Origin: Rebecca billardiae RCC1528
Taxonomy: Eukaryota; Protista; Haptophyta
Length of the DNA: 64,000 nucleotides
Direction: 5' to 3'
Assembly: GCA_965240325.2 (NCBI GenBank)
Contig: OZ251222.1
Span: 2,170,001 to 2,234,000 of the forward strand
Below are positions 1 to 64,000 of the stretch, in pieces (position 1 is the first letter of the stretch; each line of letters begins with the position of its first letter). The position numbers and the translations under genes were made by a program. Under the pieces are notes generated by a model. It did no database searches. It was not told where the DNA came from and saw only the letters and a program-made list of their open reading frames with translations.

Positions 1-98
1 AGCTGCGACCGGCCCTGAGAACGATTATAGCAGACGATGCAAACTAGATCATCGCCATCGGCCATCGTAAATCGTTCTCAAAGCAGACTCAACAAGCG

Positions 99-1241
99 AT
101 GGCGCCCGGCGGCCCGCCCGACGCATCAGCCCGGGTGCATGTCCTCTACGTGGAGCGCGCCGAAGACCAGCGTGGACCAAGCGGCGCTCGCTCGGCTGGC
201 GTGCACCTCGGTGTCCCTGGCCGAGGCCCGTGCATCTGCGACGCGTGCGAAGGGGTCGCCGAAGTGTGGCGCGGCCGGCTCGACAATCTGCAGACGACGC
301 TGCGGATGTGCTGCGCGGAGGGCTCACTCTTCCGGCCTGAAGTGATGCAATTCGCGTGCGCGTCGCCGCGCGCGGGTCTTTTGTATGACATCCCTCGGCT
401 CGCGACGTGGATGAGCGCGCGCGGCTCGAAGAGGCCGACGGAGGCCCTGGTGATCGGGAGCGCGCTGCGTGTGGCGCGAGGTGAGCTCGAGCCGGGCGCG
501 TGCGGGATCTCGCACTCGCCGTTCGAGGCGTCGGACGACGGCGAGAGCGAGGGGATGTGGGCGTGGATCGCCCAGTTCGCGGCGGGCGTGCGCGCTCGCG
601 CGCGCGAGTCCGGCGGCGTGGCCGTCTCCCTCGTGCTCGACAAGAAGGGCGAGGTGCTCGCGCCCTCGCACACCGCGGGCGTGCTCTCGGGCGCGCTCGC
701 TGCGAGGAGCGCGCCAATGCCCACCGACCTCGTACTGGTGATCGGCGGGCCCTCGGGCGTGCCACGCGCCTGGAGCGAGCGGCTGGCGTCCGCGCTGGGC
801 AAGCCGCTCCTCGCCGTGGCGCTGCGCGGCGGGCTGCAGCACTCGTATGCAGCGCTGCTCGACATGCTGCTCATGCACGAGCGCGGCGAGCTCCTGCCCC
901 TCGTGCGCGACCGGCTTGCGTGCCCGGCCGAGCGGCGCAAGCGGTGGCGCCAAGCCGAGCATGAGCTGCGGCGCGCGTGGCTGGCGTGCCTGACGGGCGG
1001 CGAGGCGCACGCGCGGGAGGGCGATGCGCTCGATGCGGCGATCCGCTCGCACGAGGCGTGCATCGAAGCGCTCAAGCGACTCGCGCCCGCGGGGGCGGGG
1101 CGGGGACAAGCAGCGTCGGTGCCAGCTGTGGCCGAACGCGGGGCGAGCGTCAGCGGGTCGGCCTCCGCCCCGCGCCAGAAACGGCGCCGCGGCGATGGCA
1201 ACGACGGCAAACGTCAGCGCCGCCGCCCCGCGGCGACCTGA
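99..1241 (+). CDS. SPOUT-family methyltransferase, TrmY/DUF358-like
   Basis: Single-exon 380-aa ORF with ordered motifs GRLD, RPTE..AL, GI..PFE, VLDKKGE, LVIGGPSG, VALRGGLQHS matching the SPOUT knot layout of TrmY; basic NLS-like C-tail (KRRR, KRQRRR). Confidence 0.55.
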   Translation: MAPGGPPDASARVHVLYVERAEDQRGPSGARSAGVHLGVPGRGPCICDACEGVAEVWRGRLDNLQTTLRMCCAEGSLFRPEVMQFACASPRAGLLYDIPRLATWMSARGSKRPTEALVIGSALRVARGELEPGACGISHSPFEASDDGESEGMWAWIAQFAAGVRARARESGGVAVSLVLDKKGEVLAPSHTAGVLSGALAARSAPMPTDLVLVIGGPSGVPRAWSERLASALGKPLLAVALRGGLQHSYAALLDMLLMHERGELLPLVRDRLACPAERRKRWRQAEHELRRAWLACLTGGEAHAREGDALDAAIRSHEACIEALKRLAPAGAGRGQAASVPAVAERGASVSGSASAPRQKRRRGDGNDGKRQRRRPAAT

Positions 1242-1597
1242 CTGATGATGGGGGCCCCACGACTGCCAATTCGCCATGCATCGCACGGGCGCCGCCGACC
1301 GAGAGGACTGAGGACGGGAGGTTGCGCGTTACTAAGACGACTGAAGACTCGTCCGAGGAGGCGATCGGCGGCTCGGGCTCGCCTTTCCGTGGCGTCCGTC
1401 GGTGGACGGGTGGTCCCCGCTCATCGGCTCGGGTAACCGAAGAAAAAACGACCGTCCGCGCCATTCCGACCGTCATCTCACGTTCTCATCATTTCGCGAA
1501 TAAGTAAAAGTTACCCGCATACTACTAGGCCCGTCCCAAATCTGCTCGTGGCGAAGGGGCGGGCGCTGTCGGACGTGCCCGCCGCCGGCGCGTTGCG

Positions 1598-4515
1598 ATG
1601 CGCGCCATGCACCTCGCGCTCACCCTGGCGGTGCTGGCGGTGCTGGCGGTGGCCGGTGCCGATCAGCCGATCGGCCGCTACTCCCATTGCTCGGTCCTTC
1701 TCGGGGACAAGGTGTACACATTTGGAGGTGTGCGGCGAGCGCGGCGCGAGGGCCGCGCCTGTGGGCGCCGAGATGTGCAGGGCGCGCGTGCGCGCCGTGC
1801 GCGCCGAGTTCGCGCGTTCTCTCAACCTGATTCCGCCCGTACCTTTGGACCCTGCCTGCCGTGCGCGGCGCAGGCCGTGGCTTTGCCGAGGAGGACTCCA
1901 AGCGCACGCTCATCCTCTTTGAGTGCGCGCTCGCCCATGCGAGTACCGCCGCGGCGGCGCGAGTGCGTACGGGCCAGAGCCCACGTTCCCGGATGGGCTC
2001 CCCCAGGCCGTGCGTGCTCACCGCTCGCCCCTCCCCATCGATCACGCCCGTCCGCGCAGCGACGTGTGGATGTTCGACACGGTCACCGCCGAGTGGTCCG
2101 CGGTCGAGATCGAGGGCGAGATTGCGGGCGGGACGGGGCCGGGCCCGCGGTCGTCGCACTCGTGCGCGAAGGTGGGCGCGAGCGAGTTCTACATGTTCGG
2201 CGGCATGTCCGCGGACGACACGCGGCAGCAGCTCAAAGACGACCTCTGGCGCTTCCGGTTGACCACGCCGACGGCGGGCTGGTGGGAGGAGGTCGCGACC
2301 GGCGGCTTTGCGTGGGACAGCATCAGCGAGGGCGTCGCACGCCCGGGCATGCGCTCGGACCACACGCTCGTCGCCGCGCCGGACCAGGAGGAGCTGTACC
2401 TGCTCGGCGGATGCAACACGCGCGTGGCTCGGCCGCTCGCCTGGCGGCTCAACCTCAACGCCGACAAGTGGGAGCCGCTGCCGATGGGCTCCTCGCCCGG
2501 CGTGGTCGACGCGTCGGCCGGCGCGGAAGACCCAGATGCCGCGCAGCACGAGCGCACGACCTATTTGCTCGACTCCGCGCGGCTGGGGCTGCGGGCGCCG
2601 TCCAGCCGGTGCGCGCACACCGCGTCGCTGTACGACGGGGACATCCTCGTCTTCGGCGGCCGCGTCTCCGTCACCGTGAGCGGCGACGGCTCGAGCGACG
2701 AGATGTGGTCTTCGCTCGGCGACATGTGGCGGCTCAGAACGGCCAGCTCTGGCGGCTTCAAGGTGGAAGCGGAGCTGGCCAACCGCACGGCGGAGAGCGA
2801 GGAGCTGCCCGAGCTGTGGTCCACCGTGGAGGACATCGACGGCCTGGACGAGAACGAGGAGGGCCTGCTCCTCAACCGCTCGGACCACGCGGCCCTCGTG
2901 CACGACGGCACGCTGTATGTGTTTGGTGCGCGCGCAGCGCACGGCGCCCGGCCGCGCGCGCCAGCCGAGGGGCGCGCCGCGCCGCGCCGTGCGGCGCAGT
3001 GCGAGACGCTTGGGCGCACCGCCTGGGTCGGGGGCGCGCGGGCGTGGGGGTGCGCGCGTTCTCACACGCGCGCGTGCATCGCGGCCGCGCAGGCGGGCTG
3101 TACACCGACCTCGACCAGAAGACGGTGTACATCATGAAGGACTTGCTCTCCACCAACCTCGCCTCCAAGCGCAAGTGGTCGCGGCTCGCGTGGGGCCCGA
3201 CGTGGCGCTTCGGGCACACGATGGTGGACGACCCGGCGCACAACCGGCTGCTGCTGTACGGAGGTGCGCGCGCGCCAAGCGCACTTGGCGCGCGCGCGAC
3301 CGCGAGCCGCCCCCCGGCCCCGCGCGACGCCGCGCCGCGCTCGCCCCCGTTCGCTCGGCTGGTCGCTCACTGGGTGGATGAGCGGCGCGCGCTCGCGCGT
3401 GCACTGCGCCGCTCTCTGCGCGCGCAGGCGCCGGCGGCATGGACGTCTTCGACGACATCTGGGCGTACGACTACGCGGCGGACGAGTGGGAGGAGCTCAA
3501 GCCCGACGAGCTCGGCGTCGAGTACCCCTCGCTGCTCATGTCCGTCCTGATGGGCGGCGCCGGCTTCCTGATGTGCATGTGCGTGATGGTGTCCCTGCTC
3601 TTCCTGCGCACCAGCCAGCGCTTCTCGTGGAACCGGCGGCACGGCCAGCTGCCGCCGACGCCGGTGGCGGCGCAGGCGACGCGCGGCGCGCCGCAGGAGG
3701 TGATCGACGCGCTGCCCGTGCTCAAGTGGGATGTCATCCGCTCCGAGATGGACGCCAGCGCGCCCGCGGCCGCGCCGACCGCGCCGGCAGCCGCCGCCGC
3801 GCCCGAGCGCGCGTCGACCGGCGCCAAGGCGCCGCTCACCTCGGCACCGGCGGCGACGGCGACGGCGCCCTCGACGAGCGGCGCGCCGGCCGCCGCGCCT
3901 GCCGACGCGACGTCGGTCGCCTCCACGCCGATGGACGCGGACGAGCGCTCGCTCGACGCCAACTACTCGTGCGTCGTCTGCCTGTGCGAGTTTGAGGAGG
4001 CGGACGACGTCGTGCGGCTGCCGTGCCGGCACATCTTCCACAAGGAGTGCATCCACAAGTGGCTGCACCAGGAGGGGAGCTGCCCGCAGTGCCGCTTCAA
4101 GCTCGGCGGCGGCGCGGACGACAAGGCCGACGCGCCCTCACCCGCGGAGGCAGAGCAGGCCGCGCGCGTCGACGCGGTGCGTGTTGAGCTCGCCGTGCTC
4201 GAGGCGGTCGACGCGGCGCGCGGGCGCGGCGCGGCCGGCGCGCGCGGCGCGGCCGGCGCGCGCGGCGCAGCTGGGCAGCGCGCAGCGGCGGAGGAGCGCG
4301 GCGCGGCCGATGGCGATGCGCCGCGGCCGCGCCCAACGGACGAGGAGGCCGGGCCGCCTCCGCCTGGGGACGCCGAAGACAGCGCAGACACTGCCACGGA
4401 CGCGCACGCCGGCGGCAGGCAGCCTGAGCGACGGCAAGCCGGCGTTGCAGTGCCAGGGCCTCGGGGATTCATGCCCAGGCTCTTCGACACGATGTCGACG
4501 CGCCGACGAGAATGA
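1598..4515 (+). CDS. Signal peptide-Kelch repeat-TM-RING-H2 protein (putative membrane E3 ligase), 5 exons
   Basis: Hydrophobic N-terminus; Kelch blades (RYSHCS..VYTFGG, PRSSHSC..YMFGG, RSDHTL..YLLGG, RCAHTA..LVFGG, RSDHAA..YVFGG, RFGHTM..LLYGG); TM LLMSVLMGG..VSLLFL; RING-H2 CVVC..CRHIFH..C..W..CPQC. Introns 1728-1873, 1923-2059, 2926-3092, 3264-3427 restore the frame. Confidence 0.85.
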
Positions 4516-4630
4516 CGACGCGACGGGGAGATATTTCGCACTGCTAAGACGATATAGCGCCAGGCTACTGAGCTAGGCTAGATAGGTATATAGGAGGCAG
4601 ACCACGGGCTGATGCGGGACGACGGACTAG

Positions 4631-6028
4631 TTACCAGCTTGCAAAGCCCCCGTCGCCGATGGCAGGCGGCAGGAGCTGCGCGAATGCGCTCGTCTCGTCA
4701 CCGGCGGTCATGGCACTGCGCTTGCGCGCTGCGTCGTCGTGCGGACGCTCGCGCAGAATCTCCACGCTGACGATGCCACTCGTCGATTGAGGGTCGTCGG
4801 TTGCGAGGGGCGGGGCCACCTGCTGTGCATGCTCGGGATCGGGCGCAGGAGTGGAGGCAGCCACCCCGCCATCACGCGCCCGCTTGGACGCCTTGCGCAG
4901 CTTCCCCGATTTGATGGCCTGCGGCTGCGGCTCAGCCGGGGGTGCAACGGCGACACTGGACTTGTCTGCCGAGGGCGCGCCCGCGTCCTGCTCACGGGCA
5001 GCTTCTTCGCGGCGCTCGCGCTTGCGTGTGCCGCTCTTGGGCTGCAGTGCATCGGCCGTCGGCGCGCGGCTTGACTCGGCACCCCGAGCCCGGGAGGCCG
5101 CCCCGCCCGGCCGCTCTGGAGCTGCCGGCTTGCGCACAGCTCGGGCGGCTGCGCCCGGCACGGCGGGGTCCTCGTCGCCCTGCGGCTTGCTCTCCTCGTC
5201 GAAGCGGATCTTCCGGTTCGCTGGCTCCCCGCTGCGCCCGCCGAGCGCGGCCATCTTGCTGCTGTCCAGGACACGCACGCGCGGCAGCAGCCGGCGCACG
5301 CGCTCCTGGTACGCGTCGTGCCCGCCATCGCACAGCGGGTTTGCGCGCAGCGTGAGGTTGCGTAGGCGCTCGAGCTCGCGCAGCGGCTCCAGCTGCTCGA
5401 AGGTGCGCAGCTGGTTGCCACCCAGATCGACCATCGTCAGCCGCGCGCACGCGGACAGGCTCGACGGCAGGGACGCGATCCTGTTGTCATTCAGTCTCAG
5501 CTCGACGAGCGTCGGTGGCAGCGCCGGCACGGTGCGCAGCGCGTTGTGCGAGAGCGAGAGCTTGCGCAGCTGCGCGAGCTTCTCAGCGCCCGCCACCTCG
5601 GTGATCTGGTTGCGCGAGGCGACCACGGTCGTGAGCTGCTCGAGCTGCTTGAGCAGGTGCAGATCGAGCCTCTTGAGCGCGTTGTCCGAGGCGATCAGCG
5701 CCTTCAGGTTGCGGCACGGGCGGAGGACCGTGCCGAGCGTGCCGATCCGGTTGTAGCTGACATTGAGCACGGCAAGCTTGGGCAGTCCGCGCAGCCCGTC
5801 GAGGGCGCGCAGCTGGTTGTGCTGAGCTGAGATCGTCTGCAGCTCGTGCAGCTCCTCGATGCCCTCGAGGCTTTCGAGCACGTTGTTGTCGAGCGAGAGC
5901 TTGTGCAGCCCGTGGCAGCAGGCCAGCTCGGACGCGTCGCTCACGCCCCGCCCACTCAGGTCGAGCTCCTCGATCTCCGCTGGCGGCCGCCCGGCGATCT
6001 CCGCGAGCTGCGCGGGGGTGGGCTGCAT
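4631..6028 (-). CDS. Leucine-rich repeat protein (SDS22-like repeats, LRRcap, low-complexity basic tail)
   Basis: About 9 LxxLxLxxN repeats, cap NPLC..YQERVRRLLPRVRVLD, RVxF-like KIRF; ATG at 6028. Confidence 0.85.
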   Translation of the reverse strand: MQPTPAQLAEIAGRPPAEIEELDLSGRGVSDASELACCHGLHKLSLDNNVLESLEGIEELHELQTISAQHNQLRALDGLRGLPKLAVLNVSYNRIGTLGTVLRPCRNLKALIASDNALKRLDLHLLKQLEQLTTVVASRNQITEVAGAEKLAQLRKLSLSHNALRTVPALPPTLVELRLNDNRIASLPSSLSACARLTMVDLGGNQLRTFEQLEPLRELERLRNLTLRANPLCDGGHDAYQERVRRLLPRVRVLDSSKMAALGGRSGEPANRKIRFDEESKPQGDEDPAVPGAAARAVRKPAAPERPGGAASRARGAESSRAPTADALQPKSGTRKRERREEAAREQDAGAPSADKSSVAVAPPAEPQPQAIKSGKLRKASKRARDGGVAASTPAPDPEHAQQVAPPLATDDPQSTSGIVSVEILRERPHDDAARKRSAMTAGDETSAFAQLLPPAIGDGGFASW

Positions 6029-6292
6029 CCTGGGAGCCGGTGGGCTGTCCACGCGGCAGGCCGGGACCGGTGACGGGGTTCCTCACGTCCGCGGCCTCGC
6101 TCCCAGTCTCCAGTCGTCGGGACCTCCCGGACCACGGCCAGATGAAATCACGACGATGAATCCAGCAGCTCGATGCCTCGACATTTTATTTTTTCCTCTG
6201 CGCAGAACGAACTCATTCCTCATCCCGCGGGAACAGCGCGCCGAGCATCACACTCCGAGTCACCTCCGAGCGGCAGGTGCCAAGCTCATGGC

Positions 6293-7114
6293 TCAAGCTC
6301 GCTTCCCCGACGGAGCTGTCACAGCCGACTGTCGGAACAGCGCGCGCCGGTAGAAGCGCAGCTCTTCGATCGACTCAAGGATGTCCGCCTTGGCGCGATG
6401 TCCTCCGCGCTTGCGTGGCGCTCGTCGCAGCGCACTTGGGTACCACCGGTGTGCCAGCTCGTTGATTGTGGAGACGTCTACGAGCCGCCAGCTGACGTGC
6501 TCCATCAGCGATGGCATGTACCTCTCCAGGAACTCCTTGTCCTTGTACACCGCATTGCCCGCCAGGTTGACGCACTGTGCGATGGTGTGCTGCTGCACAA
6601 ACCGGAGAAGCTGCTCCTCTGCCATCGCGAGGGTCGTCGTCGACTCGCGTACGCGCGTCGTGAGCCCAGACGCGCCATGGTGCTCCTTGCACCACTCGTT
6701 CATCCCCTCGATCACCGATTCGGGCTGCGAGACCACGATCTCCGGCCCCTCGATCATGCGCCCCAGCTGGCCGTCTGTGAGCACAGCTGCCACCTCCAGG
6801 ATGTGATCGGTGGTGGCGTCGAGCCCAGTCATCTCCAGGTCGATCCAGAGAAGCGCGCCCGACCCGAGCTTCTTCGGCGCTGGCCCATGACGCTCTGGCG
6901 CGGGTGCGTCGGCAGCCGGCTGGGGCCGCTCATCCCCCTCGTGGCAGCTGTTGCGGCTGCTGCCGCGCGCACCTGCGGGCGCGCACTCTGACGCAGCCAA
7001 CTCGGCGGAAGCGGCCTTCGCGGATGCGGCCTTGGCCGCGCGCGATGTGTACAAGATGGTCTCTCCCGTCTCCTCCTCGTCGTCGTCGAGGCTCAGGGCC
7101 GAGAAGCGCGACAT
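6293..7114 (-). CDS. REXO2: Oligoribonuclease (DEDDh exonuclease)
   Basis: WIDLEMTGLD, WCKEHHGASGL, LAGNAV..DKEFL, LVDVSTI.EL..RW, HRAKADILESIEELRFYR; ATG at 7114. Confidence 0.95.
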   Translation of the reverse strand: MSRFSALSLDDDEEETGETILYTSRAAKAASAKAASAELAASECAPAGARGSSRNSCHEGDERPQPAADAPAPERHGPAPKKLGSGALLWIDLEMTGLDATTDHILEVAAVLTDGQLGRMIEGPEIVVSQPESVIEGMNEWCKEHHGASGLTTRVRESTTTLAMAEEQLLRFVQQHTIAQCVNLAGNAVYKDKEFLERYMPSLMEHVSWRLVDVSTINELAHRWYPSALRRAPRKRGGHRAKADILESIEELRFYRRALFRQSAVTAPSGKRA

Positions 7115-7234
7115 CGCGATGACGTGCCGACAAGGCCGACGACGGGCGACCGGTCGCCACCTGCGCGTGCAACCAGCAACCTCGCTCCCTGCGAATTTGC
7201 CGCTATGGTACGGTACCGGCCGGGCGGGCGCAAG

Positions 7235-8962
7235 ATGGCGGCGGTCGGCGATGGTCGTCATCATCTCATCGCGCTCTCCCTACTGACCACGGGGGCAGCG
7301 GGCCTGCGGCTGCCGCGCGTGCTCTCGCACAACGCAGTCTTACCGCGCGCTCCGACCGTGCCTCTGCTGTGGGGCCACGCGGGCTCGCCCGGCGAGCGGG
7401 TCAGCGGGTTGCTGCTCGACGCTGATCGGAAAACGGTCGATTCTGCCAGCGCCGTCGTCGATGCGGATGGATCTTGGGCCGTCGCCATGTCGCCCCAGCC
7501 GCCATCGCTCGGGGCGCACACGCTGCGCGTCACTGCGCCATCTGACCCCGACGGCGTCACCCTTGAGAAGATCAGCTTTGGCGATGTGTGGCTCTGCTCT
7601 GGCCAGAGCAACATGGAGTTTCAAGTGCAGATGGCGTTCAACGCGAGCGCGGAGGTCGCGGCGGCGCAGCGGCAGGTGCGAGGGGTGCGCCTCTTCCATG
7701 TCGACCATGCCACTGCCGACGAGCCGCAGCCCGACGTGCCGTCGGCCGGCTGGCTCAGCCCGCACGATGCCGGCGCGCTCAAGTTCTTCTCGGCGGTGTG
7801 CTACATGACCGCGCGGCGGCTTTGGGCCGCGCTCGGCGGTCAGGTTCCCATTGGCCTCGTGGAGGCGGCGTACGGCGGGCAGCGGATCGAGACGTTCTCG
7901 TCGCCCGCGGCGCTCAACGATCGCTCGTGCGGAGGCACACGCGAGCCCGGCTCCGTCCAGCCGCTCCTCGCGCTCGATGCGGCGGAGCGCGCCGCCGTGC
8001 CGTCCGAGCCAGCCGTGCGCGCCGCCCTCGACAGTCCTGCGGGCGCCGCGCCAAATGGCGTGCTGGGCGCCGCGCGCCCGGCGAGCTCGCAGCTCTGGTT
8101 CGGCATGGTGCAACCTCTGCACCGCCTCGGGCTCGCTGGCGTCCTCTGGTATCAGGGGGAGGCCAACGCCGCCCAGCCCGAAGAATACGCGTGCAGGTTC
8201 CCTGCCATGATCGCGGATTGGCGTCGCGAGCTGCGGCACGCGCCGCCGCGCGCCAATGATGTCGCCAGCATGGCGTTTGTGTTTGTGCAGCTCGCCGCGT
8301 TCAAGCGCCTCGACTTCACGGCGCTGCGCGTCGCGCAGCTCGCTGCGCTCAGGCTCCCGGCGACTGGGTACGCCACGGCCATCGACCTCGGCGACGAGCG
8401 CTCGCCGTGGGGCCCCATCCATCCGCGCAGGAAGGAGGAGGTGGGCCGCCGGCTCGCGGCCGTGGCGCTACTGCTCGCGTACGGCCGGCGCGACGTGCCT
8501 GCGTCCGGCCCGGTGTGGGGTCGCGCCTCGCGCTTCCCGAAGCAGGACCAGTTCCTCCTTCACTTCGAGGCTGCGACCGCGAGCGGCCTCCACGCAGCCG
8601 GCACGCCTGGCTGTGACGCGTGCTGCAAGCACAGCCCGTTCGAGGCGCTGGTCGCAGGGGAGGCGTGGAAGCGCGTGCCGTTCAAGCTGGACGCTCCGAA
8701 CGGCACGGCGATCGTGCGCGGCGCGCGCGGCGCGCAAGCGCTGCGCTACGCCTACGAGGCCTACCCGCAGTGCGTGATTTACAACGGCGTGGGCGGCGCT
8801 GACAGCCATGCCGCGTTCGCCTCGAGCCCGTTCCGCATCGACTTCACTCGTGCTGACGATGCTGCGGCAGCATCATCATCATCATCGTCAGCATCAGCGC
8901 AACAGCAGTACGTATCGTCGGCCCGGCGGTATCGTAATCGACTAATCGTGTCGTCAGGATGA
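7235..8962 (+). CDS. SIAE: Sialate O-acetylesterase family (SGNH) secreted esterase
   Basis: Signal peptide; FGDVWLCSGQSNM, FSAVCY, PIGLV, WYQGEAN, FVQLA, DLGD..IHPRRKEEVGRRLA. Confidence 0.9.
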   Translation: MAAVGDGRHHLIALSLLTTGAAGLRLPRVLSHNAVLPRAPTVPLLWGHAGSPGERVSGLLLDADRKTVDSASAVVDADGSWAVAMSPQPPSLGAHTLRVTAPSDPDGVTLEKISFGDVWLCSGQSNMEFQVQMAFNASAEVAAAQRQVRGVRLFHVDHATADEPQPDVPSAGWLSPHDAGALKFFSAVCYMTARRLWAALGGQVPIGLVEAAYGGQRIETFSSPAALNDRSCGGTREPGSVQPLLALDAAERAAVPSEPAVRAALDSPAGAAPNGVLGAARPASSQLWFGMVQPLHRLGLAGVLWYQGEANAAQPEEYACRFPAMIADWRRELRHAPPRANDVASMAFVFVQLAAFKRLDFTALRVAQLAALRLPATGYATAIDLGDERSPWGPIHPRRKEEVGRRLAAVALLLAYGRRDVPASGPVWGRASRFPKQDQFLLHFEAATASGLHAAGTPGCDACCKHSPFEALVAGEAWKRVPFKLDAPNGTAIVRGARGAQALRYAYEAYPQCVIYNGVGGADSHAAFASSPFRIDFTRADDAAAASSSSSSASAQQQYVSSARRYRNRLIVSSG

Positions 8963-9894
8963 GACATGATCAGAGCTGGGGGCCGCCCGAGCAGTGCAGG
9001 CTGCATTATTGTATAGCGGGCATCACGTGTGACGCGGCTGCGGGGCGTCGTTGCACATCATGACATCAGAAGCATCATCAGTCGGCGTCATTGTCACGCG
9101 CATATATGTCGCCGATCCTCGTCATGACGATCTGCGTTCGACCGCCCAGCTGGGCCCAACCTCCACCGTGGACGCCTACTTGCGTGGAGCTGCGCGACGC
9201 CCACGCACCGCGTGCGCAAGGACACAGCTCGCGAGCGCGAGAAGCGGCGGAGCGAGACCGTCGGCGAGCGCTTCGGAAGGCCCACGCGCACGGTTTGCCC
9301 GCCCGACGTGCGCGGGCGTCGCGGCACGGGGGAGGTTGGGCCCCCGCCGCTCGAGCCCCCGCCGGCGTCGGGTCAGGTAGCTTGGTGCGTGTGCGGGTGC
9401 CTGGCGAACTTGCGGGCCGCGGACCGACCGAGCAAATCAGAGTATATATCAGTCCGCAGACTCAAGCTGCCCACGCCGTGGCGGAGAGATGGCGTGAGCG
9501 GGAGTCTGAGCTGCTTCATGAGCCGCGGGTGTCCCCAACGAGACAGCGCATCTCGCGCGAATAACGCCCCGGTGACAAGGCGCGGGTTGGGTGGCAAGTT
9601 GGGTTGTGGGCACCATCGTCGGCCAGGAGACTCGCCGCGATGTGAACACATGTGCACGCCGTACTGTACGTCTCCGAGCAGAGATGGAACGCCCGACCGA
9701 GGGGCCGGCGGCCGGTAGGCCGGCCAACCATTTCGTGTCCCGCATCCAGCCGCCGCCGGAGGACTCCGATGAGGCGTGGACGGATGACAAAAACTCATGC
9801 AACAAAAAGCCCGCCAGATCGTCACATCTCCGTCCGGTTGCTCAGCTCATCATCAGCAGGACCGCCCCGGCCCCTACTATCTCTTGATCATTAT

Positions 9895-11623
9895 CCCGTA
9901 GTCCGGCTTGTCTTCAAAATGTCTTCGGCCGGAGTCGACCGTTGATCACGCCTATATACGGGCCGGGATGGGGTCGGGATGGCCGTTGCGTCCACCGCAG
10001 CTGAGCTGGCGTCAAGGCCACCAGCGGGGTGTGACGGCCATCATGCGATCTGGTCGCTCCAGGGGCCGGCATCAGCAGGAGGTCTTCAGCGTACGCGTCG
10101 ACAGCACTCGGCCGAGACGGGACGACCGGCCGGGGCGACTCGTGGGCGCCTGACAGGGCGCGTCGAGGCGAGCGGCGCGCTCGGAGGCGCAGGCCAGGCT
10201 GCCTACACTCCACTCAAGGGCGTGCCGGCCTTGCAGCTCCGCCCTCTCAGCATCATCACCGGTCGGCTCGCGTGTCACGTGCACGGCGGCGTTCACGGCG
10301 TTGGGAACGCGCGGCCCGTGCGAGCTGACCGAGGCCTGGCCGCGGCGGAGAGGGGCGCGTGTCGCACGACATATCGCAAGAGACCCCACGGCGTGTGTGC
10401 TGCTGCCCGCGCCGCGCCATCGCGCGCCGCAGAGCGTGCGTCGGGCCGTCGTAGCGGCGGTCGCGACATCGTCCAATCTGGGCGCGAACGACGTGGCCAG
10501 GCGACGGTTTGTCGGGGAAAGCAGTTACCTGTTTCGGTAACAGACGACGGCATCTTGGCGCGAAATCCCGCGTTCTGACCGCAGCATGGCGGACGCACAG
10601 CGTGCAGCACGCTACAGAGACAGGCGCTGCGTGCGGCCGCACACGGTCGTGAATGTCACCTCTTGCAGCGGGCGGGCGCGACATTTGTTGTGGTCGTAGT
10701 ACTTCTCGTAGCACTCGGGGCATAGGTGGACGCGGCAGCCGGCGCACGCGCGCCTGGTCTGACGGATGCTCCCGCCAGGGTCAGTCGGGTGGCTGGCCGG
10801 CTTGGACCTCCCCTTGCGCATGGAGGAGTCGCCCGTGATGTCGGCGTGCTTGAAACACTGCACGCAATCACTCAGCTGCGAGAGGAACTTCTCACTGCCT
10901 GGCTCGCGCCGCACAGATGCGGCTTGCACCAACTGGCATCTGCGAGGTCGGGCAGAGACGACCGGCGCACGCGGCTTCCGTCCTGCGCGGAACGCACCCA
11001 CGAGGAAGCATGGCGCGCACGCACGAGTGAGGCATGCGCGCTGACCGGCTTGCGCGGATGCGCGCGCGCCGAGCGCGCGCTGCAGCTCACCCGGCAACTT
11101 TGGCATGAAGTGTGGGATGTCCTCCCCGGTGGCTTCCATGTGCCTGTGCGTGCCGTGCGCAGTGGTCTTACGGCCGAGCGTCGTCTGCCACCTCGTGCTG
11201 TAGTGAACGCCGTCACGCCCAAGCTCCTTGTGCCGCGCGCACACGCACTCGAATACAGCCTTGGCGGCCAGTGCCATCAGCCCCACCAGGTGCCAGAAGA
11301 TAGAGCGCTGCCAGCGCTCGCCGACTCGATTCTGACGCACGTGCATGCCGCTCTGCTCCCTGTCGATCCTGTCGATGACGCCCATGCGCCTCGCGTACAC
11401 GCGCTGGGCGATGAACGAGGAGAAGTAGCGGTACTTGCCCTCTTGTTTGTCCCAGCGCCGTACGCTCACCGGCGCCTTCGACTGGTACGCTGTGTACAGC
11501 AGGGTGAACATCTTCGTGTCGCGCCAGACAGTGGCATACAGCAGCGCCCGGCAGCCGGCGATAGCACAGCTAGCAGTGCGCCGCCAGCCGCGCGCGATGC
11601 ACTCGCTCACGCCGGATAGGAAT
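9895..11623. repeat. Left arm of long inverted repeat
   Basis: Reverse complement of 13671-15399; mirror ORFs have identical translations and coordinates sum to 25294. Confidence 0.95.
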
Positions 11624-13670
11624 TCCCAGAACGGCCACGTGATGCGGTCGCCCGCGGCCGGACTCGCAGGGCGCTTGGACTTGGTCGGGCCGACGATCCA
11701 CGTGCCCCTCTGCGCGAGCCATACAGCCACTGCAACGGTGACAAACCACGAGTCGGCGAACAGGACGAACCCGCGGTTCCAGGTGTTCAGCGTGAACATC
11801 TTCTGGATGAGCTGCAGCACGTAGCCACCCTCGCCACCCGAGCCCGGGACGAAGATCTCCCACGCACACGGGAAGTGCCTCTCGTCAGCCAGCAAGATGT
11901 TCTTGATCCCCCAGCGCACGGGCTTGCGAGGGATGTACACGAGCAGTTTCGACGCGCGCTTCGAGAGGCAGCGGATCATCTGCTCGTCCAGAGTCAGGTG
12001 CTGGAACCAGTTCCACGCCGCCGCAGCACGTCCAAGCAGCGCGTCGTTCAACCACCTGATCTTGCGCAGCGGATCGCCTTCGAACTCAGACGAGAGCGGG
12101 TCCATGAACGATAGCTGAGCCAGCAAGCACAGGAACCTAGGCAGGCGGGTGCCCATGGCGGCGCGCGAGCGTCGGCGACAGCCGAGCTAGATGAGGATAG
12201 TGGCGCGGTGTGTTTCCACGCGCGCGCGGGGTGGCTCGATGACGCTGCTGCGCGCACCGCTTTTGCGTCATCGCCTCGGCGATATCAGGCACGAGGTGGT
12301 CCTGTGTCCAGTAGTAACCGAGCTGAGCCAACGGGCTGACCCCCATGCGCAGCATCAGGCCGATGATCACGAGAATCTCCCAAGGTGTCGCATCCACCCA
12401 GTTCGTCACGCGCTGCTTCGCCTCGAATCTCAGTCTCTCTGGGTCCTCACGAGACAATAGTCTCCACCTCATCCGGCCATCAGGCCCCGTGTCCTGCGCG
12501 CGCGCTCGGTGTCGATAGCAGTGTCGGAAAATCAGGCATTACATTATCAGCGCAGTGCGAGTCCGCGGCCGCGCGCATTGCGCACGACAGTCGAAGCAGC
12601 GAGCCGGCAGCAGCCAGTCGGCGCATTAGGCAGCCGAGGCGTGCGGGCGAGACCGTGCCGCGCACGGCGAGGATGACACCCGCGGGGTCGTCCTTCCTTT
12701 CCTCTCGCTGGCTGACGGCGCGCCCATGTCCTATCATGGCGACGCCCCGTCGCAGCCACCCGTCGAGGACGGTCGTGCGCGGCGCTCAACCAGCCGCGCG
12801 CGCGCTGACGCTGGCTACTCACCTTCACCATCCATTGCTTCGCACGCGCGTTCGTGCAGTTCGCGATGTGCTGCAGGATCTCCGGCGTGAAGAAGAAGAG
12901 GAAGCACGCGAGCAGTACATCCTCGGGGTCGTTGTCGTCGGACACCTTCTGCGGGTCTGTCTCGTGGGCGATCAGACCCATCGTCGTGATCAAGAAGAGC
13001 ATCATGGCCCTCGTTGGCCCAGGGGCGTTCGGACCGCGGCCCGCCCTGAATGCCGGGCGCTGCCGCTCGATCTCGGCTTCGGCGTCGTCGACGCCACCGT
13101 TCTCGGTCGGCGCGGCCGGCGGACACTCGTCCACCTCCGTCCAGCCGCGCGGCAGCTCGGCGCTCGTGGGCTGCGCGCGTTCGGGGCGAGCGCCGGGCTG
13201 GGCGTGCCCTGCCCCTGCACCCGACGGCGCGGCGCCTGCGCCGCGGTGCGGCTGCGCGACCGGCTGCTTGAGGTCGCGCAGCATGCCCACGCGGCGCTGC
13301 TTGTTGCCCCACAGCTCCCCGTCGGCCACGACGATCGCAGAGCCTCGCGCGCGCGGCAGGCACGTGCTCAGCGGCCCACCGCACATAGTGGGCAGCGGGT
13401 CCACCCGCGGCTGCTTCGCGCGGCCGCGGCTGCTGCTGCGCTGCGCGCTGTTGCCGCTGCCGCCGCCGCCGCGGCGCGCGATGACGTCGAGGCAGATGTC
13501 GAGCGAGAAGCTCGGTGCGCCGCCCGACGCCAGCTCGGTCGCCGCCTTGTACATGTCCGTCTTGTACTTGAACGCCGTCTCAGCGGTCGCGCGCTTGGTG
13601 AGAAACGCCGGCCACTGCTGCCCCGCGCGAGCCACCGCCTGCTCGAGCACGGCGAATTGGCGCTCCGTCT
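10612..13670 (-). CDS. piggyBac transposase (DDD), spliced, apparently 5'-truncated
   Basis: FFFTPEILQHIANCTN, DPLRKIR, LDEQM, YIPRKPVRWGIK, FADSWF, WRDTK, MGVIDRID, C-terminal Cys-rich CxxC..CxxC..LC..C..H. Introns 12494-12822, 12137-12257 and probably 10983-11090. Frame is open up to the arm junction at 13670; first in-frame ATG 13554. Confidence 0.88.
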
Positions 13671-15399
13671 ATTCCTATCCGGCGTGAGCGAGTGCATCGC
13701 GCGCGGCTGGCGGCGCACTGCTAGCTGTGCTATCGCCGGCTGCCGGGCGCTGCTGTATGCCACTGTCTGGCGCGACACGAAGATGTTCACCCTGCTGTAC
13801 ACAGCGTACCAGTCGAAGGCGCCGGTGAGCGTACGGCGCTGGGACAAACAAGAGGGCAAGTACCGCTACTTCTCCTCGTTCATCGCCCAGCGCGTGTACG
13901 CGAGGCGCATGGGCGTCATCGACAGGATCGACAGGGAGCAGAGCGGCATGCACGTGCGTCAGAATCGAGTCGGCGAGCGCTGGCAGCGCTCTATCTTCTG
14001 GCACCTGGTGGGGCTGATGGCACTGGCCGCCAAGGCTGTATTCGAGTGCGTGTGCGCGCGGCACAAGGAGCTTGGGCGTGACGGCGTTCACTACAGCACG
14101 AGGTGGCAGACGACGCTCGGCCGTAAGACCACTGCGCACGGCACGCACAGGCACATGGAAGCCACCGGGGAGGACATCCCACACTTCATGCCAAAGTTGC
14201 CGGGTGAGCTGCAGCGCGCGCTCGGCGCGCGCGCATCCGCGCAAGCCGGTCAGCGCGCATGCCTCACTCGTGCGTGCGCGCCATGCTTCCTCGTGGGTGC
14301 GTTCCGCGCAGGACGGAAGCCGCGTGCGCCGGTCGTCTCTGCCCGACCTCGCAGATGCCAGTTGGTGCAAGCCGCATCTGTGCGGCGCGAGCCAGGCAGT
14401 GAGAAGTTCCTCTCGCAGCTGAGTGATTGCGTGCAGTGTTTCAAGCACGCCGACATCACGGGCGACTCCTCCATGCGCAAGGGGAGGTCCAAGCCGGCCA
14501 GCCACCCGACTGACCCTGGCGGGAGCATCCGTCAGACCAGGCGCGCGTGCGCCGGCTGCCGCGTCCACCTATGCCCCGAGTGCTACGAGAAGTACTACGA
14601 CCACAACAAATGTCGCGCCCGCCCGCTGCAAGAGGTGACATTCACGACCGTGTGCGGCCGCACGCAGCGCCTGTCTCTGTAGCGTGCTGCACGCTGTGCG
14701 TCCGCCATGCTGCGGTCAGAACGCGGGATTTCGCGCCAAGATGCCGTCGTCTGTTACCGAAACAGGTAACTGCTTTCCCCGACAAACCGTCGCCTGGCCA
14801 CGTCGTTCGCGCCCAGATTGGACGATGTCGCGACCGCCGCTACGACGGCCCGACGCACGCTCTGCGGCGCGCGATGGCGCGGCGCGGGCAGCAGCACACA
14901 CGCCGTGGGGTCTCTTGCGATATGTCGTGCGACACGCGCCCCTCTCCGCCGCGGCCAGGCCTCGGTCAGCTCGCACGGGCCGCGCGTTCCCAACGCCGTG
15001 AACGCCGCCGTGCACGTGACACGCGAGCCGACCGGTGATGATGCTGAGAGGGCGGAGCTGCAAGGCCGGCACGCCCTTGAGTGGAGTGTAGGCAGCCTGG
15101 CCTGCGCCTCCGAGCGCGCCGCTCGCCTCGACGCGCCCTGTCAGGCGCCCACGAGTCGCCCCGGCCGGTCGTCCCGTCTCGGCCGAGTGCTGTCGACGCG
15201 TACGCTGAAGACCTCCTGCTGATGCCGGCCCCTGGAGCGACCAGATCGCATGATGGCCGTCACACCCCGCTGGTGGCCTTGACGCCAGCTCAGCTGCGGT
15301 GGACGCAACGGCCATCCCGACCCCATCCCGGCCCGTATATAGGCGTGATCAACGGTCGACTCCGGCCGAAGACATTTTGAAGACAAGCCGGACTACGGG
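13671..15399 (+). repeat. Right inverted arm: duplicate of transposase 3' part (13671-14682) plus 3' terminus
   Basis: Mirror of 9895-11623; carries only the third catalytic Asp and the Cys-rich domain. Confidence 0.95.
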
Positions 15400-15522
15400 T
15401 TATTGAGACTCAGAGCCGTCCGTGATGTACAACGGTCTTCGCGTTGCACCCTCCACCGGCCGTCGTCCGGGGCGGGCAGCGCACCGTGCGCCTCGACGAG
15501 GAGGAAGGAACCGCCCGCACTG

Positions 15523-17427
15523 ATGGACGAAACCAGCGCCGCGGTGAAGCTGCTTCGGCGCAGATCGGCGCGAGGTGACGCGCGTGCCACGTGCCTTCTG
15601 GCTGATCGCCTCGTACGTGGAGACGGTGTCGCTCAGAACGAGCGCGAGGCGACGCGCCTGTACAACATCGCCGCCGATCGCGGGCTTGCGGAAGCTCAGC
15701 TCAGACTTGGCGACTTCAATCATCGGGGCCTGTTTGGGCTGGACCGAGATGTCATCAATGCGGTGCGCTGGTATCGGCTGGCGGCTGAGCAGGGCAACGC
15801 ATCAGCGCAGTACAATCTGGGCTTGTGCTTCCAGATGGGCGAGGGCGTGCCGCAGGACTGTGCCGAAGCGGTGCGCTGGTACCGGTCGGCGGCCGAGCAG
15901 GGCCATACGAGAGCGCAGTACAATATGGGCATGTGCTGCAAGGACGGCGAGGGCGTGCCGCAGGACATGGCTGAAGCGGTGCACTGGTTCCGGCTGGCGG
16001 CCGAGCAGGGCTTTGCTGATGCGCAGTGCAATCTGGGCGGGTGCATTGCGAAGGGCGCGGGCGTGCGGCGGGACGTGGCCGAGGGGGCGCGCTGGTATCG
16101 GCTGGCCGCCAAGCAGGGCTGCGCGAACGCGCAGTACAATCTGGGCATGTGCTGCCACAAGGGCGACGGCGTGCCGCAGGACTGGGCGGAGGCGGTGCGC
16201 TGGTACCGGCTGGCAGCCGAGCAGGGCCACGCAATGGCGCAGGACAATCTGGGCGTGTGCTGCGAGAAGGGCGAGGGCGTGCCGCAGGACTGGGCGGAGG
16301 CGGTGCGCTGGTACCGGCTGGCAGCCGAGCAGGGCTTTGCGAATGCGCAGTACAATATGGGCGGGTGCTGCGCGAACGGCGAGGGCGTGCCGCAGGACTG
16401 GGCGGAGGCGGTGCGCTGGTACCGGCTGGCCGCCGAGCAGGGCCATGCGGATGCGCAGTACGAGCTGGGCGTGTGCTGCACGAACGGCGAGGGCGTGCCG
16501 CAGGACTGGGCGGAGACGGTGCGCTGGTACCGGCTGGCCGCCGAGCAGGGCTTTGCGAATGCGCAGTACAATCTGGGCATGTGCTGCCAGAACGGCGAGG
16601 GCGTGCCGCAGGACTGGGCGGAGGCGGTGCGCTGGTACCGGCTGGCAGCAGAGCAGGGCCACGCAATGGCGCAGAACAATCTGGGCATGTGCTGCCACAA
16701 GGGCGACGGCATGCCGCAGGACTGGGCGGAGGCGGTGCGCTGGTACCGGCTGGCAGCCGAGCAGGGCCAGGCAACTGCACAGTGCAATCTGGGCGTGTGC
16801 TGCGAGAAGGGCGAGGGCGTGCCGCAGGATGTGACGGAGGCGATGCGCTGGTACCGGCTGGCCGCCGAGCAGGGCCATGCGGATGCGCAGTACGAGCTGG
16901 GCGTGTGCTGCGCGAACGGCGAGGGCGTGCCGCAGGACTGGGCGGAGGCGGTGCGCTGGTACCGGCTGGCGACCGAGCAGGGCTTTGCTAATGCGCAGTG
17001 CAGTATGGGCTTGTGGTGCGAGATTGGCGGGGACATGGCCGAGGCGGCGCGCTGGTACCAGCTGGCTGCTGATGGTGATCAGCCACGTGCAATGTCCCAG
17101 CTTGGGCGGCTGATGCTGGCGGGCGAGGGCGTGGAGCGCGATGTGATTGAGGGCGCACGGCTGCTGCGCCGTGGGCACGAGCTCGACAGCACTCTCGACC
17201 CCTGTGTAGTGCTCATCGCCCGGTTTGCAGGGGTGCGCGAGGTCGTGTCCAAGTGCTGCCTCGTGTGCGCCAAGACACGGCCTGGCTTGAAGAAGTGCGA
17301 CCGATGCCATGTGGCAGCGTTCTGCTCACACGACCACCTGGTGCGCGCGTGGAAGGCACACAAACCGCACTGTAAGGAGTGGCGGCATCAGGGACACTCA
17401 GACCCCATCAACGGCAACGAGGTCTAA
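15523..17427 (+). CDS. Sel1-like repeat protein with C-terminal MYND zinc finger
   Basis: About 14 36-aa repeats AQYNLGxCCxxGEGVPQDWAEAVRWYRLAAEQG; MYND CLVC..KKCDRC..FCS.DH...W..HKPHC; intronless. Confidence 0.92.
   Translation: MDETSAAVKLLRRRSARGDARATCLLADRLVRGDGVAQNEREATRLYNIAADRGLAEAQLRLGDFNHRGLFGLDRDVINAVRWYRLAAEQGNASAQYNLGLCFQMGEGVPQDCAEAVRWYRSAAEQGHTRAQYNMGMCCKDGEGVPQDMAEAVHWFRLAAEQGFADAQCNLGGCIAKGAGVRRDVAEGARWYRLAAKQGCANAQYNLGMCCHKGDGVPQDWAEAVRWYRLAAEQGHAMAQDNLGVCCEKGEGVPQDWAEAVRWYRLAAEQGFANAQYNMGGCCANGEGVPQDWAEAVRWYRLAAEQGHADAQYELGVCCTNGEGVPQDWAETVRWYRLAAEQGFANAQYNLGMCCQNGEGVPQDWAEAVRWYRLAAEQGHAMAQNNLGMCCHKGDGMPQDWAEAVRWYRLAAEQGQATAQCNLGVCCEKGEGVPQDVTEAMRWYRLAAEQGHADAQYELGVCCANGEGVPQDWAEAVRWYRLATEQGFANAQCSMGLWCEIGGDMAEAARWYQLAADGDQPRAMSQLGRLMLAGEGVERDVIEGARLLRRGHELDSTLDPCVVLIARFAGVREVVSKCCLVCAKTRPGLKKCDRCHVAAFCSHDHLVRAWKAHKPHCKEWRHQGHSDPINGNEV
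15760..17010 (+). repeat. 108-bp coding tandem repeat (Sel1 units)
   Basis: Near-identical blocks ggcgtgccgcaggactgggcggaggcggtgcgctggtaccggctggc recur every 108 nt. Confidence 0.9.
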
Positions 17428-17952
17428 ATCTCTACTGATGAATGTCTCGCTGTGCACTGCCCGGCGTGCTTCGGCACATGCAACTACGACGATGATGAAT
17501 CTGTATCGCATGACGTCCGATGCCCACTGTTTTTTTTTAAATTCCCCTTTATAACGGGCTCCGGGTGATCAGGCTGGCGGCCGAAGCTGTGACGGGCGGC
17601 TTATCCGCGCTGAGCGAGTGCGGAGTGGCGCGCGCGCGACTCGGGCAGCGAATCAAGTTCGATCGTTGCAAATCAACGGACATCGATCACCTGGGAGCCA
17701 GAGCCGCAGAGGGCCTGAGACTCGTCGTTGTCACTAAGCTACGGGCCGCGCCGTCTGCTCGCGGGCGCGGGTGTGCGCACGAGCTCGCGCTTGGCTGACG
17801 GCTCAGCGAGTAGTTCGCGAAGCCTGGCGCACGCCAAGGTGCCGGCGGCTGCGGCGAACGCACCGCGCACGTCGTCATCATTGTCGTCGTTTCGGCGGAA
17901 GCTTTGTCTGCATCAAGTATCAAGTCGTATCAACGACTGTGAGTACTGACGA

Positions 17953-20900
17953 CTATGATCCAGTAGCAGGATCGATTTCGTCGATGCGACTCGTCCGCGC
18001 GTGGTTGGCCGCGTTGGAGTCCTCGCCGTCCGCCGGTGCCGTCCCGAAGTCGGCCTCCAGCAGCGACTCGAGCGGCTGCGCCAGCGCCGCCTCGAACTGA
18101 GCCACGCGCACGACCTGCGTGGAACACAGCGCGCGCAGGTGGCACGGGCTGTCAGGCATGCGCGCGGCGATGCGGTCTCCGCAGCCGACCGGAACGCGCT
18201 CGAACACGGCGGCGCGCACGGCAGCGCGGCGCGCGCGGAGCTGCGCACCTTCTTCGACAGCCCCGCCGTCAGCGTGGTGGCGAAGTCGCCCAGCTCGGCG
18301 CGCCACTCCGTGAGCGCGGGCTGCACGTCCGTCGTCATTTGCCTGTACCGCTCCGGCCGCCCCGCCGCGTACTGCTTGAGCCGCGGCCACAGCTCCGGCT
18401 GCTCTTCGCTGAGCACGGCGCCGCGCGCGCGCTCGGCGCGGCTCGCCTCCTCGACGAGCTCTCGGGCCGCGCGCGCCTCGCCCGCTGCGCCGCCCACCCA
18501 CGCGCGCACCGTGCGCACGCCATCCAGCAGCTGGCGCGTGCGCGCGAGCTGCGCCGCCTGCTGCTCGGCGCGCGCCTCCTCCAGGTGATCGATCGACGAG
18601 GCGTGGCGCGGCTGGCCGGTGCCGCGCGTCGCGCCCTTCGCCTGCAGCATGCTGCGGACCACCTCGATCTCGGCGCCGACCTCGCGCAGCGCGTCGTCCA
18701 GCGGCGTGTGGCCCATCCGGTCCTCCGCGTCGAGAGCGAGCGAGCGCTGCGCGAGCAGGAAGTGGCACGCGGACACGCTCGAGTTGGAGGCTGCGAGGTG
18801 GAGCGCGGTGCGCCCGCCGCCCGCGTCCGCCGCGTTCACGCGCACGCCGTGCGCGACGAGCCGCTGCAGCGTGCGCACGTCGTCCTTGGCGGCGGCGAGG
18901 CACATGGCGTGCGCGCCGTCGAACGAGCCCATGTGCGCGCCGCTCGCGAGGAGCACCTCGGAGACGTGGTCGTGCCCCACGTGGAACGCGTCGCTCAGCG
19001 GCGTGCGCCCGACGCGGTCGGCCGCGTTGGCGTCGGCGGCGTGCTCGAGCAGCAGCTGCACGTGTTGCGCGTGCCCGGCCGCCGCCGCGACGTGGAGCGC
19101 GGTGCGCTCGTCGAGGTTGACGAGGCTGGCGTCGGCGCGGAAGCGCAGGAGGTACTGCAGCCTGCTCGCCGCGCTGCTGTCCGCCGCGGCGGCGCACAGC
19201 TCGTCGATCAGCTCGGCCGAGTCGAGCTCGGCGCCCGCTTCGAGCAGCGCGCGCGCGGTCTCGTCGTGGCAGCGGCGCTGCGCGTCGTGCAGAGGCGTGC
19301 GGCCGTGCCGGTCGCGCACGTTCACGTCGGCGCCCACGCTGAGCAGCAGGCGAACGACGGCGAGGCGGCCGTGCGACGCGGCCACGTGCAGCGGCCGCCG
19401 CTCGTCGTAGTCCCCCCGATTCACCTCCACGCTCCGCGCGCCTAGCAGCCGGCGCACCTTGCCGACGTCGCCCGCGGCGCACGCGCCGCACATCTGCACC
19501 GTGTGCAGGCCGCTGCGCCGCTTCTTCGCGTTGGCGACGATCTGGCGCCGGGCGGGGCGGGGGCCGCGCCGGCGCGCGTGAGCGCGGGGCGCGGGGCTTC
19601 GCGCGCGCGCGCGGCACGGCGCGCGCGCGCGGCACGGCGCGCGCACACCCGCTGGATGGCGTTGATGCTCGCCGACTCCTCCACCGCGCCCGTCGCGCGC
19701 GTGCCGTCGGACAGCGCGGAGCGGCCCGACTCTGACGCCGGCCCCGCGCTCGAGCCCAAGGCGGAGCCCGAGCGCGCGGAGAAGCGGGAGCGGCCGGAGC
19801 GCGCGGTGAGCGCGCCAGAGTGCTCGGCCATCGCGTTGTCCATGATCACGTCCTCCTGGTTGGGGAACGCCTTGAGCAGCAGCCGGTACTTCTCCGCCTG
19901 TGCGCCGCGCGCGCACGCACGCGCATACGCGCACGCAGCCGGGGGCGCGGATGGGAGGGAGAAGGGCACGGACGCCGCCGCGCGCCGCGCGCTCGGCGCC
20001 GCGCGCGAGCGCGCACGCACCGAGAGCACGAAGAGGCGCGTCTCCGCATCGGAGGTGGTGCGCGCGGTCTCGATGTGCCGCATGCCGAACACGAAGGGCA
20101 GCTCGCCCACCGTCTCGCCCGGCAGCGCGGTGTGGCTCAGCTCGCCGCCGCCCTCGCCCTCGTCCAGCACGTCGACCGCGCCCGCCTCGATCACGAACAG
20201 CTCCTTGCACGGCTCGGCCGCCCGGAAGAGAATGAGCTCGGGCTCGACGGCGCGCTCGCGCATCAGCGAGGAGAGGCGGTCGATGAAGCCGTCGGAGCAG
20301 CCGCGGAGCAGCGCGGTGGAGGCGACGAGCCCGCGGTTCGTCGAGCGCGACACCTCCACCTGCAGCACGATCGGCAGCGAGTCGTAGATGGCGTCGTCGC
20401 GCACGGCCGAGAGCGAGGCGTCGCGCAGCCGCGCGTGGAAAAAGGCGCCGATCGCGTCTTTGAGCGGCGCGGGCACGCGCACGTGCGAGAGGTAGGAGTG
20501 GACGAGCTCGAGCTGCGCGCGCTTCTGCACGATCTCGTCGTCCTGCTTCATCACGAGCGCCGAGATCTGGCCGACCACCCACGCGTAGATCGTGATGTTG
20601 AGCAGCAGGAAGAGCAAGAAGCAGAGCACCTCGCCAAAGTTGGCGGGCACCTGGCCGAGCCCGAGCGTCGTCACCGTCGACCAGACAAAGTACGAGCAGA
20701 TGGCGTACTTGCGCACGAGGCGCGGGCCGGGCTCGGAGAAGGGCGGCGCGTCGGCGGGGTCGGTGCCCGGGTGCGCGGGCACGGTGCCGCCCACCGCCGC
20801 CGCGTCGGCCGCGTACTGCTCCGGCCACGCGGGCGCGAGCGCCGCCGCCAGGCGCGAGTAGCCAAACACGGCAAACACGCACGTGCACACGTGCGCGGCG

Positions 20901-23900
20901 AGCGCGAGGATGGTCAGGTAGTGCACGAGGCCACGGAGGAGGTTGTCGTCGGCCTTGTTGCGCGTCCACGCCTTGTACGCGCGCCACACGTACCGCGCGT
21001 TGATCAGCCGCGTCAGCCGCAGCCCGAGCACGACGACGGGCTGCGCGTCGAGCGCCAGGGCGAACAGGTCCTGCGGCCACGCAGCCACCATGTCCCAGCC
21101 AAGCTCGGTCGCCATGTAGTTGCGCGTGATCTGCGCCGGGTCCCACACCGTGACCGAGCTCTCGTTGACGTACGTCGTGCGGAAGCGCAGCGCAATGCGC
21201 AGCAGATAGAAGGCGCTCAGCGCGTGGTTGTGCGGGCCGAGCCACCAGCCGAGCGCCGACGCCTCGTCGAAGAATGCCAGCTGCAGCGGCATCAGCACGA
21301 CTTCCCACGCGCTCAGGCCGAGGAAGAGGCGCTCGACGCAGAAGCTCGCCAGGCCGTCGTGCCGCAGGAGGAGGCAGGCGCGCGCGTCGCCCGCGGCGCC
21401 GAGCTCGGCGCCGCCCTCCGAGCTGCCGCCGCCGCCGCCGCCGCCGCCGGCCGCGCGGGCGCGCGCGCCCTCCGCTGAGCGCACCGCGGCCGCGCGCGTG
21501 CGCACAGCGCCCACGTACTCCGACCAGGAGGCCGCCGCCGGCTGCGGTGGCGGCGGCTGGGCGGAGGATGCCTTCGCGCCGGGCGTGGCGGCCGGGGTGC
21601 GCGTGGGCGCGCCGCCGCCGCCCGCGAGCTTGCGCTCCGGCAGCACGTGCGCGTCGAGCTGCTCGGCCGACCACGCGAGCCACGCGCGCCGCCATTCGAC
21701 CGATGGAACGTGCGCTGGCTGGGCGGCAACCGGCCCGCCCGCCCCGCCGTCCGCGCCCGCCTCGGCCAGGCCGACGGCGTTCGCCTCGGCGGTGGCGGTG
21801 AGCTGCCCCGAGTCGATGCGCCGCTGCAGCGCGTCCGCGAGCGCGCCGAGCGCCGACGCCGAGCCCAGCGCCTCGCCAAGAGCCTTTGCGGCCGCCGACT
21901 CCTCAGCGGAGCCAGCCGTGGCCGCGCCGCCGCCCGCGCCCGCGCTGGGCTCGCCAGCTTTGCCCGGTGCCGGCGTGGCGCCGGCCGAGGCGCCGACGAG
22001 CATGGTGCTGAGGCTGGCCCTGCGCATGCCCGCGCCGCCGCCGCCTCCGTCCGCGCCGCCCTGCTCGCCAGCCGGCTTGTGCAGCGAGCTCAGGTTGATC
22101 ACCAGAGCTCCAGCCGCGGCGGCGTCCGTGCCGGCGGGCGCGGCCGGGGCTGCGCCGCCTCGCGCCTCCTCCGCCTCCTCCTCAGCCCGGCTCGCCAGCA
22201 CCCACGACGCGGCGCCGGCCATGAACTGCGGCGCCGTCAGGCGCCTCAGCCGTGGCGCACGCGCCGCCCCGTCCTCCTGCTCGCCGTCCTGACCGAGCGC
22301 CGAGGCGAGCTGGCTCAGCCCGGAGGAGCGGCGGCGGAGGCTGGCGTTGCCACCGCCGATCCCACCGCCGAGGCTGGGGTGCCGCCTGCGCGCGCCGGGC
22401 GTGCCGCCGAGCCCGCCCTCGTCCGCGTGCCGCAGGCGAGAGCCAGGCGTGCCAAACGACCCGCCGTCGGAAGGGTTGGCGCGCGCCGACACGCTCCCTG
22501 CGCGCGCGCGCCCGCCTCGCGCGCGAGCGCCGCCCGCGCTCGCGCGCGCGCCCGCGAGCGAGGCGAGCTCGAGCAGGTGGCGCAGCAGCGACTTGATGTC
22601 GTCGCCGCCCATCTCTCCGAGCCGCCCCTGCAGCGAGCGCACGTCGCGGATGCGGATCACGCGCTCGCCGCGCCGGTCGAAGCACGCGAAGAGGTCGCGC
22701 AGGAAGCTGGCCGCGTCGACGAGCTCGGCGGGCGGCCCGGGCGGAGCCGACGCGCCGACGGAGCGGTCCGAGGCGCGAGAGGCGCGGCCGCCGCACGCCA
22801 CCCCGACCGCACGCAGCGGCGTGGCGAGCAGCTCCTCGGTCTCGGCCACGCCGATTGGCGTGCCGGCGATCGGCGCGGCGCCCACGCCCCCTTCGACGCC
22901 GCTCACGACGCGCGTGGCCTGAGCCACCGAGCCGCTGCACCGCTGCGCGGACTCGGCGTGCGAGCGCGCCTTGCTCGCGCCTGCCCAGCGCGCGAGGCGC
23001 GCGCTTCGAGACTCGTCCACGGCCGTGGGGCTGGTGGCGCCAGGCCCGGCCGGTTGCGCTCCGGTCGGCGTCGAGCGATCGTCGCGACGCTCGCCCGTCG
23101 GCGTGCTGCGACGCGTGCGCCGCCGCGACTCGGAGGAGCCCAGATCGACGGAGCCGCCGTCTGTCGAGGTCTGATGCGACGGGAGTGGCGGCCCGGCGCC
23201 GCCGCCCGTCACGCCCGCGCTGCGACGGCCTGCCGTTGGGGTGAGCCGCTGGAGCAGGGACACGACCGTGGGGGAGGGCAGCGACGAGGGTGCCCAATCC
23301 GGCGGCGCGGGCGCGCCCTCCGCGCTGTCGGGCTCCACAATGCGCGAGCCGCACGGGCTGCGCACGCCCGCCGCCCGGCTGGCCGAGCAGCGCGCCCACT
23401 GCGACGCCGCCGGGCTGACCTCGCCCGAAGAGAAGAGCGCGCCGCCGCGGCTCCGCCGGCTTCGGAATCGGCCGCTCAGGCTCGTGTCGCTCATCGCGCT
23501 GTCGTCCCGCCCGACCCGCGGCGCGTCGGGCGGAACGATCGGCGGCCGCGTGAGCGCGCGCACCAACGACTCTGAGAGAAAGAGACAGACAAACCCCGCG
23601 TGAGAGAGGAACAGCCAAGGCAGCTCGGCGTCGGGCTCGGCCCAGGCGAGCGCGCTCGAGCCCGCGGCGCTGGCGGGCGTCGCCCCGGCGAAGAGCGGAC
23701 GCGCGAGCGCCGGCTCCGGGCCAGCAGCGGCCGCAGCGGCCGCCTCGCGCCAGAGCGAACCGCCGTCGGGCGCGTCCGCGGCCGAGCCCGCGCTCGGCGA
23801 GCCCGCCAGGTGTGCCGCGCCACCCGCCCCGGCGCCGCGCGAGGCCGCGCCGCCCTCGGCGAGGCCTGCGACGCGGACACCAGGCCCGCACAGCAGGGCG

Positions 23901-26900
23901 AGCTGCTCGGACACCTCGGCGAGCACGCTGACGGCCTCGGCCTGCGAGAGCATGCACAGCTCGCGCAGCAGCGCCAGCGCCGCCTGCCGCTCCGCGTGCG
24001 CGCGCGCCAGCGGGCCGAGCCCTGCGTACGCGCTCGGGGAGAGGCGGCTCTCGAAGTGCGAGCGGAGCAGCTCGAGGCCCGCCTCGGCGCGCGGCAGCCG
24101 GAGGACCAGCCGGGTGAAGGCGTGGCCACTTGCCACCTCGCCTCCACCCGCGCGCGCGTTGGCGGCGATCGGGTGCACAGGCGTTGCACGTGCGGGCGCG
24201 CTCGCGGCGGCGCCGCCGCCGTCGTCGGACGAGCCGGACTCGCTCCCGGACTCGCTCCGAACGTCGTCCTCCTCGTCGGCGCTGTCGTCTTCCTCGCGCT
24301 CGCGCGCGTAGCTCGAGACCCAGTCCTCGATGCAGCGCGGCAGCCTCTTCGCGAGCACCGTCTGCGCCTGCACGAGCTGGCCGAGCGCGCCGTCCAGCTC
24401 AGTGAGCGCGACGCCGAGCTCGTGCTGGTGCGAAACGACCGCGCGCTCCCAGTTGGCGCGCCGCCGCTTGCGCCGCCACAGGTTGCGGTTGACCGCGTAC
24501 ATGTCCTGCGCGAGCGCGCCGGCGAGGAGCGCCTGCAGCTCGGCGTCCTCGGCGAACCGCTCGGGCAGCCGCGCCGCGCTCGTCTGCGCGATCAGCGCGG
24601 CCACCTCGTTGTTGCGCCGCAGCGCATCGACGAGCGGCGTCGCGCCCCAGCGGTCGGTCGCCGACACGTCCGCCATCGCGTCGAGCAGGTACGCCACGGC
24701 GGTGATCGAGCCCGAGGCGGCGGCGACGTGGAGCGGCGTGCGTCCGTCGTACCCGACCGCGTCGACCGACGCGCCGCTCTCCACGACGAACTGCAGCTGC
24801 GCCACGTCGCCGCCCGCCGCGGCGGCGAAGAGCCGCTCGGCGAGCGCCGCGCGGTTGGGGACCGCGCCCGCGCGCACGAGCAGCTGCGTCACGAGCGTGC
24901 GGCCGGAGAGCATCGCCGCGTCGACGGGCGTGCGGCCCCAGCGGTCCTTGGCGTTGGCGTCCGCGAGGCGCGAGATCAGGTACTCCACGACGCGCAGGTT
25001 GCCCTCCGCCGCCGAGAGGTGCAGCGCGGTGCGCCCGTCGTGGTTGGCCGCGCTGATGTCCACGCCGTGCTCGAGCAGCGCGCCCACGTGCTCGACGTTG
25101 CCCTCGGCCGCGGCGGCGCACAGCGCGGCGGCGGGGCGCTCGAGCTCGGCGACGGCGCCGTGCGCGCGCAGCTCGAGCGCCACGGCGTGGTGCCGGCTGC
25201 GCAGCGCCTCCGCGAGCGGCGTCGCGCCCCACTGGTCTCGCGCGTCGACTTCGGCGCCGAGCTGGCACAGCAGCGCCGCCACCTTGTCGTTGCCCTCGGC
25301 GGCGGCGAGGTGGAGCGTGGTGCGCCCGTCGTAGTTGCCGACGCTCAGGTCGGTGCCCCGGCGCGCGAGCGCGCGGACGGTCTCGACGTCGCCCTCCGAC
25401 GCGGCGGCCGCCATCTGCGCGAGCGACTCCTCGTTGCGCGCGATGATGGCTGCGCGGATCAGCTCGCGCACCGCCTCGTGCTCCTCGCGCTCCGCGTCGT
25501 CGAGCGCGGCGGCGGCGGCGCCGCCGCCGCCGTCCGCCGCGTCCGCGCCGCTGGGCTCGAGCCCGAAGCGGTTGAGGATGTTGCCCATGATCAGCTCGGC
25601 CTGCTCGGGGTACGAGCCGATCACGTCGTCGTAGTCGCTGCCGGCGAGGACGAGCAGCGTCACGTCGCCCGACGCCGTCGCCGCCACCGTGTACGGCTGG
25701 TGGATGCCGAGGAAGAAGGAGAGCTCGCCCACGACCGGCCCGGCGGCGCCGAGGTCGGAGCGGAGCGTGGCGATGTGCGCGTCGCCCGAGCGCACGGCGA
25801 GCGAGCCGCCGACGCACCAGAGCAGCTCGCGCGCGCCGTCGCCCTGGTTGAAGAGCACCTCGAGCGGCATCGCGTACCGCTCCTTGAGCACGATCACGAT
25901 CTGGTCGAGCAGCTGCGCCGAGCAGTGGTGCAGGACCCAGGTGGCGTGGACGTGCTTGTGGTGCTGCGCCTTGGCCACCTTCACCTTGAGCGAGAGCGGC
26001 AGCTGCTCGAAGATCTTCGCCGTCCCCGACGCGGCCTTGCGGTGCTGGAAGACGAAGTGATTGCGCATCTTGCGCACGACCGCAGGCGGCAGCGAGCGCT
26101 TGTGGCCGTACTCGTCCACCGCCTTGAGCAGCTCCTTGAACTGCAGCGTGGAGCCGTCGGTGCGCACGAGGTAGTGGAAGAGCGTACCGAGCACGAACGC
26201 GTAGAACACGATCTGCACCACGCAGATCAGCACGGCGAAGAGCAGGTCGGCGAGCCGAACAAACGTGATCGTTCCGTACCCCATCGCAGTGACGCCCGTC
26301 CACGCCATGTACAGACTGAGCAAGTACTGCTCCGACTCCGACTCGGCGGCGGGCGCGAACTTGGGGTTGGCCGCGAGCAGCTCGAGCTGCGCCGGCCACG
26401 CGGGCAGCGCGCCCGCGCCGCCCTCGCCCACCTCGGCGAGGAGCCACCACGCGCACGCGATCCAGTGCGGGACGGAGAGCAGCACGAGCGCAAACTTGAA
26501 CGCGGCGAGGAAGCGCACGTTCGTGCCCAGGTCCGAGTTGATGCGGCGCATGTACTCGAAGAGGTCGTGCGCGCGCACGCAGCGCGCGAGCTGCGCGCCC
26601 AGCCACAGGTCCAGCGCGCCGCCGAGAAGCAGGAAGCGCGCGCGACCGGCGTGCAGCAGCACGATCGTGAGCACATCGAGCGCGAGGCGCGCGCGCGTGA
26701 GCGACGCCTCGCCCGAGGAGCCGCCGCGCGCGCCGCCGCCGTGGTGCGTCGTCGAGACGGCGGCGGAGACGGCGGCGGGTGACGTGCGCGGGGCCCTGTG
26801 CTGGTCATACAGCCGCACGCAGATCGCGGCGATCTCGAACACGTCGACGAACACGTCGAGCGCGATGAAGACAGGCGAGGGCAGCGGGAGCAGCGGGAAC

Positions 26901-27256
26901 GCGACGCGCACCGGGATGACAAAGAACTCGTACGCGAGCTGCGGCAGACGGAGCGAGCGGTACACCGTGAGCCAGCGCGCGCGGAGCTGGCGCTCGCGCT
27001 CCAGCTGCGCGACGCGCCGAGCCTCCTCCTCCGCGTCGTCGCCGCCGTCGTCCCCAACCAGCTTCTCGCGCCACTTGACGCTCAGGTGGGTGCGCCGCGG
27101 CGGCACGCCGGCGCGGCGCAGGATGCCGCGAGGGGCGGCGTCCCGCGCCAGCGCCGCGTGGCGCACCGCCGACGCCCGTCGGGACGCCTCGTCGCGCCCC
27201 GTCGCCACGGCGCTGCGGAGCGAGCCGGCGACGGTCGTCGTCGTCCGCAACTTCAT
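17953..27256 (-). CDS. Two-repeat Shaker/CNBD-family cation channel with ankyrin repeats (~2980 aa, at least 4 exons)
   Basis: Repeat 1: 6TM, pore TAMGYG (26273-26290), C-linker, CNBD (GELSFF), ankyrins (DGRTxLH). Long linker with EF-hand-like FDRRGERVI. Repeat 2: 6TM, pore TTLGLG (20654-20671), CNBD (GELPF), ankyrins. Introns 19898-20020, 19542-19648, 18115-18248. Confidence 0.88.
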
Positions 27257-28644
27257 GGTCGCGCCCGTACACGTCTGGATCTGCAAGTTGCCGATCCGCG
27301 CGCGGGCGCGCGGGAAGCAACCACTTGTACCGGCATGATAACGGAATCTGTTCAGAATCTATCTACATATTTATTTAAGAACCGTTTAAGAGCCGTTCCA
27401 CACCCGTTCAGGCTCGTTCCGGGCCTGCGAAGAATTCAGCGAATCGATGATTGGACGGGGCGGAAACTGCTTCCCTCGTTCAATACGTCTCAGGACAGCC
27501 TGAAATGAGTCGTACAATGTGATCCCATTGCCTTTCATTATTATTCATACTCACACACCGGACGCAGTGTCATCTCATCAGTACTCATCATCAGTACTAC
27601 GAGTATGACATCATGATACAGGGGAACCGTTTTAGTTCAATTAACTCATCCGCTGTTGATGAGCAGAGAGTACGTTGCGTAGCTTCGAGGCTGAGCTGTA
27701 GTGTGGAGCCGACGGCTGTGAGGCCGCGCAGGCGTTCGTGAGCTATGGTGTCGGCTGAGTCGATCCGCGGAGGATGCGCGGTGCTCGGGCCGCTGCGCAA
27801 AGGTAGTGCGCCCACCTTTGCCCCGAGCGCCGGCCTCCACCGCTTGGAGCAGCACGTACAGCACGTGCGCACCGCCGCTCGAACTCCGGATCGCGGGACA
27901 GGCGTGCTCGCGGACCGTCTGAGTGAGGACCGATTGACCGAATCTCACTCCGAGCGCATGTGGCGCGCGACTTGGTCGACTGCATGCGCGCTCTACACGC
28001 GGGGCGAGGTAGCACCGCTGCATACGCGCGCCGTGGCCGCGCTGGCCTACGCTCACGACGACCGTATCTAGTATATCTATCGGCACACGTACATTCCCGC
28101 GAGTCCGCAGAAGAGACAAGAGTCGTCCCTCCATGCTGACACCAGGCACCAGCGCGCGCCGCCCGTCCTGTCCGTGTGGTGCCATGCCAAGGATGTCTCT
28201 TTGGCACCAAGGGTGTCTGCGTGGCACGTGCAGCAGTTCATGGACCCAGACGATGTCTTCGGCGGTGAACTTTGCTTTGTCGGGCGCACTTTGGCCTTGA
28301 TGATGATACCGCGACCAAAATTGGGCGCGCATGTGATCGCGCGGCGGCCGGTGCGTACTTTGACGTGAATACGGAAGTCATCGGCGGGTGCTTCTGCGCG
28401 CGGCCGCGCGACTACTGGATTAAGTAACTTTAATAAGTTGGACTGCTGTGATTCACTCACTCACGTTCACTGTGATGGCAGTGATGGGATCACATCAGTC
28501 AGCATCACGGACATCGTCCAGCCTGATGAGTGATGACTCAAGATGACTTCTGCGACTCATGATTCATGAACACAAAGAGATACAGTCGTAGTCTGTACGA
28601 CATCAGTTTGACTGGGGTAGCTTATCACACAGAAGGCCTGGCCC

Positions 28645-31600
28645 TCAGGTGATATGTGCCCCAGTGTGGCGTGTCGGCCTCAAAGCCGGCGGCAGGGTTC
28701 TGTTGCCCGGAGCAGGGTTTGCTGGCGCATCAGCTGCGTGGGCCGGGGCGTCCGGCTGTTTGCGTTTGCGGGCCGGGGCCGGCACTGATGCCACCCCGCC
28801 GCGCATGCTGGCCTGCATGTATGGCTGTTGCCCAAGGTCAGCCCCGGCGGGCTTCTCCCGGGCAGGCTGTGTCGGCGCGCCGGGTGCGCGCGAAGCGTCA
28901 TTTTGCTGGTGTGGAGCTGCAGTCATGCCTGAGCCGCGCGTGCGGCGCTGGCACAGCCTGGCAGACTTGCGTAGGGGCGGGGCCTCAGGCACCGCAGGCG
29001 TCGGGGCTCTGGGCTGGTCAGGAGCGGGGGCGCCAGGCCAGAGAGGCTGCTGCAGGGTATCGGAATCCGGGCGGCTCCTTTTGGCCGGCGGGCCACGCCC
29101 CACCGCGGGGGGGTCGCCACGCGGCGCGACGGGTGGTGCTTGAGCGCCGGCGCTGCTGCTGGCACCTCCCTGGCTACACCCCGGGGGGTGTCCAAGCGGG
29201 GGGGCGAGTGCCACCGGTGACTGGGGGCTGCCTGTGCAGGCCCTGTGCATAGGGCGCTTGCCGGTGCCTGCAGCGGGGCTGGGCGGAGGCAGTGCAGAGC
29301 TGTCCGGCAACCGCCGCGGCCCATCACCAGCACCTGTGCCATGGTCCTCAGGGCAGTCGTCTGGCCGGTCCCTGGGCTGTTTGCCGCGCCGATTGCTTGT
29401 GGGGCAGCGCTCCCCGTCCTCGAGCCCCGGTCGGCTCGGCAGCGGCAGCACAGGCTCGTAGTGCCCGGTGCCATCAAAGTACACTGCTGCAAGAGTTGGG
29501 TCGCGCGCAAGGAGGCGTTCACGTACCGACTGTTGCTGGCGCGGGTCCGCGGGAGCACCTGCAGAGCCCCCTTGCGGGTGTTGCCAGCGTTGGGGGTCCG
29601 TATACACTGGGTTGTTCATGCTGGACCACCGCGGCACGTGCCTATACAGCGTGCACGCCACCAGGTGCCCGACTGCATCCGAGCTCTCGGGCCTGCCTGC
29701 TGTCCCACCAGCAGGGGCAGTCTGGCTGGCGCGCGGCTGGAACACTGCGATGTCACGCCCCATGACGGCCGCAACCGCGGGTATCATGACAGTGGGCCAG
29801 TACCTCGACGCCCCACCGGCGGCGAGCCCGCCATTGGCCCCGTAGCTCGCTGCAGCCCTGAGCGGCTCGGCGAATTCGTGCAGGGTTGGCTGGGCACCCT
29901 GCCCATGGTATGTGGCCCTATAGCTGTCAGACATGCTGATGGCCTCCAGTCCATCCGCATCCACGAGCCCCAATTGAAGCCGGTGTGTCCGTGAGAGGTG
30001 TGCTGTGCCGAGCACCCAGTCCACAGCAGCTGCCCTGAGGAAGCGGACTGCCTGGTAGGCTGCGGTGCAGGGGCCCACTGCGGCGGCACGTTCCTCAACA
30101 TAGCCCATGGCTGCCAGCAGGAGGCAGTCCCCATGCATGCAAGTAGGGTACACAGCATGCCCCACTGCTGCCAGCAGCGCAGAGGCCGCCCCGCGCCACT
30201 GTGGCTGGACAGCAACGTAGGCAGGCATAGGTGGCAGCTGCACAGCGGGCCGCCGGCGTGCAGGGTGTTGAGAGTGGCCGGCAGCCACATCGTCGATTGG
30301 GGGGCCCGCAGTGCGAGGGGTGGAGCCTGCTGCTGCTGCCAACCGCCGCTGCTGGGCAGGGGGCCCACTCACACCGTTATCATCCTGGTGTGCCAGGGCG
30401 TCTGCATCGGGTGAGCGGGGCCGCCGCCTGCTGCCACGCTGTGCGCCGTGCATCGCCGCGCCAGCCAGGCCAGCGTGCGCTGCTGATGGCGGCTCAGCTG
30501 CGGCGCCCTCCGGCACCGGGCCCAGCAGCTGTGCAGGCAGGGGGTGGCTCGCCGCTGCTGGAGCAAGGCCAGGCCCCAACGCAGCGGGCGCCTGCGCATC
30601 GCTGGCGGGGGCATCTGCAGCCGGTGGGGCAGCTGCGGCCGGCTGCTCTTGCAGCAGCTCATTGGGGGCTGGCGAGTCTTCAGCAGGTGGGCCTGGCTCT
30701 GCCACCTCAGCAGCAGGGGCGGGCTCCGCCTGGCTGGCAGCCGCCCGGCCTTGCTTATGGAGGAGGGCCCAGTACTTATCCAAGTCGTACGTCTTGGCAT
30801 ACGCCGAGCTGAGGCTCAGCGCCCTGCGCTCGTCGTGGATTTTGCTGGCGGCCAGGGCCAAGGGCTTGTGGATCATCCCCGCGGCGTACTGCACCGGCTG
30901 GCCGCCAGGCGGCTGGTGGGCAGCCAGTGCTTGCTTCACAGCTGTGACAGTGGCCTCGGTCACCTTGCCAGCATAGTAGAAGGGGTGAAGCGTCGCCTGG
31001 ACCGCGAGTCGGGTGGCTTCGGGCTGTGGGATGGCGCCATTCGAGGCCTTACGTATCGCAGCTCCCACCCTGTCCTCAGCGTTCCGCTGCGCGTGTGCGT
31101 GCGGGCACTGATGGAAGACGTGGTGCACGCTATCCGGCCCTGGGTTCGGGTCCCCCGCCTTCAGGCAGAATAGGCACTCTGTGCCCAGGGCATAGGTCGC
31201 CCGCGAGCTGGTGCACCGTCGCCGGACATCAGCCAGGGCCGGTGTGGCTGCCACAGCATCCGCATTGTAAACCAGTGCACCGACCGCGCAGCGCAGCACA
31301 AACTTACTGATGCGCTCGCGGCACCACTGGTTCTGAAGCGAGTGTGTGGACTCGCTGACATCGCATGGGAGCGGGGTACCGCCCTGGTGGTCGGGTTCCT
31401 GGTCACTGTCGGGTCCAGCCAGTTTGAGCCTGTACTTCGCTGCTGCAGCAGGCGTGGCAGCATGTGCCTCCAGCGCAGCCCTGCGCGCCCTGTCCATGAC
31501 GCGGGTGCGGACCTGGTTTGGGCAGGACGGTAGCAACGTGGCAGAGCAGTGCTCCATCAGTGACACTCTGTACGGCAGCCAGACCATCGGCCCCAGTGCG

Positions 31601-34600
31601 AACGATGCCTGCCGGTCACCCCTGGCGACCTGCTTGCTGGCCCAATCCGCACACAGGTTGCAGACCGTACGGAGCGCAGCTTCGCGTGGGGTGCCAGGGG
31701 CATGTCCGAGCACTATGCGCAGCAGGGCTTCACATTGGGCCGAGCTCACGCAGAAGGCATTGTCGAGGGCCGACCACCGTGGGGCCAGGGTGTTGCCAAC
31801 CAGGCGGTCCAGTTCCGCATGGCCTGCCTGTTGGTGGCGAAACGCCCACTGGTGACCCGACGCCGGTGGGACGCAGATGTCCAGGAGCCGGAGGAGGCGC
31901 ACCATGTGGGGGCTGCCAGAGAGGAGTTTGGCTGCGGTGCCAGTGCCCTGGCGGGGAACAGACTCTCCCGGGGCTGTCAAGTCCGGTCGGGCGCGGAGGG
32001 TGTGGTGCAGGGCAGTATCGCAGTCCCACCCTATGTGGGCGTGCCGCACTCCAATAGTAGAGAGCACCTTCACTCCCAGGGTGGCAGCGGCAATCTCAGA
32101 GTTCTGGGCTGACTGCTCACCGGGGTACGTGGCTGTGAAGATGGTGATGGCATGGCGCTCGCCGCCCGGTGTGAGGGGTAGCGCATATGCCACAGCAGCT
32201 GCCCCCTGGCCCCTGCCTGGGACGTAGGAGCCATCCACTCCGGCCATCAGCCTGTCTGTGTCAGCCAGCAGGCCGCGCACTGGCAGCCTGCCATCAGTAG
32301 GGATTTCGCGTTCGTGGGCCGCAGCCCGGTCCGCAGGGCCCAGGTGCCCGGTGAGCAGAAAGTTTTCCGGGGCGGTGAGCCAGTTGTCAACGAGCCCATC
32401 CAGCAAGGCATGGGCCAGGCGACCGCACATCCACTCCTGCGCGGGGTCGTATGCACGGAGGGCCCTCCTGCCGTCCGCTGTGAAGAGGGAGAGGACAGCT
32501 GCTGCGGCTCCCCCATTGGTGGCGCGTATCATCTGCGCGGCGGAGGTCCCACCATCACGCAGGATGCTCTCCTCCAGCATGCTCGTGTGGGCACGGCCCG
32601 GCAGGTTGGGGCCAGCCCTGGGCACTGCCATCTCGATCGTGGCACCCACAGTCATGTCGAGGATGGCGTTGAGCCGGGCAGTCCGGCTGCTGCGCTTCCG
32701 CCGAGACAGCCTATTGGAGTACGTATCCATGATGTGCTCGACACGCGAGCCGCACACCTCCCTGAGAGTGAGGAGCGCGAGTTCACGGTAGGTGGCCGGC
32801 GCCCACCGCGCCGCACCGGCCGGGCAGGTGTTCAGCGCGCGCAGCCCACCCTCGACGAACGGGGGGTACGCCGCAGGGGCAAACCCAGGCGAGTGCAGGC
32901 AGGCGTGCCACTCGCCGAGGGCGCTCCGGGTCAGGTGGCCATCTGCCGCCAGCGAGTTCGCAGCCTTCAGCAGAGTGGTCACCTTCTGCCCAGCATCTCT
33001 GGCCTGGGGATCCTCGGGGCCAATGCCCCACGTCTTGGCGGGGCCGCACGCGGCGATGCGCGCGGACGCGTGCGGCAGCCCAACACGCTGCCACACAGGG
33101 CGCAGGATCGTGGTGCGCATGCCGCGCAGCTCGTCTTTGGTGAGCTTGCTGGCACTGAGCTTGTAGTCCAGTGTGGACACCACATCGTGCTGGAGGAGGG
33201 TCCCTGTCATCACAGTATGGCAACAGGGGTCCATGGCCGCCACCCCCACGCGCCACGCAGCTTTCTGGAGGCGCTCAGCCACTTTCCGAGAGTGCGCGCC
33301 CCAGGCCAACTCCATGTTGAGGTGGTATCCGAGGTACGCAAACGACTCGCGGTGCGCCGGGTCCAGGGTGGGGACGGTGGCCACCGCCTGGCCGGCCCGG
33401 GGGAACAGCGGGGCGGCTGGGCCGGCCGGCGGGCACGCTCGCCCGCCGCGCGGGGTGCGCGCCGGCCTGTACGCGTGCACACACTTGGCGTGATTGAGAA
33501 CCATGCCATGCGCAGCGAGGAACTTATGGAGGGCCTCAAGCTGGGCAGTGTTCTCCGCCGCAGTGGCGGCCACCAGGGCCAAGTCATCCATGTACCCCTG
33601 CACTTGGATGCGGGCTGTTGGGGGGCCTCTCTGCGGGAGGCGGGCAGTGGCATCTAGCTGGAAAGTGTACCCGGTGGCGGACGTGGCTGTGAACCACTGG
33701 ATGAACATGTTCATGAACAGGCAGAACTTGATGGGGCTCAGCGGGCAGCCCTGCTTGCATCCCCTCCGGATGGGCACCGGGCCAGTAAGACCATGTGGGG
33801 TTCTAGTGACAGCTGTGGACCCCTCGTCCAGCCGATCGAGGCTGGCGATGAGCTGAGGCGGGAATCCATGGAGGGCCAGGGCCTGCCTGAGGGACGAGAT
33901 GGGCACGCTGTCGTATGCCTTGGCGATGTCGCACGCTGTGATGTGCAGCTCGCGGTTGTGCCGCTTGGCATGTGCGATGGCTGCAGTGAGCGCAGCCACA
34001 TGCAGGTCGCCTTGCCCGCCTGCGCGCGACGCGGCCTGCTCTGGTCGGAGCAGCCCCAGCCTGTTGCAGACGTGCTGTATCTGGCTGGCCCGGTGGGCCG
34101 CGGCCATCTTGTATATCACGCTCTGCAGCGCGATTCCCCGGTAGTTGCTGAGGGCGAGGGCGTCGCCCTTCTTGTAGAAGTACACAATCTCTGACTGGGT
34201 GATGTGCGCAGGGAGAGGAGAGGTGGAGTGCAGGATTGTGTTGATGCAGTTGATCAGCACCGTCTTCAGCGCAGGCTGTGCCTCCAGGACCAGTTTGAGG
34301 CTGCAAATTTGCACCTTATCGAGCCCTGGGGCCCCGTTGGACTTGGCCCTGCCCAGTATACGCTTGAGGTCCTCGGCGCGCATGGGCGCAGTGACTGCCC
34401 TTACTAGCTCGGGGGTCCACCTGTCCCTGATCGGCCTCCATATGGCTTCGTCCTCATAAGGGTGGGGCCCTGGGGTGCGTTCCGCCGGCTGGCCGATGTT
34501 CGAGGCAGTGTAGGCTGCAGCTAGCTCCTTTATCCGTGCAGGGTCGTCAGTGACACCTGCTCGGCCAGTGGTGGGGTCGGTGGTGCGGAGGAGGGTGAGC

Positions 34601-36045
34601 TCGAAGCCAGATGGCCTATCCCTGGGCAGGAGCTCCTTCCGCAAGTGGTGGGTACCTTTCCGGTGCATCTCACGGGTGAGCTTGGCATAGCGTTCCTTGA
34701 TTCGAGCGGTCTCAAATCTGTGCTGGACACGCTCAAAGGCCATGAGGCAAGTTGTACATATCTGCTTGAGGTCGGCGAGCCACACCGCGATCTCGCGCTG
34801 GCTCAGCTGCCACAGCGCGTACAGGGTGGGGACACTGGCCTGGCCTGGCGGGGCAGTGCCCCCACCCGGCAGGGGCACCCCCATGTTTCGCTGTGCCATG
34901 GGATGAGCGGCGCGCGCTCCCCATATGTGCTCATGGGCACTGACTGCCCTCCTGCTGTTCGGCATGGCCAGCGAGCGGATCATCTTCCCCCTCTGTGCGG
35001 CTGTGGTGAGGCCTTCGAGGCACTCCGTGCGCCGGTGGGCCCTGCGCAGCTGCAGGATGCGAGTGACGGTGGCCACCATTCCCCTATACACTCTGTGCAT
35101 GGTCAGGTGGGACTGTGCCCGGGGGTCCACTGCCCGGTTCTGGGGCCCGCCCACTGGGCGCAGCGGCTCTTTGGGGGCCTGTGCTGGGTCAGCAGCCCCC
35201 ACTCCGTCCACAGCGAGGCTGGTAAGCTCTGCGAGCGTGTCAGGGAGGGCCTCCTCTGCCGCTGTGCGTGCTGCAGCGTCCATGTGCTCGTGGAAGTCAA
35301 TGAGGTTGTTGTCATTGTACAGAGGGTGCATGGTGCCACTGTCATCCGCTATTCTGGCCAGGGTTTGAGCAGCGGGGCCGCGGAGGGCCTGTACCACCTT
35401 GGCCCTATGCTGTGGGTCCGATGCGCTGAAGTAAAACCGGTGGGGCTGCCAACGCACGTGCACTTTCGGCCGTCGTATGTGGCCTAGCTTGCTGACAGGT
35501 ATGTCGGCGATCATGAAGAAATGGGTGCTCCTACCCTCGCCGGTGGTCTGGAGGGGGATGCCGAGCGCTGCAGCAGGGTCACTGTGCCTGACGTGGCAGG
35601 CCAGGTCAGCTCTGTTCGAGAGCATGTACGAGATGCGTGAGGCGGTATTGCCACACACGTGGGTGTACTCAGTAGCAGGGTCAAAGGTGCCTGGCGGCTT
35701 CATGTTGTGCATGCCAGTCAATGACTCCATCAGATTCCGGAAAGCGCACTGCGACTTGTTCTGATGCCTCCTGCGAGGGTCCAGGGCCACAGCCTCCCCC
35801 TGCTCCCAGACGGCGTTTGCATCGCCTGCTGCCATCCGTAGGGCATCTGTGCGCCCAGTGACCATGTCCGAATGCATTTCCAGGGTGTGGTGCAGGGCAG
35901 GGAGCACCGCGCTGCGCATGGCTGGGTTGCATGGGATATAGAAGCATGTGAGTTGGATGTGGTAGACATCCCCTGCTGCCGTGGCGAATATCAGGGTGCC
36001 CATCAGGAGGTGGCCTGCCACTGACTTGAGTGCATGGCACCCCCC
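28645..36045 (-). CDS. LINE polyprotein C-terminal part: rest of APE, RT, RNase H, zinc knuckle, OTU-like domain
   Basis: More than 2450 uninterrupted codons carrying the motifs listed for the element. Confidence 0.9.
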   Translation of the reverse strand, partial: GGCHALKSVAGHLLMGTLIFATAAGDVYHIQLTCFYIPCNPAMRSAVLPALHHTLEMHSDMVTGRTDALRMAAGDANAVWEQGEAVALDPRRRHQNKSQCAFRNLMESLTGMHNMKPPGTFDPATEYTHVCGNTASRISYMLSNRADLACHVRHSDPAAALGIPLQTTGEGRSTHFFMIADIPVSKLGHIRRPKVHVRWQPHRFYFSASDPQHRAKVVQALRGPAAQTLARIADDSGTMHPLYNDNNLIDFHEHMDAAARTAAEEALPDTLAELTSLAVDGVGAADPAQAPKEPLRPVGGPQNRAVDPRAQSHLTMHRVYRGMVATVTRILQLRRAHRRTECLEGLTTAAQRGKMIRSLAMPNSRRAVSAHEHIWGARAAHPMAQRNMGVPLPGGGTAPPGQASVPTLYALWQLSQREIAVWLADLKQICTTCLMAFERVQHRFETARIKERYAKLTREMHRKGTHHLRKELLPRDRPSGFELTLLRTTDPTTGRAGVTDDPARIKELAAAYTASNIGQPAERTPGPHPYEDEAIWRPIRDRWTPELVRAVTAPMRAEDLKRILGRAKSNGAPGLDKVQICSLKLVLEAQPALKTVLINCINTILHSTSPLPAHITQSEIVYFYKKGDALALSNYRGIALQSVIYKMAAAHRASQIQHVCNRLGLLRPEQAASRAGGQGDLHVAALTAAIAHAKRHNRELHITACDIAKAYDSVPISSLRQALALHGFPPQLIASLDRLDEGSTAVTRTPHGLTGPVPIRRGCKQGCPLSPIKFCLFMNMFIQWFTATSATGYTFQLDATARLPQRGPPTARIQVQGYMDDLALVAATAAENTAQLEALHKFLAAHGMVLNHAKCVHAYRPARTPRGGRACPPAGPAAPLFPRAGQAVATVPTLDPAHRESFAYLGYHLNMELAWGAHSRKVAERLQKAAWRVGVAAMDPCCHTVMTGTLLQHDVVSTLDYKLSASKLTKDELRGMRTTILRPVWQRVGLPHASARIAACGPAKTWGIGPEDPQARDAGQKVTTLLKAANSLAADGHLTRSALGEWHACLHSPGFAPAAYPPFVEGGLRALNTCPAGAARWAPATYRELALLTLREVCGSRVEHIMDTYSNRLSRRKRSSRTARLNAILDMTVGATIEMAVPRAGPNLPGRAHTSMLEESILRDGGTSAAQMIRATNGGAAAAVLSLFTADGRRALRAYDPAQEWMCGRLAHALLDGLVDNWLTAPENFLLTGHLGPADRAAAHEREIPTDGRLPVRGLLADTDRLMAGVDGSYVPGRGQGAAAVAYALPLTPGGERHAITIFTATYPGEQSAQNSEIAAATLGVKVLSTIGVRHAHIGWDCDTALHHTLRARPDLTAPGESVPRQGTGTAAKLLSGSPHMVRLLRLLDICVPPASGHQWAFRHQQAGHAELDRLVGNTLAPRWSALDNAFCVSSAQCEALLRIVLGHAPGTPREAALRTVCNLCADWASKQVARGDRQASFALGPMVWLPYRVSLMEHCSATLLPSCPNQVRTRVMDRARRAALEAHAATPAAAAKYRLKLAGPDSDQEPDHQGGTPLPCDVSESTHSLQNQWCRERISKFVLRCAVGALVYNADAVAATPALADVRRRCTSSRATYALGTECLFCLKAGDPNPGPDSVHHVFHQCPHAHAQRNAEDRVGAAIRKASNGAIPQPEATRLAVQATLHPFYYAGKVTEATVTAVKQALAAHQPPGGQPVQYAAGMIHKPLALAASKIHDERRALSLSSAYAKTYDLDKYWALLHKQGRAAASQAEPAPAAEVAEPGPPAEDSPAPNELLQEQPAAAAPPAADAPASDAQAPAALGPGLAPAAASHPLPAQLLGPVPEGAAAEPPSAAHAGLAGAAMHGAQRGSRRRPRSPDADALAHQDDNGVSGPPAQQRRLAAAAGSTPRTAGPPIDDVAAGHSQHPARRRPAVQLPPMPAYVAVQPQWRGAASALLAAVGHAVYPTCMHGDCLLLAAMGYVEERAAAVGPCTAAYQAVRFLRAAAVDWVLGTAHLSRTHRLQLGLVDADGLEAISMSDSYRATYHGQGAQPTLHEFAEPLRAAASYGANGGLAAGGASRYWPTVMIPAVAAVMGRDIAVFQPRASQTAPAGGTAGRPESSDAVGHLVACTLYRHVPRWSSMNNPVYTDPQRWQHPQGGSAGAPADPRQQQSVRERLLARDPTLAAVYFDGTGHYEPVLPLPSRPGLEDGERCPTSNRRGKQPRDRPDDCPEDHGTGAGDGPRRLPDSSALPPPSPAAGTGKRPMHRACTGSPQSPVALAPPLGHPPGCSQGGASSSAGAQAPPVAPRGDPPAVGRGPPAKRSRPDSDTLQQPLWPGAPAPDQPRAPTPAVPEAPPLRKSARLCQRRTRGSGMTAAPHQQNDASRAPGAPTQPAREKPAGADLGQQPYMQASMRGGVASVPAPARKRKQPDAPAHAADAPANPAPGNRTLPPALRPTRHTGAHIT

Positions 36046-38606
36046 TGCACTCTGATGTCCAGCTCAGCCATGGGCCTTGCAGGGTCCCTGCGGACAGCAA
36101 TGGCTACCCCTTTGCCCGAGCTCTTATGGTGAGCAGGGAGGGGGTCGTGGTATGTGGTGTACCCCTGTAGAATGTCTGGTGTGGCCAGGGCCTGCCGCAG
36201 GTTTGTCTCCTGTAGCATTACTATGTCCCACTGGTGGTCGTCCAGCAGGGTCTGGAGCATGGCCCTCCTGGATAGCTTGGCAATGCCCCCCACGTTGACG
36301 GACGCAATGGAGAGGCGCTGCCTGCCTGCACCAGGGCCTGGGTTCTTGGCCTCGCCTTGGCGCTGGCCATCGTCAGGGTCGCCGACACGCTGGTTGGACG
36401 TTGCATCCTCTGCTCGGGTAGGTTCGCAGCACTGAGGCCCAGCCCTGCCTGCTGCCCCTCCACTATGCCCTGCTGTGTCATGGCAGTGCTTCACACGCAG
36501 GTGCCACTTGTGCTTGGGGGGGACATGCATGAGCATGGTAATCAGAAACAAGACAGCCTGCTTATGTGGCGCTTGCTGACGCCTGCGCCTGGCCGAGGCA
36601 GCACCTCTGCAGGCACGCTGCCCGGCAGCTGTCCTGCCATTGCACTGCCCCTGTTGGCGGCAGTGGTGCCACTGGGGCGCCCTGCCCCACTGCCACTGGG
36701 GCTGGGGCAAGGCCAAGCACCTGCGCCTGCGAGTGCGCTTACATGCTCTGCTCCTGGGCAGGCCGACCCATGTTGTGCCATGCACCAGCATCAGCTCGCG
36801 CGGGTGGGCTCTGCGTGCCTGTCGCCAACCTGGGCAGGGAGACTCACCCCGTGCACGCCGGGCCACCTCCGACCAGTAGTTGCGGCAGGCTGGCACTGTC
36901 GCTGCCTCATCCCGACCGCGCGCAGTGCCAGTGCTGCGCGGCACGGCAGACTGCTTCATGTCACAGCAAACATCATCACAGACGACCGCTGCTGTGGCGG
37001 GGGGCAGAGTGAGGCGACTGCGTAGTGCCAACAGCAGTAGCCAGGCAAGCACCTCAGCCATTATTCCTGCTGAGAGCACGGCCAGTGCTGGCTGTGCTCG
37101 CACGACGACGGTGACGAACGTCGGCCACACTGGGGGGGGCAGGGAGGCCAGGCCCAGCTCAGTCAAGCAGCCAGCAGCCGGCATCCGTGTGATCTGCATC
37201 AACACCAGCAGTGCTGCCACCACAGCGTGGGCCAGCCATACGATCCGGGCAGCGTGGTCGAAAGCGACGGGGCGAGACGAAGTGCCCACCTCGGCATTTA
37301 CCTTCTCCGCCGCCTGGTCGCCAGCGAGCACGGTGGCCGTGGAGGCCATGTCGTGCGGCAGCATGCGGCCCGTGTCCTCGGCCATCGCCGCTGCCGCCCT
37401 TCGCATCCTGTCATCGGGGAGAGTAGCGACGGCGTTGCCTTTGGCGCAGTGCACGTGCGCGTTCGGCAAGCCCGGCTCGGCCGATGCCTGCGCCCCCGCG
37501 CCAGGCGTCTTGGCCCGAGCACCAGCACCGGCCCGCTGCGCGCGCGCGCCGCGGCGCCGTTTACCCAGCAACGGAGTATGCTGTGGCGGGTCTGTCTGAG
37601 GTGTGGCATCATCGTCCGCACTCTCATCAGTCGCGAGGCAATGGTATCTCCCTCCGGTACTCATACTTGAAGGCGCATTCATCACAGCAATTACTTGCCG
37701 GGCCATACCCGCGGCGCCAGGCGGCGCCACAGGTGCTTCGTCATGGGCTCCCCACGAGGCGTGATAGTCATCACCCTGGGGCGCTGCTTTACCCACCTTA
37801 GGTATCGTTGCACGCTGGCGTTGCCCTCGCCGTCGGGACGAATGTCGGGCTTTCACCAGCCTCCAACCGTCATTTTCGTCGCCTGGCCAGCTCTCAGCAC
37901 CGAGGATGAGTCTAGCCCGGCCGGTGTCAGCAGGGCTGCGAAAGGCTCCGCAGGCAGCCGGCCAGGCTGGGCACGGCGGGACCGAGGGCCCGTCCTGAAC
38001 CAGCGCCACTGTCTGCCCCCGGGCATCGCCTACGACGTAGCCTGTGCACGGCAGCTCATCAGCCAGTGTCTGCTTGCTCGCTGGCAGCAAGCAGCGGTCA
38101 TCCAGGCCATATCCACGGTGCGGGTGTCGCAGTAGTAGCTGCGCTGTCCCAGCCCCAGGGGCATGGCAGTCGGGTGTCACACCTAGTAAGCCGGTGGGGG
38201 CTGCACGTTTTAGGCCTGTGTGGGCCGAGGTGGTTTTGCCCCATCGGGCGGTGTTGTGGGCACGCAGGCTCAGCAGGCTGAGCCTGCACCCGGAGGACTC
38301 GGCGAGCGCGCTGGCGATGGGCCTGGCCGAGGATGTCCGGCTGGCTGTCACTTGCGCCGCCTGCACGTTGGAGCGCGGCAGCACGTTGGAGGGAGCATGT
38401 TGAGGGTCAGACCGTACGCCGTGGCGCCGCTGACCTTGCCCCGTGCCGTCCGTGGGCGGTGGGATCTTGTCAATGTCGAGGTCGTCGAATCGCGTCGGCC
38501 GCGTGCGCATTGGCGATGCACTCTGCGCGGTGGCAAGCGAGGCTGGTGGAGCGCTCGGCTCGGGGAGGAGAACGGATGGGCAGGCAGGGCCTCCCCACTC
38601 CGTCAT
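36003..38606 (-). CDS. LINE polyprotein N-terminal part: low-complexity region, hydrophobic segments, 2A-like GEAKNPGP, first half of APE
   Basis: 867-aa ORF ending inside the APE domain; continues in the -1 frame. Confidence 0.7.
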   Translation of the reverse strand: MTEWGGPACPSVLLPEPSAPPASLATAQSASPMRTRPTRFDDLDIDKIPPPTDGTGQGQRRHGVRSDPQHAPSNVLPRSNVQAAQVTASRTSSARPIASALAESSGCRLSLLSLRAHNTARWGKTTSAHTGLKRAAPTGLLGVTPDCHAPGAGTAQLLLRHPHRGYGLDDRCLLPASKQTLADELPCTGYVVGDARGQTVALVQDGPSVPPCPAWPAACGAFRSPADTGRARLILGAESWPGDENDGWRLVKARHSSRRRGQRQRATIPKVGKAAPQGDDYHASWGAHDEAPVAPPGAAGMARQVIAVMNAPSSMSTGGRYHCLATDESADDDATPQTDPPQHTPLLGKRRRGARAQRAGAGARAKTPGAGAQASAEPGLPNAHVHCAKGNAVATLPDDRMRRAAAAMAEDTGRMLPHDMASTATVLAGDQAAEKVNAEVGTSSRPVAFDHAARIVWLAHAVVAALLVLMQITRMPAAGCLTELGLASLPPPVWPTFVTVVVRAQPALAVLSAGIMAEVLAWLLLLALRSRLTLPPATAAVVCDDVCCDMKQSAVPRSTGTARGRDEAATVPACRNYWSEVARRARGESPCPGWRQARRAHPRELMLVHGTTWVGLPRSRACKRTRRRRCLALPQPQWQWGRAPQWHHCRQQGQCNGRTAAGQRACRGAASARRRRQQAPHKQAVLFLITMLMHVPPKHKWHLRVKHCHDTAGHSGGAAGRAGPQCCEPTRAEDATSNQRVGDPDDGQRQGEAKNPGPGAGRQRLSIASVNVGGIAKLSRRAMLQTLLDDHQWDIVMLQETNLRQALATPDILQGYTTYHDPLPAHHKSSGKGVAIAVRRDPARPMAELDIRVQGGAMHSSQWQATS

Positions 38607-38636
38607 GCGCGCCCGCGCAGGTTGTGGGGGTCGTGC

Positions 38637-40031
38637 CTACGCACGCGGCGCCGCCGCCTCGCGCCCTCGGGGGCGAAGCGTGGCCATCATGGAACGTAAC
38701 GACAGTACAGTCAAGGGAGGTCTACTCGCGCCAGCGGCGGTGCCGCGGATGCGCCAGAGCGGGCGTGCGCGCCGTTGGATGGCGCGCGCGGCCCGCTGGC
38801 GTCGTAGCCGCGCGTGAGCGACGGCAAACGCCACGTCTCGCCAGCCCGATTCCGCCTTCGAGGCGCGAGCGACAGCGGAGAGCGCTCGCAGCTCAGCCGC
38901 GGCTGGTGCCTCGAGCAGATGCAGTGGCGGCGCGCGGCTGTGTCGGAGCAGCCAAGCGCGCGCGATGGTCGTCATCGCCACGTCGAGCAGCGCGACGTCG
39001 TCGGTGGAGACGAGCGTGCGAGCGTCGGGCACGCGCAACGCCGAGCACGCGGCGCGCACGCTCGCGACCCACGCCTCGCGTCGTGCGCCCTCTGCCCCAC
39101 CACCGTCCGCGAGCTCCACTGCTGCGCGCACACCGTCGAGCGCGCGGCGCTGCTCGGCGATCGCCTTGCGCATGATAGAAGCCTTGTTGAGGTTGGCTTG
39201 GCGCGGTGCGGCCGGACGCTCGCCCGCGCGTGCGCCGGGCGAGGCGCGTGACGGCCGGCTCCGAGATTTGGACCTGCTGCGGCCTCGCCGCCTGCGCGTG
39301 CGCTCCCGGCCGCCGCCACCAAAGATGCGCTGGCGCCCTTGCGCGAACACATGCCGGCCAGCTCCGCTTCGGCGGGCGCGTGCGCGCACGCGCTCACGTG
39401 CGCGCTGCGCTTGTGCCGCGCGCGCGCGTCGCCTCGCCAGGCGCGCCTCCGTGGCCAGCGCCCGATCGCGTGTGCGCGCGTCCGTGAGCGCGTGTTGCTG
39501 CTCGGCAACGGCACGCCGGCGTGCCACGTCCAGCGCGCGTTGCGCGCGTGCGAGAACGTGATGCATGTGCGCGGGCACGGCGCGTGTGACGCGCTCGAGC
39601 ACAGCAATCTGGGTGCCCGTCTCGTCGGAGGCGTCGACACCCGGCAAATCGAGCCCGCGCGTCGCGCGCGGCTGTCGCCTAGCGGGCACCGGGCGGGGAC
39701 GGCCCTGCGCCTCGCGCAGCGCGCGCCAGACGCACGCACGAGCGTCGGGCATGTGCGCGGGCGTGCGGCGCAGCGCGCGTGTGAACATGGCGATGTGCGT
39801 CTCCGTCGCGTCGAGGGGGTCGACGCCCGCCATGTGCAGCCCGCGCGTCGCGAGCGGCTCCGTCGGCATCCCGGCCGATTCACGCCGGACCACGCCACGT
39901 GCGAACGGAATTGCACGCTGGACCTCCTCTCGTGGGCCGTGCATCCACTCTGGGACGCAGGCCGACGTACGGCAAAGAGCTTCGAGGACAAGCGCGGCCG
40001 GGCTCGGCGGCTTCGGCGGTTTTTCGGCCAT
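38637..40031 (-). CDS. Hypothetical protein with duplicated ~55-aa module and IQ-like motif
   Basis: ATG 40031; two ATRGL..GVD..D.T.T.IA...R....PAHM modules; AARAIQRRAR; may contain an unrecognised intron. Confidence 0.45.
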   Translation of the reverse strand: MAEKPPKPPSPAALVLEALCRTSACVPEWMHGPREEVQRAIPFARGVVRRESAGMPTEPLATRGLHMAGVDPLDATETHIAMFTRALRRTPAHMPDARACVWRALREAQGRPRPVPARRQPRATRGLDLPGVDASDETGTQIAVLERVTRAVPAHMHHVLARAQRALDVARRRAVAEQQHALTDARTRDRALATEARLARRRARAAQAQRARERVRARARRSGAGRHVFAQGRQRIFGGGGRERTRRRRGRSRSKSRSRPSRASPGARAGERPAAPRQANLNKASIMRKAIAEQRRALDGVRAAVELADGGGAEGARREAWVASVRAACSALRVPDARTLVSTDDVALLDVAMTTIARAWLLRHSRAPPLHLLEAPAAAELRALSAVARASKAESGWRDVAFAVAHARLRRQRAARAIQRRARPLWRIRGTAAGASRPPLTVLSLRSMMATLRPRGREAAAPRA

Positions 40032-40513
40032 CGCGGCCACCGCCGTTGCGCCGGCCAGGGCCGCGAGGGCCACACGTCTCGTCGTCAGCAAAAACTCGGG
40101 GTGCACCGCGGATGCTCGTGGTCGGTTATCGAAACGGCAAGGCGTTCCGCACGGCATAGGATAGCACGAATGGCATATGCGAGTGAGTACCTCTCCACAC
40201 ATTCTTGTAGGTTGTCCTAGGAGGACCGTTTGTATGAAAGTAAACGATTTCGCACATACGAAGATTGGACGCCTCGCGCGCGAACAATGTCGTATTTGCA
40301 AATATGGTAGAGGAGTCGGGGGGGGAGCATCAGGTAAAAGTGTGTTGTGCGTAAGAATAAGAGACGCACACAGCTCAGGCACTCAGGCAGGCGCGAGATT
40401 ATTAGGGCAGGGACGAAGTCATTGGCAAGGGCCATTGGCAAGTCGCTCCAACCGCCTCCAACGACTCAACGAACGGAGCGCTGCCAGCCGCTGCCAGGCC
40501 TTCTGCGCTCACG

Positions 40514-43500
40514 TCACCAATCGAAGTCGTTGACAAGATCGTCGAAGCCTGCTGTGCCAGCGGCTTTGGGGGGGCGTGGTTCTTCCGTCCTTGGCTTGGA
40601 AGGAGGTGCTGGCTGCCCGGTGCTCGGTTCGGGAGGCTGGACGAGATCGTGATGAGCCACAGGCGCAGCCGATGTCGTGACGTGCGACTCGACTGGCTCT
40701 GTCCAGCCCCAATCGTCGTCGTCGTCATCGACAAGAGCAACTCCCACAGCCCGCTGTTGCATTGAGCCAGATGTGTCCGACGGCGTGGCCGAAGTTGGTC
40801 CTGTGCTGGGAGGTTGTGCCGAAGCGACCGAAGCCTGCCCAGCACTCGTCGTGCTCGCCGCATGAGCTGCCCGTGGTGGTGGCGCTGCCTCCTCCCACTG
40901 CTCTGCGTCCCAGTCGTCTGGCGCACGGCGCACGGCCGGCAGCTTCGTCTTGGAGGACGAGGCTGGCACCGTCGAAGACTGGTTGACGAGTGGCGCTATG
41001 CCACCGGTCATCGGAGGCCCCAACCGGCTAGAAGATGATGCTTCCGCCGCCTTGCGTGCCGCCGCTGCCTCCTCTGCGGCCTTGCTTGCAGCCGCCTCCT
41101 CCTCCGCAGCCTTGCGTGCCGCCACCTCCTCCGCGGCCTTGCGTGCCGCCGCCTCCTCCGCAGCCTTGCGTGCCGCCGCCTCCTCCGCGGCCTTGCGTGC
41201 CGCCGCCGCCTCCTCCGCGGCCTTGCGTGCCGCCGCCTCCTCCTCCGCAGCCTTGCTTGCCGCCGCCTCCTCCGCAGCCTTGCGTGCCGCCGCCTCCTCC
41301 GCAGCCTTGCGTGCCGCCTCCTCCTCCGCGGCATTGCGTGCCGCCGCCTCCTCCGCGGCCTTGCGTGCCGCCGCCTCCTCCGCGGCCTTGCGTGCCGCCG
41401 CCTCCTCCGCGGCCTTGCGTGCCGCCGCCTCCTCCGCGGCCTTGCGTGCCGCCGCCTCCTCCGCGGCCTTGCGTGCCGCCGCCTCCTCCGCGGCCTTGCG
41501 TGCCGCCGCCTCCTCCGCGGCCTTGCGTGCCGCCGCCTCCTCCGCAGCCTTGCGTGCCGCCGCCTCCTCCGCGGCCTTGCGTGCCGCCTCCTCCTCCGCG
41601 GCCTTGCGTGCCGCCGCCTCCTCCGCGGCCTTGCGTGCCGCCGCCTCCTCCGCGGCCTTGCGTGCCGCCGCCTCCTCCGCGGCCTTGCGTGCCGCCGCCT
41701 CCTCCGCGGCCTTGCGTGCCGCCGCCTCCTCCGCGGCCTTGCGTGCCGCCGCCTCCTCCGCGGCCTTGCGTGCCGCCGCCTCCTCCGCAGCCTTGCGTGC
41801 CGCCTCCTCCTCCGCGGCCTTGCGTGCCGCCTCCTCCTCCGCGGCCTTGCGTGCCGCCGCCTCCTTCTCAGCAGCCTTGCGTGCCGCCGCCTCCTCCGCG
41901 GCCTTGCGTGCCGCCTCCTCCTCCTCCGCGGCCTTGCGTGCCGCCTCCTCCTCCGCGGCCTTGCGTGCCGCCGCCTCCTTCTCAGCAGCCTTGCGTGCCG
42001 CCGCCTCCTCCGCGGCCTTGCGTGCCGCCGCCTCCTCCTCCGCGGCCTTGCGTGCCGCCTCCTCCTCCGCGGCCTTGCGTGCCGCCGCCTCCTCCTCCGC
42101 AGCCTTGCGTGCCGCCGCCTCCTCCGCGGCCTTGCGTGCCGCCGCCTCCTTCTCAGCAGCCTTGCGTGCCGCCTCCTCCTCCTCCGCGGCCTTGCGTGCC
42201 GCCTCCTCCTCCTCCGCGGCCTTGCGTGCCGCCGCCTCCTCCTCCGCGGCCTTGCGTGCCGCCGCCTCCTCCGCGGCCTTGCGTGCCGCCTCCTCCTCCT
42301 CCGCGGCCTTGCGTGCCGCCGCCTCCTCCGCGGCCTTGCGTGCCGCCGCCTCCTCCGCGGCCTTGCGTGCCGCCGCCTCCTCCTCCGCAGCCTTGCGTGC
42401 CGCCGCCTCCTCCGCTGCCTTGCGTGCCGCCGCCTCCTCCGCGGCCTTGCGTGCCGCCGCCGCCTCCGCGGCCTTGCGTGCCGCCTCCTCCTCCGCGGCC
42501 TTGCGTGCCGCCGCCTCCTCCGCGGCCTTGCGTGCCGCCGCCTCCTCCGCGGCCTTGCGTGCCGCCGCCTCCTCCGCGGCCTTGCGTGCCGCCGCCGCCT
42601 CCGCGGCCTTGCGTGCCGCCTCCTCCTCCGCGGCCTTGCGTGCCGCCTCCTCCTCCTCCGCGGCCTTGCGTGCCGCCGCCTCCTCCGCGGCCTTGCGTGC
42701 CGCCGCCTCCTCCGCGGCCTTGCGTGCCGCCTCCTCCTCCTCCGCGGCCTTGCGTGCCGCCGCCTCCTCCGCGGCCTTGCGTGCCGCCTCCTCCTCCTCC
42801 GCGGCCTTGCGTGCCGCCGCCTCCTCCGCGGCCTTGCGTGCCGCCGCCTCCTCCGCGGCCTTGCGTGCCGCCGCCTCCTCCGCGGCCTTGCGTGCCGCCG
42901 CCTCCTCCGCGGCCTTGCGTGCCGCCTCCTCCTCCTCCGCGGCCTTGCGTGCCGCCGCCTCCTCCGCGGCCTTGCGTGCCGCCTCCTCCTCCGCGGCCTT
43001 GCGTGCCGCCGCCTCCTCCGCGGCCTTGCGTGCCGCCGCCTCCTCCGCGGCCTTGCGTGCCGCCTCCTCCTCCTCCGCGGCCTTGCGTGCCGCCTCCTCC
43101 TCCTCCGCGGCCTTGCGTGCCGCCGCCTCCTCCGCGGCCTTGCGTGCCGCCGCCTCCTCCTCCGCGGCCTTGCGTGCCGCCGCCTCCTCCGCGGCCTTGC
43201 GTGCCGCCGCCTCCTCCGCGGCCTTGCGTGCCGCCGCCTCCTCCGCGGCCTTGCGTGCCGCCGCCTCCTCCGCGGCCTTGCGTGCCGCCGCCGCCTCCGC
43301 GGCCTTGCGTGCCGCCTCCTCCTCCTCCGCGGCCTTGCGTGCCGCCGCCTCCTCCGCAGCCTTGCGTGCCGCCGCCTCCTCCGCGGCCTTGCGTGCCGCC
43401 GCCGCCTCCTCCGCGGCCTTGCGTGCCGCCTCCTCCTCCTCCGCGGCCTTGCGTGCCGCCGCCTCCTCCGCAGCCTTGCGTGCCGCCGCCTCCTCCGCGG

Positions 43501-46500
43501 CCTTGCGTGCCGCCGCCTCCTCCGCGGCCTTGCGTGCCGCCGCCTCCTGCTCCGCGGCCTTGCGTGCCGCCGCCGCCTCCTCCTCAGCCTTGCCTGCCGC
43601 CGCCTCCACCTCTGCATCCACCTTGCTGCCTGCGGCGAGGGCGGCGGCAGCCTCGAAGGCGGGCCGGCCCGGTTCGCACGCGCTCCCCCGCTTGTGGCGC
43701 TCACTGCCCGCACGCTGCGCCTCAGGGTGTGGCTGGGCGTGTGCAGAGGGCAGGCTCTGCACCAGCTGCTCCGTGAGCTCGCACGCGCCGAGCACGTGCG
43801 TCCCGCCCACGAGCACCGTGCGCGGCGTCGCCGCGCCGCCGAGCGCGCGGCGCGCGTGCGCCTCGACCTCGCTGAGCTCTGCCTCGCACAGCGCGCCCAC
43901 CACAAACAGAATGAGCACGGGCTGGTCCGCGGGGTGCGCGCGCCGCGCGCTCTGCACGCCGAGCAGCGAGAAGCCGGACTGCAGCAGCGAGCCCAGCCCC
44001 TTGCTCACGTGCAGCACGTCAGGGCTCAGCGGCGCGCGCGGCGGCTGCAGCGGCAGCAGGTGCTCCACGAGCTGGCGCACGAGCGGGCGCGGCGGGCGCG
44101 CGCTTGCGGGCGCGCCCGGCTGCTTCGACGCGGAGGCGGCCGCGCCGCCCTCGCCGCCGCCGCCGGTGAGCCCGCCAAAGGTGCGCATGCGCGCGCGCGA
44201 CGCGGCGCACGCGCGCAGCTGCGCGCACAGCGCGCGCAGCGTGCGCTCGAGCAGCGCCCGCAGCCGAGACCAGTCGACCGCGTCGTCGCCCTCGGCCGCG
44301 CGCGCGCCGCCGGCCGCGCGGCCGTCACCGAGCAAGTGGCCGTGCTCTGCCTCGAGGCCGAGCACGCGCAGGGCCTGCCGCGGCGCGCGCAGGCAGCTCT
44401 GCACACGGCGCGGTCGTCGAAGCGCCGCGCCGCGCCATCGCGCGGCGCAGGGACGGGCGCGATGAGCTTCAGCCGAGGCCGTGGGCGCTCGGAACGGCGC
44501 GGCCGGCCGCACGGCACCGGGCGGGTGGGCGGGGCGGGGCGCGGCGCGGCGCACCTGCAGCAGCGCCTCGCGAACGCGCACCTCCTGCTCTGCAGAGAGG
44601 ACGGCGCGCGCGCCCGCCGCGCCCGCCGCGCCGCCCTCGGCGCGCGCCCCCGCCAGTGCGACCACCATCGCCAGAAGCGCCAGCGCCTCGAGCAGCGAGG
44701 GCGCGCGCTCGTGCGCCTGCGCTGCCGCGGCCGCGTTGTGCACAAGGTTGAGGCGCGAGACGAGGTGCGCGACCACCTCGGCGAGCGCGCCTTCGTCCGC
44801 GGACAGCTCGAGCGCGCGGTGCGCGCCGAGCACAGCCTGCGCGCGCGACACCGCGGCACGCGAGCGCCGGGCGCGCACGGCGCGGGCGCATGGCGGGCGT
44901 GCCGTGAGGCTTGGTGCCGGCTGCCGGGGCGCGCGGCGCGCGGCGCGGCGCGGCGCAGGCGCGTGGCGAGCGCGGCTGTCGCGCGCACCTCTGCGGCGTG
45001 CGCGCCGGCGCCGGCGGCGCCGCCGCCCCCTTGCTTCGGCTGCCGCCCCGCGGCCGGCTGCTGAGCGCGCGCCGCGCCGCCCGGAGGCTGTGTCGCTCGC
45101 AGCGCGCGCAGCACGCTCGCGGCGAGGCAGAGCGTGGGCTCGTGCGCGGCGCCTGCGGGCAGCCAGGTGTCGGGCTTGGGCGGATCCGCGCCGCGCAGCG
45201 CCTCGCGCACGCGCGCGAGCAGCGCCTCGACGCGCTGCAGCGTCGCTCGCTGCGAGGGCTCGGGGCCGGCAGCGCGCGCGGCGTGCTGCGCGGCCGGCTG
45301 CGCGCCTGCGCTGCACAGAGCGTCGCACAGCGCGCGCCTCAGCTCGAGCACGACATCGGCGCGCGTGCGCGTGAGGGCGAGGTCGTCGGCGAGCCGGCTC
45401 GCCGCGCGGTCGGCGCGGAACTCGGCGAACGGCACGCTCGCACGCCACGCCTCGCCGCCGTCGCCACCGTGATCGCCCGCTCTCTCAAGCCGCGCCGCGC
45501 GCGCGTGCCCGATTGCTCCGTGCGAGCTGCGCAGCGGCGTGCCGAGGTCGAGCGCGCGGTCGATGAGCACGAGCGCGACGCCCGCGGCCGGCGCGTCGGC
45601 GCCGAGCGCCGCCGGCTGCGCGCTCACGGGGATGCGCAGCGGCATCGTGTGCATCCGCCGCCCAACGAGCCGCGCGGTGTCGCCGACGGCGAAGATCTCA
45701 GCGCGGCCGCCGAGACTGGCGAGTAGCGCGAGCAGGCTGCGCGCCAGCCGGTCGAGTGGCTGCGCGCGCGCGGCGCTGAGGGCTTCCCAGCCGGCGACGC
45801 CGAGCGGCGTCGCGTGCGGCTCGCGCCCGCCCGCGCCGCCGGCCTCGTCCTCCGCGTCCGCGTGCTGCGCGCGCGCGGGCTCGTCCGGCCTCGCGCCCGC
45901 GTCCGCGCGCGCGCCCCCCGCGTGCGCGCCCGGCGCGAGCGGCGGCAGCGGAGGCACGTCGTCGTGCCCGGGCAGCACGAACGCGCGGGCCGCAACGGGC
46001 GCGGTGCAGACGTACAGCACGCGCGCGCTCACGGGCATGCGCAGCGCCGCGGACCAGCGGCTCGCGTACAGCTTGAGCTGGCGGGAAGCATCGCTCTCGT
46101 CGCGAGCGCCCACTGACTGCGCCGCGTGCGCCGCGTCGGCCGCGCCGTCCGGGTCGTCGTCCGGGTCGTCGTCGCGGTCGCGCGCGCTCGGCGGGGTCGG
46201 CTCGTCCGCCGCGGACCCATCGTCCGACCCGCCTCCGTCGTCGGCCGGCTCGGCCTCATCCTCGTCGCTGGCCTCAGCGTCGGCGCGGCTCGCAGCGGCG
46301 CGCGCGCTCGGCCCGACGCCGTCTCCGTCGCTCACGAGCGCTGCGGCGCTGCAGAGCACGACGCAGCGGTCGAACTCGCGATCGATCGCGGCATCGAGCG
46401 TGGGCCCCAGGCTGCGGATGGGCTGCGTGCTCAGCACGACGACGTGCGTCGGCTCGGGGCATCCCGGGAGCGCGGCCGTGCTCACGCGCATCGGTCTCGG

Positions 46501-46668
46501 CTCGACGCCGAGCGCGTGCACGCCCGCGACGCCGAGCTCCATGAGGTACGGCAAGCCGCCGGCGCCTTGCACGAGCTGCGCCGCAGAGTCGTCCGCCAGC
46601 ACCAGCGCGCCGTGGGCGTCCGCGCCCAGCGAGGCGCGCAGCGACGCCCCGGCGAGCGATTGCAGCAT
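40514..46668 (-). CDS. SCFD2: Sec1/Munc18 family protein, SCFD2/MIP3-like, with ~850-aa (AAARKAAEE)n extension, 3 exons
   Basis: Sec1 motifs [50 protein letters not shown]; introns 44837-44988 and 44399-44554; frame continues through the repeat to FDW-stop. Confidence 0.75.
41044..43600 (-). repeat. Coding minisatellite, roughly 90 units of 27-30 bp
   Basis: Plus-strand unit gccttgcgtgccgccgcctcctccgcg with +/- one triplet variants. Confidence 0.97.
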
Positions 46669-46842
46669 GGAGTCTTGCCTCGCGCGATGTCGCCGGAACC
46701 GGGCTTGATCAGTGCAGCCGGACGCCCGCCGCCGCACGTGCTGGACTGCTGCCGCTGAAAGCGCGCGTCGGTCGCGGCTCGCAAAGCACAGCGAGGGCGC
46801 ACGACGACGCGACTGCCCGGGCGGACAACCACCGACGGCGCC

Positions 46843-47870
46843 ATGGGGGAGACGGCGGCGGTGGCGCCGCTGGAGGAGCTGCGCGGGCTCGTCGCGACCA
46901 TGCGCAAAGACCTCGCCGCCATCGTCGAGCTCAAGCGCCGCGCGTCCGACGCCCCCGAGGAATCGGACGCGGCGGAGGACGAGGCGCACGACCGGTGCCG
47001 CATGATGGCGCTGCGCCTCGTCGAGCTGCGGCGGACGAATCGCGAGACGTGGCGCACCGTGGAGGAGCTGCGCGCCAGCACCATGCGCGCCCGCGGCAAC
47101 CTCGACCAGACCGACCTGCGCCTGCAGAACCTGCAGTACGAGCGGATGCACATCCGCGAGGAGATCTGGGGGTGCGAGTCGGCGCACTCGGCGCCGGACA
47201 AGCCGGTGGTGCTCGTGGACGAGGCGCAGTTCTGGCGAGACGCGCCGGAGGAGCTGCGCCTCGCCGCGACCGCCGCGCGCGAGCTCCCCGACGCCAGCGC
47301 CGCACGCGAGCTCCAGCTCTGCCGGCTGCGGCACGAGCGGCTGATGAGAACCGAGCTCGGTCGCAGCCTCGACGAGCTCAAGCTGCGCTGCGACGCGATG
47401 CACGAGGCGAACCGGAAGAAGGCGGAGTTCATACAGTCGCTGGGCACGCAGCTCGCCACGATCGCGCACGCCTCCGCCGGCGCGCAGGCGTGCATGCGCC
47501 TCCGCATCACCGACGAGAACGAGGAGCGCCAGCGCGCCAAGCTGCTGCCGCCGCCGCTGCGTGCTCTGTATGCGCGGCTGGGCGGCGCGCGCGACGTGCT
47601 GTGCGCCGAGCACGCGGCGGCGGAGGCGGCGGAGGGCGAGGCGGGCGCGGAGGCCGCGTTCGAGCTGAGCGTCTGCGGGGACGTCGATCGCTCCCGCCTC
47701 GAGCTCGCCGCCGCCGTGCGCCCGGACGCGCGCGCGGGCGACGCGGAGGGCGGCGGCGGCGGCGGCGACGCGAGCGCGCGCGCTGGCGCGGCCGCCGGCG
47801 CGAGTGCCGAGCAGGCGCAGCCGATGGACACGGACGCGAACGGCGTGGACGACGCGGGCGCGGAACGCGC

Positions 47871-47902
<32 letters not shown>

Positions 47903-49821
47903 ACGACGACGCCGAGCCCGCGGGTAGGGAGCCGGGCTCTCGCGAGGCGGGGCGCGCCGCGGCGGGCGTGGGCGCTGCGCAGCCACTGCTTGGAGGCGCA
48001 AACGCGCTCGCTGCCACACACCCGCTCTCGGTGCAGCTGACGGTGCGCGTGCCGTGCGAGCTGCCCTTCGACGCTGCGCACGTGCCCAGCGCCGCCGAGC
48101 CGACGAGCGCGACGCCGGCGCGCCCTGCCGCGCACGGCGCCGAGCACGCCGCCACGCACGGAGGCGCGGCCGCGCTCGGCGGCCGCGCCGGCGCCGTGCG
48201 CAGCGATGGGGGCGGCAGCGCTCCTGAGGCGGACGACGATGGCCTCGTGCCGGACGCGCCGCTCGCTGACTCTCGGGCGGAGGCGGAGGCGGGGCCGACG
48301 GCCGTGCAGCCCGGGCGCGACGCGCGCGACGGCGGCCACGCGCACGCCGCCGCCGCGCGGCCGAGCGGCGCGGACGGCGCGGCACGGCACGTGCTGTTGA
48401 CGATGGCGGTGCGCTTTGAGCTGCACCCGCGGCTGGGCGTGGTCAGCGCGCGCGTCGAGACGGTGGAGCCCGAGCACGGCGCGGGGCTGGCGCGCGAGCC
48501 GCTGCTGCACGCGCTGATCGGCGCGGACGACGACGCGCCCGCGCTCGACCTCGCGCGCGCCGAGCACGGCGGCGCACCCGTGCCATCGAGTGCTGACGCC
48601 CTGGCGCGCGCGCTGGGGCCTTCCTTCATGCCGGCTGTGTGGCTGCAGCGCGTGTGCGGGTTGGCGCGCGGCCGCGGCGGGACCGACGGCCGGGCGGACG
48701 CGGCGGACGCGGCGGAGGCCGAGCGGCGCGACGCCGTGCTGCTCGCCGAGGCCGCGCTCTCCGCGCTGCGCGAGCGCCTGCGCGCGCGCACACTCCTGCT
48801 CTCGCAAATCGGTGCGCCCGCGCCGCGCCGCGCGTGCGTCGCGCCGCGCAGCGCACGCGCGCCCTTCAGCGCGGCCGCGGCCGCGGCCGCGGTCGCGCGT
48901 GCCGTGTGGGCGCGGGGCCCGATGCGCAAGCGGCGTGGCCAGCCTGCTCCGCGCGCGCGCTGACCTCCCGCCGCCCGTCGCGCGCCATCGTCCGCGCACG
49001 CCCTGCCCCTCGCCCGCAGCGGTGCTCCGCGCGGCCGCGGCGCCGGCGCCGCGCGCTCGTGCCGACGCGCTGCCGAGTGCGCCTGCGGTGGCGCGGCTGC
49101 GCGCGCGCGGTGCGCAGCTCACGCGCTGGGAGCAGGTGACGCCGCAGGCGCTCGCAGACCTCGCCGCGCGGCGGCGGGGCGTGCTCGGCGGGCCGGCGGG
49201 CGCGAGCGGAGCGCCCGCCGCCTCGACGACGGCCGCGCTCGCGCCCGCCAACACCCTGCGCTGCTTTGTCGCCGAGCTGAGCACGGCGGGCGGCGGGCGT
49301 GTGCAGCTGCTACTGACCCTGGGCGCGGATTACCCGCGCGCGCGGCCGGTGGCGCACATGCACTGGCTCGCGCCGCCGCCGAGCGCGGCGGCGGCGCGGC
49401 TCCCACCCGAGCTGCTGCGACTGTGCAGCTCTGCGGACGCGCGGCGCCACCTCGACAGCGCGCGCGGCGGGAGGGGCACTCACTCAGTCTGTGACAACAA
49501 CCTGAGTGTCCTCGAGACTGTGCTGTGCGAGCGCGCGGCCGACGCGCGGACCGACGGCGCGCTCGTCCGGGCCATCGAGTGGTGCGCGCGCCGCGCCGCG
49601 CGCGTGCCCGCCGACGGCCTGCACGCGCTCACCGAATCGCTCGCGCGCGCCGCGCTGCGCTCGGCCCTGCGACACGCGCCTCCGACCGACCGCGTGCGCG
49701 CGCGCCCTCTGCTCGCAGGCTGCTCGACGCGGTGCACGCGTGCGCGCTCTCGGACGAGGGCGGTACCGAGCCGAGCGCACGGACCATCCGCGGGCGCGAT
49801 CGGCGCAAGATGCTCGGCTGA
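46843..49821 (+). CDS. THOC5: THO complex subunit 5, 3 exons
   Basis: LRRTNR..LDQTDLRLQNLQYERMHIREEI..C, RLRHER..R.EL, AKLLPPPLRALY, C-terminal RGRDRRK; introns 48812-49019 and 49582-49718. Confidence 0.88.
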
Positions 49822-49998
49822 GCCTTGGCGGTGTGCTCCGTGCGTCCAGAGCTGGCCGCTGGCGGCGATACCGGCATCATCGACATCATCGCCACAGCCG
49901 CCGGCCGACGCTCGTCGCAGCGCTGCTGCGCGGCCGCGCGAGCCGTGCGTCGCAGCCGCGGGCGCCAAGATATGGCGGCTCGCCAGTAGGCAGCAGTC

Positions 49999-50040
49999 AG
50001 AGAGAGAGAGCTATACTAAGCTAGAGAGAGAGAGAGAGAG
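49999..50040. repeat. Interrupted (GA)n microsatellite
   Basis: Direct reading. Confidence 0.85.
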
Positions 50041-50261
50041 GTGTTTTTCCTTCGTCGGCCCGCCGCCGCCGCCCCGGCTGGCGTCGCGACTTTCAACTTG
50101 CGAGGCACACCCGGCACCGGAGTGGCAGCACGTGAACTTATTCGTGGTGGAAAAGAAATCCCACCTCGAAATTCGTGCTGGTGCCTGGTGTAAGACCTCA
50201 ACGGTGGTCAGCACTGCCTGCCCGCGTCCCGCGTGCACCGGTCGCAGGCGGCGGCGGATCG

Positions 50262-52114
50262 ATGGACGCGCTCGACGCCTTGATGGATGAGCCCGTGGCC
50301 CCGCCGTGCAGGCGGCCCGGAGTGTCGATGGCATCGCCGCCTTCCACGCCGGATAGCGATCAGCCGGTGCACGCGCACGATGATGCCCGTATGGCGCCGA
50401 TGTCCGCGGCTCAGGAGGCTGCACCTGCTGAGCCGACTGCTCGAGCCCACGTGCCCGCCACCGAGCCGCCACGAGCCGAGACGGCGACATGGAGAGCGCG
50501 AGGTGCGGTGGGGTCGGCTGGGGAGACGAGCGCAGCGCGGCTCGCGGCAGCATCGCGCGTAGCCGCACCGCCTGAGGCCGCAGCTGCGGACGCCGAGGGA
50601 GTGGCGGAGGAGGCGGGAGAGGGGGAGGCGGAGGAGGAGGAGGAGGACGACGATCTGTACGGCCCGAGCGAGCGGATGCTCGCGCGTCTGGCAGCGGAGA
50701 GGCGTGGGCGCAAGCGCACCTTGGCCGAGATCCGAGACGCGCTGCTCGACGACGACTTACCCTCGGGCGCAGACGCGGCTGCGGACGCTATCGACCTGGA
50801 CGTGGAGCCCGAGCCGTCCGAGGAGGAGGTGGCGGCGGAGGCGCGCGACAAGATCGGGTACCCGCAGCTGGGCGCGGGCGCCAAGCCCGTCGCCGCGCAC
50901 GAGCCGCTCGAGCTCGAGCCCGCCGACGGCGGCACCGGCGCGCGCGCACGCGTGCCCGCGCACATCAACCAGTACTTACGTGAGTACCAGAAGGAGGGGG
51001 TGCGCTTCCTGTGGCGCTGCTACAGCGAGGAGCGCGGCGGGCTGCTGGCGGACGACATGGGCCTGGGCAAGACGGTGCAGACTCTCGTATTCCTCATGGC
51101 CGTCTTCGGCAAGCAGGCGACGAGGGACGAGCGCCGCCGACAGCCGCCGACAGCGCACGCGGACGCGCCCCTCGCGCTGATCGTGTGCCCGCAGGCGGTG
51201 CTGACCAACTGGAAGCGCGAGCTCGAGACGTGGTGCGACTTCGGCGTGGCGATCGCGCACGGCTCGCAGCAGACGCACGCGCTCCAGGCCGCGGACGAGC
51301 GCACGTGCGAGGTGCTGATCTGCACGTACGCGCTGCTGCGCGACCGCCTCAGTGCGCTCAAGAGGCTGCGGCCGACCATCGCGATCTTCGACGAGGCACA
51401 CGAGCTGAAGAACTGCAAGAGCAAGGCGCACCTCAACGCGTCCGCGCTGCCCACGGCGTACCGGTACGGCCTCACCGGCACGCCGCTCTCCAACGACATG
51501 AAGGAGCTGCACGCGCTGCTCCACGTGCTCTCGCGCGGCCGCGTGGGCTCGGCCGACGACTTCAAGGATCGCTACTCGAAGCCGATCAAGTACGGCAGCC
51601 GGTTCGGCGCGACTGAGTTCGAGCTGCGCAAGCGCGAGGACCGGTGCGAGGAGCTGCACGAGCGGCTGCTCTCCAGGTGGATGCTGCAGCGCAAGAAGAG
51701 CATCATCGCGGAGCAGCTGCCGCGCAAGACCGACAACATTGTCTTCTGCCCGCTCGAGTCGTCGCAGGCCTCGGTGTACGCGCGCGTGCTCGAGTCGAGC
51801 GACTTCGAGGCGCTGCGCAACATGTCGCTGCCGTGCGGCGCGTGCGGCTCGGGCGTGCCGCAGAGGGACTGCTGCGTGCACGTGGACGAGCCCGGGCCGC
51901 TGTGGCACGCCTTCCACCCGAACGGCGAGTATGGCGAATGCCGCGCGCGGCACAAGTGCCCGAGCTGTCTCATCTTCCCCGCCATCTCCAAGCTGCTGCA
52001 CATCGCCAACCACCTCGACCTGATCCGCGCGGTCGTCGGCTCGGAGAGCTTCGAGCACGACGCTGCGTTCGCGCGCATGGCCTTCGGCTGCGACGCGGAC
52101 GGCGCGGCGGGCGC

Positions 52115-52146
<32 letters not shown>

Positions 52147-52970
52147 TGGACCCGCCCGTGTGGCAGCGCACCGACCGGCTCACGCAGATGGTCTCGGACG
52201 TGGGCTGCGGCAAGCTCACCGCGCTGCGGCTGCTGCTCACGCAGTGGCGGCGCGAGGAGGCGAAGGTCCTCGTCTTCTCGTGGTCGGTGCGCATGATGGA
52301 CGTCCTCGAGAAGTTCCTCGCGCACCAGGGGCACGCGCACCTCCGGCTTGACGGCTCGACCTCGCGCGCCGAGCGCGACAAGTACGTGCGCGAGTTCAAC
52401 TCGCCCGGCTCGGCCAAGTTCGTCTTCCTGATCTCGACGCGCGCGGGCGGCGTCGGGCTCAACCTGGTCGCCGCGAACAAGGTGGTCGTCTTCGACCCGA
52501 ACTGGAACCCCTCGCACGACCTGCAGGCGCAGGACCGCGCGTTCCGGATCGGCCAGCGCCGAGACGTGGACGTGTACAGGCTGGTCGCGGCGCACACGAT
52601 CGAGGAGAAGATCTACATGCGGCAGATGTACAAGCAGGGCATCGCCGCGGTCGCGCTCGCCGGCACGAAGAGCAAGCGCTACTTTGTGGGCGTGCAGGGC
52701 GAGGCGAACCTCAAGGGCGAGCTCTTCGGCATCGCCAACCTGCTGCAGCTGCCGCCCAGGCCGCGGCAGAGCGCGGCGCCGCCCGACGACGACAGGCTGG
52801 AGGTCGCGTCCATTGTGAAGCGGCAGAACGCCGTCAAGAGCCTCGGAAAGGGCGTGCAGATCGTGCGCGACGAGCTGGTCGAGCGCGCGCGCACGACGGA
52901 CGCGACGGCGGGCTCCGAGCCCAACGGCCCAGCCGAGCCGAACGCTGCCGACGACGCTCGGCCAGCCGGC

Positions 52971-53002
<32 letters not shown>

Positions 53003-53528
53003 AGACGGCGAGGCGGTGCACAACGTGGATGAGCTGGTGAGCATCATCGAGTCGGACGAGGCGGAGGCGCAGCGCCTCCGCAGGCGCGAGCAGGCGATTC
53101 CTCTCGGCGACATCTCGCTATGGATGCACGAGCACGGCAGCGCCATCGCCGCGGACAAGGCGGAGGACGAGCTGGTCGCGAAGATCCGCTCGCGCGACAA
53201 GAAGCCAGCAAGCCCGGCCGCGGCGGGGCCGGCCGCGCCTGCGCCAAAACTGGCGGCGCCCGACGCCGAGTGCGTGGCGTGTGGCGCCCAAGCCGGCGGG
53301 AGCTCCGCGCAGGCTTCCGCGGGGCCGGTGACGCCGGCTCCGCGTCCGACGCCACTCGCCTGCGCCCGCCGACTCGTCGAGGTGGCACACGCGGGCGCCT
53401 CCCAGCTTGGCCGTCTGGAGTTTGTCGAGCTGATGCGCTCCACTTACGAGGTGGCGCGCGCTGTGAGCGACATGGAGGATGACGAGCGCGATGCGCTGGC
53501 GCAGCACATCAACGCGAATGGTAGCTAG
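50262..53528 (+). CDS. ERCC6L2: SNF2-family ATPase, ERCC6L2/Rad26L-like
   Basis: LADDMGLGKT, DEAH, LTGTP, LISTRAGGVGLNL, DLQAQDRAFRIGQ, subfamily-type KRYFVGVQG..GELFGIANL and Cys-rich insertion between lobes. Confidence 0.88.
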
Positions 53529-53845
53529 CAGCACAGATATGTGGGTGATGGCGCATATCACTGCGGCGTATTACACTGCTGCTGCTGCTTAATCCTAGGC
53601 TAGTGGCATCATGCATGCGCCATCGTCGTCATCAGATCTGACGAGCGCTCATCAAGTCTCAAACTACTACTCAAACTAGCGCGCAGCAGGCCAGCAGTCT
53701 CTCAACCGCCACTCACTCAGTCAACGGCTCCGTGTTAGTCGGTAGCCGTGGCTGGTACTCGCTACTGATGCCGGACTGCTTGATGACCTTGCGAGCACTG
53801 CTCCCAGTAGCCCCACGGCGACATCGACGACGTTGTCGACTGCTA

Positions 53846-55105
53846 CTAAGACTGCGACTCGCGCGCATCGCAATCGGCTGCACCATCGGCGCCTGCCCGC
53901 CGGCCTGGGTCGCGGGTCGGCACACTCGGCACCCCCACCTGTGACAATGAACGCGACGAAGATGAGAATGTCGATCTGATCGCTAGCGGGTGCTGGCCTT
54001 CGTGTGCAGCTGTGACGGATGCGCTGCCGGACAGGTTGCCGTCGCGCTCGCGATGATGTGCTTTGTGTCTCGTCCTCGGATCTGAGAGGCAGCCGGCATC
54101 CGCCAAGGTGCGCAACAGCGCGTGCTCCGTCTCAAAGTCGTGCCGACGATGCTTCGGCGCCGTCCAGTTCTGGTAGTAGTGGAAGCTGGGCGCACGCGCT
54201 CCGTCGGCATCAGAGCTGGCGGCTGCGCGCACAACCCGCGCCATGTGGCCAAAGCCGTAGGCGGCGACAAAGCGGCAGCGCGAGAGTGCGAGCAGGACCG
54301 CCATCAAGCCTGAGGACGCGAGGCCGGACTGCGAGCTCGTGAGCTGCACTGGCCCCAGGATCGCCACCGGGCCGCCCTGGCGGCCGACCGACGCATTGCA
54401 GCCGAGCGGCAGCCGGAGCGCCCGCAGCCGGCGGTCGTACGCTTTCCGGTACGCGACGATCAGGCCGGGCGCGCGCGGGTCGCTAGCGAAGGCGCGCAGG
54501 CGCTCGGCGAGCGAGGGCGCCGCGAGCGCACGGAGGGCAAGCGCGAGCTTCTCGGCGTGCATGCGGTTGATCAACCTGCAGGTCGTGCGCGTGCCGACGT
54601 CGGGCCGGAAGTCTCCAGCGTTGCTGCGCAGCACACGCTCCGAGTGCGCGTCCACCGGCACAGTGCCGGCGCTGGCGCGGAGCGGTGCGAGGTTGACTCG
54701 TATCACGGCGGAGTGCTGGTCGATCTCGCGCCCGAGCGCGGCGTGGCGGAGCGCGCTCGACGAGCCGACAACGGCGCACGAGCTCTGCGGCCGGGTGACG
54801 GCGATCATGCACATGGAGCGCGGCGCACACGTCGAGATCGTCAGCCTGGCCATCGCGGCGCTGAGCCAGCGCGCGCGCGGGGAGGCCGAGGCGTCCAGGG
54901 TGCGCGCGCACGCCTCCCAGGCGGTTGAGGCTGCGGGCTCGTGCGGTCTGGGCGGTGCGCTGCGTGTGGCGTTCTCGCGCGCTTGCACGTGCGCGCGAGG
55001 CGCGTGCGCGCCCACGCGAACGGTGTGCTCCCGATGCGCGCCCAGCGGGAGCGCAACGATGGCACCTCCAAGCACGAGTAACATGGCGAGCAGCGGAGGC
55101 GCCAT
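53846..55105 (-). CDS. Glycosyltransferase family 29 (sialyltransferase-like), type II membrane
   Basis: Sialylmotif L (CAVVGSS..L....G.EID....VIRVN.AP..DVGTRTT), S (SSGLMA...A...C..V..YGF), III (HYY), VS (HDFETE). Confidence 0.9.
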   Translation of the reverse strand: MAPPLLAMLLVLGGAIVALPLGAHREHTVRVGAHAPRAHVQARENATRSAPPRPHEPAASTAWEACARTLDASASPRARWLSAAMARLTISTCAPRSMCMIAVTRPQSSCAVVGSSSALRHAALGREIDQHSAVIRVNLAPLRASAGTVPVDAHSERVLRSNAGDFRPDVGTRTTCRLINRMHAEKLALALRALAAPSLAERLRAFASDPRAPGLIVAYRKAYDRRLRALRLPLGCNASVGRQGGPVAILGPVQLTSSQSGLASSGLMAVLLALSRCRFVAAYGFGHMARVVRAAASSDADGARAPSFHYYQNWTAPKHRRHDFETEHALLRTLADAGCLSDPRTRHKAHHRERDGNLSGSASVTAAHEGQHPLAIRSTFSSSSRSLSQVGVPSVPTRDPGRRAGADGAADCDARESQS

Positions 55106-55202
55106 CGTGCGGTGCCTCCGCAAGCGATCGCCCGCGCGCCGACCGCGCGCCGACCGACCTCGGCGCCCACGACGGGCACAGCTGCGCGCAGCGCGGGGCC
55201 CG

Positions 55203-56931
55203 ATGAGGTCGCGCGGCGCGCTGCGCGCGGCAGCGCGTCACTGCCGTGCGCGCGTGCTCGTGCGCGTGCTGGCCGCGTGCACGGCGTGCTATCTGCTGAT
55301 CATCATCACGGTCGTTGGCCTGATGCCCTCGCAGCCGGGCCGGCCGGGCGCTCCGGCCGGCCGGTGGCTGTGGCGCACGCCTCCGCCGCAGGGCTCGATC
55401 TTCGTGCGCGCGGAGGCGGCGTTCGCGATCGACGACCAGCTGCGCGAGGTGGACGACCTGCCCTCGTGCCACGACGCCGACCTCGGCTTTGGCGAGAACG
55501 CGACGCTGCGGCAGGTGATCTCGTTCTCGCGCTGGTACCAGGTGCGCGGGTTCGGGCCGTCGGCGAGCAGCCTGCGCTTCGCGGACAGCCCGCCGCCGCA
55601 GCAGCCCGAGGAGCTCTCCGACCAGCTGCACGCGCTCCGCCGCAACCGCTTCTTCGTCGCGGCGCTGCTGCACGAGAACGCGAAGGTGCTGCCGTGGTGG
55701 CACCGCGAGCTCGTGAAGCTGCTGCTCACGGTGGGCAACGCGGCGCTGGACAACGTCTTCGTCTCGGTGCTCGAGTCGAACTCGGTCGACCCGACCGGCG
55801 TGATGCTCACCGCGCTCTTCGAGCTGCTCCGCGAGCTCGGCATCCCGGCCAAGCTGTACACTGGGCACACAGGCGCGCGCACCAAGGACCGAATCCGCTT
55901 CCTCTCAGAGCTGCGCAACGTGGCGATGCAGCCGCTGCTCGACGGCGCGGCGGCGGGCGCGGAGCCGTTCACGCACGTGATCTACCTCAACGACGTCTTC
56001 TTCTGCGCGCGCGGCGTCGTCGAGATGCTGTGGCTCACGCGCGCGCGCGCGGCCGTGGGCGGCGCGGCGGGCGGCGGCGCGCCGACGGGCGCGGCCGGCG
56101 GCGCGCGCTGGGAGTACGAGGCGGACATGGCGTGCTCCGCGGACTACGTGAGCAGCAAGCTGGACCTGTACGACAAGTGGGCGGCGCACGACATCGCCGG
56201 GCGCACCATGCTCAACACGCACCCCTTCGTCGCGCACGCGCCGTCCGCACGCGCGTTCGAGCGCGCCGACCCCTTCCAGGTGCTCACGTGCTGGAACGGC
56301 CTCGTCGTCTTCCGAGCGGACGCGGTGGCGGCGCGCGGGCTGCGCTTCCGGCGGAACGTGCCGCTCGAGTGCGCCGCGTCCGAGTGCGACCTCTTCTGCC
56401 GCGACATGTGGTCCGTCGGCTTCCACCGCATCCTGATGGCGCCGCGCGTCAAGGTCGCGTATGGACTCGACGTGTTCACGCAGCTGCGCGCGCTCGCGGC
56501 GCGCGACCGCGCCGAGCCGGGCGGCGGCCGGCTGCGCTGGGCGACGGCGCAGCCGGCGGTGCGCTTCGTGGACACGCCGCCGCGCGCGGTCGAGTGCTGC
56601 CCGATCGGCAACTGGACCGGCTCGCAGCTCGTCGACTTCCGCGAGTGCCACAACGACACCGTCTGGGCTCACATGTACGCGCTGTTTGGCACACCGGCGG
56701 CCGCGCGCCCGACCGAGCTCGGCACGGCGTCCGCGCTCGGCGAGCTGGTGAACCGGACGAACGGGAGCGTGGCGGCGCTCGCCGCGGCCGTGCAGGGGCG
56801 GCTCGTCGAGGCGATGGCGGAGGAGCGCGCGCGGCGCGGCGGAGGCGCAGCCGACGCGGACGCCGACCTCGCCGAGGGCGAGGCTGGCGAGCGCGCGCGC
56901 AGGGACGGTCACGTGGCGCGGCGCGCGGCGC

Positions 56932-56980
<49 letters not shown>

Positions 56981-59900
56981 CGCGGGCGGCGCGCGGGCGG
57001 GTGGCGCACCGTTCGGCCGCGCCGAGCTCGGCCTGCGCCGCGCGTGCCCCGACGCGCCGCCCGACGCCGCGCCCCCCGCCATCCCGAGGCTAATCAGCCA
57101 GCTCGGCGAGTCGGAGTCAGTGCACGAGATGCCGCGCAGCGCTCTGCTGTCAATCGTGAGCTGGCTGTGGCACCACCCGTGCCACGCGTACACGTACCTC
57201 ACGTTCGAGCGCGCCGCGGCGGGCGCGGCGGGGCCGCGCGAGATGGCCGCGCTCCGCGCGCTCCCCGCCGTGCCCGAGCGCCACGACTTCGCGCGCTACC
57301 TGCACATGCGCGCGCGCGGCGGCGTGCTCGCGCCCCTTGACTGTGTGCCCCTGCGGCCGGTGGACGGACTGCTTCGGCCGGCGGATCGGCTGGTGCTCGT
57401 GCTGCAGGCGTCGTTCGAGTCGGGGGCCGAGGCCGCGCGCGCGGGGTACGCGCACGCGCGCGTGCCCGCCACCGACCTCTTCGCGCTCGCGCCGCGCCAC
57501 CCGGCGATGCAGCGACTGATCGAGGCGATTGTACAGCAGAGTGCGCTGCTGCCGCACGCGCGCGTGCGCGCAGTCGATGCCAGCCCCGTGCTCGCCGCGA
57601 CCGCGCTCGAGCACGCGGCGCGCACGGGCACGCTCGCGTTCGCCGAGTACCTGCTCGGCGCGGACGGCGCGCGCGTGCTCGACGGGCCCGAGCTCAGCGG
57701 CGCGCTCGAGCGCGCGCCGCATGCCGGACGCGGCCAGGGCCTGTCGAGCGAAACGGATCGCGCGGGGCGCGGCTGGGTGGCGCGACTGGAGGTGCCGGAG
57801 GACCTGCCCACTCTCGAGCGCAGCGCGGGCGGCTGGGCGCGGCCCGATCGGCTGGTGGCGAGCGACGGGCCGACGGGGCTCACGGGCGGCGGGTACCTGC
57901 TGCCCTTCACCGGGCGCATCGCAGCCGCCGCCGCGGACGCGCCTCCGTCCGCCGCCGCGACCGCCGCCGCCGCCGCCGCCGCGGCCGCCGCCGGCTCGGC
58001 TGAGCCCGAGCTCGAGCCGGTGTGGACCGTGCTCGAGTGGCTCACGCCTCGCGAGCGCGAGCGCGTCTCGCGCTTCGCCGCGCTGCGGCGCGAGCAGCTG
58101 CGCGCGAGCGGCGGCGCGCCGCACGGCGCGTCCGAGTGCTACCTGCAGTTGCACGGCAACGCGACGCTCGCTGTGTACGCCGGCCACGGGCCGGCGGACC
58201 GCTCGGCCCGACTGCTGTATGCCGTCGAGCCGCCGGTTCTCACCGAGTGGCCTTCGGTGCCCGTGCTCTCGCTCAGCGCGGAGGGCGTGCTGTCGCTCTT
58301 CGCGCGCGTGCACTGCGTCGGCCCGTGCGAGGGGCGCAAGCTCACGCCGAGCACGCCGCCGCGCGGCGTCGACCGCGTTGACACGCTGTGGCGGGCCTCG
58401 GTGGACGGCGTGAGCCGAGCGCGCGCCGTCGGCGCGGCGCAGGCGCGGCAGCTGTGCGCCGAGCACACACTTGTGCTCAGGCCGAGCGACGCGCTGCTCG
58501 CGGTGTACTGCGCGGCCGAGGTGGCGCCGCCGGGCGCCGCCGCCGGGCACGGCCCGCCTCGCGGCGGTGCGCCCACGGGGCCTCCCGCGTCCGCTGCGAG
58601 GCCACGGGCAGCGGCCGCCACGCAGAGCAAGGTCGACGCGCACGGCCTGGCCGCGACAGGCTGGGCGAGCGCTGAGCTGCGCTCGAGCTGGGGTGGCACG
58701 GAGGACAGCCGTCGGCTGCGGGCGCCCGGCTGGCTGCAGTCGACGGCGCCGCGCCCCGCGCTCTTCTCGCCGTCGGGGCGCGTCGCGCTCGTGCTCAGCC
58801 CGCGCGGGCAGCTGTGCTCGCACAGCCTCGCGCGCGCGCACGCGGACGGCGCGCGCTGCTGGGCCAACCTGACGGCTGGCTGCGCGCCCGCGAGCGTGTG
58901 CCGGCCGGCGTACGCGGCGCAGCGGCCGGGCGCGTTCCACGCTGAGCTCAACCGCACGGGCCAGCTGTGCGTGCATCGGGGCACGGCCGAGCGGCCGCTC
59001 AGACCGTTCTGGTGCTCAGCGCCCGCGGCGCCCGACGCGAGCGATGCAGCGGCCACGCTCGCCGCAGCCGCCGGCGATGCAGCATACGCCGCTCGCGCGC
59101 CGAGCGGCGCGGCGGCGGCGCCGCCGCGCGCCGGCCTCGCCGCAGTCCACCTCCGGGTCGACGAGGACGGGCACTTTGGCGTGTTCAGCACGGCGGCGGG
59201 CGAGCCGGTCTGGACGTCGCGCGCGCCCGCTGAGCCGAGCGCGCTCGCTCCGGGGCTGGGGCTCGCGCCGGGCGGCGCGCCGCGCTGGCACGAGGAGGAC
59301 CTGTACCACGCGCCCGCGCCGTCGGGCGGCGCGGCCGCGGACAGCGTGGGGATGGGCGCGCGCGCGGGCGAGGCGAGCGCGGCCGGCACGATCTCGCAGC
59401 TCCTGGACGGCGGCTTCCTCTCGACCGGCCAGCAGCTGGTCTCGCCCAACGGCAAGTACGTCGCGGCGATGGGCGCGACGCGGCTGTGCGTGTACGACGT
59501 GGGCGGTGCGGCGCCGTGCGCCCAGCTGCCCACTCCGGGCGCCGCGCTCGACGGCGCGTGCGTGCGCTGGTGCAGCCCGCCCATCGGCGCGGAGCTCGCG
59601 GCCAACCTCACGCGCTCGGCCGCGCTCGAGCACGGCTCACTGCTCGCCGTACACACGGTCGAGCTGGGCGTCGCCGAGCGCGCGTTCGCGCCCGGCGGCG
59701 GGCACGGCGCCGCCGAGCACGCCGCCGAGCGCTCTCTGGACCTGTGTGTGCACTGGGGCTGCGAGGTGCCGGTCGCGTGCCAGGCGGGCGCGGCCGCGCG
59801 ATGGTGCGTCCTCTCGGGCCACGGCGGCGGCGGCGCGGAGAGCGCACCTGGCTGGGCGCCGGACGCCACACACGGCCTGGCGGCGAGGCTCTCGGATGAT

Positions 59901-60023
59901 GGCTGCCTCGACGTTGTGCGCTGCAACGAGCCATCGCCGCGCGCGTGTGCGGGCGCGCGCGCCGCGGGCGTTGCCCACCCGGTCCGGCTGTGGTCCTCGT
60001 GTGAGGCACGCGCGCATTATTAA
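55203..60023 (+). CDS. Multidomain glycosyltransferase: GT69/CAP59-like + GT32-like + bulb-lectin-like repeats (~1600 aa)
   Basis: N-terminal TM; GT69 motifs VFVSVLESNSVD, RIRFLSELRN.AMQPL, YLNDV, YDKWAAHD, CWNG, C.ASEC; GT32-like IPRLISQ, DFARY..GG...LD..LRP.D; lectin-like LSTGQQLVSPNGKY, LFSPSGR..L.L...GQL. Confidence 0.8.
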
Positions 60024-60204
60024 CTAGCTCATCAGGGCCTCGTGGTGTGGCTCGTCGTTGTGCGCGATCGGCGCTTCTCTTTCAGTCGTCGTCAACTCGT
60101 CAGACTCAGAGTCGTCTGAGTCGTCTGAGTCGTGGCGCAGCACACTAAAAATTACTATGCGATGTCTAGATGTCGCATGAGCAGTCGATAGGCTTATGAC
60201 TCGT

Positions 60205-62197
<1,993 letters not shown>

Positions 62198-62231
<34 letters not shown>

Positions 62232-62250
62232 AGATTAATGTCGTCACTAC

Positions 62251-62340
<90 letters not shown>
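62198..62340. repeat. (AT)n and (CT)n microsatellites
   Basis: (AT)n 62198-62229; (CT)n about 62254-62340. Confidence 0.95.
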
Positions 62341-62344
<4 letters not shown>

Positions 62345-62861
62345 GTCCGAATCAGACTCCGATCGTCAAAGCTGAAAGCACGGATTGCTGACGATGAGCA
62401 CAGTCAGTCACAGCAGAGTCAGAGCAGCAGTCACTAAAGTCAGTGTTGTGACACTGACAGTCACACTGATGATGATAGATTGGCGCCGGGCAGTGCAGTG
62501 AGCCTGTGCGTCACTCAGGACACTGCCACTGGACTGTGGACAATGGGCCTGATCGGTCATCAACTATCTACTATGTCAATAACGTGCGCGTGCGGACAAA
62601 CTCGTTAACTGACTTATTATAATTCGATCGACTAATAAGTTGCAAGATGCAGTGATGCCCGCCATACAGTAACACGACAACGAACTAAACTTAGCAGGTG
62701 GCAGCAGGTCACTACTCACTACCCCCATAGGCTACTATAGTACTACGGGACTCACAGCTAACGAAACTGTGGCGATCTGAGGCTTCTGACAATCTGACTT
62801 CGAGGCTGTGAAGTGAAGCCGGACCGGCCCGCAGGCCCGCCGGACCTTGCGACGTACAATC

Positions 62862-64000
62862 ATGGCGGACGCGAGCGCCAATAACGCGCCTTTCTGGGTC
62901 GACCCCGAGGGCCGCGAGTACCGGCGCGTGCGCGACATTGGCCGCGGGCAGTACGGCCTCGTGAGCCTGCTGCAGCGCATCGGCGATGCTCACAAGCGCG
63001 TCGTCAAGGCGGTCAACTTGAGCGGCCTCTCCGCGGCCGAGCGCGACGCTGCGGCTCGCGAGGTCGTGATCCTGCAGAAGCTGCGCCACCCGAACATCAT
63101 CGAGTACATCGACAGCTTCGAGAGCGGGGAGGGGTCGAGCGCCGCGCTGAACATCGTGATGGAGCACGCTGACGGCGGCACGCTCGCCGAGCGCATCGCT
63201 GAGCAGTACGGCGAGCCGTTGGACGCGGGGCTCGTGCGCTCGTGGTTTGCGCAGCTCGCGTCCGCGCTCGCGCACGTGCACGCGGCGCGCGTGCTGCACC
63301 GGGACCTGAAGACGGCGAACGTGCTGCTGCACCGCGAGCGCATCAAGCTGAGCGACTTCGGCATCGCGCGGCCCCTCTCGACCATGTCCGAGTTCGCCAA
63401 GACCACCATCGGCACGCCATACTACCTGAGCCCCGAGATGATCACGGGCAAGCCGTACGATGCCAAGTCGGACGTGTGGGCGCTGGGCGTGGTGCTGTAC
63501 GAGGTGGCGACGCTGGAGCGGCCGTTCCAGGGGGACAACCTGCACGTGCTCGGCCGGCGCATCGTCGAGAACAAGCCCACGCCGTCGGAGGAGAGCGCCG
63601 CAGGCCGCGTGCAGCCGCCGGGCGTGCACAGGCTGATCGCGCGCTGCCTCGTGACTGAGCCCGCCGAGCGCGCGACTCTGGACGAGCTGCTCGACGACGA
63701 GTGCGTGCGCGAGCTCGCGCGCGCGCTGTCGGCGGACGTCGCGTCGCCGCCGGGCCGGCCGACCGGGCGCGAGGAGTCCGCCGCCGCCACGCCCGCGCCG
63801 ATCATCCCTCAGCGCTCCTCCAGCCTGGGCAGCGCTGAGCGCAGCGCCATGCACGGCCTGCTCAGCCCTATGGCGTCGAGCGGCGGCTCGGACGCAGTGG
63901 CGGGCTCGGCCGTGCTCACGGTGCTGCGCGAGCTGCGCGAGCCCCTCGACGGCGCGCGCGGCGAGCAGCAGGCGTTCTCCGCCAACCTGGGCCACACCGC
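62862..64000 (+). CDS. NIMA-related (NEK) Ser/Thr kinase, truncated by window end
   Basis: Own translation (absent from ORF track, no stop in window): IGRGQYG, VVK, HPNII, VMEHADGGTL, HRDLKTANV, DFGIAR, IGTPYYLSPE, KSDVWALG. Confidence 0.93.
   Translation, partial: MADASANNAPFWVDPEGREYRRVRDIGRGQYGLVSLLQRIGDAHKRVVKAVNLSGLSAAERDAAAREVVILQKLRHPNIIEYIDSFESGEGSSAALNIVMEHADGGTLAERIAEQYGEPLDAGLVRSWFAQLASALAHVHAARVLHRDLKTANVLLHRERIKLSDFGIARPLSTMSEFAKTTIGTPYYLSPEMITGKPYDAKSDVWALGVVLYEVATLERPFQGDNLHVLGRRIVENKPTPSEESAAGRVQPPGVHRLIARCLVTEPAERATLDELLDDECVRELARALSADVASPPGRPTGREESAAATPAPIIPQRSSSLGSAERSAMHGLLSPMASSGGSDAVAGSAVLTVLRELREPLDGARGEQQAFSANLGHT

Follow-up and report, generated by a model that had tools for sequence, protein, structure and literature searches.

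Can a wild piggyBac transposase integrate an element that carries the same end twice? piggyBac is a workhorse of genome engineering, and there is no agreement yet on why its left end must differ from its right; to our knowledge, elements with two right ends have been integrated in cells solely by hyperactive mutants. The 64,000-nucleotide stretch of DNA that we analyzed (the window) contains a piggyBac-type element bounded by two 3' ends, and a natural element of this kind in a clean target duplication would be a test case for whether wild piggyBac transposases tolerate symmetric ends.

We defined the element by a repeat search, which initially gave arms at 9888-11623 and 15406-13671, and by reading the ends, which trimmed these to a perfect inverted repeat of 1,729 nt (9895-11623 and 13671-15399, 100% identity) around a unique spacer of 2,047 nt (11624-13670). 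The left arm corresponds to the native 3' portion of the element (minus strand), and both the open reading frame (ORF) and the Pfam domain run uninterrupted across 11623/11624 into the single-copy spacer, the native central part on the same strand. Native sequence thus runs for 3,776 bp, from the 3' tip to 13670, and beyond it the element's final 1,729 bp appear again in inverted orientation. The sole novel junction is at 13670/13671, where native position 13670 meets position 11623 of the native sequence in reverse complement. The right arm (plus strand) is the inverted duplicate and supplies the second 3' tip, so that the last 337 codons and the 3' tip are present twice in inverted orientation. 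A sequence-only reading of this DNA had proposed that an inverted copy of the last 1,729 bp replaced the 5' end and cut the transposase frame at 13670, and the identity of the arms, together with a minus-strand frame that stays open up to the junction, bears this out.

The assignment to piggyBac in that reading also held. We searched the transposase exons individually and found PF13843 (DDE_Tnp_1_7) in the minus-strand ORF from 12156 to 10612 (E = 3.8e-20; 72.9 bits against a cutoff of 22.4 bits; profile positions 80-344), with profile positions 28-81 in an upstream exon (~12258-12415, within the ORF from 12472 to 12137). A six-frame scan of the genome matched the transposase domain at 74 bits. 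The gene has at least one GT..AG intron (12137-12257), and the remnant of a long N-terminal exon lies at ~12820-13668. Two residues of the 514-amino-acid ORF, D57 (11986-11988) and D135 (11752-11754), both in the spacer, form part of the DDE core and align with D268 and D346 of the Trichoplusia ni piggyBac structure 6x67 (chain 6x67_C; catalytic triad numbering from PMC7351741).

The rest of the protein is encoded in the arm, from 11623 down to a stop codon at 10612-10614, beyond which a noncoding subterminal region of 717 nt (9895-10611) ends in the 3' tip. The putative third catalytic Asp, D262 (~11371-11373), lies in the motif MGVIDRID, which is conserved in a related family of the same genome (PB-B; MGPVDRFD), and the Pfam match extends to profile position 344 of 349; this region gave no direct alignment to D447 and no PDB or Pfam match of its own. 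A Cys-rich tail (~10678-10866) with the pattern C-x2-C ... C-x2-C-x4-C-x2-C ... H is likewise conserved in PB-B (41% identity over residues 381-497), and it matched neither the Pfam zinc ribbon nor any other Pfam model at E up to 10, nor any PDB entry. The right arm has a second copy of the third Asp and the Cys-rich tail without the first two Asp residues. A 765-amino-acid ORF that spans the junction on the plus strand was considered and rejected as a gene: it has no Pfam match, and toward its N terminus it runs antisense to the true exons.

PB-B is the only related piggyBac family in the genome (47% protein identity in the core) and provided a reference for the intact element. Copies of 4,509 bp with both ends present lie on contig 37 (609634-614142) and contig 19 (839666-844174). 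Their ends (CTCACAAC.../...TTGGAGG) differ from each other and carry short, imperfect 13-bp terminal repeats. The family also includes an internal-deletion derivative lacking positions 1140-3075 and, on contig 1, derivatives arranged as an inverted tail-to-tail pair 10.9 kb apart. Residue 8 of the window protein aligns with PB-B residue 262, which places the loss at ~255 N-terminal codons, and the junction interrupts the N-terminal exon at the equivalent of about residue 255 of PB-B. Measured against PB-B, ~0.76 kb of 5' sequence is gone; by this comparison, the lost segment held the 5' end and the gene start and probably the promoter as well. Since its transposase is N-terminally truncated and promoterless, the present copy is probably nonautonomous.

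We searched the assembly with the arm, the spacer, the 246-nt end, and the 27-nt tip and found neither a parent nor a second copy, so the element is confined to a single locus. The junction 13670|13671, for which the sequence-only reading had proposed a search, along with one for a parent bearing a native 5' end, has no second copy in the assembly. In a word-based protein search for relatives, the sole match was PB-B of the same organism, the N-terminal exon had no match, and a protein cluster look-up gave no further relatives. The locus thus holds a genuine piggyBac-type transposon, rearranged and present only once, in an alga-like eukaryote with GC-rich DNA and introns. It is one damaged, one-off rearranged copy and neither a new element type nor a family trait.

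We then read the flanks. The left flank, CTTGATCA-TTAT, abuts the tip CCCGTAGTCCGG, and the right tip, CCGGACTACGGG, is followed by TTAT-TGAGACTC. The two copies of TTAT (9891-9894 and 15400-15403) form a direct 4-bp repeat, whereas a mirrored flank would show ATAA at the right; this excludes a simple fold-back in which the flank is copied too, as had been argued from the letters. A chance match of TTAT would have a probability of <1e-3 at ~16% A or T per base. The tips (CCCGTAG.../...CTACGGG) begin with C, are identical to the last base, and each adjoin TTAT; they represent one and the same 3' end, with no native 5' end left. The reconstructed target, TCA-TTAT-TGA, is nearly palindromic and so fits one contiguous target. 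As alternative true ends, TCA...TGA was rejected, the outer 4-mers (TTGA and GACT) being different.

The duplication has the 4-bp length of the piggyBac superfamily but is TTAT rather than TTAA. Non-TTAA duplications, TTAT included, have rarely been recorded for piggyBac (PMC5381638). Within PB-B, copy flanks are TTAA/TTAA and TTAT/TTAT, plus an ATAA flank; the copy with TTAT/TTAT has it in the same orientation relative to the gene as the rearranged element, and a derivative copy has the canonical TTAA duplication. Because PB-B copies have both TTAA and TTAT duplications, TTAT reads as a tolerated, near-canonical variant of TTAA that suggests no new specificity. Describing it as a non-palindromic target, as had been done, overstates a variant that is rare on record but shared with PB-B.

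The surroundings gave no view of the empty site. Directly right of the insertion and outside the element is a host gene with Sel1 repeats and a MYND zinc finger (15403-17427, plus strand; PF08238, E = 5e-140; PF01753), which shows a 108-nt periodicity and is a member of a family of at least 35 copies. On the right flank, similarity to this Sel1 family sets in ~30 nt away from the insertion, and for the left flank there is one paralogue, at 66%. None of the flank paralogues in the assembly spans an empty site, and we found no short-read flank contig across it.

We used Logan short-read contigs from the same organism as independent support for the assembly. One contig (L033, from ERR14847148) corresponds exactly to the left arm, 9895-11623, and in contigs of three runs the breaks fall precisely on the two arm boundaries. 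Since L033 ends precisely at the corresponding base, the short reads contain two inner contexts for the arm. A second contig (L034, from ERR14847150) covers 13848-15429 in reverse and contains the tip, the right TTAT, and 26 nt of right flank. Two more (L035 and L036) cover 11594-13670 with 2 to 3 single-nucleotide polymorphisms (SNPs) relative to the assembly and end exactly at 13670; no retrieved short-read contig crosses 13670|13671. With their stop at 13670 and their SNPs, these spacer contigs hint that the reads include another version, one that continues differently on the 5' side. L034 ends exactly k-1 = 30 nt beyond the tip, as expected if something else, for instance an empty allele, also precedes TTAT and the right flank in the reads, a suggestion drawn from a single contig end in a low-coverage run. 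Another contig, L032, ends one base before a variant, showing that such contigs do so. Over 5 to 9 kb of left flank, there were 0 to 1 differences between short-read contigs and the assembly, and the contigs found through the 585-amino-acid SASA gene in that flank stop at 9249.

Our favored explanation is that the element integrated in its two-3'-end form, to which we assign a probability of about 45%. The simplest origin would be a single fold-back or template switch on a transposase-cut or replicating copy, after which the transposase may have attached both of these identical 3' ends at a staggered break in a single TTAT, giving the duplication. The tips argue for this model, being identical to the last base, in contrast to the imperfect 13-bp repeats of PB-B. 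The end point of L034 and the near-palindromic target are also in keeping with it. Precedent comes from T. ni piggyBac with two right ends (RE63/RE63), which is excised by the wild-type transposase and both excised and integrated by hyPBase (PMC7351741). Against it, wild-type T. ni piggyBac does not integrate such an RE/RE element (PMC7351741), piggyBat is inactive on RE/RE (PMC11707139), and the assembly contains one copy only, with no second rearranged insertion and no parent. The broader proposition, that in this algal lineage the piggyBac transposase can insert an element with the same 3' end on both sides, we hold tentatively, at somewhat short of even odds.

The direct TTAT on both flanks would also be left if a normal insertion had been remodeled in place, and this is the rival that survives best, although we consider it somewhat less likely. 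A normal copy with 5' and 3' ends would have inserted at TTAT and later been cut by the transposase and misrepaired from the sister chromatid. In such an abortive gap repair, the strand from the right flank would have switched template to the inverted 3' end, copied 1.7 kb, and then joined the left-derived strand at 13670, and transposition with two 3' ends would not be needed. The flanks and the single internal junction would be the same as those we observed, with no call for a competence for symmetric ends that canonical piggyBac and piggyBat do not have in cells (PMC7351741, PMC11707139). Template switching mediated by microhomology during gap repair is accepted as a source of rearranged DNA transposons (PMC3814204), and repair-derived derivatives are known in this lineage, such as the PB-B deletion of 1140-3075. 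The SNP-bearing spacer contigs that end at 13670 fit as well, since the version that they imply, with its different 5' side, could be the allele that was never rearranged.

Three observations stand against remodeling. The right tip matches the 3' tip to the last base; if the terminal repeats were imperfect like those of PB-B, a switch primed from the 5' repeat would be expected to leave mismatches at the tip. A normal allele at the same site would share at least the terminal G, so that L034 should end before 15429, whereas it ends at 15429. Finally, the spacer variants (2 to 3 per 2 kb) are far denser than those of the left flank (0 to 1 in 5 to 9 kb), and the second version therefore better fits a paralogous copy than an allelic one.

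Two separate insertions followed by a deletion are improbable. Neighboring elements in opposite orientations, each at a TTAT, would have lost both 5' parts and the intervening host DNA. Both outer tips would then be genuine 3' tips, the recurrent use of TTAT/ATAA as a target by PB-B makes matching flanks less improbable than for a random 4-mer, and the tail-to-tail pair of PB-B derivatives on contig 1 shows a comparable inverted arrangement. This scheme requires three events, however, in a family without any other copy in the assembly, and it sits poorly with arms that are 100% identical and with the TCA and TGA outside the TTATs, which are nearly palindromic, as from one site. Given the TTAA/TTAT/ATAA mix of PB-B, the chance that both flanks are TTAT on the same strand is ~0.15-0.25.

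An assembly artifact, in which a chimeric or fold-back long read entered the contig and the true locus is a normal element, is very improbable: chimeric long reads can produce perfect 1.7-kb inverted repeats and the short-read spacer contig itself stops short of crossing 13670|13671, but the flanks are unique and unmirrored, the repeat terminates exactly at the transposon tip, an inverted junction cannot come from a misjoin through the repeat, the contig breaks of three runs at both arm boundaries require two contexts for each arm end, L034 links the 3' tip to the right flank, and independent short-read contigs thus support the arm, the join from tip through TTAT to right flank, and the spacer.

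Integration with two 3' ends, if it occurred, would mean that the left/right asymmetry needed by T. ni piggyBac and piggyBat in cells is not universal. One-step fold-back derivatives could then seed foldback or MITE-like families and family-silencing hairpin-RNA loci, and this element illustrates how the path from an autonomous element to foldback-type derivatives could plausibly begin. If transcribed, it would give a 1.7-kb hairpin RNA, so that the locus could supply hairpin RNA directed at its own family, comparable to Mu killer in maize. If it was only remodeled in place, it is an ordinary repair by-product. The sequence-only reading went further and proposed that the element had apparently transposed as a unit; it is single copy, with no second rearranged insertion to demonstrate mobility, and remodeling in place or, with lower probability, two inverted insertions plus a deletion would give the same end state. 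To call it a naturally symmetric-ended piggyBac likewise overstates one damaged copy without ~0.76 kb of its 5' side, when the ends of PB-B are short, imperfect, and different.

We compared the element with known systems. It shares with piggyBac-like elements, including T. ni piggyBac, the PF13843 domain, Asp residues aligned to D268 and D346, a putative third catalytic Asp that is conserved in PB-B, a candidate Cys-rich C-terminal domain, a tip beginning CCC, and a 4-bp TTAA-like duplication. It differs in having 1,729-nt perfect arms and two 3' ends instead of short asymmetric ends, TTAT rather than TTAA, introns in the gene, a Cys-rich tail that does not match the Pfam zinc-ribbon model, and, judging by PB-B, a long N-terminal extension before the core, of which the first ~255 residues are lost here. 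PB-B has the same exon layout, long N-terminal exon, and Cys-rich tail, but it is a normal element with both ends. The RE63/RE63 piggyBac of Chen et al. (2020, PMC7351741) is also bounded by two right (3') ends; that construct was engineered with 63-bp ends, whereas the present element is natural, has 1.7-kb arms, and is known from sequence alone. Mu killer of maize is a comparable natural locus, in which part of a transposase gene is duplicated in inverted orientation and the same terminal repeat is present twice (PMC3440606). It belongs to the Mutator superfamily, is proposed to produce a long hairpin RNA, and has been shown genetically to silence (PMC3440606), while our piggyBac case is described at the DNA level only. 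Ac/Ds composite insertions (bioRxiv 10.1101/2020.01.07.897926) likewise combine a target duplication, transposon termini, inverted duplications, and an internal repair junction. Those are hAT insertions that pair a 5' end with a 3' end, drawn from two neighboring elements, and carry flanking host DNA, whereas the two ends here are both 3' ends of a single element, with no host DNA inside.

A repeat search over 8500-17000 returned one long inverted repeat, with arms at 9888-11623 and 13671-15406. Reading the ends directly, we found that the perfect part of the arms comprises 9895-11623 and 13671-15399 (1,729 nt, 0 mismatches), with a spacer of 2,047 nt between them (11624-13670); the excess length reported by the search tool is extension through partly matching flank. 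The left flank reads CTTGATCA-TTAT, after which the element begins with CCCGTAGTCCGG..., and the element ends with ...CCGGACTACGGG, followed by the right flank, TTAT-TGAGACTC. Since a mirrored flank would give ATAA on the right, TTAT is a direct repeat, and in a window of 67 to 80% G+C it would occur by chance at the second flank with a probability below 1 × 10−3. The sequence-only reading had thus placed and described the inverted repeat and its TTAT flanks correctly. An open reading frame (ORF) and its Pfam match continue uninterrupted across 11623/11624, which makes that boundary native, and the sole novel junction in the element is 13670/13671.

We searched the genome (72 Mb, 41 contigs) as an intron-bearing one. 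The minus strand of the element encodes a piggyBac transposase domain (Pfam PF13843): a 514-aa ORF (12156 to 10612) matches profile positions 80 to 344 (E = 4e-20) and a second ORF (12472 to 12137) matches positions 28 to 81. A GT..AG intron on the same strand (12137-12257) joins the two, and its removal gives, in our reading, the in-frame product ...MTQKR followed by FLCLLAQLSFMDP.... Upstream, a minus-strand open frame (13668 to 12547) reaches the junction with no stop up to 13670. In an alignment with Trichoplusia ni (T. ni) piggyBac (structure 6x67; triad numbering from PMC7351741), D57 and D135 of the 514-aa ORF fall on D268 and D346. A third Asp, D262 (MGVIDRID), and a Cys-rich tail are conserved between this ORF and PB-B, a second piggyBac family in the same genome. 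Structure and domain searches yielded no direct alignment of the ORF with T. ni D447, and the tail matched no Pfam model. The spacer holds the first two Asp residues and the arm holds the third and the Cys-rich tail, so the right arm duplicates the last 337 codons only. Judged by its predicted transposase, the element is a member of the piggyBac superfamily; it fails two textbook features of piggyBac, an exact TTAA target and asymmetric ends. A 765-aa plus-strand ORF across the junction has no Pfam match, and we did not take it as a gene because it is antisense to real exons outside the arm.

PB-B is the only other piggyBac family in the contigs of this genome. Its two complete-looking full copies of 4,509 bp, on contig 37 (609634-614142; L012:635-5143) and contig 19 (839666-844174; L013:667-5175), are 99.7% alike, with 10 differing sites, and one short-read run from the same organism carries a 3,714-bp contig identical to PB-B. 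PB-B shares 65 to 72% DNA identity and 47% protein-core identity with the window element and has the same gene layout, with a very long N-terminal exon (∼620 aa) that gave no Pfam match. In a translated DNA comparison, the junction maps to about PB-B position 760; in a separate protein alignment, residue 8 of the window frame at the junction aligns with residue 262 of the PB-B N-terminal exon. The window element therefore lacks ∼0.76 kb, which by these comparisons is the 5′ end, a short leader, and ∼255 codons. The description "naturally symmetric-ended" is overstated, for this is a single damaged copy, and the terminal repeats of PB-B are short and imperfect. Internal-deletion derivatives of PB-B lie on contig 15 (1279197-1281774) and contig 1 (984898-986898, L047:2899-4899; 997785-1000355, L046:1286-3856). 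The contig 1 derivatives are 99.3% alike and stand tail to tail 10.9 kb apart, the 3′ end of one is short of its last ∼570 bp, the 3′ tip of the other is altered, and the pair looks like a product of aberrant (alternative) transposition.

Four insertions of PB-B and its internal-deletion derivative were informative about the target. The full copy on contig 37 is flanked by TTAT on both sides and the contig 15 derivative by a canonical TTAA duplication; a contig 1 derivative has ATAA on the right and an altered left tip. The full copy on contig 19 has no clean duplication, and its unrelated flanks (CAAA and GTAA) look as if the copy had been rearranged after insertion. The TTAA, TTAT, and ATAA flanks show that this lineage targets TTAA-like sites, with TTAT as a tolerated variant and not a new specificity. 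Rare non-TTAA duplications, TTAT included, occur among 157 piggyBac-like elements surveyed (PMC5381638). The proposed "non-palindromic target" is overstated. Nor, reasoning from the published mechanism (PMC7351741), should such a target in itself bar seamless repair, since any 4-bp sequence repeated directly leaves complementary overhangs after excision.

We retrieved Logan contigs (short-read, k = 31) from the same organism's runs by exact-product look-up. L033 (ERR14847148 and a second sample) covers exactly 9895-11623; its path breaks off at either arm boundary, which two contexts at each arm end would be expected to produce. L034 (ERR14847150) covers 13848-15429 and continues from the 3′ tip into TTAT and the adjoining 26 nt of the right flank. 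L035 (ERR14847148) and L036 (ERR14847151) both cover 11594-13670, with a 30-nt overlap with the left arm, but end exactly at 13670 without a 30-nt overlap into the right arm; the assembled path alone would carry them to 13700. A control contig, L032, stops at PB-B position 4181, one base before the PB-B copies differ (4182), and by this standard the ends at 13670 indicate a second continuation in the reads. Relative to the assembly, both spacer contigs carry substitutions at 11671 (G>A) and 11828 (C>T), and L036, disagreeing with L035, also at 13541 (G>A). All are transitions, and the divergence is 2 to 3 per 2 kb, compared with 0 to 1 per 5 to 9 kb for left-flank contigs. Together with the contig ends, one of them from a low-coverage run, these differences are leads suggesting that the assembled allele is not all that was sequenced. 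Their density fits a second version of the element, probably a paralogue, that diverges after 13670 and is most simply a parent with the native 5′ part. Among the contigs of the assembly we found neither this version nor the parent with a native 5′ end that the sequence-only reading had proposed to seek. L034 ends exactly 30 nt beyond the tip, as expected if TTAT and the right flank have a second predecessor base, for example, in an empty allele. Had the site also carried a normal copy, that copy would have the terminal G in common at the least, and L034 would break earlier. This single contig end, from a low-coverage run, hints at an empty allele of the TTAT site.

Both outer tips are true 3′ tips and match each other down to the final base. 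The second arm was probably generated in one fold-back or template-switching event, on a copy that had been cut or was being replicated. For the step that then gave the present locus, we tentatively favor, at a probability of roughly 0.45, integration of the element in its two-3′-end form, the rearranged molecule having inserted through both 3′ ends at a single TTAT. Consistent with this are the perfect identity of the tips, compared with the terminal repeats of PB-B, the near-palindromic reconstructed target (TCA-TTAT-TGA), and the end of L034. In addition, wild-type transposase excises T. ni elements that carry a right end on each side (RE/RE), and hyPBase integrates them (PMC7351741). However, wild-type T. 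ni transposase fails to integrate RE/RE elements (PMC7351741), piggyBat is inactive on them (PMC11707139), and the rearranged element has no second insertion here. Transposition "as a unit" is plausible but unproven. Remodeling in place, in which a normal insertion was altered by faulty gap repair, would require no symmetric-end competence and is in keeping with the repair-type derivatives of this lineage (PB-B internal deletions; compare PMC3814204), but it fits the perfect tips and the end of L034 less well, and we consider it rather unlikely. Two inverted insertions plus a deletion would take three events, and the flanks would have to match by chance, which makes this origin improbable. An assembly artefact is highly improbable, since a mis-join through a repeat cannot produce the inverted junction, the flanks are unique and not mirrored, and the Logan contigs break at the arm boundaries (L033) and join the tip to the right flank (L034).

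About 315 nt of the non-coding 3′ subterminal region (10140-10454; mirror, 14840-15154) matches, at 71% identity, part of a long repeat with two copies on contig 19 (L010:5283-5637 and L011:5041-5400), which holds a 1,193-aa ORF with no Pfam match; this stretch may be either a fragment that was captured or a non-coding module common to both. The gene adjoining the insertion on the right (15403-17427) encodes 12 Sel1 repeats (108-nt period) and a C-terminal MYND zinc finger, has at least 35 paralogues (contig 5 holds many, contig 17 a tandem array of three), and has its likely start ∼20 to 120 nt downstream of the element. To the left, a 585-aa ORF (7205-8959) has a SASA (sialate O-acetylesterase-like) domain by the precomputed Pfam tag of a Logan contig, with an RNase_T gene and an LRR gene upstream. 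Contigs L037 and L038, from two runs, both end at 9249 in a GC-rich low-complexity stretch, and at some point in 1-9249 L037 has an insertion of 12 bp that the assembly lacks; the cause could be either heterozygosity for an indel or a difference in the assembly.

Among the known systems closest in form to the window element are the engineered RE/RE piggyBac and two kinds of natural inverted duplication, Mu killer (PMC3440606) and the composite Ac/Ds insertions (10.1101/2020.01.07.897926). Natural inverted duplications such as Mu killer silence their own family, with a hairpin RNA as the proposed agent (PMC3440606).
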